From the NCBI GenBank assembly GCA_976551045.1, contig CDPCPM010000169.1, forward strand, positions 2,542,001 to 2,606,000: a DNA stretch of 64,000 nt. The letters are read 5' to 3'. The stretch comes from Glaucostegus cemiculus (taxonomy: Eukaryota). The notes under the pieces were generated by a model that saw nothing but the letters and a program-made list of their open reading frames with translations, was not told the origin of the DNA and did not search any database. Below, piece after piece: positions 1 to 64,000 of this stretch. Every line of letters starts with the position of its first letter. The first letter of the stretch is position 1. The position numbers and the translations under genes are program-made.

Positions 1-29
1 ATTGCATTGGAAGCACTTGTGTAAACAAC

Positions 30-2596
30 TGGGTGAGTGAGCCTTTCAGTTTGCACAGAACAGATTGAAAATATTTTTCTAGTAAATAAAATGATGGAAA
101 TGGATTGTGAGAATGTCCCTACACAACAAAGATGTTATATGGAATTGCAAGAAAGCCTTTCATCTTACTGAAAAGGATTCTACAATGCATGATACATTAG
201 AAGATCTGTTGATGTTATAGAAAGCAGAAGGTACTTTGTTTTGCAGTGATGTGCCAAAATTACAGGATATTTTCAATCCTAAATCAGAAATCGTGGAGAA
301 CTACAAACGTGAAGCTTGGAATCAGAAGTCAGACTGACAGTGAATATATTGTCCTGTTGAAGGACTTGGCTTGTCATTTGGTTAGTAATTTCAGTTTTAG
401 GACTGATAAAGAGTGCAGTAAACTTGGAAGCAAGCAAGGCACTGAAGATTTTAGGCCAGTTGAAGTGTTTAATGCGTCACAATGGTCAGCAAATAGAGCT
501 ACCAACTGATGTACTGCTTATGTTAATTGATCAACAATGGTGGGCAAAGATTGGGTCCTAAAATTGAAGTGATTGAGAAAGTATCTAGGAATGTCCAAGG
601 ATATCTACATATGCGTTATAGGTTACAATCTGTAATGATAGGTGTAAAACCAATCTACCATAAGCCTGATCCTGTCCCATATGTGTGAAGATACAGATTG
701 TAGATGAGTTATGTAAATTAGAATAAATTGGGCATTCCATGAAGATAAGCCAGAGTGACTGGGGAACACCAGTTATGGCAGTACCTAAAGCAGACAGGAT
801 TGTTTGAGTGAGTTTGACTATATGGACAAAATGATGTCAAACAAAGCAATTGACAACAAGGATTATCTGTTGCTTGCCTAACTGGATTTTATATACTGAG
901 CTGGCAAGAGCTAAAGTTTTCACCAAATTTGTTTTGCCATTTACATATACTCAGTATAATGTGGATTAGGAGAGTAAATTGACTGTATTTAACATTTACT
1001 ACAAAGAAAGTGTTTTACTCCTACACAAAGATTCCTTGCAGTGTGGAATTGTCCTTGAAGATCTTTCAAGTTACCATGGTCAAGATGCTACAAAGTACTA
1101 TTGCTATTGTCAATACAATAAACATGATGCGTTTATAACCACAATGACCAAAGAAAAAAGACACATGAAATCATTCATGCAGAAAGTGGTTGTTTATCTT
1201 GGGCTAAGAATAGATGCAAATAGATTGCAATTAGTTGAAGAAAAGGAGGAACCAATTGTGAAGGCTAGGAAACTTTAAAATATTGGTCATTCTTAGGCAT
1301 GGTACCATATTCTAACATGTTTTTGCCAGATTTTTTTAAATATTACTGATGCCATTGCATCAATTGTTGAAGAAAGACTGAAGTGGAATTGGGGAAGTAA
1401 ACAACAAAAGGCATATAGCATATGTAAGAAGAGTCTGAGAAGTCAATCTTTTTTAGTTCATTATTGTACAACACATATGATGAAATGTTTGAACTGCTGT
1501 GAATTATGGAATAGAAGTTTGTATCAACAATATAGACAAAGGTTGTGTTGAGAATGCAAAAGTGGATCATACTCTTGTTTCAAAATGATTACATGATCTC
1601 GTATGAAAATTTAAAAGAAAATGCTCATTTCTTTCAGCATTTTGTTCTTTTTTTTCAGATTTTCAGTATCTACGGTTTCTGCTTTCAAGATGGTTAATGG
1701 AGACATTTTGTTAAGGTTGACATCTAAAAATTCAGATATAGAGAGTGAAAGCATGAGAGTTGAAGATAATTTTCTGACTACAGTAATGTGATTGCAGCTG
1801 ATGAGACACACACAATATTGTTCTAAGTAGAATATATTTAAAAAGAAAACTTGAAAAAGATAGACTAAATTAAACATATGTCCAATGAGGATATGAGATC
1901 ATGCTATTACCTGAAGATATAAATTCCCAACAGAACCAGGGTGTATTAAATGAGTTGTCACACCAAAAATGTTGAGAAGTCAAATTTTATAAGGGATTTT
2001 TGGTCTTGTGAGAATGAAGACAAGAGCCAAAAGTTTTCCATAGTGGCAAAAATATTGAGGAGGTGTTAATGCACTAACTGTTAACAATGTAGAGCCAAGC
2101 CAACAAGGCCAGGAACACATTTGGAGAGGTGGAAATGGCCAACAAAATATTTCCAAAGATTGTATGTTGATTATTGTGAAAAAGGCATTGATAACTTCTC
2201 TGCACTTATAGATAGTAATTCAAAATAGATTTGGGCACATGTACTACTGAAGAATTGAGATGCATTTCCTCATGTTATAACTTAGCAGAAGAACTAGGCC
2301 TTAGTTGTATTCATTTCTATTTTAGACCTTTATGAAACAACTGGTATTAAGTATTGCTTATAGCACTATATCATTCAGCGTCAGATGGTACAGCTGAAAT
2401 ATCAATGAGGACTTTCAAAGAACCACAGAAGAAATGAGTCTTATCAGGATGCTCAAATTTAACAGAGACCTTCATCAGCAAACCTTATGAAACAAAGTTG
2501 TGACTCAGACTGTATAGAGAGGTACAATTCAAACAACATGATAGATTATGTGTATTAACACTACCTAGCAAATTTAACTTACAGAAATGGGATGTA
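30..2596 (+). mobile_element. Degenerate Gypsy/Ty3 LTR retrotransposon internal region (gag, RT, RNase H, integrase), many stops, frameshifts and deletions
   Basis: Translated fragments in order: gag-like RSQTDSEYIVLLKDLACH; RT YHKPDPVPY, SQSDWGTPVMAVPKAD, TELARAKVFTKF, SFMQKVVVYLGLRIDA, SFLGMVPYSNMFLPD, PLHQLLKK; integrase WKWPTKYFQRLYVDY...IDSNSK and YHSASDGTAEISMRTFK (cf. YHPASNGLAERAVQTFK). Confidence 0.85.
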
Positions 2597-3162
2597 AGAA
2601 CATAAAACATAGAACACCACAGTACAGTACAGGCCCTTTGGCCAACAATGTTGTGCCGACATTTTATCCTGCTCTAAGGTCAATCTAACCCTTCCCTCCC
2701 ACCCAGCCGTCCATTTTTCTATCATTCATGTGGATAGCTAAGAGTCTCTAAATGTCCCCAATGTATCTGCCTCCACCACCTCAGCCGGCAGTGCGTTCCA
2801 CGCACCCATCATTCTCTGTGTAAGATACTTACCTCTGACATCCTCCCATACCTTCTTCCAATCACCTTGAAGTGATGCCCCCTTGTGTTAGCCATTTTTG
2901 CCCCGTGAAAAAGTCTCTGACTGTCCACTTGATCTATGCCTCTTATCATCTTGTAGACTTCTACCAAGTCACCTCTCATCCTCTATCTCTCCAAAGAGAA
3001 AAAACACAGCTTGCTCAACCTATCCTCATAAGACATGCTCTACAATCCAGGCAACATCCTGGTAAGTCTCCTCTGCACCCTCTGTAAAGCTTCCACATCC
3101 TTCCAATAACGAGGTGACCAGAACTGAACACAATTCTCCAAGTAGAGGCTAACCAGAGTTTT
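2597..3162 (-). mobile_element. CR1 LINE 3' fragment inserted in the Gypsy element
   Basis: AACATAG-type tail, CR1 3'UTR (GGCCCTTTGGCC), and ORF2 C-terminal sequence (CVQFWSPRYWKDVEALQRVQRR on the minus strand). Confidence 0.9.
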
Positions 3163-3360
3163 GGAGTGATATTACAGTTATTCAGAGCAAAGAAAAACCT
3201 TGGGAATAGAAGAGATAAAATTAGAAGTGAACGTGTAAATCATTTAGTTCTAGCAAGTTATGTGAAAGAAAATTAAAGAACTATGTGATTATGAGTGCAC
3301 TTTAGAAGTTGACCCAATGGAGACTGTGGGAGAAATGACACAAAATTCTGCTGAAGTAGT
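3163..3360 (+). mobile_element. Probable continuation of the Gypsy integrase C-terminal region
   Basis: Purine-rich decayed coding-like sequence resumes after the CR1 insertion; GAACGTGTAAATCATTTA (ERVNHL) resembles the Gypsy RHVDHL motif. Confidence 0.4.
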
Positions 3361-3667
3361 GAAGTAGTGACAGCCTCAGGTCAAGAATTGGATTTGCCGC
3401 CTATGACGCAAGTTCCTTTGAGCAGGACACTTTTCTTTCTGAGCTTGACCCCCATATGCCTTTACTTCTTCTCTGCTGCAGGATGGTGGAAGGCTGTTGA
3501 CTTAAACTTGGAGACTTCAGATGGGCCTGGAGAGCAACCTTGAGCTCACCCTGGCCTATAAGGCTGGATTTAGACTCCAACTTCTCCAACTGGTTTGCAG
3601 CAGCCTGGGCTGATTGACTGATAACCATTAGTGGATTGACAGATATGGCAGCAGGGATAAAAAACAT

Positions 3668-5010
3668 TAGAATATGAAATAGCAGGAGGCTATTCAGCTC
3701 TTCAACCCGCTCCATTGTTCGAAGTATTCATCATAGATCTTTAACCTCAGCATGATTTTCCTGCACTAGCCCTATATCCCATGATTTACCTAATACCCAA
3801 AATTTCATCAATCTCTGCCAAAGGGCTTATGTATGATGAGCGTCTTGTCGGCACTTGGACTGTACTCACTGGAGTACAGAAGAATGAGAGGGGACCTGAT
3901 AGAAACATTTAAAATGTTGAAAGGACTGGACAGAGTAGATGTGGCCAAGCTGTTTCCCTTGGAGGGGAGTCAAGGACCAGAGGGCACAAGCTTAGAATTA
4001 GAGGGTACAGGTTTAAAATATAGATGAGGAGAAATTTCTTTAGCCAAAGGGTGGTGAATTTATGAAATTCCTTGCCACAGAAAGCAGTGGAGGCCAGATC
4101 ATTGGAGGTGTTTAAGAAGGAGATAGATAGATATCTAATTAGTCAAGGTATCAAGGGATACGGAGATAAGGCTGGAATTTGGGGTTAGAATAAGTGTTTT
4201 TTTTCTTTTCCCCCACCCCCTTCCCTCTGGAGCAGACTCGATGGGCTGAATGGCCTACTTCTGCTCCCTTGTCTTGTGATCTTGTGATCTTGTGATGACT
4301 GAGCCTTGTAAGCTCCCTGGAAATGGATTTCCAAACATTCACTAACTTCTGTGTGAAGAATTTTTTTTTGCATTTCGGGCCTGAATGGCTGACACCTGAC
4401 CTTGAGACTGTGACCTCTGGTTCTAGATGGCCTAGCAGGGTAAAGATTAACTCTGCATCTTTTGGTATGCTTCAATGAGATCACCCCTTTATATAGCCCT
4501 GATCCACAATCTCTTCTTATAGGACAAACTCCTGATCTCAGGAATCAATCAGGTGAAGTTTCACTGCATTTCTCTACGCAAGTATATCCTTCAATGAATA
4601 GGGAGACCAGATCAGTACGTAGTGTTCAGGTTGCAGTCTCACAATAGCTTGTATACTTCCATTTGAACGTCTTTACTCTTGTAATCAAATCCTCTTGTGA
4701 TAAAGGGCAGCATCTTATTTGATGTCTTAATTGCTTGCTCTATCTATGGGTTATCCTTCAGTGACTTGTGTAAGAGGATGCCCAGATCCTTCTGAAAACT
4801 AATGCCTGATGGCTGCAACCACAAAAGACAGATGTGCTGAACATGATTTTCCTTTCATAAATCCATCTTTAGTCTGCCCAACCTTAATACTATTTTCTTA
4901 GTGCCCTGTACCCCTCCCTTAACAATTCATTTGAGCAATTTCCTTCCAAATTATGTCAGATTAACTGATTTCTTTTAGCCATTTTCTTTCTCCCTCCTTT
5001 CTTAAATCAT
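3668..5010 (-). mobile_element. Older CR1 LINE 3' portion, split by a younger CR1 at 3820-4296
   Basis: CR1 3'UTR at 3668-3819; ORF2 resumes at 4297 (SRTRGHSLKVRCQPFRPEM); RT remnants extend to about 5010. Confidence 0.8.
3820..4296 (+). mobile_element. Young CR1 LINE 3' end with (TTGTGATC)n tail
   Basis: LGLYSLEYRRMRGDLIETFKMLKGLDRVD, CR1 3'UTR and tail TTGTGATCTTGTGATCTTGTGAT; closely similar to 53730-54196. Confidence 0.95.
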
Positions 5011-7767
5011 ATAGTTGTCTTGAGAGATGAAAACAGGTTTGAGTAATTGATGGGCGGTTGTGACACAAAGAAGCTCCTTTGAATTGTAGTAGCCAGTACC
5101 ATTATCTAGTTGAAGGGCAGCGTTTGTCCTGCAGTGGAAGCCATAACATTGGTGATCAGATACTGCAACATGGTGCATTCATTGGTTGATGGGAGTGACC
5201 AGGCTGGAACAGACTGGAAGAAAATAGGAAAGCTTCAATTAACTCATACCCTTTCAGAAGGTTATGTTAATTGCATAAAGCATTCTAAGATCGTCAAGCC
5301 TGTTTTGTGGTTTCAGTTAGTTTCTCCCCCATATCAGTTTTTGACTGCACTTTCTAAACCTTCAGTCCTGTAAAATTCGAATTAGCAAAGGAGAAGTACA
5401 ACCAGAAATGTGACAGAGCTGTCTGGTTGTGTGAAGCAGGAGTAGGGCTGACATAGTCTAGTTATCTCCAGACTAGAAGTCCTAGGCATTACATTTTAGT
5501 GAAAGATAATTCATCCCACAGAAGCATAAACACTGTAAATTTATCTCTACTGTAGAAAGTAACTTATTTTATTGCTTGATATATTTAATAGTCAATATCT
5601 TACTTAATCCTTAGTATTACATTGCAGCATTATGAAATATGAGGTAGAAACAATTAATTGCCATTAATTGGGTTGCTTTCAATGGTAGCATAACATAATT
5701 TGTGGTAAATATGTGGAAATATAACAAGTTTCAAGTGTGCTCTTTGGACAACATCTGCAGGACTTCTTAAAATAAAGATAAAAATAATTCTGAGTATTCT
5801 GCACTGAAAGGGAGACCAAAGGAATCCCTCAGAAACAGCATAAAAGATTAAAAGCTGTTGTTTATGCAACTTCTCTGAGGTTTTGCAGATCCCTTGATGA
5901 GGTTATGGCAGGACACCAGAAAAGAACGAAAACAAGAGGTGGAAATGCTCTTGCTGTGACTGCTCCAGTGGCCAGCTCCTTCAGACCTCTTGAGGCAGCT
6001 ATGTGCTGTCCTCCATGCTGCTCTCCTACCTCCTCCAGCTCCATAGGGAACCCCCCTGGACTACCCAGCCAAACTTCGAGGCAGCCAGTAGCAGTACACT
6101 ATTAACCTTCTTTTTGAGTGGCTTTCCAATCATAAATAAAATGAGAAAATGCCAAGAAATTATTGAGTAATTTGAAATGGCATTACATCCAACCAATAGG
6201 TTATGCACCATCCTTTAAATAAAGATTTGTTTGACTTCAAATATTACTTTCAATATTTACAGTACAAAAATAATACATAATCGACATCAAGACTGAATTT
6301 AATTTCACCTTTCCCGGGATTTCGATGCAGACCTTTACAGGGAACTTTCAACTATTATCTTACAGAAATAAAATTATTGTATGTTAAGTTAAGAATTATG
6401 AACCTTTAAGTCACTTTTGTCTAACCAGGATGCATTTTAAAATTAGCCAAGAAAAAGAATGAGTGCATTCTGTTGAAAGTCATATTCTCAAAACCTACAA
6501 ATCAAAATAGTTTAAGGTTGTTGCTTGATAGGTTTCGGAGTGGGCAATCTACTTTCTTTTTAATGGGCTCCCTTATCTACATTTTCCATATGCCGAAAGT
6601 CTGACCTTTAAAACAGACATCATTTCTTTCACTTAGTTCTATATCCTATAATATGCAGCTATTAATTACTGATGTTTGTAGTGAAGTTAAATCAGGAACA
6701 AAGCAGACATCAAACCCCAAAGCCATATTATCTCTCTATTTTCCCTCCAACTCGTCTGAGAAGTTTTAAACTTGACAAAAAATGGTAAACTGAAACGCCT
6801 GTTATTTTATATCATAAATATTGTGCATCAACATTACTTTCTCAGTCAAAGTTTCAGATTGTGGGAAGGTTGATGATCTGGTAGCAATTAATAACATATT
6901 TAGAAGGCTGTTCTTTAAGTTTCGACGGTACAGTCTCTTTCCATTTCTCTCACATCCAACATGTGTGAAAGTCTCAAGATTAAGGAAGCTGATGGTGTGG
7001 TTAAATACAGGCAGTCAGAAACAACCTTGATCAATGATGACCAGAGTCAGGTAGTTTAACCACCACTGTGACAAATGAGAGAGCTATGGATTTGTGCAAG
7101 GAAGAAGAAGGGTAATTTAAATTGGTACCAATTTAAAGCCCAACTCTCAGTTGCTGCATACACATTATCTCCAGTTTAGCAGTGACAGCTTTTGTGTGCA
7201 TCTGAGTACCTCACTTTGCAGAGATAAGTTAGTGATTATAATGTATCAATGAATCTCAGGCACTGGGAGCCTATAGCATTTATCTGCAACAAACCAGGTT
7301 TCTCAGAGCGCAGGAAAACCTCAATCATTCTCTCTTTTGTAATAAGAGAAAAATCTACCTCTCCAATCTCATCATGATTGGCTTCTGTTCCACAGTCTGG
7401 TAATGGCTTTCCCCTTCTACCTCTCCAGCACTGCCATTAACTCCTCAGGGTAGGTCAGGGGCCTTGAGCATTAGTAAGGACATGCCTTCCAATGAAAAGC
7501 CTTGACTGACAAAAGAGGAAGGAACTTCAATAGATGTTAGTGATAATTTGATGCTTGTTAATATGGACATACTTTGCCCATTGAACCTGTTCTGCTGTCC
7601 ACTGAAATCATGGTTAATCTGTGATCTAATTCCATACATTCAAGTTAGTTCTCCATCTCTTGATACCTTTAATAAATCACTTAGAAATAATTGTCACTTT
7701 TGGAAGACAGTTTCAAACTTTTACCATCCTTTGCATGCAAGAGTATTCCTAATATTATCCCTGATGT

Positions 7768-8565
7768 AATTTGGAATTGGAATTGAAATTGGTTTATTAT
7801 TGTCACATGTACCAAGGTACAGTGAAAAATGTGTCTTGCATACCGCTCATACAGATCAATTCATTAAACAGTGCATTGAGGTAGTACAAGGTAAAACAAT
7901 ACAGAATGCAGAGTAAAGTATAACAGCTACAGAGAAAGTGCAGTGCAGGTAGACAATAAGATGCAAGGTCATAACGAGGTAGCTTGTGAGGTGAAGGGTC
8001 CATCTTGTACTTGGAAACGGTTCAAAGTCATATAACAGTGGGGTAGAAGCTGTCCTTGAGCCTGGTGGTACGTGCTTTCAGGCTTTTGTATCTTCTGCCT
8101 GATGGGAGAGGGGAGAAGAGAGAATGTTCCAGATGGGTGGGGTCTTTGATTATGCTGGCTACTTCATCGAGGCAGCGAGAAGTATAGACAGAGTCCAAGG
8201 AGGGGAGACTTGTTTCCATGATGTGCTGAGTTGTCTCCACGACTCTATGCAGTTTCTTGCAGTCCTGAGCAGAGCAGTTGCCATACCAAGCCATGATGCA
8301 TCCAGATAGGAGGCTTTCTATGGTGCATTGATAAAAGTTGGTGAGTGTCAAGAAGGACATGTCAAATTTCTTTAGCCTCCTGAGGAAGTAGAGGTGCTGG
8401 TGAGTTTTTTTGGCTGTGGTATCTATGTGTAGACCAGAATAGGCTATTGGTGATGTTCATTCCTTGGAATTTGAAACTCTCAACCCTCTCGACCTCAGCA
8501 CCATTGACGTAAACAGGTGTATGAACATCGTGCCCCCTCCCACCTTCCTGAAGTCAATGACTGGT
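7768..8565 (-). mobile_element. Rex1/Babar-clade LINE 3' fragment (RT C-terminus, DUF1891-like, plus 3'UTR)
   Basis: LTNFYQCTIESLLSGCIMAWYGNCSAQDCKKLHRVV...LFSPLPSGRRYKSLKARTTRLKDSFYP; minus-strand tail GGTACATGTGACAATAATAAACCAATT followed by CCAATT-like repeats. Confidence 0.9.
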
Positions 8566-8599
8566 TCTAGGCTAAATCTTTTAGACCATGACTCCCCAA

Positions 8600-8711
8600 G
8601 CAGTCGACTGTTCATTTCCCTCCATAGATGATGCCTGACCCACTGAGTTCCTCCAGCGTTTTGTTTATGCTTTACCAGATTTCCAGCATCTCCAGTCTCT
8701 CTTGTGTCTCC
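8600..8711 (+). mobile_element. Penelope-like element pseudo-LTR fragment
   Basis: GTCGACTGTTCATTTCCCTCCATAGATGATGCCTGACCCACTGAGTTCCTCCAGC...CCAGATTTCCAGCATCT; same family as 36577-36775 and 57805-58060. Confidence 0.8.
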
Positions 8712-9299
8712 AAGTAGTGGAAATAACTTATATCTAATTTAACAGTTCAACTTAGCAGTGATCAAATTAATGTTAAGTTGCGCTGATAGATTAGATATAA
8801 ACTAAATTCTGGGAAATTCATAATTCTAAGGAATTCCACAGTGTTTTGTGCAAACTCTCTTCATAATAGAACTCTTGGAGTCCAGATATCATTCTGGTGT
8901 ATCTAATGCCAACAGTATTTCCTTCCTAAAATGTACATTGACCTGCTCCTTGTACTTCAGCTGTTTTCTCTCAAGGCTTTGCTTAATAAAGTCATGGGGA
9001 AATACAGCAGTGAAACGTGCCTTTCTGCCCATCCATCTGCACCAACCATCAACCACCCAATTTATACTAATATTACATAAACTGTGGCATAATCCCTACC
9101 CTATTGTTTTCTTTCCATTAGATGGACCCCACATTTCCTTGGACATCTATTATTTTATCATATTTATAAAATATAATGATCAATCCATTTTAGGTTCCTG
9201 CCTGCATTGATGCCTTTTTGTTAAAATTGTGCTCATTCTTTGAATGTATTAATGCCTCTGTGATATTATGCTTCCATCCCACACTGCCAAACATGTGAG

Positions 9300-10058
9300 A
9301 ACTTTAAAGAAAATGAGAATACTCCTGTGGTGTAAGAATCCTTGAACTCTAACAAAGTCCATTGCAGAGTATCATCCACTCCTGCCACTCTGCCTACATG
9401 CCGGTCTGTTCAATAATTTGTCTTCAGTTCCTCTGCTTCAACTTTCACAGTCTACAATGGGAGACTATACAGATTGCCTTCTGGAACTCCATGTAAATAA
9501 CTTACATGGAAATTTATTTGTTCAATATTTAATCCAAAAAAATCAGTCAGGTTTGTCAGGCATGACCAATCCTTTACAGGTCAATGCTGGCATTTCTGAT
9601 TAGCTGTCAATTTTAAGGTCTTTAGAGGTTCTATCCTTAATTATAGACTCATTTAAGTTCTCAACAACAGATGTTCATCAACTGGTCAACGACTGCTTGT
9701 TTTCTCATTCCCACCTTTTCTAAATAATTGAATTTAATGTGTAATTTTCAACTTTAAAGGAAATGTTCCAGAATCAAGAAATCAGACATCTGCAATTGTA
9801 ATATTTGTAATATTGGCTGTGAGCAATCAGTTTTGCTTTAAGGTCGTCAACCTTTTAAGGATTGTTTTGTGTGACTAGCTGCTTTTTGGTCTGCAACAAT
9901 ATGTGCAGAAATTCCAGAGGTAGTCCATAAATAAACAACTCACTCTTTGAGCTCCTCATGTCTCATGTGTATCCATCAGTGAACTCTGCAATGGACTTTG
10001 TTGGTGGTTTAGAACTCACTGAGCATAGACACACAGCAGTATTTGCACTTCCTTTAGA
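9300..10058. repeat. Imperfect inverted repeat (~70-80 bp arms, 20-bp perfect core) enclosing an old CR1 fragment; possible ancient MITE
   Basis: AACAAAGTCCATTGCAGAGT (9351-9370) is the exact reverse complement of 9983-10002. The outer flanks 9303-9332 and 10026-10056 are also similar in inverted orientation. An old CR1 RT remnant lies at about 9410-9790. Confidence 0.6.
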
Positions 10059-10239
10059 ACTGAAGAGCGCACTAGAAGAATGGCTGCAGCACAGAAGAGG
10101 GAATTTGGCTCATCAATTCAATGCCAGCTTCCAGTAGAGTAAAATTATCAGCACCACTTCCCTGCTTTTTATCCTGAAGCCCAACATATTATTTCCTCCC
10201 AGTAAATTCAAGCTGATAACCACTCGCTACATAAAGAAC

Positions 10240-10900
10240 ATTAGTACCAGAAGAAGGAGTAAGCCATTTGGCCTCATTCAATAAGATTACCTGCTCTAAT
10301 CCTATATCACTTGATTCTCTTAGTATCTAAAATGAACGGAAGCCATCTGGCCCTGGATATTAACCACTCTTTAGTTTAAATATTTTCTTCATTACCTTCA
10401 TTACTATGATTATATTAATTTGGGTGAGTTCAAACTTTGATTCACTATAAGTGTGCTACCATCTTTGCCTATTGTAACTAATAATACAAAATAATCATTC
10501 AGCACATCCATCATCTCCTTATTTTCATTACAAATCATAGTTTTAGAAGTCCCCGTTATTTTCGGGCATCCTATTTTCAATAACGTAAAAGAAATTGTGA
10601 TAATTTTGATAATTCTTGCGATTCTTCTTTTTTGTAACATTTTATATCTGCTTTCACAAACTTTGTTATTTTTTCACCTTTCCCTGTAACCAGGATCTAT
10701 TGCCAGATTTTGTACTTTTGTCAACTTTTTCTTTTCATTTTATGCTCTCATTTACCTCTTCAGTCACCCATGGTTTTTTTGGCAAGTAGAGCTCTTTCTC
10801 TTCAGAGCCATAGACTGATTCTGTATTACATTAAGTTTTTTTTTTGAACACCCCATGCTGATCTTCTATTGATTTATCTACTCATTTTTGTCAAGTAATT
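10240..10900 (-). mobile_element. Old CR1 LINE fragments
   Basis: CR1 3'UTR-like AGAAGGAGTAAGCCATTTGGCC; ORF2 linker-like ENKEMMDVLNDYFVLL. Confidence 0.6.
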
Positions 10901-11019
10901 TCACATGGCAAGGAAAGAATCTGAATTCATAAATCTGCCTGATCCCAGATCAAATTTTTCCAACCTTACACCAATATGAACACATTGTTGCAGTCATGAT
11001 TCAGTGGAAGCCAACATGT

Positions 11020-11480
11020 CTCTGAGACAGGAGTTGTGGAATCAAGGCCAACACCAGAGGCTTGAGTTGATAAACTTCAGTGCAGTACCTAGGGATTGCC
11101 GCATAGTCTCAGAACTGAGGTTAAGTTCATTCCCAGTCAAATAGCATCTTGTATGTGTCATACTCAGCTTCTGAAATTCAAATTCATTGAATCCAGTGAA
11201 AGTTAATTATAGAAGTAGAGTAGGAATTGCAGCCACAATGCACATGATTGAGGATGTTTTTAAAATGTAGCATTAGATTGAGATCTTGTCTATTGGCTGA
11301 GGTGGAGATAAAAAATGTCCCATGACACTATTCAAGAAGTGCTGAGAAGTTCTTCTGGCATCCTGCCACTTTTTAACCAAACAAAATATCTCACATTTAT
11401 TTTATGGTTGTTTGTAAGTTTGTGGGTGCTAATGTGGTGTACATCATTAATCTTTCCAATATGGTGATCAAGGTAGCTAA
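11020..11480 (+). mobile_element. Ancient DeuSINE-type SINE (SacSINE/AmnSINE-like) fragments
   Basis: Core-like GTCCCATGACACTATTCAAGAAGTGCTGAGAAGTTCTTCTGGCATCCTG resembles the Deu core GATCCCATGGCACTATTCGAAGAAGAGCAGGGAGTTCT; head-like sequence near 11030-11120. Confidence 0.55.
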
Positions 11481-11989
11481 TGCAAATAAATGCATCCACA
11501 TCAGATGCCATATCAGGGCCAATCTGACATCTGTAATATTCAGACAATGGGTATTAAGCAGCTGAATTTTATGGTCAGGATAAAGTATGTTTAAAACATA
11601 CATGAAATCTTGATTATTAGGCCAGATTTATTACTCACCTCATTCTGATTCAGGTGACAGCTTTCTCACTGTTAATATTTGAAGATTAAATGAGTATTTG
11701 AATTCAGCTGGATCGCCAAATTTAGATGCAGATGACAGAATATAAGGTCATACCCCAAAAGCAAACCTTCCATTTGACAAGGGGAACTCCATTGCTTATA
11801 TCACGCTTGAGATTCAGTCAAATTGTAAATCATTTTGGCATCTGTCCAGCAGTATGCTTGCTCCCTGGGATATGAACTCCAATCTACCAAAACCTATACA
11901 GCATCAGCCCTTTATGACTCAACCTCCTCAGAAAATTGTATCACCATCTGTGGAAATTATCACAAATTACAATTGGAAATGAAAGATTG

Positions 11990-13192
11990 TTTATTTCCTT
12001 TTCATTCACTGAATGTGAGTTTTGCCAGCAAGACCAGCATTTATTGGTCATCCCTAAATGGCCTCAAGAAGGGAATGGTGCACTTCCATCTTATATCACT
12101 TCAGGCTTTGTGATTAAAATAGACTAATGAGGCTATAATTAGCCAGCTTGTACCTGAGGAGGATGTACTTGGGTCATTTTTTAAATTTTGTTGTGTAGAT
12201 GTCAGTGTTGCTGTTGTACTGGAAAATCTTAGCTGGAGATGTGGCTTGTTCTGGAGCACAGGTCTTCAGCTTAACATCTGGGATGTTGATGGGCCTTTCT
12301 CTATCCAGATCACTCAGTTGTTTCTTGATACCACATGGAGTTAATCAAAGTAGTTAAGGCAGACTTCCGTTAATAAGGAGATATCAGGAGGATGCCAAGA
12401 TGGATCATCCACTTGGCATTTCCATCTGAAAATATTTGCAAATGATTCAGCCTTGTTTGTTACATGCATTGTTACACACTGTCTACACACTGGATTTGTC
12501 AAGACTGCAAAACTTTGCATTGATTGTTGGATTGCTTAATCAAGTAGGAAACTCTCAGGGCTATTCTCTCTCAAATAACTCCCATTATTTCTGCCTGTGA
12601 GTTAGGTGGCCATCTCCGGAGGAATGCTGATGGAACAGCATTGAAAAATGATTGAAACATCCGATTCCATAAATAATACAATCTAAGGCTTTTATTTGGT
12701 AATGTTGTGAGACAGCTCTCCCAGCACTGGCATATCTTCAAATGTTAATGATTGCACTATGTGTGCCTTTGTTGTGTGCAATTCCTGTGTTGGTGCTGGG
12801 GTGGTCTGGCTGGTGCTTTTCTTTTATTGTTTTCTTTTTAGCGGTTTGATACAACTGAGTGGTTTGCAAGGCCATTTGAGCGGGCAGTTATGGGTCAACT
12901 CACACTGCTGTGGTCTGGAGTCACATATAGACCAGATTTGGTAAGGACAGCAGATTTCCTTCCCTCAACGATATGAATGAGACAGATGGGGTTTTAATGA
13001 CAATCTATTAGTTTCATATGTCATTATTATTATTAGCCAGTATTATTGACACTAGCCTTTTATTCCAGATTTATTTAATTAACTGCACTCAAATTCCACA
13101 GCTGCTGTGGTGGAATTTGAACACGTCTCCAGATCATTAATCCAGGCCTTTGGATTACTAGTCTAATAACATAACTACTATGCTACTGTACC
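11990..13192 (-). mobile_element. Internally deleted old LINE, tentatively RTE-X-like
   Basis: 3' end CAGCATTTATTGGTCATCCCTAAATGGCCTCAAGAAGG; decayed ORF pieces; 5' segment (GGTCTGGAGTCACATATAGACCAGA...GGATTACTAGTC) recurs at about 27880-28400; related 3' end on + at about 37980-38095. Confidence 0.55.
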
Positions 13193-14844
13193 ACTAATCA
13201 AATTATAATTAAATGTGTTCCTAAAATGTGTTTGACTATTTTGCAGCACAGCTTTCATCTTCTGCAGAAGAAATAAAAGTTTGTCCAACAACCTTTGAAA
13301 AATATGAGTTAAATAGGTTTCTTTTCGATCTCCTGCCACACTCTACCCTACTAAACTGTCTCCCCAGAGTATACTTCTGCTTTTGTGGAAACATAAAAAA
13401 TTAATTCTGCATGTTACTGGTCTTATAATTCTTATTCTACTAAGTATCACTGCTTACTTAAACAATAATTAATGTAGCCTTTGTTTGATTATGGATTTGT
13501 CTGGGTTGGGTGGGATTCCCTGAGGATCGACTTAAATATTTTGAGTTTCCTCAAAGGAATTCTCTCAAGACAGATGTTCCTACAAGCTCATTGTGGAGGA
13601 CAGAGCAGACCAGAACAGTAGATCTGTCAGTGAGATGTCAGCTAGTTGACTGACAGCTGGAAACAATCTGAGCACCTTAAGTGGTCAGTCATGATGTATA
13701 CATCAATCTGCTAGAGATTCTTGATCAATAATGCATTGGCAAACAAAGGTTTAGTATTATTAAGACCTTAGTCCCAATCTTCCCTAGCTAATTACCTTCC
13801 TCACACTAGTGTTTTAAGAATGAAAATGTGTTGCATGGTTAGTAAGAAATCATTTTTAAAATGTTCATACACATTCTCTTCACTTTGTAATAATGAAAAA
13901 AGAGGGGAGAGTGTTGGTGTCTCTACAGCAAGTCCGAAGTGTTTAGTAATAATTTAAGTAGCTTTACTTGTATTTCATTTCTTCAATGCAATGACATGTG
14001 TTCAATGCAAAGTTAATGCTTTCCCTGCCACATATGGTAACTATAATGCAATTTACCTTCTCTACAAGTTATTTGTCATTATGTGTACTCAATAATCAGC
14101 ATAAAACTTTAGCCCTTTTCAAATATCATGAAATATTCAGACTTTGCGTGCACAACCTTTTGTAAACATATGCAAGATCAAAAAATGTAAGATAAAGATC
14201 CAATGGCTACTAGATGAACGGTAACATGGAAAATTCAGGTGGTCCGACACAGAATGTTGTCCATGTGAGATATGAAAATAACATTCTCTTTTCCAGGGGT
14301 TTAGTGGTTAAACTAAACATTCTATAAACTGTGTACTAATTATACAAAGATATGTTGCATTGCACCAATGAAATATGCAATAAAAATAAAGCAAACACTA
14401 ACAGTTAAATTATCTAAACTTGATGCAAATGTAGTCTTGTTCATAATGGAAATGGCATGAGTTGGAAATATTTAGACCACCCAAGATGTTATTTGTGTTA
14501 TTATTGCTCGATAGCTTTGTATGGAAACAAATTAATTCTTGTAGCAAATAACCAGATATTAGGAGGTGCAATGTAATGGAGGACACATGGATATGAATAG
14601 AAAGAGAAACACTATCAGCAACTGACTATTTCAGATGTTCTCTAAATTGAATTGTGTCATGTTGGAATAGCGAATCTATTCATGGCTTCTCCAGCTCTCA
14701 TCATGAGCTATCAGATGACAACCTGGGAAGGTAGTGACTTAATCAGCTCAAGCTGGGCCAAGCTAAGACAAGCATAATTGTACAGAAGTGATTTACATTT
14801 CCGCAAGAGTCTATATAAAAAGACATTTCCTTATCAGCACTTAC

Positions 14845-14883
14845 CAGGCGGGTCTGCTCTCCCGGGCCTGTATAATCACAGCC
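14845..14883 (-). other. Candidate 39-nt cassette microexon of an unidentified gene, or conserved non-coding element
   Basis: Minus strand: TTTTTCCTTCTAACTTGTTTCAG|GGCTGTGATTATACAGGCCCGGGAGAGCAGACCCGCCTG|GTAAGT. Branch point CTAAC, canonical acceptor and donor, length divisible by 3, two CpGs retained. Confidence 0.4.
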
Positions 14884-15947
14884 CTGAAACAAGTTAGAAG
14901 GAAAAACTTTCAATGCCTGAGTTTTCAATTATTGGGAAAGTGGGATGAAGCATTTTGAATATATGATTGGTCAATTTTTGTTGGATACTAATTCATGTTC
15001 ATTTGTAAGCATCTTCCTCTTGTATTTGATCATCTGGACACATGCCTGGGCAGCATTTCAGACAAGTAAGGCAGCGATGGCCTTTATTGAATATTAGTCA
15101 ACCTGGACAATTAACTGGTTTGGTTTACATGTGTTCTCATGACAAACCACAGTATGTGGTCAGAGACAGTCATTAACATAGTAGAAAAGAAACATCTTTT
15201 GAAGTTCTATTTTACATCATTTGAGTGCTTGACTCATGGCTGTGTTATTTTCTATGCCAACTGTGTGCTGAAGTAAAAGCTATTAAAATGCTTCTAAACA
15301 GGAGTGCTAAATCTTGCTATATGATTAACCTGAGCCAATTCAGCTTGAACAAAGGATTCAATGGCAATCCTCATGCAAATGACTTTGCATGATTTTATGC
15401 ATGCAATGTTGTACTTCAGGCTGAAATGTACAGGCTCTGACAATTACTAATTCAGTAGCCTACATCTACTGTCCCATTCCAGCACTAATCATGTCAGGGC
15501 TCCAGACCTCATGGATCACTTTTCACTAAGACACAGCTTTGTTGTAAGTATTGTGTGCTGCTGTGTTCACTGACTTGGTTGCAAGAGAACTGAACGGGAG
15601 AGTGAGTATTCTCCTTCTTCTCAAATTTGGACCCCAGCAACCTTGTAGATGAATTAAAGAGCAGAGGCATGTTCTCTGTGCCAAGGGTGTCAGGAGGATC
15701 TCAAAAACAGGTAGGCAGAATGAGGTGGGACCAGAGCTAAGCAATAGGAGTGAGTTTTGCCACAGCTCATAGTAGAGCCATCAGAAATTGCATGATGTCA
15801 TGCCAATGTAAGTGGCCACTTTGAACCCTAACTCACATGCTTTGAACACACAAGCTGCAAGACACATACTCCTGAGACTTCAAGCATCTATCTCACTTTG
15901 GCAGCCATTTCTTTAGTTGTCCTCTTTCACCTCTAATTGCCATACCT

Positions 15948-16230
15948 NNNNNNNNNNNNNNNNNNNNNNNNNNNNNNNNNNNNNNNNNNNNNNNNNNNNN
16001 NNNNNNNNNNNNNNNNNNNNNNNNNNNNNNNNNNNNNNNNNNNNNNNNNNNNNNNNNNNNNNNNNNNNNNNNNNNNNNNNNNNNNNNNNNNNNNNNNNNN
16101 NNNNNNNNNNNNNNNNNNNNNNNNNNNNNNNNNNNNNNNNNNNNNNNNNNNNNNNNNNNNNNNNNNNNNNNNNNNNNNNNNNNNNNNNNNNNNNNNNNNN
16201 NNNNNNNNNNNNNNNNNNNNNNNNNNNNNN
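15948..16230. other. Assembly gap (283 N)
   Basis: Run of N. Confidence 1.
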
Positions 16231-16252
16231 TATTTGTTTTATATTCTGCATG

Positions 16253-16299
16253 TGCACACACATATACAAACACACCACACACACACACACACACAGACA

Positions 16300-16345
<46 letters not shown>
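16253..16345. repeat. Imperfect (CA)n microsatellite beside the gap
   Basis: About 90 bp of CA repeats; explains the CVCV/HTHT ORFs. Confidence 0.98.
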
Positions 16346-16347
<2 letters not shown>

Positions 16348-16779
16348 TCTATAATGGGCAAATTGAACATTAAAGCATCAAACTGCACAGATTTCCTTCT
16401 GCTTACAAAGGCTCCTAATTCCCAACTGTCATAGCAGTCATTGAGGTTGCAGCCCCTGCTGTAAGTAAGAATCTGACAGACGTGCAAACTTCTGTGCGGC
16501 CTTTGTCATACCTTCCTCTCTTATAGCAATGAACGTTCTGGCTAGATGTACCTGCATGTGTGCCTTTGGCCCTGATACCACAGAGCACCAGATTTGATAT
16601 AGTTACTGCCGGGCTTGAATAAGCTAGATCAGATCTCTGTGCTGCAGTGTGCAGAGACACTTGCCAGTAGCAAGCTCCAGTTAAACCAGAGGGACAGGGA
16701 AGCAAGTCTGTCTGTTTCTAGAGGGACAATTGCAAATCAATACTACCAAGAGGACTCTGATGATGCAGGCTGAAATGGA

Positions 16780-17060
16780 TGGATGTTGAAATGCTTGATG
16801 CACTGTCTCACCTGCTTGAATGAGTAGAAAAAAATGTTAAGGATCATGCGACATTCATCTCCAACCTATGGCAGGACCATGAGGGGTCAGGAGTGAATCA
16901 TTTGCAGTCTGAATTTATTATGTTCCACAGTGCAAGCCAGCAAGGAGATTTCCATGGGCTGCTGATGGCAAAGCTGTCTGTTTCCATGGACCATAGATGA
17001 GACGATCCAAAGGCATCATGCCTCACTGAAGTCTGAGGCCACCTCAATCAAATCTCTGCT
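16780..17060 (-). mobile_element. Possible Harbinger Myb/SANT-like ORF remnant
   Basis: Minus strand reads ASDFSEA (cf. APRFSDA at the start of Harbinger Myb/SANT proteins), followed by decayed sequence. Confidence 0.3.
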
Positions 17061-17114
17061 TGGTTTCACTGTGGAGCAGATTATAAACCTAGAGAGATAA
17101 CAAGCAGGCTGAAA

Positions 17115-17262
17115 GATTTTTAGACATTAAAGGAATCTCAAGGGATCGGAGAATAATACAATAAGGTGGTGCTGAGATAAAAGATCAGCCATGATCATGT
17201 TGAATGATGGAGCAGGGACAAGAGGCTGAATTCCCTATTCCTGTTTCTATTTCTCATGCCCG
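17115..17262 (+). mobile_element. Old CR1 3'UTR fragment
   Basis: GATCAGCCATGATCATGTTGAATGATGGAGCAGG...GGCTGAATTCCCTATTCCTG. Confidence 0.8.
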
Positions 17263-19118
17263 TAAGCAAGCTGTTGGTTATAAGTTCAGGGCTGTAGCAT
17301 CCGTTGTGAGAAATTAAAATATTATAGGGCCTATTTGTGACAGCCGGAAGATTCCTCTGTTAAAATGGAGTTGACAATGCAATGATTTTATTTTTTGAAT
17401 TGAATTTTTGTAGATCTTCACCGTACACAAGATTTTCACTAAACCCAGGGGTGTGGAATCCAGCGGCTAGACCACACCTGCACCCACCAGTCTCTTTAAC
17501 TGCTGATCCAGTCAAAGTGGTGTTAACCACACTTGTCTGTCACCCATCTTTCTGATGGGTTGTATGATCTAAAGAAAGTTATTGTTGAGCAGCCTATTTC
17601 AATTTTTAATAAACTGGAATGGAATCTATCAAACCCTCTGGATAAATGCAACTTCTAAAAGACATGTTCCAACGTAAACTCCTTACAATATGGGAGTTCT
17701 ATGCCATTCCCTTCTTGGCATAAATGATTAACAGATAATTAAATTCATGTGGCAGTCATTAAAAATAACTCATGCTCCTCTGCTTCACCATTAGATGGTG
17801 GTAGAGTTAAATAGCATAGGTATGACTGATGGCCACTGTCACTGATGGGATGGCCTCATACAGTTAGAAGAATTCAAATAAAAGTGATGCTTTACAAATG
17901 GATAATGAATTCTCTTTATTCCTATAAGGCCAGATTACAGTAACCTCTCAATTTCTTTACAACCTACTACCTGTCTTTTCTTAACTTTAAACTTTTCCAA
18001 ATGCTGTTAACAATTCTCCAGAGTTCCCCAAGTGCAAAGGTTCTCTCAGACAGGATGTTACTTAGCAGTTTCAATCATCATCCTGAAATGTTTCTGTTCT
18101 TACTTGTCAGGCTTGTATCTTAGTTGCTTTATTGGAAAATTATAGCCTAAATTTCATTATTCTAGATTTAACAATGAAAGCTGTAAATACAATATTTTCT
18201 TCAACCTTCTTATAAAAATTCCAGGTAACAGTTGATCCCTTTTATTGCATCAGTCTTGGGAGCCTAATGAAAATGTTTTATTGAGAGCTGATTATAAAGG
18301 AGATATTTTATATAGCAATATTGTCATACAGAGTGAATCTGAAATACTTTTTATAAAGGAATTTTAAGAGCTCAAACATGAGTATGATAGTTTATCACCA
18401 GCCAGCGCAGATGTCTATTGTGCCATATCTGGATATCCTCCTTAAAATTAAGACTGATTTAATCTATTGGTGCAATGTATGAAATTATGCACTCTGTTAT
18501 ATCATTATCCAGCTACTGGTGCTATTTAAGATGAAGTTTATAAATATGAGATGAAATTCAACAGCACCACATTTGTTGTTTTGGGGCACTAAAGAAGCAT
18601 TTAAGTCTCTTAAATGAAGGACCCATGGGACATATATTACAAACTGCCGACCATTTTGCTGAAGGCATAAAGATGGGCAGAGGGAGCCCAAAGCCAAAAC
18701 AGATGTCAGGCCTTTTGCGATGCAAATAAGGTGTTTGATGCCTGGCTGAAGCTTCTTTGTAATACTTGTCTGCCCTGAGGTGGCCAGTGCTGACTGGTTT
18801 CAGGACAGCCAGGTCTCCAGGCAGCCTAATATTTGATTTTAAAAGGACTGCTCCATGATATCGACAAGATGTTGAGAGCCTTAAAGTTCTTTGGTGAATA
18901 AAAAGGCATGAAAAACAAGCAGTGTGCAGCAAGCTGATGAATTTGTTTTCCCTAACATCTCCTTCTGCCAAACTCTGTTGTGTTGGTGCAGGTGCCCAAG
19001 ACATCAGGCACACCAGAATCAGGCTTGCATGCTTAATATCTTCAAAAAAAAAATTGCCTTCAGTTTCTGACACTGTGCAACATGCAAAGAAACAGGAAGA
19101 TGAAGGCTTTGGTTCATA

Positions 19119-19421
19119 GGGGCAGGCACAGTGGTGCAGTAGTTAGCATAATGCTTTACAGCCCCTGCGACCCGGGTTCAATTCTGGCTGCTGCCTGTAA
19201 GGAGTTTGTACGTTCTCCTTGTGTCTGCGTGGGTTTCCTCCAGGTGCTCCAGTTTTCTACCACATTCCAAAGACGTACGGGTTAGGAAGTTGTGGGCATG
19301 CTTTGTTAGCGCCTGAAGCGTGGCGACACTTGCAGGCTGCCCCCAGAACACGCTACGCAAAAGATACATTTCACTGTGTATTTTGATGTACATGTGGCTA
19401 ATAAAGATATCTTAGCTTATC
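19119..19421 (+). mobile_element. Full-length tRNA-derived V-SINE with Rex/Babar-type tail
   Basis: A-box-like TGGTGCAGTAGTTAGC, B box GGTTCAATTCT, V core GTTCTCCTTGTGTCTGCGTGGGTTTCCTCCAGGTGCTCCAGTT, tail TTTCACTGTG...GTACATGTGGCTAATAAAGATATCTT. Confidence 0.9.
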
Positions 19422-19767
19422 AACATCATCCTAGGGACCAGGAGGGGGTTGTTGGGAGAAAGTCAAGGAGAGGGGCATGAGTACAGGCAGCGAGGAGTTG
19501 GATTATGGGTTGGGAGGAGTTCATGATTAGTTGCTGGCTTGCAGGGGGTCACAATAGCAGTTAGGTTGTGAAAAATCTGAGCTGCAAATGAGTTGAAGGT
19601 GTCGAGTCATTTCTGTCAGGGTGGTTGTTAGGGAAGTAAAGGCTGGGGGAAATCTACCAAGACGGGAAAGCTGTTAAGTTACAATGGAGCAGCCTGAGAC
19701 AGGTTCCTATAGTCTGAGACTTTTCTGGGGCAGTGGTTTTTTGATGAAACAGGGCTCCAAAGCATTG

Positions 19768-20110
19768 TCATAGAAGTCATAGAGTCAAACAGCAGAGAAA
19801 CAGGCTTTTCAGTCTACCAAGCCTGTGCTTATCATCAAATACCCATTTGCACTAATCCCATTTTATCCTCCCTACATTCCCATCTATTACCCCCCTGGAT
19901 TCTACCACTCACCTATACCACAGGGGAAATTTACAGTGGCTAATTTATTTACCATCTTGTGTGTCTTTGGGATGTGGGAGGAAACTGGAGCACCCAGAGG
20001 AAACCCACATGGTCACGGTATGTACAAACTCCACACAGATCACTGAAGGTCAGGATTGAACTGAGGTTGCTGGAGCTGTGAGGCATCAGCTCTATGAGCT
20101 GTTCCACTTT
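19768..20110 (-). mobile_element. Older V-SINE (HE1-like) with CR1-type tail
   Basis: GATGTGGGAGGAAACTGGAGCACCCAGAGGAAACCCACATGGTCAC core; GTCATAGA-type tail and CR1-like 3' end. Confidence 0.85.
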
Positions 20111-21587
20111 GTCAATAAAAGGCATGGGTAATTATGGAAATGGTGTCCAGGCAAGAATTTCATGCTGTTGGGAGCCACCATCATGCATTCGCCAATCACT
20201 GTAGCATACCTGGAGTTCTGCAGAGGCAGTCGTAAGAAACACACATTGCTCTTTGTGATTAATTTGTATCATAGGTGCATCTAAAACTTGACCAACGTGA
20301 GAGAATTTCCAGGCCATGTTTCTGATTGATACAAGTTTGAATGTGGATCATGAGAAAGCTTCTGAGCTTCAAAGCTGTGAGCTGCTGTCAGTTCCCAGTT
20401 GCCACCTTGACAGCTACAGATGACATAATCACAATCTTGACATAGTCTACCTATCCCTCTAGCTACAATTGGTTTCCCTCATTCCAGCCTCCTCTACCCT
20501 CTGTTCTGTCATCAATCATCACAAAACACCTCACTCCCCAAATCCAATTACCTATTCCCTGTTGCCTGTGTCCCAGTATGATTTAAGACTATTGCTGCCT
20601 GAGGATGTCCATGGGTTTGCAGCTTATCTGTCCAATGATGAAGCCTGGGTCCCAATATAGGTCACACTTGCATCTCTTCATTCAGGCATAGTATCCTTTA
20701 TTGTGCACAGACAGCATCATTTCCTCACGGGACTGATGAAATGATGCTATTTTAGAACCTGCTTTGAAGTTTGAAGGGTAAACCCCATCTGTTGTTCTCT
20801 ACATTAGAATATAAACAGCAAAATGTTAATTTGGGTAAGATACATTCTGGTGATGGGGCAGCAGCGTATCAGTCAAAGAACTGGATGGGAATCTACCTCT
20901 GGGGTATGTCTCTTAATTATGTTTTCCTTTATGATGGTGGAACATCTCTACACTTTTCTCAGCATTCTTTCTGATGTCTCCATTGAGTTCTGATTACTGA
21001 GCAGCCATGGCTGATGAGCTTCATAACTATTGTTTATATTTACAAAGTAATAAATCCTTTATATTCTGTGAAAAGGATTACTCACAGGCAGGAAAGTTTG
21101 GTTTATGGGAGAAATGATGGGTGTGAAATTAATTGGTTTAGATACTTTGCTTTATTAAAGAAGGAATGGGCCACAAGGACATTATATTCAGTATGGAACA
21201 TATAGATGGTGTGAGACAGATCAATCACTCAAGAAGAAGGTCTCCATAAAAAAGCTGATGATTCTGCAAGAATTGTGACTACAAACAAGCCTTCGAGGCA
21301 CATAAAATATTATTTTGGAGTATCGCAAACGCTTCGTGCAACATTTTTAGGGAAGGCTCTAATATTGAACTAAATATCACTTCATTGGCTGATGGGTGCT
21401 TGAATGCTGTAAACATTTAGAAGGCCCTTGTGGATTGGCTGTAAGCTTAGGTATGTAGGACAGACACCCACATTTTGAGCATTCTTTACATCACTGCTAT
21501 ACAGCAATATAGAAAACAAGAGATATCCAAGACGTTATTCACAATCTATAATGTGTTATTCAGTACATGTTTAAGGATACTATAGTC

Positions 21588-21756
21588 TAGATAAAATAAG
21601 ATCTTTATTAGTCACATGTACATCGAAACACGCAATGAAATACATCTTTTGCGTAGTGATTTTTGGGGGGCAGCCCCCAAGTGTCGACGCACTTCCAGCG
21701 CCAATATAGCATGCCCACAACTTCCTAACCCGTACGTCTTTAGAATGTGGGAGGAA
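21588..21756 (-). mobile_element. 5'-truncated V-SINE with Rex/Babar-type tail
   Basis: Reverse complement of the 3' half of 19119-19421. Confidence 0.9.
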
Positions 21757-22149
21757 CAGACCAACTGTTTATGTCTCAATAAATATGCATTTTGAAAAAA
21801 AAACACTTTACTGATATATCTGCTAAAATACATGAAGATATATTGATGATTTTCAAACCTGGTCAAAAGCCTAACTATGACAAAACAATAGAAATTTAAA
21901 TTAGCTGATTAAATCAGGGGTTAAATTGGATCACTCCTCAGAAAGGAAGGCGTTATGATGCATATTTAACTTGCATTCTTTGATCTGGTACAGGCAGAGC
22001 ATGAACTTCATTCTGTTTATTAAAATAATTTCCTTGTCTGGCTACTACCAGCCGTATGCTTATTTGTTGCTTCTGTAGGACACTCAGTTTCCTCAGTGGT
22101 TGCTATTAGATCGTCCAAGCCTACACTGTTTAAAGACAGCTGTCCTTCT

Positions 22150-24450
22150 TAAATGGGAGTTATACTGTGACTGCATCAGTGTATGGGAGTGATTGTGGCA
22201 GTGACCACCAATTAGTCAAAAACATAATATGGCTCATCATGGAGGGAGAATGGAGAATTTGGTGGAGGAAAGGAGAGGAAGGGAGTTGTCCTGCAATTGC
22301 AGCGGTCCAGGAGACCATTCAAAATTGCACTCAAAATGCACTGGGAGGACTTGAGGACGTGGATACAGTATTGCGAGAAGGTTAACAACCTCACATGCAT
22401 CTTGCCAAATCTCACTAAATCACACCAACTGCACTGTCAGTCTCAGCCTCTGCTCAATGTATCCAACTCCCATCACTCACATATCTCTCCATAATCTCTA
22501 CCAACTAAGATAAGATAAGATTTCTTTATTAGTCTTACATGTACATCGAAATACACAGTGAAATACATCTTTGCATAGAGTGTTCTAGGGGCAGCACGCA
22601 AGTGTCACCACGCTTCCAGTGCCACAGCTTCCTAACCCGTACGTCTCTGGAATGTGGGAGGAAACCAGAGCACCTGGAGGAAACCCATGCAGACACAGGG
22701 AGAATGTACAAACTCCTTACAGACAGCGGCTGGAATTGAACCAGGGTCACTGACGCTGTAATAGTGTTAGGCTAACCACTACACCACCATGTACTATCTG
22801 CAGCTATGACTCATACCTAGTACTGATATCTAGCCACATAAATTCAGCACTCTGTAAGCATCACATTCATATCTCACATTGCCACCCATTCAACCATGAC
22901 AGAAACATCATCATAGGCACTGTGTGATGCTTACACACTCTTGCAAGGCAAGGTGGTGCATGAGTCAACTAACAGAAAGAGAGCTCTTGCTCTCATTGGA
23001 GCAGCCATTACTGAGTCTGTGGCCAACAACAGACCTGACACCATAGGTGAAAAAATCTTTATATTTAATGCTCCTTCTGATATCCCACGTCCAATTTGTC
23101 CAACAATTCCTTTTGATTCACAAGGCTTAGACAATTTGTCTTCACCACCTTCGCGTAGATAAAACTAAAAGCTGGGCAGCCTGGTGGAACTATCTAACAT
23201 ACTCAGCCAGAAACTTGAATTCTGATCTCTCCCAATGAAGTGCTTAGCTCCAGGTAGGTTCAGTGTGCAATGAGACATCTGAGATGAAAGGCCTGTAGCC
23301 AGAGGAAGGGGCAAGGACAATGCAGTTCCATTACCTTGGGCTTCTGCTACAGAGGACAAAAGTGAGGACTTTGATGGGGCAGCCCACAGAAAAAGATTGA
23401 TGGATGTTTAAAGGAAATGATTGGTGCTTTGGCAAATATACCTGAAGGTGTGATGTAATGGAACATGGAGGAATTCAGCACTAACCTTGATACAAACCTT
23501 GGAGCCAGTGTTTAGGCATGGAAAAGGGAGTAGGTTCTTCATAATGCAATAACTAATGGCTGTTGTCTCAGTTCTACTGCAGCACAAGTTGAAACCACCC
23601 CACACTGTAAGGTCAGATTGTAATTATGTAAATTCAGCTTCTTGGCATGCAAGTTAATACTACTATAATTGTAGAGGCTGCAGGCTGTTGTGATGACTTG
23701 GTAATCTATTTTCCAATAGTTCACTAGCATTGCTGAGGCTTTAGTTATCCCAATGGCTCAAATACAGATAGCAAAGCAAGTTAAGTATAATTACTAATCA
23801 TTTCCCCATAGCAATGACCATAACTCTGGTAATGTCAAGAGTTGTATTCTTGGCAAGACTGAGGAAAATGTGTTCCTAGAATGGACAGCTGAATTGCTAA
23901 CACAAGAGTAGACAACACATTATATGTTGCCATGTCTCCAGCTCCCACATGGAAGATGCCATAAAACTTCATACCAATTTATTTGACAGGCGCTGGCAAA
24001 ACAGTCCTTGCCCTGCTCTATGGTTGAAGTTCTTACTGGATTATATGGATTATTTTAGTGAGGTTGCCCTCACTGTGGTTCACATTACTCTTTGTTTGTC
24101 TGTAGGATCTAGAGAGGAGAATTGTTCTCTGAAGATCTCTGGTAGGTACAATTAAAACTCCTCTCCTCCCTTCTTCTCCTTCCTCTTCTAGAAGTTTGTC
24201 ATTCTCTCTGATCATTCTGTCTGGACTGCTGCATTCCAAAGGGAATGCCCTCAAATGTTTAATACAGAAATCTTGAAGTCTCTCCTCATCTTCTTGTTCA
24301 CTATTCCATGAAGGTTTTAGCAGTGGTTAATAAGTCTGGAAGACCGAAGCACAAACTGAACTGGAATAACAGGCAAAAGAAAAATCGGTAACTAACCTGC
24401 AAGTGGCTGATAATAGCTTTGAATCTGACTAATCAATCGGGATTGGGGTG
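22150..24450. mobile_element. Fossil PIF/Harbinger DNA transposon: Myb/SANT-like ORF on + and HARBI1-like transposase on -, convergent
   Basis: + strand RRPFKIALKMHWEDLRTWIQYCEKVNNLT (cf. W...RTWxQCRKKFNDL). - strand YLPEIFREQFSSLD...RARTVLPAPVK...KFY...GAGDM (cf. PRVFRE...ALPVAVKV..ALNFYASGSFQ..GD) and CLN...KVS...LHH near 23450-23520. Confidence 0.7.
22508..22792 (-). mobile_element. Near full-length V-SINE with Rex/Babar-type tail, inserted in the Harbinger fossil
   Basis: Same family as 19119-19421; (TAAGA)n tail at 22508. Confidence 0.92.
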
Positions 24451-24834
24451 AGCGGAGAGTCCTTCTTGCTGATGAAGTTGTGTTCAGCTGTGCAAGGTTA
24501 ACATGTTGTTAACTGCAATACTGACCTCCAACTTGGTTGAACATTAAATGCTATCATAACCCATCTGCTATGGATACTTCTGACACCTTTCCGAATATGG
24601 CTGACATTGAGATTTACACTGTATTGCCCAGTATATTGATATTAATGTGCTAGCCAGACTACCCAAGTTACAGGAGGAGTGCAGCTGAATTCTTCAGATG
24701 TTTACTTTTGCAAAGCAACACACCGTGTATCTTGGCGCTTACATGTAGTGGTGAAAGCTCCAGGGAACTACAGTTCAGATGCATGATAGTTATGGTTGTT
24801 CATCTATTTCTATTTTCATGATATCGGCCAGTCA

Positions 24835-24950
24835 CTTGCACATATGATGTTATGCTTATATGATGCTATATGCCTGTGATGCTGCTGCAAGTTTTTCATT
24901 GCACCCATGCATACATGTACTTGTGCATGTGACAATAAACTTGACTTTTA
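24835..24950 (+). mobile_element. Rex1/Babar-type 3' tail fragment
   Basis: TGTGATGCTGCTGCAAGTTTTTCATTGCAC...CATGTGACAATAAACTTGACTT. Confidence 0.7.
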
Positions 24951-25439
24951 TTTTGACAAATCTAAACTCAAGCAAGAACTCACTTGTGTACTGTTTCATG
25001 AGGAATGTCTTAAGTCCTAAGCTTTCTTGAGTTTGATTGAAGGTATGCTTATCACAAATTATGTGAGACCATATGGAGAACCTTGGCTCAGCAATGTAGA
25101 GAGACTCTGTTAATTGCAAGTGGAATGTTGTTCATTCCAGCTTCCAAACCCCACACTGCTGTTTTAGTATAAGGGCAATCTTGGATATTGATCATTTTTG
25201 GATAACAGCTGTCATTTACCACACAGACTTTGTATTGATACTGTTCTGGTCAAAGGTCTTTATAAGAACCCTTAAAACCAATGAGATTTATGAGTTTTAA
25301 ACACTTTGTGCAGCCAAGAAGAGCTTGAATCCTTTGGCCTCACAACAAAGTTCTACTCGACTGTTAACTTCAGTCAATAACTCACCCACTCATCCCACTC
25401 CCCAATAAACTGCACTGAATTGCTAATGAACAGGTGATT

Positions 25440-25665
25440 TAGGAACATGAATAGGCTACATGGTTTCTTGAGCTTGCTCCACCATACTAAGGTTAATCTG
25501 ATTGTAAGCTCCACTCTGCATTTCCATCTATCCCCGATAACCATTCACTCTCTTGCTTTTTGCCTTAAAGATATTCAGTGATTCTGGTTTCACTCTCCCT
25601 TAAAGAAGAAGGAAACAATTTTGCCTCATCTCTGTCTTAAATAGGTGGAACCTTATCTTTAAATG
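25440..25665 (-). mobile_element. Old CR1 3' fragment
   Basis: AGGAACATGAATAGGCTAC...TATCCCCGATAACC...CCTCATCTCTGTCTTAAAT. Confidence 0.7.
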
Positions 25666-27388
25666 AATTATTAGCAACTAGCTCCAGCTGACCGTTTAAC
25701 TCTGTTTCTGCACTTGTGCCTTAGTGTGTTACATTGATGGGGCTTAGCTGTCAAAGGAACATGGATCTCCTCCTATGGACATCAGATGGGTGACCTGATT
25801 TCCCTGCCTATTGCTTGCCTGATGTGCTAAATGATTTCACCTTACATACCGGCATCAATGGAAGACTTATTCAAATTTATATGTTGGAGGTTTTTTAAAT
25901 GTAATATTGAGGTCATGTTTTGGTTCAGTTAGTGAAATTACAAACACTGCGTGTTAGTTAAGAAGTAAACTGAGTTGAACTTTCTCCATATTGATCAATT
26001 ATTCATCTGAGCTCTCTCTCATCCTTATAGTCCAAACCCATGAATGTACTTGCTTTGATCTGAACTGCCTGTGTCATGAACCTATATTATTGATCTACTC
26101 TCAGTGGAGAGAAAATATAGTTTCTGTATTTACCAGCAGACCTGTACCTGGGAGAAGAAAAAATTTATCAGCTGCAACTTCTATGGGTCCCTCCTATGGC
26201 TGGCAGTTGCTGCAGACAGAGCAGGCTTTCATGAGTCATAAGTAGCCACACATTGAACACAAATATTCATTTGTCATGTGTAATTACATCAGAATGGTCA
26301 CAATGTTCATAGGAAGGAAGAAACACTATGCAAAGTTCACCATGGAAAAAACTGCCTGGGTTGAGAGTGTGGTGCTTCTGTTGAATTCAACAGTAGGACC
26401 TCATACTCTTTCTCTGCCTTCTTCAACTTGCTAATGGATGGAAAAAATTATTAGCAGGAGATCGTAGTCAGTGTTGAGGCAGCCTTTTGCTATCAAGGGG
26501 AGAGAAGGGACAAGAGATTTGGGCTGGTGGTAGGAAATGAATTAAGAGACAAGCACCATGAGAGGGAAGGAGTGAGAGATTGTTACCTGGGGGAGAAAAG
26601 GAAAGATTTTTGCACAAGGGAAGATGTAAGAAATTGGATCTTGGTGTGGGTGGGGCATCTCTAATCTCAATAGCGTGCAGAGAAGCGCTGAACTCAGAAC
26701 AGAATCCACAGACTTCCTTGAGAAGCCAGTGGGAGCTCTGATGAACTTCACATTTAGGATGGAGTAGATATTGCCACCAATTTCTCCAGATTTCTTAAAA
26801 CTAGGAAAATGCACATCACAGATGCTAACTTTAAATCAGGCCCCTAACTGCGGAGTGGAAGCTTGAGTTAAATATGTTACTAAAATAATCTGGCTCTCAA
26901 GGATGGTAGGATTGCACATTACAAAGGCTGCCACCATAAAAATGGAAGCAGACATGTGTGTGGTGGGTTGGAGAATTAGACTATTTTTAGGAAGACTTTA
27001 CCTTGACCCTCTCCCACCCATCATGCAAGGATAAATATTAAAGCCAATGTTCTAATATTTATGTGACTTCTATTATTTGTCTTAATTAGTCTGATTTTAA
27101 ACATTTTCTTTTTATTGTTAGTGCATGTAATTAATCAGGATTCCTTTTATTTTGGAAGAGCTTTGGAAATATATTTTTGTTAGTGGACTTGCAGCTTGAT
27201 TGCCCAGTAGATTTGGCATGCCTTCAGTTTGCGAGTTGTAGAGTTTGATTCATTTCTGAGAAAACTTTGCATACATTTCAGAGTGTGTAACTTTCTCCAC
27301 AAATGTTTGCCCAGAAACAGACTATTCCCTACTACAAGTCAGTGGTGATCTTTATGATCCACAAAAACCACCATCAACCCCTCTTTAT

Positions 27389-27727
27389 TCATAGACCCAA
27401 ACAGTACAGAAGCAGGCCCTTTGGCCTATTGAGTCCACACCAGTCATGAACAAACCATTTAAACAAATCCTGTTTTATTCTCTTCACTTTCTTGTCAACT
27501 CCCTCTGTATCCCACCATTCACTTACACACTGTGGGCAATTTACAGTGGCAAATTAACTTCCCAACCCGTAAGTTTTGGAATGTGGAAAGAAACCAGACA
27601 CCTGGATGAAAGCCACATAGTTACAGAGAGAACGTGCAAACTTCACACAGATAGCACCAGAGGTCAAGACTGACCCCAGATCATTGAAGCTGTGAGGCAG
27701 GAGCTCTCCTAGCTGTTTCACTGTGCC
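27389..27727 (-). mobile_element. Older V-SINE (HE1-like) with CR1-type tail
   Basis: ACAGTACAGAAGCAGGCCCTTTGGCC tail; GGAATGTGGAAAGAAACCAGA core; TGAAGCTGTGAGGCAG head. Confidence 0.85.
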
Positions 27728-28054
27728 AATGCTATCTACCCACATCCATCTCTACTTCTATAAGTTTTTTTCACACTCATGCTAATCAACTCAGATAACT
27801 CTTTTGGTTTTATCAGTGACTGTTTAACCTTGTCTTAACTTATTTATCCAGAGGGTATGTGCACCTATAGCATGCCTGGCATATATTGCCCATCGCTAAA
27901 TGTTTTTTCACTAAATGGCTTTCTTGGTCCTTTCAGAGTCAGCTATATTGTTGTGAATCTAGAGTTATACAGTGAACAGATCAGGGAAGTTTGCAGATTA
28001 TCTTTCTAAATGGCAACCTGATTATTTCATGGTCAGCATTATTGATACTAGTAT

Positions 28055-28260
28055 AAAAGCAGAACATGCTGAACACAGGTAAAGAGAGGGAAACAGGATC
28101 TTTCATCTTTCAGGTCAAAGATCTTTCATCAGAACTCAGAAAAGTTAGGTTGCAGAGAAGGGAGAGAATGAAGGGAATGTCTGTGGTATGGTGGAGGTCA
28201 AGAAAGACTGAATGACATAGTATTATGGTGCCATCTCAGAGAGGGGATGACGGCTTGTTA
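28055..28260 (-). mobile_element. Penelope-like pseudo-LTR (second family) with hammerhead-like core
   Basis: Minus strand AGTTCTGATGAAAGATCTTTGACCTGAAAG at about 28107-28136, followed by the pLTR-type 3' end (...CAGCATGTTCTGCTTTTAT). Confidence 0.6.
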
Positions 28261-28429
28261 ACTCTAGTTGAACAGCTGATATTAGCTTTGTTTCCAGACT
28301 GCTTTTTAATTAACTAATTTAAATTGGCCTATTACCATAGTAGGATTTGAAGATCAGTCTAGGCTCTGGATTGAGGGTCCAATAATTTAACTTGCGTTTG
28401 CTACACCACTAATCACTATGCAAATCTGC

Positions 28430-29700
28430 CCCTAGTCTCCAGCTCTGATCATACTCACAGGTGGAGCTAACCTTGTACCCCTTTCATAATCCTGAAAAGA
28501 GCCATCTGGCTACTCTTGGCCTTTTCTGTTTGAGAGATTGGAACATTAGTCTGTTTCATCTTTTGTAATCAGTACAACTTTCCATTCTGATACTGTTTAT
28601 GGTGAATCTTTTTCTGCATCTTCTTCAGATGTAAAATGGATACCAGAAATGTTCACAGCACCCCTAGTGCTTTTACAAAGGCTCTGTATAAATTGGGCAG
28701 AACTTCCTTGTTTTCAGTTCTTTCCCACTTGAAGGTGTTAGCTTCTTTCTATGATCATATTAACCAATGCTGCTACGTTTAGTAATTTGAATACTTGCTC
28801 CTCTTCTATATTTAGATGTTTACTCATGAACAATATGTGTTTTCTCTAACTTTCCAACCAAAATTACCATCACTCACTCTTGCCTATACAGGTTCATTAA
28901 TTATTAAATGCTGATTCAATGTTTATTAAAACTATGTGTTAATTTTATTTTCCTCATTTCAGTGCCATCCACATTTTTTAAAAACTATACTTTGGGCACT
29001 GGAGTCCAAATTTCTTACATTTTACATGTCTGTGTATATTTTTAAGACCTTCTCCTTGTTTTCTATTTTATAGAACATAGAACATAGAAAAGCTACAGAA
29101 CAATTCAGGCCCTTTGGCCCAAGGAGCTGTGCCGAACATGTCCCTACATTAGAAATTACTAGGCTTACCCATAGCCCTATATTTTACTTAGCTCCATGTA
29201 CCTATCTAACAGTCTCTTGAAAGACCCTATCGTATCTGCCTCCACCACCGTTTCTGGCAGCCCATTCCACACACTCACTACTCTCTGAGTAAAAAACTTA
29301 CCCCTGACATCTCCTCCATATCTATATCTATAATCTGTTTGCTGTCTATTTGCTAATAGTGACCTGATACCACAGGTTCTGCCCTTAGTTAAATCTACTA
29401 TACTCTCCTCTATTAATGGCTTTTAGAAATTCCAAATAAATCATATCTATGGCTTTGCTCTTGTTCAACCTTTCTGTTATTTTTTCAAACAAATCAATAA
29501 TAATGGCTAATCAGATTTCCCTAATCAAATTTATATAGACTATCCTTTAATATGTTTTCATATCTCACACATTTAGATATTTATATATTTGCTTCAGATT
29601 TGCATTATTTTTCTTATGACCTACATTAAACTAATTGGTCTAAAGTTGCTTGAAGTTGATACTTAAAGCTTTTAAATACAGAAAGTACTCTGGATGAGTC
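28430..29700 (-). mobile_element. Ancient CR1-like LINE RT remnant
   Basis: Decayed RT motifs on the minus strand, e.g. NFRPISL near 29620-29650 and LEFLKAINR (cf. LDFxKAFD) near 29410-29435. Confidence 0.6.
29071..29325 (-). mobile_element. Younger CR1 3' end inserted in the ancient CR1
   Basis: (TAGAACA)n tail, CAGGCCCTTTGGCCC, GTATCTGCCTCCACCACC...CCCCTGACATCTCC. Confidence 0.9.
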
Positions 29701-32700
29701 CATCAAGAACCACCTGCTGCCTGCAGTGGCCACAGAAGCTCATTCCTGACCATCACACCAGTGGGTGCAACATGGAGGTTAGATGCCACTCTATTGCTGG
29801 ACTCACTGCTAAATCCAAGGATGGAGCATCAATATCTTGAGCATATAGATGCATATCCCAGGTAAAGCCAGAGATGGCACTGTAAGCAGTGCAACCCCGT
29901 TCATTTGACCAGGGTCCCTCCAAACTTGATAAAAAAAGGTAAATGCAGGTCGATTGTTTTATTAACTTTTACTTTATTTTAATATTTAAACTAAATTCTA
30001 GTGCTTAAAAATGTCTTGCAGGACACTTAAATCCAGTAAAACAGTTTTGAACTGTTAAAAGTCCATCAGGGCAGTTTGGAGCAGGGATTTGGGGGTATTG
30101 CCTGCTGATGATGTAGAATCAAACTCATTAACTCTGCTATTATTTGCATTTCTAATAATTTTCTTTTTGATATGGAATTTTTTTCTTTTTATCTCTGTCC
30201 TGACCTTTAGATTAGTATCTATGGATGCAATTCATTCATACCAATGTTTGATTAGTTTGTCAGTTATCCTGCTCTCCCTGGCCCAAACTGTTGTTTATAC
30301 ATATTTTTAGTCTCTTTTTAGTCTTGCCCACTATGTCAGTCTCCTAAATAAACACAGAGCAAAGTAATTATTTAATATTTATGCTTTCTGTCATCATCCG
30401 TGTGTTTACTGGCTGTATCCTCCCTAAAATGGTCTATTTTTAACCCTGAGTATCCTCAGCTGCACCTGCCATCTGAAAGACAGCAGCTCCAACAATGCAG
30501 CAGCCCGCTGAACCCATGACCTTCGGACCTGGAGGTAAAAGTGCAAGACTGAATCAAGGCTGATATTTCGATGCATATTCTCATTTTTGCAAAGTCTTGG
30601 GAAATGCCAGGTCCATACTACAGAAGTGGGGTGGTTCTTACAAAAGCTCAGATTCTTTAGGATAGGGTCACAGTGATCTTTAATTTGAACCAACTAAGCT
30701 TGTATCCTTAGAAATGTCCAAACTGTTTAAAACTGGGTGATTTAGTAGATGGTTCAGATACATTGGTTGATTTTTTTTTTCTCTTTCAACAAAATGGAAC
30801 CTGAAGATGATGAATGGTAGTCTACTGACCCTGAGTAGCCTGGGTGTCCCCAGATTCAGTCGACCATTCCACTTGGAATTAAAATTGTATTCCGATCCTA
30901 ACAATAGTTCTCTGATATTTTTTGAATGTAATGTACCAGCTATGCTCTGATCATTATTAGCTGGCAGCTCAGTTTGAATCAATCACAATTGTAAGTTTCT
31001 TTCTGTGGGGCCAGAGGAATGGAATCAACCAAAAAATCTCCTTCACTGTCCATAGGTTCACTCTTGTGTTGACTCCCCTTCATCACCTCTTCAACTCTTA
31101 GACCTACCCCCAAAAGACTTTCTTTCTTCAGCCAGCTGGCTGGCCAGACTGCCCGCTGACGCAGAGCTTGATTAAAGTCTTCAGGCTCTGGCCACAGTTT
31201 ATCATTCCGAGGATAAGAAAGTTGAGGTGGGATGGGATCCATCATGGGTCATTCCTGCTAAGGGCAGGTAAAAACATCAGCCGAGCTTGCACTCATCTCC
31301 TGCATAGTCAGTTTTGTTGAAGTGTGAAAATGAGCACATGGTGAGAGCTATCGAGTGAAGTCATATTTCTCTCTCTGCTTTCCCAACCATCACCGCCAGT
31401 GTTCAAAATTGAACCACGTCTCCCGTTGTGACTGCTGAACAGGAAGCCAGTCTGCTTCACTGGCTAGCTGTCTTGGCCATTTCGGGGAAGAATTCTTGGA
31501 GTAAAATGTGATGTCATCAAGATGTAGGAATACTTTCCATTATACTATTTCACCTGGATAGGTGAGATACCCAATCTTACGTCGCCTTCAGGAGATCTGT
31601 GGCTAGGCCAACTGCAAAAGGAGCTTATTAGTATGGTCCCTCTTTGAAAATGGAACCTGGGGGATTGTGTCCCCTATTGTGGGGGTTGGACTATTTTTAA
31701 TGGATAGATGCAACTGTTGTTCATTTTCAGTATAGATTGAAAGTCTCGACGTCTACAGTTGCCTGAAATTGATACTTAAAGCTATTAAATATTGAAAGTA
31801 CTCTGGGCCAGACCACCCTGAACTTTAGATTTAAGATTGTATATGTACCAGTTCTCATATATTTCTAATTTTATTCCATTTACTTCCCATCTGTCCAAAC
31901 ACCACTTGAATTATACTTCCGCAGAGGCCAGGGCATCCCTTTGTTAGCCATTCTTTAGCACAGTGCAGTCATATCTCACAAAGAGTGTCCAACTGCACTC
32001 ACGTTAACACGACTGGCTAGCTGTACAAAAGAGGTAGTTTACGTATGGACGACCTATCAAGAAATTGACTGAGGTTTAATACCTTGTCATGAGAGAACCA
32101 AGGGCTCTATAAACATAGAAGCTGTGAGAGACATCAGAGAGAGTGAGAGAAAGACAGGGAAAACAATGTTCTTGTTGAAGTTTAACCATGTCTGTCTTCT
32201 CTGATTCCCCATTGTATTTTGGCTATCCACAAGTCTATAATATTCACAATACAATCATAATTAAAGACTCAATATGTCTCACTTTGGTACTGTTGGAACT
32301 GGAGATGATATTGTCCAGAAGGTTCTTTGGAAGTCATGAATGAGATGCAAATCTTAAGGTTACAGCCATTTTATTAGATGTTCATCAAAGTACAGGTCAA
32401 ACAGTGTCAGCTTCAAACAGTAAGTAACACAAAGTAAAAGCAGGCAAGTAACAAAAGACTGGAGGCCTCAAGCTTTCCCTTCATACTGCAATCTAGTTTA
32501 AGGTGGTGAGATAAGGGAGTCTTCTCTGACAGGGACAGTCTATGAATGACATGGACAGTCTTGATTTACGCTGCCTTGGGATCTCAGGCTTACAGACAAA
32601 GAAACTTAAAAATCTGCTAAAAATTTACGGATAAACAGGTGATTACACAAACATACAAGTAAGCATAAAGAAAGTTAAACTACAAGAAAAATAATAATTT

Positions 32701-34129
32701 AAATAGCAATTTAGACCTTCATCCAACAATACATAAAACCCTTGGAAATGCAAATAGTTAATCGTGCAAACTCAGTTTTGACATTCATATTGTCCTACCA
32801 AAAATATAAAACTGTCCAGAATACATAATTCGATGAAATTCTATGCCAATCTAAAATCTCCATTGTAAGTATAAACCCCATTGTAACTATCAAAATTGCG
32901 TTTGGACGCCTGGAATGTAATTCAAAACTGTGACTTTGTAACAATGAAAATAGTGTCTAACAGTTGACACAGATAACATACAGGAGAGGAGGAAAATGAT
33001 GGAAATCTTGTTTACTAAGCCCAGGAAGGGAGGAGGAGTGCTTAGTGTAGACTTAGACCACAACATGATGCTAACATTTTGGCTGTTAATCACTCCAGGG
33101 CTTTCACCTTAAAAATAAGATAACTAAGCCACAACGGCATTATAGCCTTTAGAGAGAAAGAGAAGATATTGTGGCAGGTGTCACAATAAGATAAATAATC
33201 CCTTAATCTCAAAAGTGTGTATTTTACCACAGAATAAGCAATTCTGATCTTTGATTATTTGTTAAATCCAGAGTTATGGCTTCTGCACAACTGACAGTAA
33301 TTCACTGGAGATACAAGTCCTACAGCTCTCCCAAGAAGTTGATTATCAGTAGATCTCCCTGAACAAAGGAAGAAGTAGGAGTACTGGCTGACTCCAGATT
33401 ATTACCACATGCTGTTATTTGGGCCTTGGTGCATGAAAGTTGGTTTCTTCCATATACATATATGATCAAACTTCAAAATTACTTCATTGTGCAAAGCACA
33501 TTGACATCTCTGGATGTAATACAGATTGCTGCATAAATAAAAGTTATTCTTCATATGACTATTTTGTTTTGCTCCTCTATCCTTCTACCATCTGGTGGGT
33601 GCCTTCCACTTCCTCAGTGGGAGAAGAAAATAAACTTTATTGGTGCGGGTATCGTGTAATGGATTCCCCCATTTTGCTGGGCCAATAGCTGTGTGAAAAC
33701 AATTTGTGCCACAGGTATTGATATGGTCTCTGTCTCCGTATTTTCTGATTCCCTACAGGAAATGTTAGTGTGGCAAATGTGGTATCATTCTGGGAGGCAT
33801 CTTCATGATCAGCCAGCTGTTGCCTTTCTGTTAATGCTGAGCACTCCCTCAGATTGGTCAGGAATTTGAGTCCGAGTACATTGCTGGGCAGCAATGTCGC
33901 TGTGTATAAGACTGAGGCTGTGTTGACATCTATTTCACCATTGATGCCACAAGGCTATGAATGTTCCTCAGCACACTCCTAAACGACTGTAAGCATGGTT
34001 GATACCAGGCTACCAAGTTGGATCTAATAAAGCTCTTGGTTAGATTAGGCATTGTATGGATAGCAATTGAGTCAGAGTTCTATGAGGAGCCAATTGTGCC
34101 TGCTGCCACTTTATCCAAGTCCCAAGAAC

Positions 34130-34350
34130 ATTGTTTGACCTTGCACCTTATTGTCTACCTGCAATGCATTTCCCTGTAGCTGTAACTCTTTACTCTGCAT
34201 TCCGTTATTGTTTTCACCCTGTACTACATCAATGCATTCTGTACTAACTCAATGTATCTGCACTGTGTAATGAATTGATCTGTACGAATGGTATGCAAGA
34301 CAAGTTTTTCACTGAATCTCGGAACAAGTGACAATAATATACCAATACAA
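34130..34350 (+). mobile_element. Rex1/Babar 3'UTR fragment
   Basis: CCTTGCACCTTATTGTCTACCTGC...GTGACAATAATACCAATAC, matching 51180-51362. Confidence 0.85.
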
Positions 34351-35544
34351 AGAAGCACAGTAACTCTTGAAGAGTTAATTGACCAACATTACTGCATTTA
34401 TTGGTATAGCATCAGTATGTAGTTGTTAAATGAAGTGTATGAGGAAGGAAGTAAGGAGAAAAGGTTGTAACTAGCCTTGGGCTTAGGGAAATGCCTCCAT
34501 CCTCTTGACTCCCATGTTCCAATTCCAGAGCTTCCAAGATTAGGTTGTAGATTTCATTCTCATAAGAAGGCATGGTAGCTTTACTTATAGTTACCTAGAA
34601 GCAGATGGAAAAGGTTATTTATAAGAATAAGTGATATAAGGAAAATTATTAATCTCATTTGAACATGTGAATTTGCAGCACGTTAACATTTTATGTTGAT
34701 AGAATTCTTGAGAGCTACTTGAGAGCACGCTTCATACTGGCTCTGAATGTGACTGAAAAGCTTAGTGGAAAATTGTAATGGTCCCTGCAGACTCCCCTAA
34801 GCTGTTGTGACTCTCATCTCCTCCACTTTATAGATGGGATATAAGAATTGCAACCCTCCACATCACCAATTACAGTTCAACTGAGAATTTGATGATATAA
34901 CACCTTTGATCTTCACCCTTCTCTGGATACCTGTCTGATGCTATGATGTGGTTATAAATGTTCACAAATGATACACCTTACTGAATGGTAAAATGAGCTA
35001 CCGAGTGGTATCACTGCTATTTGTGGCACCACAATATGTTGAGAGGATAGCTGTGCAATGGGTTTGTGAAAATCGGTGGTTTTGACAAATGTAGGTTCAA
35101 TTATGATTTTGTTCAATTTAAACCAGATGCTTTATTAATATGTAAATGATGAATAAGAAAGGGCCACACAGTAACTTGAACTTAGTGCATGAACATTTGC
35201 CATAACATATAAAATGTGACATCTGGCTTTTCAACTTGAGCCAACTCCAGAAAGCCGTTTCTTCTTTAGTGTCAAACACATTTCCCCCTAAATAACCTTT
35301 GGTTCTATTATGCTGTCCATGATTTATATACTGTTTCCATTTCGAGAGACGCTCCATCTGCACACTCTCACATCCTGGTCAGCATACTGGAGAAAAAAAA
35401 TATTCCAGATTGAAAAGTTTCTGATCTTTCACTTCTACCACCACCTCCAACTCCACCACCAAACTTTCTCTCAATGTTTTCATGTATTTTTGTCTACTCT
35501 TTAATAGATTTGATATACTTTTCTATGCCAGCCTGGAGTCACCG

Positions 35545-35880
35545 GAAGGGTACTTGTCTTTGGGTGGGGGAGTTTGTGAATTCAAGCCCCATTATAGAAA
35601 CTCAAAATCAAGGCTGATATCTCAGTCTAGTGCCGAAGATGTCCTAAATGACCTATTATTCTGTTTGAAGAAGGCTGGAGGAGATTTAATATTTATGCAT
35701 TAACTAACACCATCAAAACAGAATTCCCAGTTATTTATCTCATAATAGTTTGTGGGATCTTACTTTGTCTAGACTGGCTGCTGTATTTCATCATATTATA
35801 AAAATTGCATTTCAGAAGTATTTCATTGGCAGTGAAGTGGTTTGGGATGATCTGAGTTTATTAATGGGTAATAAAAAATG
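35545..35880 (+). mobile_element. Ancient DeuSINE/SacSINE-like fragment
   Basis: GTGAATTCAAGCCCC head; TTATTTATCTCATAATAGTTTGTGGGATCTTAC; CAGAAGTATTTCATTGGCAGTGAAGTGGTTTGGGATG L2-type tail. Confidence 0.55.
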
Positions 35881-36576
35881 AAATCTCTTTTCTTTACTCC
35901 ATTTCGTTTGGTGCTGCTACATTGAAAATTACTCCCCTGTTTCTAATGAGTTGTAAATATGTTTTCCTACGTATTTAGTACTTCATTCATCCTTGTTATA
36001 AGAAGGCAGTGCTTATTATAGCCTCTCATCATGCTGTGAAGGATCTTAATGCTGCAGAATCCTGTCCTTTCCTCATTCTTTTCTTTCTTCTCCAACGGTT
36101 TAGCTTTTAAGACATCTTTTGGCTTCATTTAATTCCCACTCTGATTCACATAAATCCTTTTGCTCCATTTAACCTGTTGGATTCTGCCTGACCTTTCACC
36201 TTGCACCTTGCATACAAATAGTGATTTTAGTGCAATCATATTCACTATGTTTTATTTCTTACAATGCTACCTCTTGAACTTGCCCGCGTAAACTGTTGAA
36301 GGTTTGTGAGTAGAGCCAAGATTTTGGTATACAAGGAAGTAAATTTATCCAAAGAATTTGTCTGGTTTGTGTCTTATTTCAAAACCCTATTTTTGATCTG
36401 CTAAGGTAACTTGTAATTCATTGATATTCAAATCAAAACCCTTGGATTAGAAGGGGTTCATTAAGGGATTGCACCAGTTGCTTTGGTTACTTGGATATCT
36501 GGCATTCTTCATGAGATTTTATATTCTATCCTGTTTTTATTTTCGCACCAATGAAAATTATTTTCTGCCTCACTGT

Positions 36577-36775
36577 TGAAACATACACAAAGTGTTGGAG
36601 GAACTCAGCAGGTCAGGCAGCATCTATGGAGGGAAATGAACAGTTGATGTTTTGGGTCGAGATGTTGACTGTTTATTTCCCTGCATAGATGATGCCTGAA
36701 ATACTGAGTTCCTCCAGCATTTTGTGTGTGTGTTGCTCCAGATTTCCAGCATTTGCAGAATCTCTTGTGTGTTCA
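36577..36775. mobile_element. Palindromic Penelope pseudo-LTR insertion (two inverted pLTR halves) with 14-bp target-site duplication
   Basis: 36583-36655 is an inverted copy of 36661-36730; TTCTGCCTCACTGT occurs at 36563-36576 and 36776-36789. Confidence 0.85.
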
Positions 36776-39700
36776 TTCTGCCTCACTGTAACTGCTTTCA
36801 TTTGATCAGCTAACATTACAGTGTTAATTTTAAAGGATTGCAGGGAACAAAGTGTGGAGAGAATTGTTCAGTGCGATTTTTGGGATTTTAAAGCCTCAGT
36901 GTCATTTACGTGCCCTCAAAACTGCTGGCAGGAATAATATTAGCATTGTTGAATAGAAGTGGAAATTTAAGTTGGTTTAAGCTGAAAATCCATGGGAAGG
37001 AACTTCAGCAAAGTAAATGAAGGGATAAGGAGTGGAGGGAATGTGGGGGGGATGAGTCAGACTTGTCCCTCAGATCGCAGGAGGTCTGGTGGTCTTGTGT
37101 AGGCAGCAACTAACCCTATTCCTCGTGACCCATTGCAAATCTTTTTGGAACAAAAACCTAAAACAAGTACTTAAGCATTTACTATTTGTTGATATGGCTT
37201 GCTGTCAGCAGTCATTGGTGGGACTGAGATTTTAGTTGGCCAGCAAATATTGTGGTGTGTGTGTCCTGAAGATACCTTCAGAGCACAGTTCTGTTAGTTA
37301 ATTGGAGTGCACTGCTGATTTCAGCTAAGTTAAGATGGTGGGAACAGGAACACATCCAGAATGCTATGAAGTTCTTCAGCCAAATTATGCTGTCATAGAA
37401 TTAATTCTTACGGGCCAAGGGAGGGGTGCGAAGCCAAAATCAAGGTTTATCATTCAGGTTTGTCAGTATTCTGTCAATATGCAAGGAATTTCTGGTAGAA
37501 TTGCATTTTTCAAAGGGATTCCCATATTCAAGAGGTTGTACAATACTGACTTAGTAAAGTGAATCCAATCTTGAATAAAGATTTATGCAGTTAAATATTC
37601 TTGAAAATTAGTCTCTTGACATTGATTGTTTTTAATATAGTCAATAGCGAAAGATCGTTGTTAAGAATTTCTGTCTCAGCCTTTTCTTGCATGACAATGT
37701 TAATATTTCAGAATTAAGGATAACACTCTCTGCAGGAATTGACATTGGAGACCAATGACTTTTTTCCAACAAGTTAGACCATTACCAACTGAGGTACTCC
37801 AAGAAATACAATTTGCTATCACTGCTATCTTTGGAGATAACAAAATGTGCGGTGGTGTTCAATGTCATTGTGCTAAAACGTTTGTTCTGTAGGATTCATC
37901 TCCTCTGTATAACAAACCTCTGGACTTGCAGGATCTGGGCAATTTAAGACGTGACACCTATTGTCTTGCTGACTCCCAGCTGCCTTCTGAAGTGGCCTAT
38001 TAGACCATTCGGTAAAATTAAATTGCTTGCAATTCAACAGTGAGATCCACCACCTGCTTGTGAGAATGAAAGCTAGGCAATGAATATTGGCCTGTTATAA
38101 AAATAACATCCCAAAGTAAATTAAATTGAATACTGTGGGCCTTAAGTGTGATGAGAAAACTTCCGATTGGATTCTTGTCCATTCAAGAGGAGGTTTGGAA
38201 AATATTATGTTTTTGCTGGATGTAATGGACTATAGCAATTTAATGGGGCAGCCATATAAAACTTAATTTTGCATAGAGTTAAGAAATTTCTGCATGTAAT
38301 AATGGGCTACTGGTTCTGGAAAGTCCCAGCAAAGCTATGGGATGAGAATCCTCAAATGAATTAGCATGAACAGATTTAAACCATAAAATAATGTATTTCA
38401 TTGAAATTTCCTTTTGCAATCAGAGGATTGGAACATCAGGAATGGCGTTTCCAAATGGCCCAGGCCAATTCGGCATAATAATGGATGAGGGCAAAGAGCT
38501 GAAGTAACAGATTCTAAAATCAGCATACCATAATAGAAGGTACTGATGGAATGATATCATTGTCTCAGCAACGCAATAGTTGGGAAATTCCTCAGAACTG
38601 CTCCCACCTTGCTGGGATAATTCACTATCAGAAATCTGTCAGAAATTATTTAGACCATCGTTTCAGTTCCAAGTAGAAATTAAAGGGTCAATGGTAGATG
38701 ACATCTTTCCTGAGGGTCTGCTGTAAAATTATCTATGGTCTTAAATGGGGATGATAACTTCAAGCCCAGATGTATCTGAGAGTCACTCCTCCACTGTATA
38801 TATATGTTGGCAGTTCTTGTCAGGACACTAAATGATTCAGATTAATGCTGATGTAAAGCATAGGTAGGTCATACATCATCCAGGGAAATTGAAAACCTTC
38901 TTTTATATACTCAATACTTTCAAAACCTAATCTGTGAGTCCACAAATTATTTTCTCTAGGCTCACGAGGTTATGGAATCAGCTTTTTAATTCTTTATTGC
39001 ACCCAATTGTAAATACATTCACTATAGTCTTCCTTGTGTGGTAATGAAGATATCACTACTTGCTACCTTCACACTACTGTAGGGAGATGCAGGAGTGATG
39101 TGTTAAAACAGACCTTGCATGACCAGGCAACTGTGAGAAATGCACTTCCATTCTTGCATTGATAAGTATAGTTGGGAGAGACAGAAGTCACAATAAAATA
39201 TGAAAGATTAACAGGGGTTAGGAAATCTCTGGTGGTTATGCAATTTTTATTCCATTATCACTCGATATGTTTCTATTTTACTAAATTTACACTTAGAATG
39301 TAATAATCAAAGGAAAAATTGAGTATACTATTATGATTTATTGATGAATACATTTGAAATGCTCTCTTTTAAAATATATAATTTAAGTAAGGACAGGATT
39401 CCAAATAGTTGACATTTGTTTGGGAATCATAAGTATATTTTGATATTTAAGGTACTTCAGATACCAATATCTGAATTTTAATTTTAATGTTTTTGATAAA
39501 GGTATTCCCATAGTAGTTGGGAATCATTGCCATGTGTTTTGGATCTTTACTCTCTCATTCTGTATATGGAGAAAACCATGGATATCCCTTAAGAATTTAA
39601 CCATACATTTTCAGAGTGATGTTTTGGTGTTTGACCTTCTCAAATGTGAAGCTCAGATTTGAGGCTTTGGCTCAAGAGGCTTCAGAAAGGAGGCAGAGGT

Positions 39701-41325
39701 GAGTAGCAGGTAAGAACAGGTCAGGTTTTTTATAGTAGTAAAATAAAAAGACATCAAATTACAGCTAATTAAATAAAGTAGGGATGCAGGGCCAGGTGAT
39801 GTGTTGTAGCTGCATGATGTGAGATCTGGTGGACCCCTTTGTGGTTCCTGGTTACCACATCTGCAGCAAGTGTTGGTTGCTCGAGGAGCTCAGGCTCAAA
39901 GTTGATGACCTCCAATCTGAGTTTCAAACACTGTGATGCATCAGGGAGGGCGAGGGTTACTCAGATGCTATGATTCAGAGGCAGTCACACCCATTAGATT
40001 AGCTGCTTCAATTCAGCCTGTGGTCAGGGACAAGAGGGTGTGACTGCGATTGAGGCAGGTAGGGGGATCCAAGAGGTAGTGCTGGAGAAACATCAGCCCT
40101 TGACTTTGTCCAACAGGTCCGAGATTATTGCTCCCTGTCCGAATGAGAGTGGGGGCTGTAGGAAGGATGAGCAACTGGACGTGGTTCAGGGAGCCATTCA
40201 AAAGGGACTAGAGAAGAGAAATGTAGTTATGATTGGGAATACTATAATCAGGGGAATAGACACAATTCTCTGTCACAAGGATCGAGATATCTGAAGGCTG
40301 TGTTGCCTGCCTGGTGCCTGGCTTTGGGATGTGTCATCTGACCTGCAGAGCAATTTGGAATGGGAGGGGAAGATCCAGTTGTCGTGGTCCATGTGGGTAT
40401 CAACGATGTAGTTAGAACAAGGAAAAAGGTTCTGCTGAAGGAATTTGAGTAGCTAGGGACCAAAGCAGAACCAAACAAGTAATAATCTTTAGATTGCTAC
40501 CTGAGCCACATGCCAATTGGCACAGGGTAAATAAGATCAGAGAGTTAAATACATGGCTCAAGGATTGGTGTGGGAGAAGTGAGTTTGAATTTGTGGGAAA
40601 TTGGCACCAGTATTGGGCAAAGATGGGAGCTAGTCCAATGGGACATGCTCTACCTGAACAGCACTGGGACCAGTGTCCTAACAAATCACACAACTAGGGC
40701 TGTAGATAAGGCCTTAAACTAAATAGTAGGGGGGTGGGTTCAACAGACTGGATAAGTATGGATAAAGTAAAAGGGAAAGAGAGTGCAGGAGAGGTGACTG
40801 AAGTTACAAGAAAAGAATAAGACAGAAAGTTTAGAAAGAGATAAGAATTTGACTTTAGGCAACATGGAGACAAATTTGAGAAGGGTGGTGAATACAGGAC
40901 TGAAGGTGTTATATTTGAATGCACACAGTATACAAAATAAGGTAGATGAGCTCATAGTGCAGTTAGAAATTGGCAGATATGACACTGTGGGCATCAGAGA
41001 GTCATGGTTGAAAGAAGATCTCAGCAGGGAGCTAAACTTCCAAGGGTACACATCCTATTGAAGAGACAGACAGGTGGACAGAGGGGGTGGGGGTAACTCT
41101 GTTGGTAAAAAGTGACATCAAATCCTTCGCAAGAAGTGACATAGGATCAGAAGATGCAATTGCTTAGCCCTACCCACAAGGATTCTACAAGAATAAAATG
41201 ACCATGATGGGAATTTTGTCCAGGCCTCTGAATAGTAGCCAGGTTGCAGGGTACAAATTACAACAGGAGATAGAAAAAGCATGTAAAAAAAGGCAATGTT
41301 ATGGGGGATTTCAATATGTATGTAG

Positions 41326-41733
41326 TGTCACAATGTTGATTGAAGAGCAAGATCACAGAGAACCCAAATGCAGCACACTGGTACAAGACTGGAATCAGGA
41401 TACTTCCTCAGGACTGGACACAGGCAACACTGGAAGGAATCTTGCCTCAGAGATCTGTGTAGTAATCCCAACACAAACTGAATCTTCAAGCAGGACTAGA
41501 GAACACAGGACTGCTCTGGAGTAGACTGCTCTAAGCAGCTAGGAACCAAACTGAATCTTCAAGGTTGACCAATCCTCTGGCAACTAGTGTGGGAGAAACC
41601 CAGGTACTTATGCTAGACCCCTGATGGGGCTCAGGTGTGTGTCATTATGCAATCAGTCCAGCATGGAATCCATGTGCTGTACAACGAGGCATCAAAGGAA
41701 CCAAATCAAGGGCCAGTACTCAGAATCATGACA
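41326..41733. mobile_element. 408-bp solo LTR inserted in the CR1 endonuclease domain
   Basis: TGTCA...TGACA termini; 5-bp TSD TGTAG at 41321-41325 and 41734-41738; excision restores CR1 GDFNMYVDWENQ. Confidence 0.85.
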
Positions 41734-42545
41734 TGTAGACTGGGAAAATCAAGTTGGTAATGGATTTCAAGAGAAGGAATTTATAGAACGCCAATGAGAT
41801 GGTTTTTAAGAGCAGCTTGTGGTCAAGCCCATGAGGGAAAAAGGCAATTCTGGATTTGGTGTTGTGCAATGAACCAGATTTGATTAGGGAGATTAAGGTA
41901 AAGGAACCCTTAGGATGCGGTGATCATAATTCACCCTGCAGTTTGAGAGAGAGAAGCTAAAATTGGAGGTATTGATATTACAGTTGATTAAAGGTAACTA
42001 CAGAGGCATGAGAGAGGAGCTGGCCAAAGCTGATTGGAAAGGGACCCTAGCAGGGATGACAGTAGAGCAGCAGTGGCAGGAGTTTCTAGGAGTAATTTGG
42101 AAGGTGCAGGATCAATTCATCCCAAAGAAGAAGCATTCTAAAGGGAGGATGATGCAACTGTGGCTGACAAGGGAAGTCAAAGACAGCATAAAAGCGAAAG
42201 AGAGGGCATACAATATTGTAAAAATTAGTGGGAAGCTGGAGGATTGGGAAGCTTTTAAAAAACAACAGAAGGCAACAAACAGAAGTGGTCTTTCAAGAAT
42301 CACTAGTGCCAGGAATGGTTCCAGAGGACTGGAAAATCGCAGATGTCGCTCCACTCTTTAAGAAGGGAGGGAGGCAAAATGCCGGAAATTATAGGCCAGT
42401 TAGCCTGATTTCAGTGATTGGTAAGATGATAGAGTCCATTATTAAGAGATGATCTTTCAGGGTACTTGGAAGCACATGATAAAATAGGCCGAAGCCAGTA
42501 TGGTATCCTTAAGGGGAGATCTTGCCTGACAAATCTGTTGGAATT

Positions 42546-42808
42546 TAAATTTTAAATTTTATTTACTTTATTTACAGTGTGGTACCAGGCCCTTTTGGCC
42601 CAACGAGTCCGCACCGCCCATTTTAAACCCCCAAATTAACCTACCCGTACATCTTTTTTAAAATGTGGGAGGAAACCGGAGCACCCGGAGGAAACCCACG
42701 CAGACACAGGAGAATGTACAAACTCCTTACAGTCAGTGACGGGAATTGAACCCTGATCGCTGGTGCTGTAACAGCGTCGCGCTAACTGCTACGCTATCGT
42801 GCCGCCCC
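42546..42808 (-). mobile_element. Young V-SINE with CR1-type tail inserted in the CR1 RT
   Basis: Head and V core are similar to 19119-19421, but the tail is GGACTCGTTGGGCCAAAAGGGCCTGGTACCACACTGTAAATAAA; it interrupts CR1 NLLE|FEEVT with an AATT duplication. Confidence 0.92.
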
Positions 42809-44599
42809 AATTATTTGAAGAAGTAACAGGCAGGATAGACAGAGAGTAGGTGGATGTTGTTTACTTGGATTTTCAGAAGGCCTTTGACAAGGTGCCACAC
42901 ATGAGGCTGCTAAACAAGATAGGAACCCATGGTATACAGGAAAGGTACCAGCATGGATAGAAGGTTGGCTGACTGCAGAAGGCAAAGAGTGGGAATAAAA
43001 GGGGCCTTTTCTGATTGGTTGCTGGTGATTAGTGGTGTTCGCAGGGGTCAGTGTTGGGTCCACTAGTTTTTACGTTATATGTTAATGATCTGAATGATGG
43101 AATTGATGGCTTTGTGGCCAGGTTTGTGGATGATACAAAGATAGGTGGAGGGGCAGGTAGTGCTGAGGAAGCAGGGAGTCTGTAGAAGGACTTGGCCAGG
43201 ATGGGAGAATGGGAAAAGAAGTGGCAGATGGAATACAGCGTAGGGAAGTTTATGGTCATGCACTTTGGTAAAAGGAATACAGGCATAGACTATTTTATAA
43301 ACAGGGAGTGAATTCAATCGGAGGAGAAAAGGGACTTAGGGGTCTTAGTGCAGGATTCCCTGAGGGTTAACTTGCAGGTTGAGTTGGTAGTAAGGAAGGC
43401 AAATGCAATGTTGGCATTCATTTCAAGAGGACTCAAATATAAAAGCAAGGATGTAATGCTGAGGCTTTATAAGGCATTGGTCAAACCATATTTGGAGTAT
43501 TGTGAGCAGCTGTGGGCCCCAAATCTAAAGAAGGATGTGCTGGCATTGGAGAGGGTCCTGGGGAGGTTTACAAGGATGATCCCAGGAATGAAAGGATTAA
43601 CAATATGAAGAGTGTTTGATATTCTGGACCTGTGCTTGCTGGAATTTAGAAGGATGAGGGGGGATCTCATTGAAACCTATTGAATACTGAAAGGGCTGGA
43701 TAGAGTGGACATGGAGAGGATATTTCCAGTAATGGGAGAGTCTAGGACCTCCCCTTAGAACAGAGATGAGGAGGAATTTCTTTAGCCAGAGGGTGGTGAA
43801 TCTGCGGAATTCATTGCCACAGATGGCTATGAGGCCAAGTCATTGGGTATATTTAAAGCAGATGTTGATAGGTTCTTGATTAGTCAAGGTGTCAAAGGTT
43901 ACAGGGAGAAGGAAGGAGAATGGGGTTGACAGGGAAAAGTAAATCAGCCATGATCGAATATTGGAGCAGACTCAAAGGGCCAAATGGCCTAATTCTGCTC
44001 CTTTGTCTTATAGTCTTATTATGGTCTAAATGAGATGTTAGGCAGGAGGACATATAATAACCGAAGATTTCTGTTAAAAGTTTGCTTCTCCTCTTCCTCT
44101 TCCCATTAAAGACTGCACTGTCAGAAAGCTGAATCATTTTGCCAGTGAGTTGAGTCATTTTCCACTAAAGACTGAGCATTCCTCAGATAACAATTCCAAT
44201 CTCTTCCTTTTTTGCTTCTGATAGATACTTTAGGATTGCTTAGAAAGATCCCAAAACATCTTTGGAGAATGTCAAGGCTTACGAAGTGAACCACTTTCTC
44301 CCTCCTAAGCAACGGCCCAAAGGCAATCATCCATGCAGAGTAAGTGGAGTGAGCGACAATCAAACTGCCTCTTGCAGCAAAATGAATGGAGAATTTATGG
44401 GAAAAAAATCCCTTAAATCCTAATCCAAACATCCACATCAAAATGGACAATATTCAGAAACATTTCTGAGTTAAAGTGTACACTAACTAGTAATTTAGTA
44501 TATAAAAATACCTGCTTGGAATAATTCAGAAAATAATGCTGAATTAAAGCATTTTTGACAAGGCTAGGTTAAAATTAATCAGAAAACTTTGAATTCTCA

Positions 44600-44718
44600 A
44601 GACACAAGGGACTGAAGATCCTGTCATCTGGAGCAATAAACAAACTGCTAGAGGAACTCAGTAGGTTGAGCAGCAACTGTGGAGAGAAAGGAATTGTTGA
44701 TATTTTTGCTCAAGATCT
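44600..44718 (-). mobile_element. Penelope pseudo-LTR fragment
   Basis: AGACACAAGGGACTGAAGAT...ATCTGGAGCAA...GCTAGAGGAACTCAGTAGGTTGAGCAGC. Confidence 0.75.
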
Positions 44719-46899
44719 GGTACACTTTGTTTTTACCTCTAAATTCTACTTTGATTTAGATTAGAAATATTTCTTTCACTGAGGTACCTTAACATTTATT
44801 TTCAGAGCAATGTCCTAGTGTCCCTGTCCCTTCTCTACATGGAAGACACACCAAATTTTTGTGGGCTGTTATCAGTGATAGTTGGAAGAGAGTAATAGTA
44901 AACAGGATGTAAATGGCTGTTTTCTATTATAGCTTTTTTATTACATTTAAAATTTTCCATCTGTGTTCCCTGATAACCTAATGGATCTAATGTGTGTTTG
45001 TTGAATGCAGGAAGGTGATGGTATGTGTTAGAATTTTGTTGTTAGTGGATGAATCACTTTCCTGATACTGGGGTCCAAGTTGGCTGATGCAAGTTGTGTA
45101 ATAATGGTGTTTGTGGTGGGGGTAACTCACTTCTTCATAATGTAGTTCACGGATATCTTCCATTGCATTTGTGGTTGCTGTGGGAGGACGTGGCTAATTT
45201 TCCTTGCAGTCTCATGGTGGGAGACTTCTTGTCTGCAGAGGTTGTCACTTTGCCAAGTTTTCTCAGACCTCAGATACAGATTTGAAGCATCTGAATTTAG
45301 GGCAACTCGAATCCAAATTCAAAATTCTTCCAATTGTTTTTTCCCGTATGCGTGTCATTTGCAGAATTCTTCCAACTTGAGAAATAAAATTATGCCAAAA
45401 ACATAATGTGAAGCCAAAATCATTGGGGATTCAGAGGTTGCTTTTGGTTCTTGGAAGCTTTTGGCTGTCACAAAGTCTTCATTTATTTTGCTTGATATGA
45501 CATATTGTAGAAAATTAGACATGGATGAAATTTAGAATGAGGATACTTGATTAAAAACACAAGGTTCAATATTAACATAAGACTTGATTTGAAGGTCCAA
45601 GTTTTGCACTCTTTACCTTTCCCAAAATCTATTGAAATCTGAAGTATTCCTACAATATTGGTTTTAAAGTATTGTTACAGGCTTGAGACAAATAACTTAC
45701 ATGAGGAAACTTGTGTTGTACAACTGACTCATAAAAGATCAGTGTGGTGAAAACTTGAGTGATCCATTCATGCTGGCAAAGGTTGCCGTAGGTTCTTTGA
45801 TAATGCTCTTCTACAAAATGAGTAACCAGGATAGAGCCTTTAACCAAGCATCTGTTATCGAAGATGAGCAACACTTATCAAATGGCCGTGGCTGATACAA
45901 AATGTATTAGAATTAACACCATGTGAAATATATTGTTCTTTAAGGCATACACCCACTCAGTATCCCACCTTGCTTTCCCTTTTAAAGAAAGGAACCTAGC
46001 AGTAAGTAGCATTCTATCAATTAACCATTTACTTACTGTGTAAATTTATACAGGTAACTATTTTTTTGCAAACATATTAATGAATATAAATATAGCTGAA
46101 CATAAATTTACTCCTGTTTTAATCCATTCAATTACAACATTATAACATAAATTAAACAATTAATCAGTATGAACTCCTGATACTGATAAATCCAATAACT
46201 GAATTCAGTAGGTTTGACATGAAAAATCCCGCTTTTGATGATTTGCTTTGACCATACATAACGACAATACACCCATTAAATGCCACAGTGGTTAAAATAA
46301 TGTATTGATTTCAAAATAATTCCAAGTATCACTTGTATAGTAATAACAATTTCTAACATTACTTATTTTTACTGTCTCATCTCTCCTAAAGGTGCCCACC
46401 ATCTGCTGGTATTGTTTGGCCAGTTCCTTACAGTGCCCTGTACTTCATTCATTTATTTACTGTGCTTTGTTTATAAGCAGTAAGGAAGGAATCGACTTGG
46501 AGAGCAGCAAAGCTGAGATCAAGGCAGCCCCCCTGTATCCATTGTCACTTGGCACCTGGCAGCTTTGTTCCCTTGTTCTGATCCTTGGCTGTTGGCTTAA
46601 ATCATTAACTCTTTCTTCCTCTCTGAACACAGCACCTACAGACATGTAGTGACTCACCTATCATTGCCATCTTTTTGAAGCTAGCGAGCCAAGTGTAGCC
46701 ATGTCTTTGAGCTTGAGACTTCTGGGTACCTCTCAAATCCATCTGACCGGTGGTAGGGCCAATGCAGCCCAGAGTTCAAGGATCTCATCCCCTCCAGCAA
46801 TTCTTTGAAACACACTGTGTCTCAGCTTAAGTAACTTTATTCAATTGATGACCATGATTGCAGATCCACAGCTCTGACCCCAGGTGTGATGGGTAATGG

Positions 46900-47400
46900 G
46901 TCCCATGGAACCCATCTATCTGTCTCAAGCAGATCAACAACGTATCCCCCCTTACCCTGATGAATTCCTCCTGCACCATCGCCCAACACTAGTTTATTCT
47001 GCCTCAGTGGAAAGTGGCAGGGGGATTTTTGGTACATATTTTGCCCTATAATCACAGTCTCAAGGATGCACGTGCTGATCTTGATGCCTACCTTTGTTAT
47101 GGAGATAACGAATGCATTGCTGATAACCCTCTCTGCATCCTATCCAACTCCAGCATGTGGATGGTGCCCCAGAAGGACTGCTCTACACTCTGCCCTCTTG
47201 CAGCTGAGGCAAACTGGGACAACTATCGTTACCGGCATTTGCCTTCTTCACAAGTACCTGCTTACCCATATGTACTCTATTTGGTGGCAGCTAAAACACC
47301 AGGCATCCTGAATGGGCATTTTGAGGCTGGATGGATTCTGTAAGATCACTAGGAAGGCCTCTTGCCCTTTCCACCCATGTAATTTGCAGACGTCATACTT
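46900..47400 (+). mobile_element. Possible Harbinger transposase C-terminal remnant
   Basis: TTIVTGICLLHK weakly resembles the HARBI1 IIVxCCxLHN motif; very decayed. Confidence 0.3.
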
Positions 47401-47460
47401 CTGGCAGTCACACAACTAATTGTTTTCTGACCTGTAGTTTATGTGATCTGGCCATGATGA

Positions 47461-47720
47461 GATATCTTTATTAGTCACATGTACATCGAAACACACAGTG
47501 AAATCCGTCTTTTATGTAGAGTGTTCTGGGGGCAGCCCTCATGTGTCGCCACGTTTCCGACGCCAACATAGCATGCCCACAACTTCCTAACCCACGCGTC
47601 TTAGGAATGTGGGAGGAAACCGGAGCACCCGGAGGAAACCCACACAGCTATGGGGAGAACATACAAACTCCTTATAGACAGTGGCCGGAATTGAACCTGG
47701 GTCACTGGCACTGTAATAGC
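47461..47720 (-). mobile_element. V-SINE with Rex/Babar-type tail, slightly 5'-truncated
   Basis: Same family as 19119; GATGA duplicated at 47456-47460 and 47721-47725. Confidence 0.92.
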
Positions 47721-47959
47721 GATGAAGAAGACTATACCTAGTCTCAGCGAGCTTGCTCCTTGCTTGTAGGGTTGTGTCCTCAGTGAAATTTTCCTTGATG
47801 CTGGTGGTTATCCTGCTCCTTCCTTCGAATGTCAGATTTCACATGACAAGTAGTTTTGCTCACATGCTTTCATCTGCCTGGCTGTATCCCTGACCTAAAA
47901 ATGCCTGACAGAAAGTTGCATCTTTTAGCTGGTGCCTTTAACTAGACTTGGAAACCCTC

Positions 47960-48250
47960 TAGAAAAAGTGGAGGATAACAGATCTGGAGGGAATTAATAT
48001 GAGTGAAAATAAAGCATTGGAGAACTTAACATGACTGAAGGTGAATAAATCCTCAGGACCTGATGAGATGCGTCCCAAGATTTTGAAAGACGTGGCAGCA
48101 GAAGCAATGAATGTATTGGTCACCATCTTCCAAAGTTCCATCGTTTCTAGTATGGTTCTAATAGATTGGAAGACACAAAATGTAACTCACTATCTTAAGA
48201 AAGGACTGTGAAAGAAAGAGTGATCTACAGACAAATTAGTTACAGAATGT
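47960..48250 (+). mobile_element. Old CR1 ORF2 fragment
   Basis: LKVNKSSGPDEMRPKILKDVAAE...LVTIFQSS...DWKTQNVT. Confidence 0.8.
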
Positions 48251-48269
48251 GAAAAAATTGTTTTGTTTA

Positions 48270-48810
48270 GCTGCCAATTTCCACCCTGCTTTCACTTTTA
48301 GGTACCATAACTGACTCTTCCCATCCTTTCTATTCTTCTCTATTTCCATCTCAACCACTATCCATGAAAACACATAGACTCTTACAGCTATCTTGGCCTC
48401 CCCCTTCCATCTTGCCTTGTGTATGGGCTCCATTTATTCTATTCTATTCTATTCTCTCAGTTTCACTGTCTCTGCTATTCCTCTTTTGATGTCAAATACC
48501 TCCCACACAAGCACCTTTTGAGATGTTTTTATTTTTCCTAAGTTATCCACCATAGTCGACAGAGCACTTTAACATGTGTCCTCAGTTTTGCTCTCACCCC
48601 CTTGTCCTTGCCTTCAACTGGGACTCAACATTGAATTCAACAATTCCAAATAACTGACGCTTTCTGTTTTTTTTTCAGAATTGGCCATTTCTGGTGTAAG
48701 GTTAACTATTGTGATATTTTCTCACTTGTACAGATACTGGCTGATTTACTGGGTGTTTCTTATATTCCCTTTTGCTTCAAATTCCCAGTAGCTACTGTGT
48801 TCTGCTTCAC
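48270..48810 (+). mobile_element. Decayed Penelope-like element (RT C-terminal remnant and pLTR)
   Basis: ANFHPAFTF...DSS...DSYSYL (cf. FHPALTFTWSISDSSLPFLD...PTDSHSYL); pLTR-like end near 48730-48810. Confidence 0.6.
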
Positions 48811-50134
48811 ACAATTCCAGCATGTTCTTATACTTTTTGTCCATCTTTTCTTTTATTTCTTTCTCTCTCTCCCCTTTCTCTCTAGCTATCCCCTTTATCA
48901 ATTTAGTAGATAGCACAAAAGCACTGTGTCACCTGGACAACCTTGGTTAATGAAGACAGACAAAAAACATTTCTGCCATTTCCTTATTTCCCAATATAGA
49001 TCTTCAACAGCCTGTTCTAGTCTAACCACATAGATGCCATGACCAAGAAAGCTCACCGCACCTCTACTTTCTCAGGAGGCTAAAGAAATTTGACATGCCC
49101 CCTTTGACCCTTACCAATTTTTATCGATGCACCATAGATAGCATCCTATCTGGATGCATCATGCCTTGGTATGGCAAATGCTCTGCCTAGGACCAAAAGA
49201 AACTGCGGAGTTATGGACACAGCTAGGAAATCGCAGAAACCAGCCTCCCCCTCCATGAACTGTGTCTACATTTCTCATTGCCAACATAGAACAACCATAG
49301 ATCCATAGAACAATACAGCACAAAACAGGCCCTTTGACCCACCAAGTTGTGCCATCCTTCAAACATCTCACAATCTAACTCTTTCTTCCCACATATCCTA
49401 CTATTCCACATTCTTCCATGTGCCTATCTAACAATCTCTTGAACCTGTCCAACGTATCTGCCTCTACTACCACCCCAGGCAGCACATTCCATGCACCAAC
49501 CACTCTCTGGGTGAAAAACTTCCCTCTGACATCTCCCCTAAACTTTCCACCCAATATCTTAAAGCCATGCCCTCTCGTCTTGTGCATCTGTGCCCTGGGA
49601 AAGAGGCGCTGGCTGTCAACTCTATCTATTCCTCTCAATATCTTATACACCTCTATCAAGTCCCCTCTCATCCTCCTCTCCAACGAGTAAAGCCCTAGCA
49701 CCTTAAGCCTCTCCTCATATTCCATACCCTCTAATTCAGGCATCATCCTGGTAAATCACCTCTGTACCCTCTCCAACGCCTCCACATCCTTCCTATAATG
49801 TGGCGACCAGAACTGAACACAATACTCTAAGTGCGGCCTAACTAGAGTTTTGTAAAGCAGCATCATCACCTCTCTGCTCTTGAACTCAATCCCACGATTT
49901 ATAAAAGCTAACATCCCATAAGCCTTCTTAACTGCCCTATCCACCTGCGAGGCAACTTTGAGTGAGCTGTGGATATGAACCCCCAGATCCCTCTGCTCCT
50001 CTACACTGCCAAGTACCTTACCATTTACCTCATACTCTGCCCTGGAGTTCACCCTACCAAAGTGAACCACCTCACACTTCTCCGGATTAAACTCCATCTG
50101 CCTCCTGTCCGTCCAGCTCTGCATCCTATCAATA

Positions 50135-50883
50135 TCCAAGATGGCGGTGCACACAGTTGCAGCAGCCTCTCCTGGGTCTGTAGTGCTTTGTGTTTTTTGT
50201 TAGTCTTTTAGTGTTTTTGTGCTGGTTTTTTTTTGTGTGTTCTTTGTTCCTGATGTTTGTTCTTAATGTTTGTGTGCTTGGTGTTCGTTTTATGGAGTCG
50301 TTGTCTGTGCTGACGGCACCGACAGCTCGTCGGAGCTCATCGGAGGCGACAGCGTGTTGAAGGCCCTGGATCCTCGTGGTGGTGTCGGGATGCGGGCGGT
50401 GAGGGGGCTGCCCGGGCTGGAGGTGGTCGGCCTGTGGAGCTGGAGGTCATCGGACTGCGGAGCTGGAGGCGAAGGAGCCGGAGGTCGTCGGACTGCGGGG
50501 CCGGAGGTGAAGGAGCCGGAGGTCGTTGGACTGCGGGGCCGGAGGTGGTCGGCCTGTGGGGCCGGAGGTCGTCGGACTGTGGGGCTGGAGGTGGTCATCG
50601 GATCGGACTGCGGGGCCGGAGGTTGTTGTTGGACTGTGGGCCCGGAGGCTGTAGGACTGCGGGGGCTGGAGGTGGTCATTGGTGCGGGGTGAAGCTGGGG
50701 GCTGGGAGATGTAATGTTGAGGTTCTGGGAGACGTGTTGTACCAGCAGACCAAAGTCCATGCGGCTCCAATGTTTTGATGTTTTTGTCCTGTTGTCTTTT
50801 ATTGTCTTTAATGTCTTTTGCACATTGGCCTGTGGAGTACGATATCTCGCCTTCATGTATACGTGAAAGTGACAATAAACTTG
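50135..50883 (+). mobile_element. Non-autonomous composite retroelement: YY1-motif 5' end, T-rich segment, GC-rich VNTR, Rex/Babar-type 3' tail
   Basis: Starts CAAGATGGCGG (50137); ends GTGACAATAAACTTG (50869-50883), identical to 24929-24943; CpG-rich; TCAATA on both flanks (50129-50134 and 50884-50889). Confidence 0.7.
50414..50690 (+). repeat. GC-rich VNTR, ~12 units of 23 bp (GGRGCYGGAGGTCGTCGGACTGY) mixed with 15-bp units (GGRGCYGGAGGYGAA)
   Basis: Units read directly from the sequence; they explain the overlapping low-complexity ORFs at 50270-51073. Confidence 0.92.
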
Positions 50884-51503
50884 TCAATAAAGTGAGGCAA
50901 GACATTCCCTTCACAAAGCCATGCTGACTGTCCCTAATCGGTCCGTGACTCTCCAGGTGTTCATAGATCCTATCCCTCAGAATCCTTTCTGAGGGATAAC
51001 ATAACCAAAGACCCCACCCAACCTGGACATTCTCTCTTCTCCCTTCTCCCATTGGGCAAAAGCCTGAAAGCACATACCACCAGATTCAAGGAGAGCTTCT
51101 ATCCTGCTGTTATAAGACTATTGAATGATCCCCTAGTATCATAAGATGGACTCTTGACTCAAAATCTACCTCATTATGGTCTTGCACCTTATTGTCTACC
51201 TGCACAGCACTTTCTCTGTAACTGTAACATGTTCTACATGCTGTTATTGTTTTCCCTTATAATACTTCAATGCACTGTTGGAATGAAATTATCTGTATGG
51301 ATGGCATGCAAAACAAAGCTTTTTACTGTACCTCAGTACATGTGACAGTAATAAGCCAATTCACTTTGATTCAGTCTAAACTTTTGCAACCTTTTCCTTT
51401 CTGTATTAGCTATAGATGCCATGAAAATCTGTTTTTATGTTTCTTGACTACTTTATATTCCATTTTCTCTTCCTTTATCAATTTTTGGTCCTCTGTTACT
51501 CAG

Positions 51504-53065
51504 TCACAAGATCACAAGACAAGGGAGCAGAAGTAGGCCATTCAGCCCTTCGAGTCTGCTCCATGAGAAGAAGAGAAAAGATAACATATCTATCTCCAAT
51601 TTCCAGCCTTATCCCCATATCCCTTGATACCTTGATTAATTAGGTACCTATCCAACTCCCCTTTAAATGCCCCCACTGACTGAGCCTCTACAGCTGTATG
51701 TGGCAGAGAATTCCACAATTCCACCACCCTCTGAATAAAGTAATTTCTCCTCAGCTCTGTTTTAAACTGGTTCCCTCTGATTCTAAGTCTGTGCCCTCTA
51801 GTCTTGGACTCACCCACCAAGGGAAACAGCCTATCCACATCTACTCTATCCATTCCTTTCAACATTCTAAACACTTCTATGACGTCCCCCCTCATTCTTC
51901 TGTACTCCAATGAGTACAGTCCAAGAGCCGATAAATGCTCATCATAGGTAAGCCCTTTCATACCAGGAATCATCCTTGTAAACCTTCTCTGAACCCTCTC
52001 CAACATCATCACATCCCTTCTAAGGTGTGGGGCCCAAAACTGCATACAGTATTCCAAATGAGGACGTATCAGTGCTCCATAGAGCCTCATCATCACTTCC
52101 CTACTTCTATACACTATACCTCACGAAATGAACACCAACATAGCATTCGCTTTCTTTATCGCCGATCCGACCTGGTAGTTGACTTTTAGGGTGTCCTGCA
52201 CGAGTACCCCCAAGTCCCTTTGTACTTCTGTACTTCCAATTTTCTCCACATCTAGATAATAATCTGCCCGTTCATTTCTTTTGCCAAAGTGTACTACAGC
52301 ACATTTGTCAACATTGAATTTCATCTGCCATTTCTTTGCCCATTCACCTAAACTATCCAAGTCTCTCTGCAACCTTCCTGCATCTTCTATACTCCCTGCT
52401 CCACCGCCAATCTTGGTGTCATCCGCAAACTTAGCTACAAAACCATTTACTCCATCATCCAAATCATTATTATATAAAGTGAAAAGTAGCGGGCCCAACA
52501 CCGACCCTTGCTGGACACCACTAGTAACCAGTCGCCATCCAGAACAGGATCCTTTTATTCCTACCTGTTGCTTTCTGCCTACCAGCCAATGCTCGACCCA
52601 TTTTAATATCCTTCCTGTAATTCCATGCGTACTCATCTTATTAATCAACCTCTGATGCGGCACCTTGTCAAAGGCCTTTTGAAAGTCTAAATACACAACG
52701 TCCACTGCCTCTCCCTTATCCACCCTACCTGAGATTTCCTCAAAAATCTCCAATAGGTTGGTCAGGCAAGATCTTCCCTTTATGAAACCATGCTGGCTTG
52801 GACCTATCCTGTCTTGAATCACCAGGTATTCTGTAACCTCATCCTTGAGGATCGATTCCAGTATCTTTCCCACTACTGACGTCAAACTAATTGGTCTGTA
52901 ATTACCTTTATGCTGCCTCCCACCTTTCTTATACAGTGGAACTACGTTCGCTACTCTCCAGTCCTCCGGAACCATGCGGTTCTCCAGTCCTCCAGTCCAT
53001 TGACTCCTGGAAAATAATTACTAATACCTCTACAATCTCTAAAGCCACCTCCTTCAGAAGTCCTT
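51504..53065 (-). mobile_element. Young 5'-truncated CR1 (RT domain to 3'UTR), (TTGTGATC)n family
   Basis: 284-aa and 174-aa ORFs with NYRPISLTS, LDFQKAFDKVPH, QGSVLGPLLF, KFADDTK; tail at 51504-51520; local duplication at 52953-52997. Confidence 0.97.
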
Positions 53066-53164
53066 AGGCTTACTGCTCTATTTTGTAACATGAAAAACTT
53101 TTCCTTTGATTTAATACTATCTTTAACTACTCTTATTAGATATTGCTGCACCACATTAATTGTG

Positions 53165-53262
53165 TTTCTTTTTCCACAGATGTAGTCTTAGTTGCTGAGT
53201 GTTTTCAGCATTTTCTGGTTTTATTTCAGATTTCCAGCATATACAGTGTTTTGGTTTTCATT
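53165..53262 (+). mobile_element. Penelope pseudo-LTR fragment
   Basis: CCACAGATGTAG...GCTGAGTGTTTTCAGCATTTTCTGGTTTTATTTCAGATTTCCAGCAT. Confidence 0.75.
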
Positions 53263-53282
53263 TGGAACTAATCATCAGATCT

Positions 53283-54196
53283 GAGGGAGAGGACTGAAGA
53301 GACAAGAAAGTTGCAGAGAGACTTAGATAGTCTAGGTGAATGTGCGAGGAAATGGCAGATGAGATCCAGTGTTGAGAAATGTGCAGTTGTACACTTCAGA
53401 ACAGAAATAAATGTTCAGACTATTATTCAGACAGAAGGAGAAAAATATTGAAAGTACAGAAGTACAAAGGGACTTGGAAGTACTCGTACAGGATAACCTA
53501 AAGGTTAATCACCAGGTTGGATCGGCAGTAAGGAAAGCGAATGCTTTCATTGGCATTCAGTTCAAGAGGTATAATGTGTAAAAGCAAGGAACTGTTGACG
53601 AGGCTATACGGGGCACTGGTGAGGCCTCATTTGGAATACTGTGTACAGTTTTGAGCCCCATATCTTAGGAAGGATGTGCTGATGTTGGAGAGGGTTCAGA
53701 AGAGATACACAAAGATGATTTCTGGGATGAAAGGGCTTACCTATGATGAGCGTCTGTTGGCACTTGGACTATACTCGCTGGAGTACAGAAGAATGAGAGG
53801 GGACCTCATAGAAACATCTAAAATGTTGAAAGGACTGGACAGAGTAGATGTGGTTAAGCTGTTTCCCTTGGTGGGGAGTCCAGGAACAGAGGGCATAACC
53901 TTAGAATTAGAGGGTACAGGTTTAAAACAGAGATGAGGAGAAATTTCTTTAGCCAGAGGGTGGTGAATTTATGGAATTCCTTGCCACAGAAAGTAGAGGA
54001 GGCCAGATCATGGGAGGAGTTTAAGTAGTAGATAGATAGATATCTAATTAGTCAAGGTATCAAGGGATACGGAGATAAGGCCGGAACTTGGGGTTAGAAT
54101 AAGTTTTTTTTCTCTCCCCCCATTTCCTTTCCTTTGGAGCAGACTTGATGGGCCAAATGGCCTACTTCTGCTCCCTTGTCTTGTGATCTTGTGATC
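53283..54196 (+). mobile_element. Young 5'-truncated CR1 3' portion, (TTGTGATC)n family
   Basis: LQRDLDSLGECARKWQM...LERVQKRYTKMISGMKGLTYDERL...; tail TTGTGATCTTGTGATC. Confidence 0.95.
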
Positions 54197-56429
54197 TGCA
54201 GTCCTCTGAGCTGCTCGGTTGGGACGTGTGATTGGGTTGTCACCCAGTTAGAAGAAGATCTAATTTATTTCTTTACTTGCTATCTCCCAACCTCTGGTCT
54301 TCCCCACTTATCCACCTACCCAGGGATCTTGTGTAGTTATAGACCCATAGATAATTACACCAAGTGGGAAATATACCTTAATGTTTCTGTTAATCTAATC
54401 ATCAAACATCAAGATCCTTCTGTAAATGGAACATGATGACTTAGTAGTGAGAGGCACAGTGCTCCAGAAAATGAAAGGATTCTAATGCTAGTGAATGTGT
54501 TGGGATTTGAAAAGGTCTAAGATAGGAATGAGTCAACACACATCTTACACAATTACCTAGGGCAAGCACTTCATGCAGGGACACAAAGGTGAAAAATGGC
54601 AGAACAGGTTGCAAATTAATTGGAAGTTCAGTGATAATTTGTTAGCATTGATCCAAACCTCTGTGAATAACTGGGAAGAGTAAGTAAAGCTGCTCATGGA
54701 AGGAGTGCTTTAAACTGACAAGAAGTCCATCATTCATTGTAACATATGATTGGACAGCATCCTCCTTTTGCCCACTGACCACATACTGTTTCCCAATGGA
54801 TTTATGTGGGACTCTGATATCCCACCTGCAAATGAGAGCTGGGAACTAAGGGCGCTTGACCTGTCTGATTCCCTCTCTACCTTACCTTATTTCCTTCACC
54901 CACCCATGTCCCAGCTTTCGTTCTTATTGGACCAAGAGCTCAGCACTAGAAGTGCTGAGGCATTAACCAACTGATTACACAGAATGCTCCTGAGAGATCT
55001 CTCTCCATGTGCTATGTCTGGAAATTAATCCTGTACAACTGAAATCAATACCTCAAAACATACATTTCCTCGTTTTGGAATGACATTTGTCAGGTCCATA
55101 ACTGCATCAAATTGTAACCAATGAGTGCTAGACAGGAACTATGGACCTGTCACATTGCTTGCACTGAAGGGTATGCTGATTGAAACCATTTGGTTGCTGT
55201 AGCCACTGTGTAGTTTAGTAGTTTTATCACTTTCTACCATTTCACACAGGCTGTGTTTTAAGTAGAACATTGGTAATTTGACCACTCTATTTCCACAAGA
55301 TAATGTAATCCACTTAGGGTGTTAACATTACATTTAATAGTGTTTACACCAAATTGGACTTTAGCATTGAATTAACACAGCAATAAATGATTAGTGTTAG
55401 GGAACAAAAGACAACAATTTAACAATTTATTAAGGGAAAATCTGATTAAATTTAACTGGATAAAACTGCCAAATATACCTCCTGATTAGATGAGGTTTGA
55501 CCACTGCTGTTGGGCTTAAAATCTTCTTCCTTATTGCTTAACCCTTATGGCACTGTGGAAGAGATTTAGCATCTATAAATTCCAGAGCAACTAATGAGTT
55601 TAATCACCAGTGGTTAATTTTATTTATGGATTAATAAAACACCATGTCAACCTTTGAAGGTTAAGAAGTCATTCTTCAGACCAAGTCTGTGTCCATTAAA
55701 AACTTTGACCATTATTTCCATAAGGTTTGAAAGTCACCCAACTTTTCAGGGTTCCTCAATCCTTGAAAATGTTAAGGCTCATTTCTTGGAAGTTGCTGCC
55801 CTTTATTGGTTGTAATTATGGGAATTAATGAGAAATGGAAAATAATGGGGGAAAAGCATGGGTCTGGTCCTTAGCCTGTTCTTCAAATCCATGGTAAATC
55901 CTCCTTTCACCTTTCTTTCACCAACTGCTGATGACAGGTGATTGGAAATAATCCAAGTTGCTGTTTGTCCATGAGTTGTTAAATTGCAGTCTGTTAAATT
56001 GGGTTCAGCATAAGAGTGTTGAACAACTAAGTCTGAGGTTGATTTTTATTTTTTCTCAAAGAAGACATATCTAATTCAATAGAGATGTTTGTGTTTTGAT
56101 TTGGTTATGATAAAAATGAAAACAAACTTTAACTTTACTTGTGGGCATACCAGATCAATCAAAGACCATGCTGGCCTTTGGACCAAACTCCTGCCATTAT
56201 AAGCCATGCCTTGTCTTTCCATACATTTTGGAAGTCACCTGGATTTTCAGGATTCTTCTAATCTCAGTTCTTGTAGAATTTAAGGCCCACTGTTTCTTGC
56301 ACGTTACAGTTGGATCTTAATTGCAATTATGGAGATTAGTAGGAAGAAGAAAGCAGATCGGGAAAGGCCATGTGCACAATCATGCAAATGGCGATAATTT
56401 TGCATTTTTTTATTTTTTCATATTTTCTC

Positions 56430-56612
56430 ACAACGTAGCAGTGCATTTAGCTCATCAGATTCGTTGGTTCTCAGATATTCCCAATATTCCCATTTCCCCC
56501 ACTTATTTCTCTACATCCTATTCCCTCTCATATGTGCACCAACTCTCCCTGATTTGCCTGCCATTCACTATACTTTGCGTAATTTACAGCAGCCAATTAA
56601 CCTATCAACCAG
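56430..56612 (-). mobile_element. Old HE1-like SINE 3' remnant
   Basis: ...TAATTTACAGCAGCCAATTAACCTATCAACC, similar to 19920-19960 and 27535-27570. Confidence 0.55.
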
Positions 56613-57323
56613 GCTGTGCTGATTCTATTTTTGGACACTTTGTTTTGATTTGTTTTGTGACCACCGAGCTAAAGAAGACAAAAGTTAGTTAAGATTCCTG
56701 CCCCTGATCATCAACCAACAATCTTTCTTGGAAGGTTTGTAATGTGAATAGCAAAAATCAAAATAAAGTAAATGAAAAGAAAAAAAACATGCTTCAGTGG
56801 CTTTTAGACTAGATGTAAAGATACTGACTTTTTTTTAAAGTGAGTTTCAGGACCTCAGTAGATACTCTTTCATGTTCAACAATGTATTAGCAAACCTCAT
56901 ATCTCTCAGAAGCAGAAAATGAACTTCTTGCCGAATTGCTAGAGCTATAACAGAACATCCCAGGGTTGTGACTATATAATCTTTATTATATGAACTGAGC
57001 AATGTATTTCCACAGTTGTGAATGGATGCTCTCTTAAATTAGAAAAGCTGTCTGATCAACACTTTATTCGGTGAAAGTCTATTAGAAACCAATAGGCTGA
57101 CAACTTACAAATTATAGCAGTAAGAAGCCCAGGACGTGACTAACTTCCAAAGTTAAGTACAACATCCTGGATCTTGACTGCGAGCATTACCAAGTTTGTA
57201 GGATCAGGTGAGGTTCACATTTTGAATTCCACTGACGGTGACCACTCCAGAAGTATACGCAGGGCATCCACTGCTCCACTTTGTCAGTAAACTGGGCTGA
57301 GATCAATTTATTCTTGGGTAAAT

Positions 57324-57794
57324 TAGAACATAGAACGTAGGCCAGTACAGTCGAGGAACAGGGCCATTGGTCCATGATGTCTGTGCAGAACATGATGCCA
57401 AACTAAGTCTCTTTTGCCTGTACATGATCCATATCACTCCATTCCCTACATATTGATGTGTCTATCTAACAGCCTCTAAAATGCCACTAACGTATCTGCT
57501 TCTACCACTACCCCTGACAGCCCATTCCAGGCATTTACCACTCTCTACTGTATGTGGAAAAGCTGCACATCTTCCTTAAACTTTCACCCTCCACCTTAAA
57601 TGTATGCCCTCTAGTACTAGACATTTCTACCCTGGAAAACAGATTCTGTCTGCCTACCCTATCTGTGCCTCTCATTATTTTATAAACCTCTGTCAGGTCT
57701 CCCCTCAGCCTGCAGTGCCCCAGGAAAACAACCCACGTTTGCTCAACTTCTCCACACAGCTCATGCCCTCTAATCCAGGCAGCATTGTGGTAAA
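57324..57794 (-). mobile_element. CR1 3' fragment
   Basis: TAGAACATAGAAC tail; RLRGDLTEVYKIMRGTDRV...TRGHTFKV. Confidence 0.9.
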
Positions 57795-57804
57795 GCAGCA
57801 AAAC

Positions 57805-58060
57805 GGAGACACAAGAGGTTCTGCAGATGCTGGAATCTGGAGCAACACACACAAAATGCTGGAGGAACTCAGCAGGCCAGGCAGCATCTATGGAGGGAAA
57901 TAAACAGTCGATGTTTCTGGACAAGACCCTTCATCAGGACTGGAAAGGAAGAGGGCAGAAGACAGAATAAAAAGGTAGGGGAAAGGGAGGAGCAAAAGCT
58001 GGCAGGTGCTGGGTGAGTCCAGGTGAGAAGGGGAAGGTAGGTGGGTGGGGGAGGGGGATC
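57805..58060 (-). mobile_element. Penelope-like element 3' end / pseudo-LTR
   Basis: GAGACACAAGAGGTTCTGCAGATGCTGGAATCTGGAGCAAC...GGAGGAACTCAGCAGG...GACCCTTCATCAGGACTGG plus purine-rich upstream tract. Confidence 0.9.
57905..57942 (-). ncRNA. Minimal type-I hammerhead ribozyme motif of a Penelope pLTR, partly decayed
   Basis: Minus strand CAGTC-CTGATGA-AGGGTCTTGTCCA-GAAA-CATC-GACTG: perfect stem I (CAGTC/GACTG), intact CUGAUGA and GAAA cores, weakened stem II. Confidence 0.7.
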
Positions 58061-58149
58061 CTGAGTATTACTACCCTCATTTCTTTTACTTTCCAGGTCC
58101 ATTCCTGGAACCTATGTGCACACAGCTTCCATTTTTTGGCATCTTGGTT

Positions 58150-59112
58150 TCATCAGAGGGTCAAAAAGAGTAGTAGGACAGGACTCAACTCAAATTGGAA
58201 GATAGTAAATGTAGCACTGCTGTTTAGTAGTAGGGAAAACGCCAGTATCTATTCCTGCAGACATAGTAATAGGGCACAAAGAAAACTGTGGTATTATTAT
58301 GCAGGATCTACATGAATTCATGAAAGAAAATTTTGTTTGCCAAATTTATTAGCTTATTTTAGGGTTGTAACTATGAAAGTAGATAAGAGGAACTCAAATG
58401 ATGTCATGTATTTGAATGTTCAAGAAGTATTTGATAAAGTGCCAAGTAAAACTTTGTTGTAAGAAAGTTAGGGGTTATGGGTTTGATGCTTATACACTAG
58501 CATAGTGTGAAATATAATTAATAGACCAAGTGAAATGACAAAAAGTAAATAGGTTATCTTTGGATTGGGAGACTGTAAGTAGTGGCATGCCACAAGGGTC
58601 AGGAGCTTGGGCTTATTTACAACCTATATTAACTGTTTAGGTGAAGGCACATATCTAATGCTGATAAGAAGTTGCACTGGAAAATATCTATATTGAGAAC
58701 ACAAAAAGAGTGCTCAGATATGTAAGCATTATAAGTTGACGGACAGAAATGAAACATTTGTCACATGGAGAAATATGACTTCCTTTCGTACTTCATTGCG
58801 AAAAATAGAAAAGCAGAACTGCCCACAAATGTGGAAAGTTTAGAACTAAGGAGCACCATCTCAGTCATTTTGGATTAAAGTAAACTGAAGTTTCTTCACT
58901 CAAAATGTTTTGAATTCTCTGCATCAGTTGGCATTGGATGCTCAGTTGGCAAGTGTATTCAACAGAGACCAATAGATTTCTGTATGCCCAATTAGAAACA
59001 TGCAGATAGTCAAGAATCTGAGATCAAAGATCAACCATGATCTCATTGAATGGTGGAGGAAATTTAAAGATCAAACTGGCCGATTCCTGCCACTGTGGTA
59101 TGTTTTCTTATG
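58150..59112 (+). mobile_element. Old CR1 RT-to-3'UTR remnant
   Basis: NWKIVNVALLF, YLNVQEVFDKVP, SGMPQGS; 3'UTR GATCAACCATGATCTCATTGAATGGTGGAG. Confidence 0.8.
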
Positions 59113-61369
59113 ATTACAATAGGCAAATGAAAAGTTAAAAAAAGTATAAGCACAAAGATAAATAAGGATGATTAATGAAGTGGACTTCAATTCATGACAC
59201 TAATGAATTTTTCCTATTATTCTCTTCATTAACTGTAAATTCTTTTGAACATCATTGAACAAAGCTGCTAGGACTTGGTAAGTGGTGGCTGGATATTCTT
59301 CTTGTATTTACTTTGAAACTCAGTGGGGAGAGAACATTGGTAGGAATTTCCTCTGTTTTAATACAAGACAGCATCATATCTCTCTGAATTTTCTATCTTT
59401 CAAGGCATTTGGATTCTAGCAGAAGAGGAATGCAGCCGTGGCTAACTTTGTGTAGCTGGAGATATCCCTGAGTTGTGCAAGGTCATTCTGTCGTATAAGG
59501 TGACCTCCACAGGGGCCCCTATCAGGAAATAAAGTGGATTTAGATCAGTTATAATCATCTGTAACTTTGGGCAATTTGTCATCACACCCATTACAATGTC
59601 ACCACATCAAATACTCAGTACTGAATTTCAAGGTCAAATATCATTACAGTTATGCCTATTTAGTGCAGTCACAGTCTAAGATTAGTTGTGCTCATTTGTT
59701 ATAAGAATTATGGTATTAGGAGGAAATTTTTGCATGTGGTGGATTGACAAAGGGCAAGATTCCTGTTCTGATTAACTTTACAGTCTGAAAACATAATTTG
59801 TAGTTTGGAATGCTAGCTGTCCATTTTGAGTTGATTTAGATCATAGAATTATAGTCAAGAATTTGCAATCAGTAGCGCACCTCCTGCACTTGGCACTGAT
59901 CTACAATAAATGATTGCACTCACCACGGGTAGATTTCCTGAAGCCAACTTGATGAAAAGTGCCAGCTCCAATTTGAGCAATGATGCCCTGCATGTTGGCA
60001 GGAATTTGCTTGTAAATCGTATCACGTGTTAGTGGATGCGGCAGGAGGAGACATGGAGGAAACGTCCCACCAGACGGGAATGTTGAAAGGTACTTAGATA
60101 CCTAACTAAACCATGTTCACGGGCTGTCAAAACGATCAAAACACAGGAGTATTTCTGACATTTAGAAACATTCAAGAATACCCCAATATTATTAAAATGA
60201 ATTAGGTTATTACATTATTTAAAAAGCACAGCACTTAGATGAAACTAAATAAAAAGTATTCTAAAAATACTAACCATCATCACAGCTATTCTCTTTCAAT
60301 GACATCAGTGGGGAATTGCTGAACATTTGTGCCTCATTGCTGGACTCCAGTGTCAGAATGCAGTTGAGAAATAGCTGGAGAGTTGTCATCAGCAAATCTG
60401 TAATTATGCACTTGTGCACACACATTTGAACTTGCTGACACTTCTCCATAAAAATCACTCCATTTATGATTACCAAAATATAGCATTCAATCATATGAAA
60501 GAATCAGACAATAGAGGTTTATAGCTTTGTCCTGAAAATTTCAGTAAGTAAAATTCCACTCTCAATAGTCCCGATTTGATAAGTCCCTAACTTGGAAGAG
60601 CTTTATTTACATTATGTTTCCTACCCTCTGTGGAATTTGCTTTCTCAAAAAAAGTTGTTCATACTAAAAATGCAGAGATTTCACGTCAATTGCTTCCATG
60701 TTCAGTAAGAACAAGGTAGTATCACTTGATTTTATTTTAACAAACTTTACGCCATTTACCCTTTGGAGGATAGAATAAATATTCTCAATAGGTGACAGCT
60801 CAGCAAGTTTATGCAACTCGAGATTCTATGGTTGTTTTTGGATCCATTTATATTTTTGTTGCCATCCGCTTTCCCATCAAAAATTCCTCAACCCATCCAT
60901 AAATAATAAATTGCACAAGGTGGATGATTCCATTTTAAGTTTTAATGTAAAATATTGGAGGGTAACTCTTTGGTTGGGCACAGTATTGGTGTTGGCTAAG
61001 TTTTGAAATGCTTGCCTGCCTGTGCATTGTTCATCATGTCAATTAAAAAAATATGGAGTGGAATACTTTGCAATACTTGAGGGCATTGGTCTTCTCTGAA
61101 GGAGTCAGCCAAGTGACAGGGATGTAGTAATTCATGTTGTGGAATTGAGGGAATACTGCATTTGAGCAAAATCCTACACTGCTCCTTCCTGATCTCCAAA
61201 AAGATTATTCTAGGAGCTTAACAGTTCCTTCATGCAGATCCTTCAAGGATTTACATTCTGGGTATGGGATGATCAGAATGAAGGAGTGGATCAAGAGACA
61301 CTAAGAAATAAAGGGTCAAGCTCAGCCTCCCAAAGTCTTTGATAACTTACTGACTCTTCTCTAAAATAC

Positions 61370-61900
61370 TGTGCCTCAGAGTTTGTGCCTCCCTATGGAA
61401 GCTGCTGTGGTGTTGTTTCCAACAATGAGATCTGTAACAAATGGCCAAAGCTGGCTCAATGGTTATCAGTCAGTCTGCAGTACCTCCCTGTATCAGGGAA
61501 GTCACGGTTGCCAGGTTGCACACAAGAGCTTTCTTTGCATTCTCCTTGGACATTAGGAAGGAGCAGAGTAGAACTTTGCTCAAATGCAGTATTCCCTCAA
61601 TTCCACAGCATGAATGACTACATTCCTATCACTTGGCTGACAACTTCACAGAAGCCCAATGCCCTGAAGTATTCTACTCCACACATTTTCATTTGATGTG
61701 ATGACTGGCGGCATCTCCTTCACTGTTGCCATAGCATATTCATCTTATGGCAATCCTCCTAATGTGGACTTGCTCGTGACACCCCTCAGAACTGCACACA
61801 TACTGCAAGCATGAGCAGAACTATATTTCCACAAGGAACTTCTTTATGCAGACTATTAGATTCTTCAGATCTGCTGTCTGAATAGGTCTTGTGGTTTCCT
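61370..61900 (+). mobile_element. Harbinger (HARBI1-like) transposase fossil
   Basis: LPMEAAV (cf. LPVAVKV), VISQSAVPPCIREVTVA (cf. ISQSAVHRCIREVTDA), AVFPQFHSMNDYIPI (cf. AGFPRVQGVIDCTHI). Confidence 0.7.
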
Positions 61901-62329
61901 GCAATCCAGCTCACTGAGTGAAAGTCCCCATTTGATATAGTTTGGCGAACTGCATGACTTCACTCTGCAGTGGGAACAAATGTGGAACTCTCATTGGAAA
62001 GAGTCTTTGGTCTGATGAGGTAGTCTACAAAATGACATGCACATGATGAGGAAGAGAAAGACTCAACAGTAGCAAGCTGTGACAGTTCTTTGGCCACAGC
62101 TCATTGAAGAACTCCAGCAGAATAATTCCCACTTGAACAATTCCTGTCATGTCTAACACTTGTCCCGTTTCTTCCAGCTTCCAATAAATAACAACAGCTG
62201 GGAGACCATCATTGGCATTAATATTAACTGACATTCCAGGATTATCTGCTCCTTCTGGGATACTTTCTGCTCACAAAAGTTCAGGAAGCGTTATAATCTA
62301 ATGATTCTACTAACAAATCATAATGCCAC

Positions 62330-62640
62330 AGAAGAAAATATTTTAAAATTTTTCATGTTATAATGCTCTTTAGACATCTTTCATGCAGAGCTTCAGCTGG
62401 AATAGCCAATTTACACTCAGCAAGGTTACCTAAACAGCAGTGTGATAATCAATATTTTTTTAATGTGATATTGGTGGAGAAATATATATTAACTAGGACA
62501 TGAGGGAAAACTCCTTTAGTCTATTTTGAAGGGTATAATGGGATCTTGTATATCCGTCTGAGAGATCTGATGGGATCAAAGTTCAGTGTCTCATCTAAAA
62601 GTTCGCACCTCCAACAGTAGAACTATCATTCAATATTTTA
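62330..62640 (-). mobile_element. Ancient DeuSINE/SacSINE-like element
   Basis: AACTCCTTTAGTCTATTTTGAAGGGTATAATGGGATCTT...GTCTCATCTAAAAG, reverse complement of the Deu core. Confidence 0.6.
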
Positions 62641-63589
62641 CAGTACATTTAATCTAGTTTTGTTATGCTGATCTATTAAATTATCTTTTAGGTGTATAAG
62701 ATCTGCCCAAATACAGACTGCAATGTCATAATGATGGTCAGAATAGATTCACCTAGTTGGTTTTCTGTGCATTCCAGTTGAATTTTGTTTAGAAAGTAAG
62801 TGTGTGACCATTGTGGGAAAGGATAATATATATCTCCATCACCTTCACTGCCAGAGGGTGTGACATGACACTCCTTATGATCTGTTGGACAAGGAAGTTC
62901 AGGGATACAATCAAAAACTCTGTTTGGACTCCAAAGTTGACCAAGGTGGAGATAGTTGACTCCAGACCATTGTGAGCATCTCTGAGCTACCAACATCCAG
63001 AGACAATTGCATTGAGAGCTCAACTGCCAAGATCATTGAGTTGGCCACATGCTACTTTGTTAACTGTTCAGCATCTATGTCTTGCACCAGAATCCCTCAT
63101 TAATTTGCACCTCAATGTCTCCAACCCATTATCTGGTTGGGTGGGATACAGTTACTTGTATTTATGCCTTTCTATCCAGATGTTTCATGACAGGGACCTG
63201 CAGTAAACAGAACCCTGATAACTTCACCATTATCTTTAATTTTCCCAGGGAATGATACTTGGCTCTCTCCTCTTTCTCATTTACATCCAAATATTGTCCT
63301 TTTGAACACAATGTCAGTTACCAAGACCCTGACAACATGTGGTTCTGCACTTCAAAACTTTCTCGTACCCACAACTGTCTCTCGGTTATCAGACTCATGG
63401 ACCAGCATCCAGTTCTGTATGAACAGAAATTTCTCCAAGTTAATATTGGTCCCTGCTGCATATTCCACTTCCTGGCAATTGACTATATCCTTCTCATTGA
63501 CAATTATCTGAATCATGCTGTTTTCAAGACTGGTATAGTATTTGACATTGAATTCCAGACCTTGTATCCACAGTATTAAAAAGAGTGCC

Positions 63590-63860
63590 TGTTTCTACTT
63601 TCATAACATCACCCAGCTATATTTATGCCTCAGCTGACTCTGCTGAGACTCTCAACCATGCATTTGTTAGCTCTGAATTTGACTATATAATTAATTCCTG
63701 GTCAATGTCCTTGCTGTGTCTTCTGCAAACACGAGGCATCCAAACCAGTTCTGAACTCTTCACACAGCACCTTGTTCTTGCTGGCCTATACTGGATCCTA
63801 CTTACTAGTCTCATCCCTCGGAATTTGTTTCATGTTTGATTGTGGCCTCTCCCCTTCCTA
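63590..63860 (+). mobile_element. L2 LINE ORF2 C-terminal remnant
   Basis: DSAETLNHAFVSSEFDY (cf. AETLIHAFVTSRLDY) and VLAGLYW (cf. VLAxLHW). Confidence 0.7.
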
Positions 63861-63862
63861 TA

Positions 63863-64000
63863 TGTTGTGACTGTGAACTAAGTCACCAGAGAGGCACTGA
63901 AGCTGGTGATGTAAAAGTCTTTATTTATCATAACAAGCAGGCATTCACCTGGAGACCCTCTCAGTCAAGTCACCCAAACTCAAAGTACATCACATTTTTA
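63863..64000. mobile_element. Probable LTR edge running out of the window
   Basis: Abrupt start TGTTGTG after the L2 remnant; CTTTATT (minus-strand polyA signal) about 55 bp inside. Confidence 0.45.

Follow-up and report, generated by a model that had tools for sequence, protein, structure and literature searches.

A stretch of 64,000 nt from the genome of Glaucostegus cemiculus, referred to here as the window, carries a short CpG-rich unit beginning at position 50,135. A sequence-only reading had taken this unit for a composite retroelement of the SVA type, in which a 5′ end bearing a YY1 motif, a GC-rich VNTR and a LINE-like tail had been brought together from independent sources. The question raised by the locus is whether its modules were indeed assembled as a patchwork, or whether they descend from a single LINE that is still present in the same genome. 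We put the probability at roughly 85% that the unit belongs to a high-copy non-coding family that keeps both ends of a co-resident LINE, likely of the Rex1/Babar clade, and that is likely copied in trans by the enzyme of that LINE.

Anatomy of the copy in the window

The organization of the window copy and of the repeat that surrounds it is as follows, with the basis of each assignment in brackets.

50135..50881, plus strand: full-length copy of the short element, subfamily D, without the hexamer tail (genome matches; ends set by 29 other loci)
50137..50146, plus strand: YY1-type motif at the extreme 5′ end, with, on the minus strand, a GCCAT core and TT, also found in the LINE head (sequence)
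50138..50396, plus strand: head, homologous to the 5′ region of the partner LINE, comprising the 5′ UTR and likely the first ORF codons (alignment)
50419..50690, plus strand: G-rich VNTR with units chiefly of 23 and 15 nt, each starting with GGAGG (unit inventory)
50691..50768, plus strand: unique spacer, a remnant of the middle of the older subfamily (aligns to the older subfamily)
50769..50881, plus strand: tail, homologous to the 3′ UTR of the partner LINE, with a predicted hairpin followed by GTGACAATAAACT at the end (alignment, folding)
50882..50891, plus strand: 10-nt filler resembling the last bases of the element, standing where the (GATTCT)n tail would be (empty-site comparison)
49285..50985, minus strand, bounds approximate: host repeat, a LINE fragment that we take to be CR1-like, split by the element (RT C-terminal frame at 49756-50199)

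Much of the description first given from the letters alone holds. The YY1 motif at the 5′ end, AAGATGGCG at 50138, occurs once in the window when both strands are considered; the T-rich linker and the second T-rich segment are present; and the twelve or so VNTR units amount to twelve GGAGG-started units counted from 50419 (six of 23 nt and two of 15 nt, then single units of 31, 26 and 24 nt and a degenerate last one). The contrast in composition is equally clear, with a CpG observed/expected ratio of 0.83 in the element (GC 0.57, 44 CpG) against 0.18 in the rest of the window. The reported lack of A/B boxes and of reverse transcriptase (RT) is likewise borne out, as the element contains no tRNA gene, no Rfam match at E ≤ 1 and no match to A/B-box patterns, and RT is absent from it in the 16 stop-to-stop frames read by eye across the stretch. 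The boundaries, originally given as 50135 to 50883, are right at the start (TCCAAG) and need correction at the end, where the family terminates at 50881 with GTGACAATAAACT. A 15-nt match to a tail at 24929-24943, which had been read as part of the element, comprises 13 nt of the element and 2 nt of junction filler, because the window copy has lost its (GATTCT)n tail.

A high-copy family in the source genome

A search of the source genome (2.85 Gb) returned 4,136 candidates, of which 40 were scored: the window copy and 39 further loci with 88-95% identity to it, almost all of these matches being colinear between query positions 10 and 757. Each of the 29 other loci retrieved terminates in GTGACAATAAACT, or in a version of it with one letter changed, followed by (GATTCT)n, and most of them start at TCCAAGATGGCGG. 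Exact-pattern counts gave 1,699 matches for a 27-mer from the 3′ end and 270 for a 26-mer from the 5′ end, with none for the controls. When loci were anchored on the head, 30/30 extended to the 3′ end characteristic of the family, about 540-1,350 nt away, which confirms the expectation of a multi-copy, colinear family sharing both ends; when they were anchored on the tail, 30/30 were family members and 17/30 had no match to the first 270 nt, some duplicates being included in either sample. Reverse transcription that begins at the 3′ end of an RNA yields copies with intact 3′ ends and missing 5′ parts, and the 5′ truncation observed here beside intact 3′ ends is explained in this way. Full-length copies measure 537-1,343 bp in subfamily D (median 709 bp; 24 pattern-sampled copies) and 890-1,183 bp in subfamily E (median 1,001 bp; n=17), and the predicted variation in VNTR length is thus found already within D.

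It could be argued that such copies are independently decayed LINE insertions or segmental duplicates rather than members of a family that moves by itself, and some loci do share their flanks and are segmental duplicates. This explanation is very improbable, since 73 full-length copies have distinct left flanks together with the same internal junctions and sharp ends, since 5′ truncation stands beside intact 3′ ends, and since subfamily-specific features recur at thousands of places. Amplification of the family in its own right is reflected in the 1,699 exact matches to the 3′ end and a further 2,002 to a junction specific to subfamily E; the coding region of the LINE is absent from the element, and the description of a non-autonomous family stands. 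Separately, one segmentally duplicated block was noted in which single insertions and their flanks are repeated at 95-100% identity across many contigs (loci L161-L190, L265-L278, L280 and L283-L286, on contigs C1, C121, C129, C130, C175, C310, C314, C316, C417 and others).

Both ends derive from one LINE

The head at 50138-50396 aligns to positions 8-227 of a LINE with 163 of 263 columns identical (z=15.8; score 117 against 30±5.5 for shuffled sequences), and the head of an old copy, L191, does so with z=25.9. The tail aligns over 50769-50879 to the end of the same LINE with 82/130 identical columns (z=11.5), and the (GATTCT)n tail repeat is common to the short element and this partner LINE. 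The VNTR, by comparison, shows no similarity to the LINE beyond chance (z=0.9). A blastn comparison of the 3.5-kb LINE with the window gave a match only at the head of the element (E=7.6e-13), and neither blastn nor the reading frames revealed any LINE coding region within the window element. Because both ends are homologous to the ends of one LINE, the short element can be classified as a SIDE, or bipartite non-autonomous LINE, and on sequence grounds it has every SIDE feature for which it was tested. The proposal that the modules are of independent origin, as in an SVA-type patchwork, is not supported, the head being derived from the 5′ region of the partner. A match to an ordinary LINE 5′ region, which would make the unit a simple deletion derivative, had been named as grounds for rejecting the composite; the head is LINE-derived, as this condition supposed, but a simple deletion is not what is observed, the middle being without LINE homology and the VNTR being confined to part of the lineage.

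The same result bears on the possibility of a Pol III SINE, in which a degenerate small-RNA head would be joined to a LINE tail. Size and the LINE-like tail would suit such an element, but the tRNA, Rfam and A/B-box searches are all negative, the head is LINE 5′ sequence, and the element contains long internal T runs, which are expected to terminate Pol III; a SINE is therefore hardly credible. The anatomy points instead to transcription by Pol II and to mobilization in trans by the partner LINE, as we infer from the retained ends.

In a tree of heads, the short elements cluster together at a distance of about 0.38 substitutions per site from present LINE heads, and the split between short element and LINE is for this reason considered old. 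No closer parent was encountered in the 30 loci examined, so that the parent would be either an ancestor of the present LINE or a family outside the sample.

The partner LINE

A looser tail pattern has 29,376 exact matches in the genome. The first 20 of these loci to be fetched comprised 15 LINE 3′ UTRs of one family, three sister short elements and two short tails. A tail of the (GATTCT)n type ends 17/20 loci with a long PF09004 ORF and 7/30 of the top PF09004 loci, PF09004 being a domain that we take to be linked to Rex1/Babar. The full-length partner is about 3.5 kb long, with a head-to-tail distance of 3.45-3.49 kb in 5/14 fetched candidates, which represent two independent insertions, the others being duplicates. 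Five of 30 head-pattern loci continue into the LINE ORF; the first search for the LINE 5′ end gave chiefly duplicates of one truncated copy, with the head in 9/30 loci. The partner frame (L230:347-3130) encodes an RT (E=3e-17) and an endonuclease whose match is weak (E=0.002-0.008) and below the curated cut-off.

The clade of the partner can be approached from several sides. The 120 listed homologues of the partner protein include many PF09004 RT proteins from teleosts and a few from rays, and none of the 120 bears the name Rex1. The peptide FSSAFNT, encoded by the Rex1 primer RTX1-F1, occurs in the partner LINE; at the nucleotide level, the forward primer mismatches L228 at 7/21 positions, and three other copies match it better at another site; no site for the published reverse primer was found in the partner copies. 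Rex1/Babar LINEs have been described as encoding an endonuclease and an RT and as ending in a conserved 3′ UTR followed by tandem repeats of 5-7 nt (PMC4635592, PMC6274825). The partner LINE fits this description with its RT, its weakly matched endonuclease and its 6-nt tail repeat, although it may differ from the primer-defined lineage, the reverse site not having been found. Its structure and 6-nt tail make Rex1/Babar its likely clade, and the earlier statement that the element shares its 3′ end with a Rex1/Babar LINE holds in the sense that it shares that end with a (GATTCT)n LINE likely of this type. As a separate observation, the RT region of the partner shares 55-78% identity with many teleost proteins and 53-56% with three ray proteins, for proteins of at most 509 aa; this greater similarity to teleosts than to rays may reflect horizontal transfer.

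The tail at 24929, which the sequence-only reading had assigned to the mobilizing LINE, belongs to a different and older family with GACTTT-type repeats. This LINE was rejected as the partner: its tail repeats are other ones, no short headed element was seen in 30 of its 4,789 exact-match loci, and its copies in that sample are 65-90% identical in pairs where the flanks differ. Two further sequences were noted in passing, a second PF09004 LINE family (L091-L116) with tails of the GACAATAAAGTAACTTGAACTTGA type and, on the minus strand of the window at 8031-8538, a fragment of a Rex-type RT C-terminus with 44-55% identity to the partner protein.

Insertion sites and junctions

The window copy lies in a host repeat whose flanks are 89-92% identical to other copies of that repeat and from which about 400 bp are missing (a gap of 396-404 bp in three host matches). 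With filler in place of the hexamer tail and with this loss of host sequence, the window copy is atypical. The region around it (about 49000-51355) shows a triple nesting, the 3′ part of an older Rex-type LINE (pieces at 49044-49160 and 50995-51159) containing the minus-strand CR1-like fragment, which in turn contains the element.

Copies had been expected to carry target duplications of their own, as L1-type insertions do; duplications of at least 8 nt were found in none of 67 copies (0/50 D and 0/17 E). Shorter duplications of 6-7 nt occur in 5/50 D copies, against 1.5% in mismatched pairs. Empty sites, available for 10/73 copies among the fetched loci, show either duplication or microhomology of 0-7 nt at the junctions, with tail letters often involved, or losses of up to 14 nt. 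Target duplications are 15 bp for L1 and 5 bp for ZfL2-1 (PMC4245944), and the family junctions are nearer to those of ZfL2-1. One copy of the LINE is inserted bluntly within a family copy (L157), so that LINE and family were active at overlapping times or the LINE outlasted the family.

A further peculiarity concerns the 5′ junction. A homopolymer of 7-59 T precedes the head in 11/17 E copies against 1/50 D copies (the E copies with a variable homopolymer being among L127, L196 and L199-L220), and it is absent from the three empty sites examined. Runs of A, not T, are carried by the heads of full-length LINEs and by old copies, the LINE heads noted being L198, L201, L211, L214 and L219. Slippage, either at initiation or during completion of the cDNA, is a candidate origin for the variable oligo(T). 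One locus, L020, has a tandem duplication of the initial ~21 nt of its head at the 5′ junction.

Subfamilies and the probable growth of the VNTR

The family falls into subfamilies that differ in their middle. Old copies without a VNTR have a unique middle (L280-L282, L288); in others (L123, L292, L293) a block is duplicated once or there are four units of 37 nt. Subfamily D, to which the window copy belongs, has units of 23 and 15 nt, and subfamily E, which made up 19/30 loci of one sample, has gained units of 35 and 36 nt (35, 36 and 22 nt in the unit inventory); E copies also carry, after a truncated old tail, about 150-180 nt with 80-88% identity to LINE 3′ UTRs. Mean pairwise divergence at the 3′ end is 9.1% in old copies (n=12), 2.6% in D (n=24) and 1.5% in E (n=17), the D and E samples having been chosen by exact patterns, which biases them toward young copies. 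This suggests an order from the old, VNTR-less subfamily to D and then to E; in the tree, 12/27 branches are unresolved, which leaves the order among old subfamilies open. In intermediate subfamilies (L033, L038, L055, L059, L197), the predicted 3′ hairpin has a (TG)n microsatellite as part of its loop; D has lost this microsatellite and kept the stem.

The middle of the oldest copies, about 300 nt, has no LINE match at the DNA or protein level and may therefore be captured foreign sequence; among the 294 fetched loci, it matched family members only. Its interpretation as a coding remnant was rejected (nine frames, p=0.10-0.36), as were the descent of the repeat unit from the head of the LINE (five comparisons, p=0.04-0.13, not significant; best match 15/16 nt, p=0.13) and a special folding of the VNTR, whose energy equals that of base shuffles.

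A true SVA-like composite, in which a LINE promoter and tail would have been joined to a captured foreign seed of GC-rich VNTR that is now the functional core, draws on this LINE-unlike middle and its restriction to the family among the fetched loci, on the real chimaerism of subfamily E, where a LINE 3′ UTR stands behind the truncated old tail, and on the longest arrays being found in the least diverged subfamily (median 1,001 against 709 bp). Against it, both ends derive from one LINE lineage, copies without any VNTR have transposed too, and length is unrelated to divergence within the subfamilies (rho 0.07 and -0.02); moreover, a LINE-unlike central region is also found in the SIDE Persaeus, according to the portion of its description that is available (PMC6740152). 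We regard a composite of this kind as unlikely and retain the derivation of the family from the two ends of one LINE.

CpG content and age

The thresholds usually applied to CpG islands are a GC content of 0.55, an observed/expected ratio of 0.65 and a length of 500 bp; judged by sequence only, 47/50 D copies and 17/17 E copies pass them. Outside the VNTR, transitions at CpG exceed those at other C and G positions by a factor of 9.8 in 51 D copies, 6.1 in the 24 D copies sampled by pattern, 4.1 in subfamily E and 4.3 in the LINE, and the window copy departs from the majority sequence at 2/413 non-CpG and 5/46 CpG positions. Decay of CpG at 4-10 times the rate of other sites implies that the copies are young and probably methylated in the germline, and not protected islands, so that their CpG richness would reflect youth combined with germline methylation. 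The description of the family as young is supported; the accompanying idea that it moves functional mini CpG islands around the genome is opposed by the same decay.

A probable mechanism of mobilization

In the mechanism that we favour, and in which we place high confidence on the basis of the anatomy, the head would serve as a Pol II promoter lying inside the element and opening with a YY1-type site, and the LINE protein would take up the RNA through the 3′ hairpin and the hexamer tail. Human L1 offers a parallel, since a YY1-type site with the core motif lies at the start of its internal promoter (PMC11602158); the head described here would similarly be transcribed by Pol II and bound by YY1. 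The LINE protein would bind the predicted hairpin and the (GATTCT)n tail of the short-element RNA, nick DNA and reverse-transcribe from the 3′ end, and such copying would frequently produce 5′ truncation as well as junctions at which duplication or microhomology amounts to 0-7 nt. Folded singly, most LINE, D and older tails are predicted to form the terminal hairpin, and its stem shows a compensating change from C-G to U-A between old and D copies; in the two E tails folded, the best fold is not that hairpin, and the fold predicted for the consensus is a weak one (-2.8).

At its origin the lineage probably lacked a VNTR. GGAGG-started blocks would then have been duplicated repeatedly in place, probably by slippage or template switching, giving rise to unit lengths that differ among subfamilies, and one subfamily would later have acquired a fresh LINE 3′ end of about 180 nt behind the old one.

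Relation to known elements and significance

The closest parallel among described elements is Persaeus, a lepidopteran SIDE whose partner is the CR1 element Zenon. It likewise keeps both ends of its partner LINE around a LINE-unlike centre and is also high-copy and active alongside its partner (PMC6740152). Persaeus differs in being an insect, CR1-derived element that ends in poly(A) and is about 270-350 bp long, and the word 'tandem' is absent from the available main text (PMC6740152); the short element, by contrast, measures 0.5-1.3 kb and has a VNTR, a hexamer tail and a likely Rex1/Babar partner. RTESINE, WALLSI3, RIME and the R2 SIDE likewise keep the extreme 5′ and 3′ LINE ends, and the bipartite elements of the RTE, Ingi, Vingi and R2 clades are ORF-less and presumed to be transcribed by Pol II, with tail exchange described and, in the portion of the text available, no VNTR core (PMC5786205). 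In that portion, bipartite non-autonomous LINEs are called rare, only these four clades are given as their sources by 2018, and the word Rex is absent (PMC5786205). The account of Persaeus adds CR1 as a source of SIDE and names R2/R1 hybrid SIDEs (PMC6740152). No Rex1-derived SIDE is described in the available parts of PMC6274825 and PMC3381678, and neither such a SIDE nor this family was found among the papers that the literature searches listed; an unnamed entry for the family in a repeat library is quite possible.

The resemblance to SVA is partial. As far as the available text describes them, SVA, LAVA, PVA and FVA are also non-coding and LINE-dependent, with a central GC-rich VNTR of variable length and subfamilies that gain modules, and subfamily E recalls SVA in its 35/36-nt units and its variable 5′ simple repeat (PMC5753468). 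The central GC-rich VNTR of variable length is thus a feature that the family has in common with SVA/LAVA. There is no indication of the component parts of SVA (Alu, HERVK10, CCCTCT) in the family, whose ends are LINE-derived and which has no Rfam match and no 5′ hexamer, and the L1 signature of poly(A) and a target duplication of about 15 bp is absent as well, the family having (GATTCT)n and no duplication of 8 nt or more in 67 copies. The earlier claim of a convergent SVA-like system can therefore be kept for the variable VNTR and the gain of modules and must be given up for the parts, the tail and the target duplications; there is no sign of homology between the two, and the likeness is at most convergence. 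A bolder reading, which we consider doubtful, is that SVA-type evolution has been replayed stepwise in one vertebrate genome, a Rex1/Babar SIDE growing a VNTR that raises its transcription or mobilization, refreshing its LINE tail and renewing its 5′ homopolymer. The tail refresh would then be a means of keeping up with the partner LINE, and the homopolymer, renewed at each cycle, would buffer against 5′ erosion. If this were true, VNTR-centred composites would be a general outcome of LINE parasitism and not a hominoid oddity.

For a SIDE derived from the two ends of one LINE, the reading that we prefer, the significance is more immediate. A family of at least 3,700 copies descended from a likely Rex1/Babar LINE extends the list of clades known to give rise to bipartite elements, and the ends that it retains map the probable cis requirements of such a LINE to about 260 nt at the 5′ side and about 80-110 nt at the 3′ side. 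The coexistence of subfamilies without an array, with a short array and with a long array provides natural variants for the study of VNTR function outside apes, and the young, GC-rich insertions of variable length may serve as polymorphic markers.
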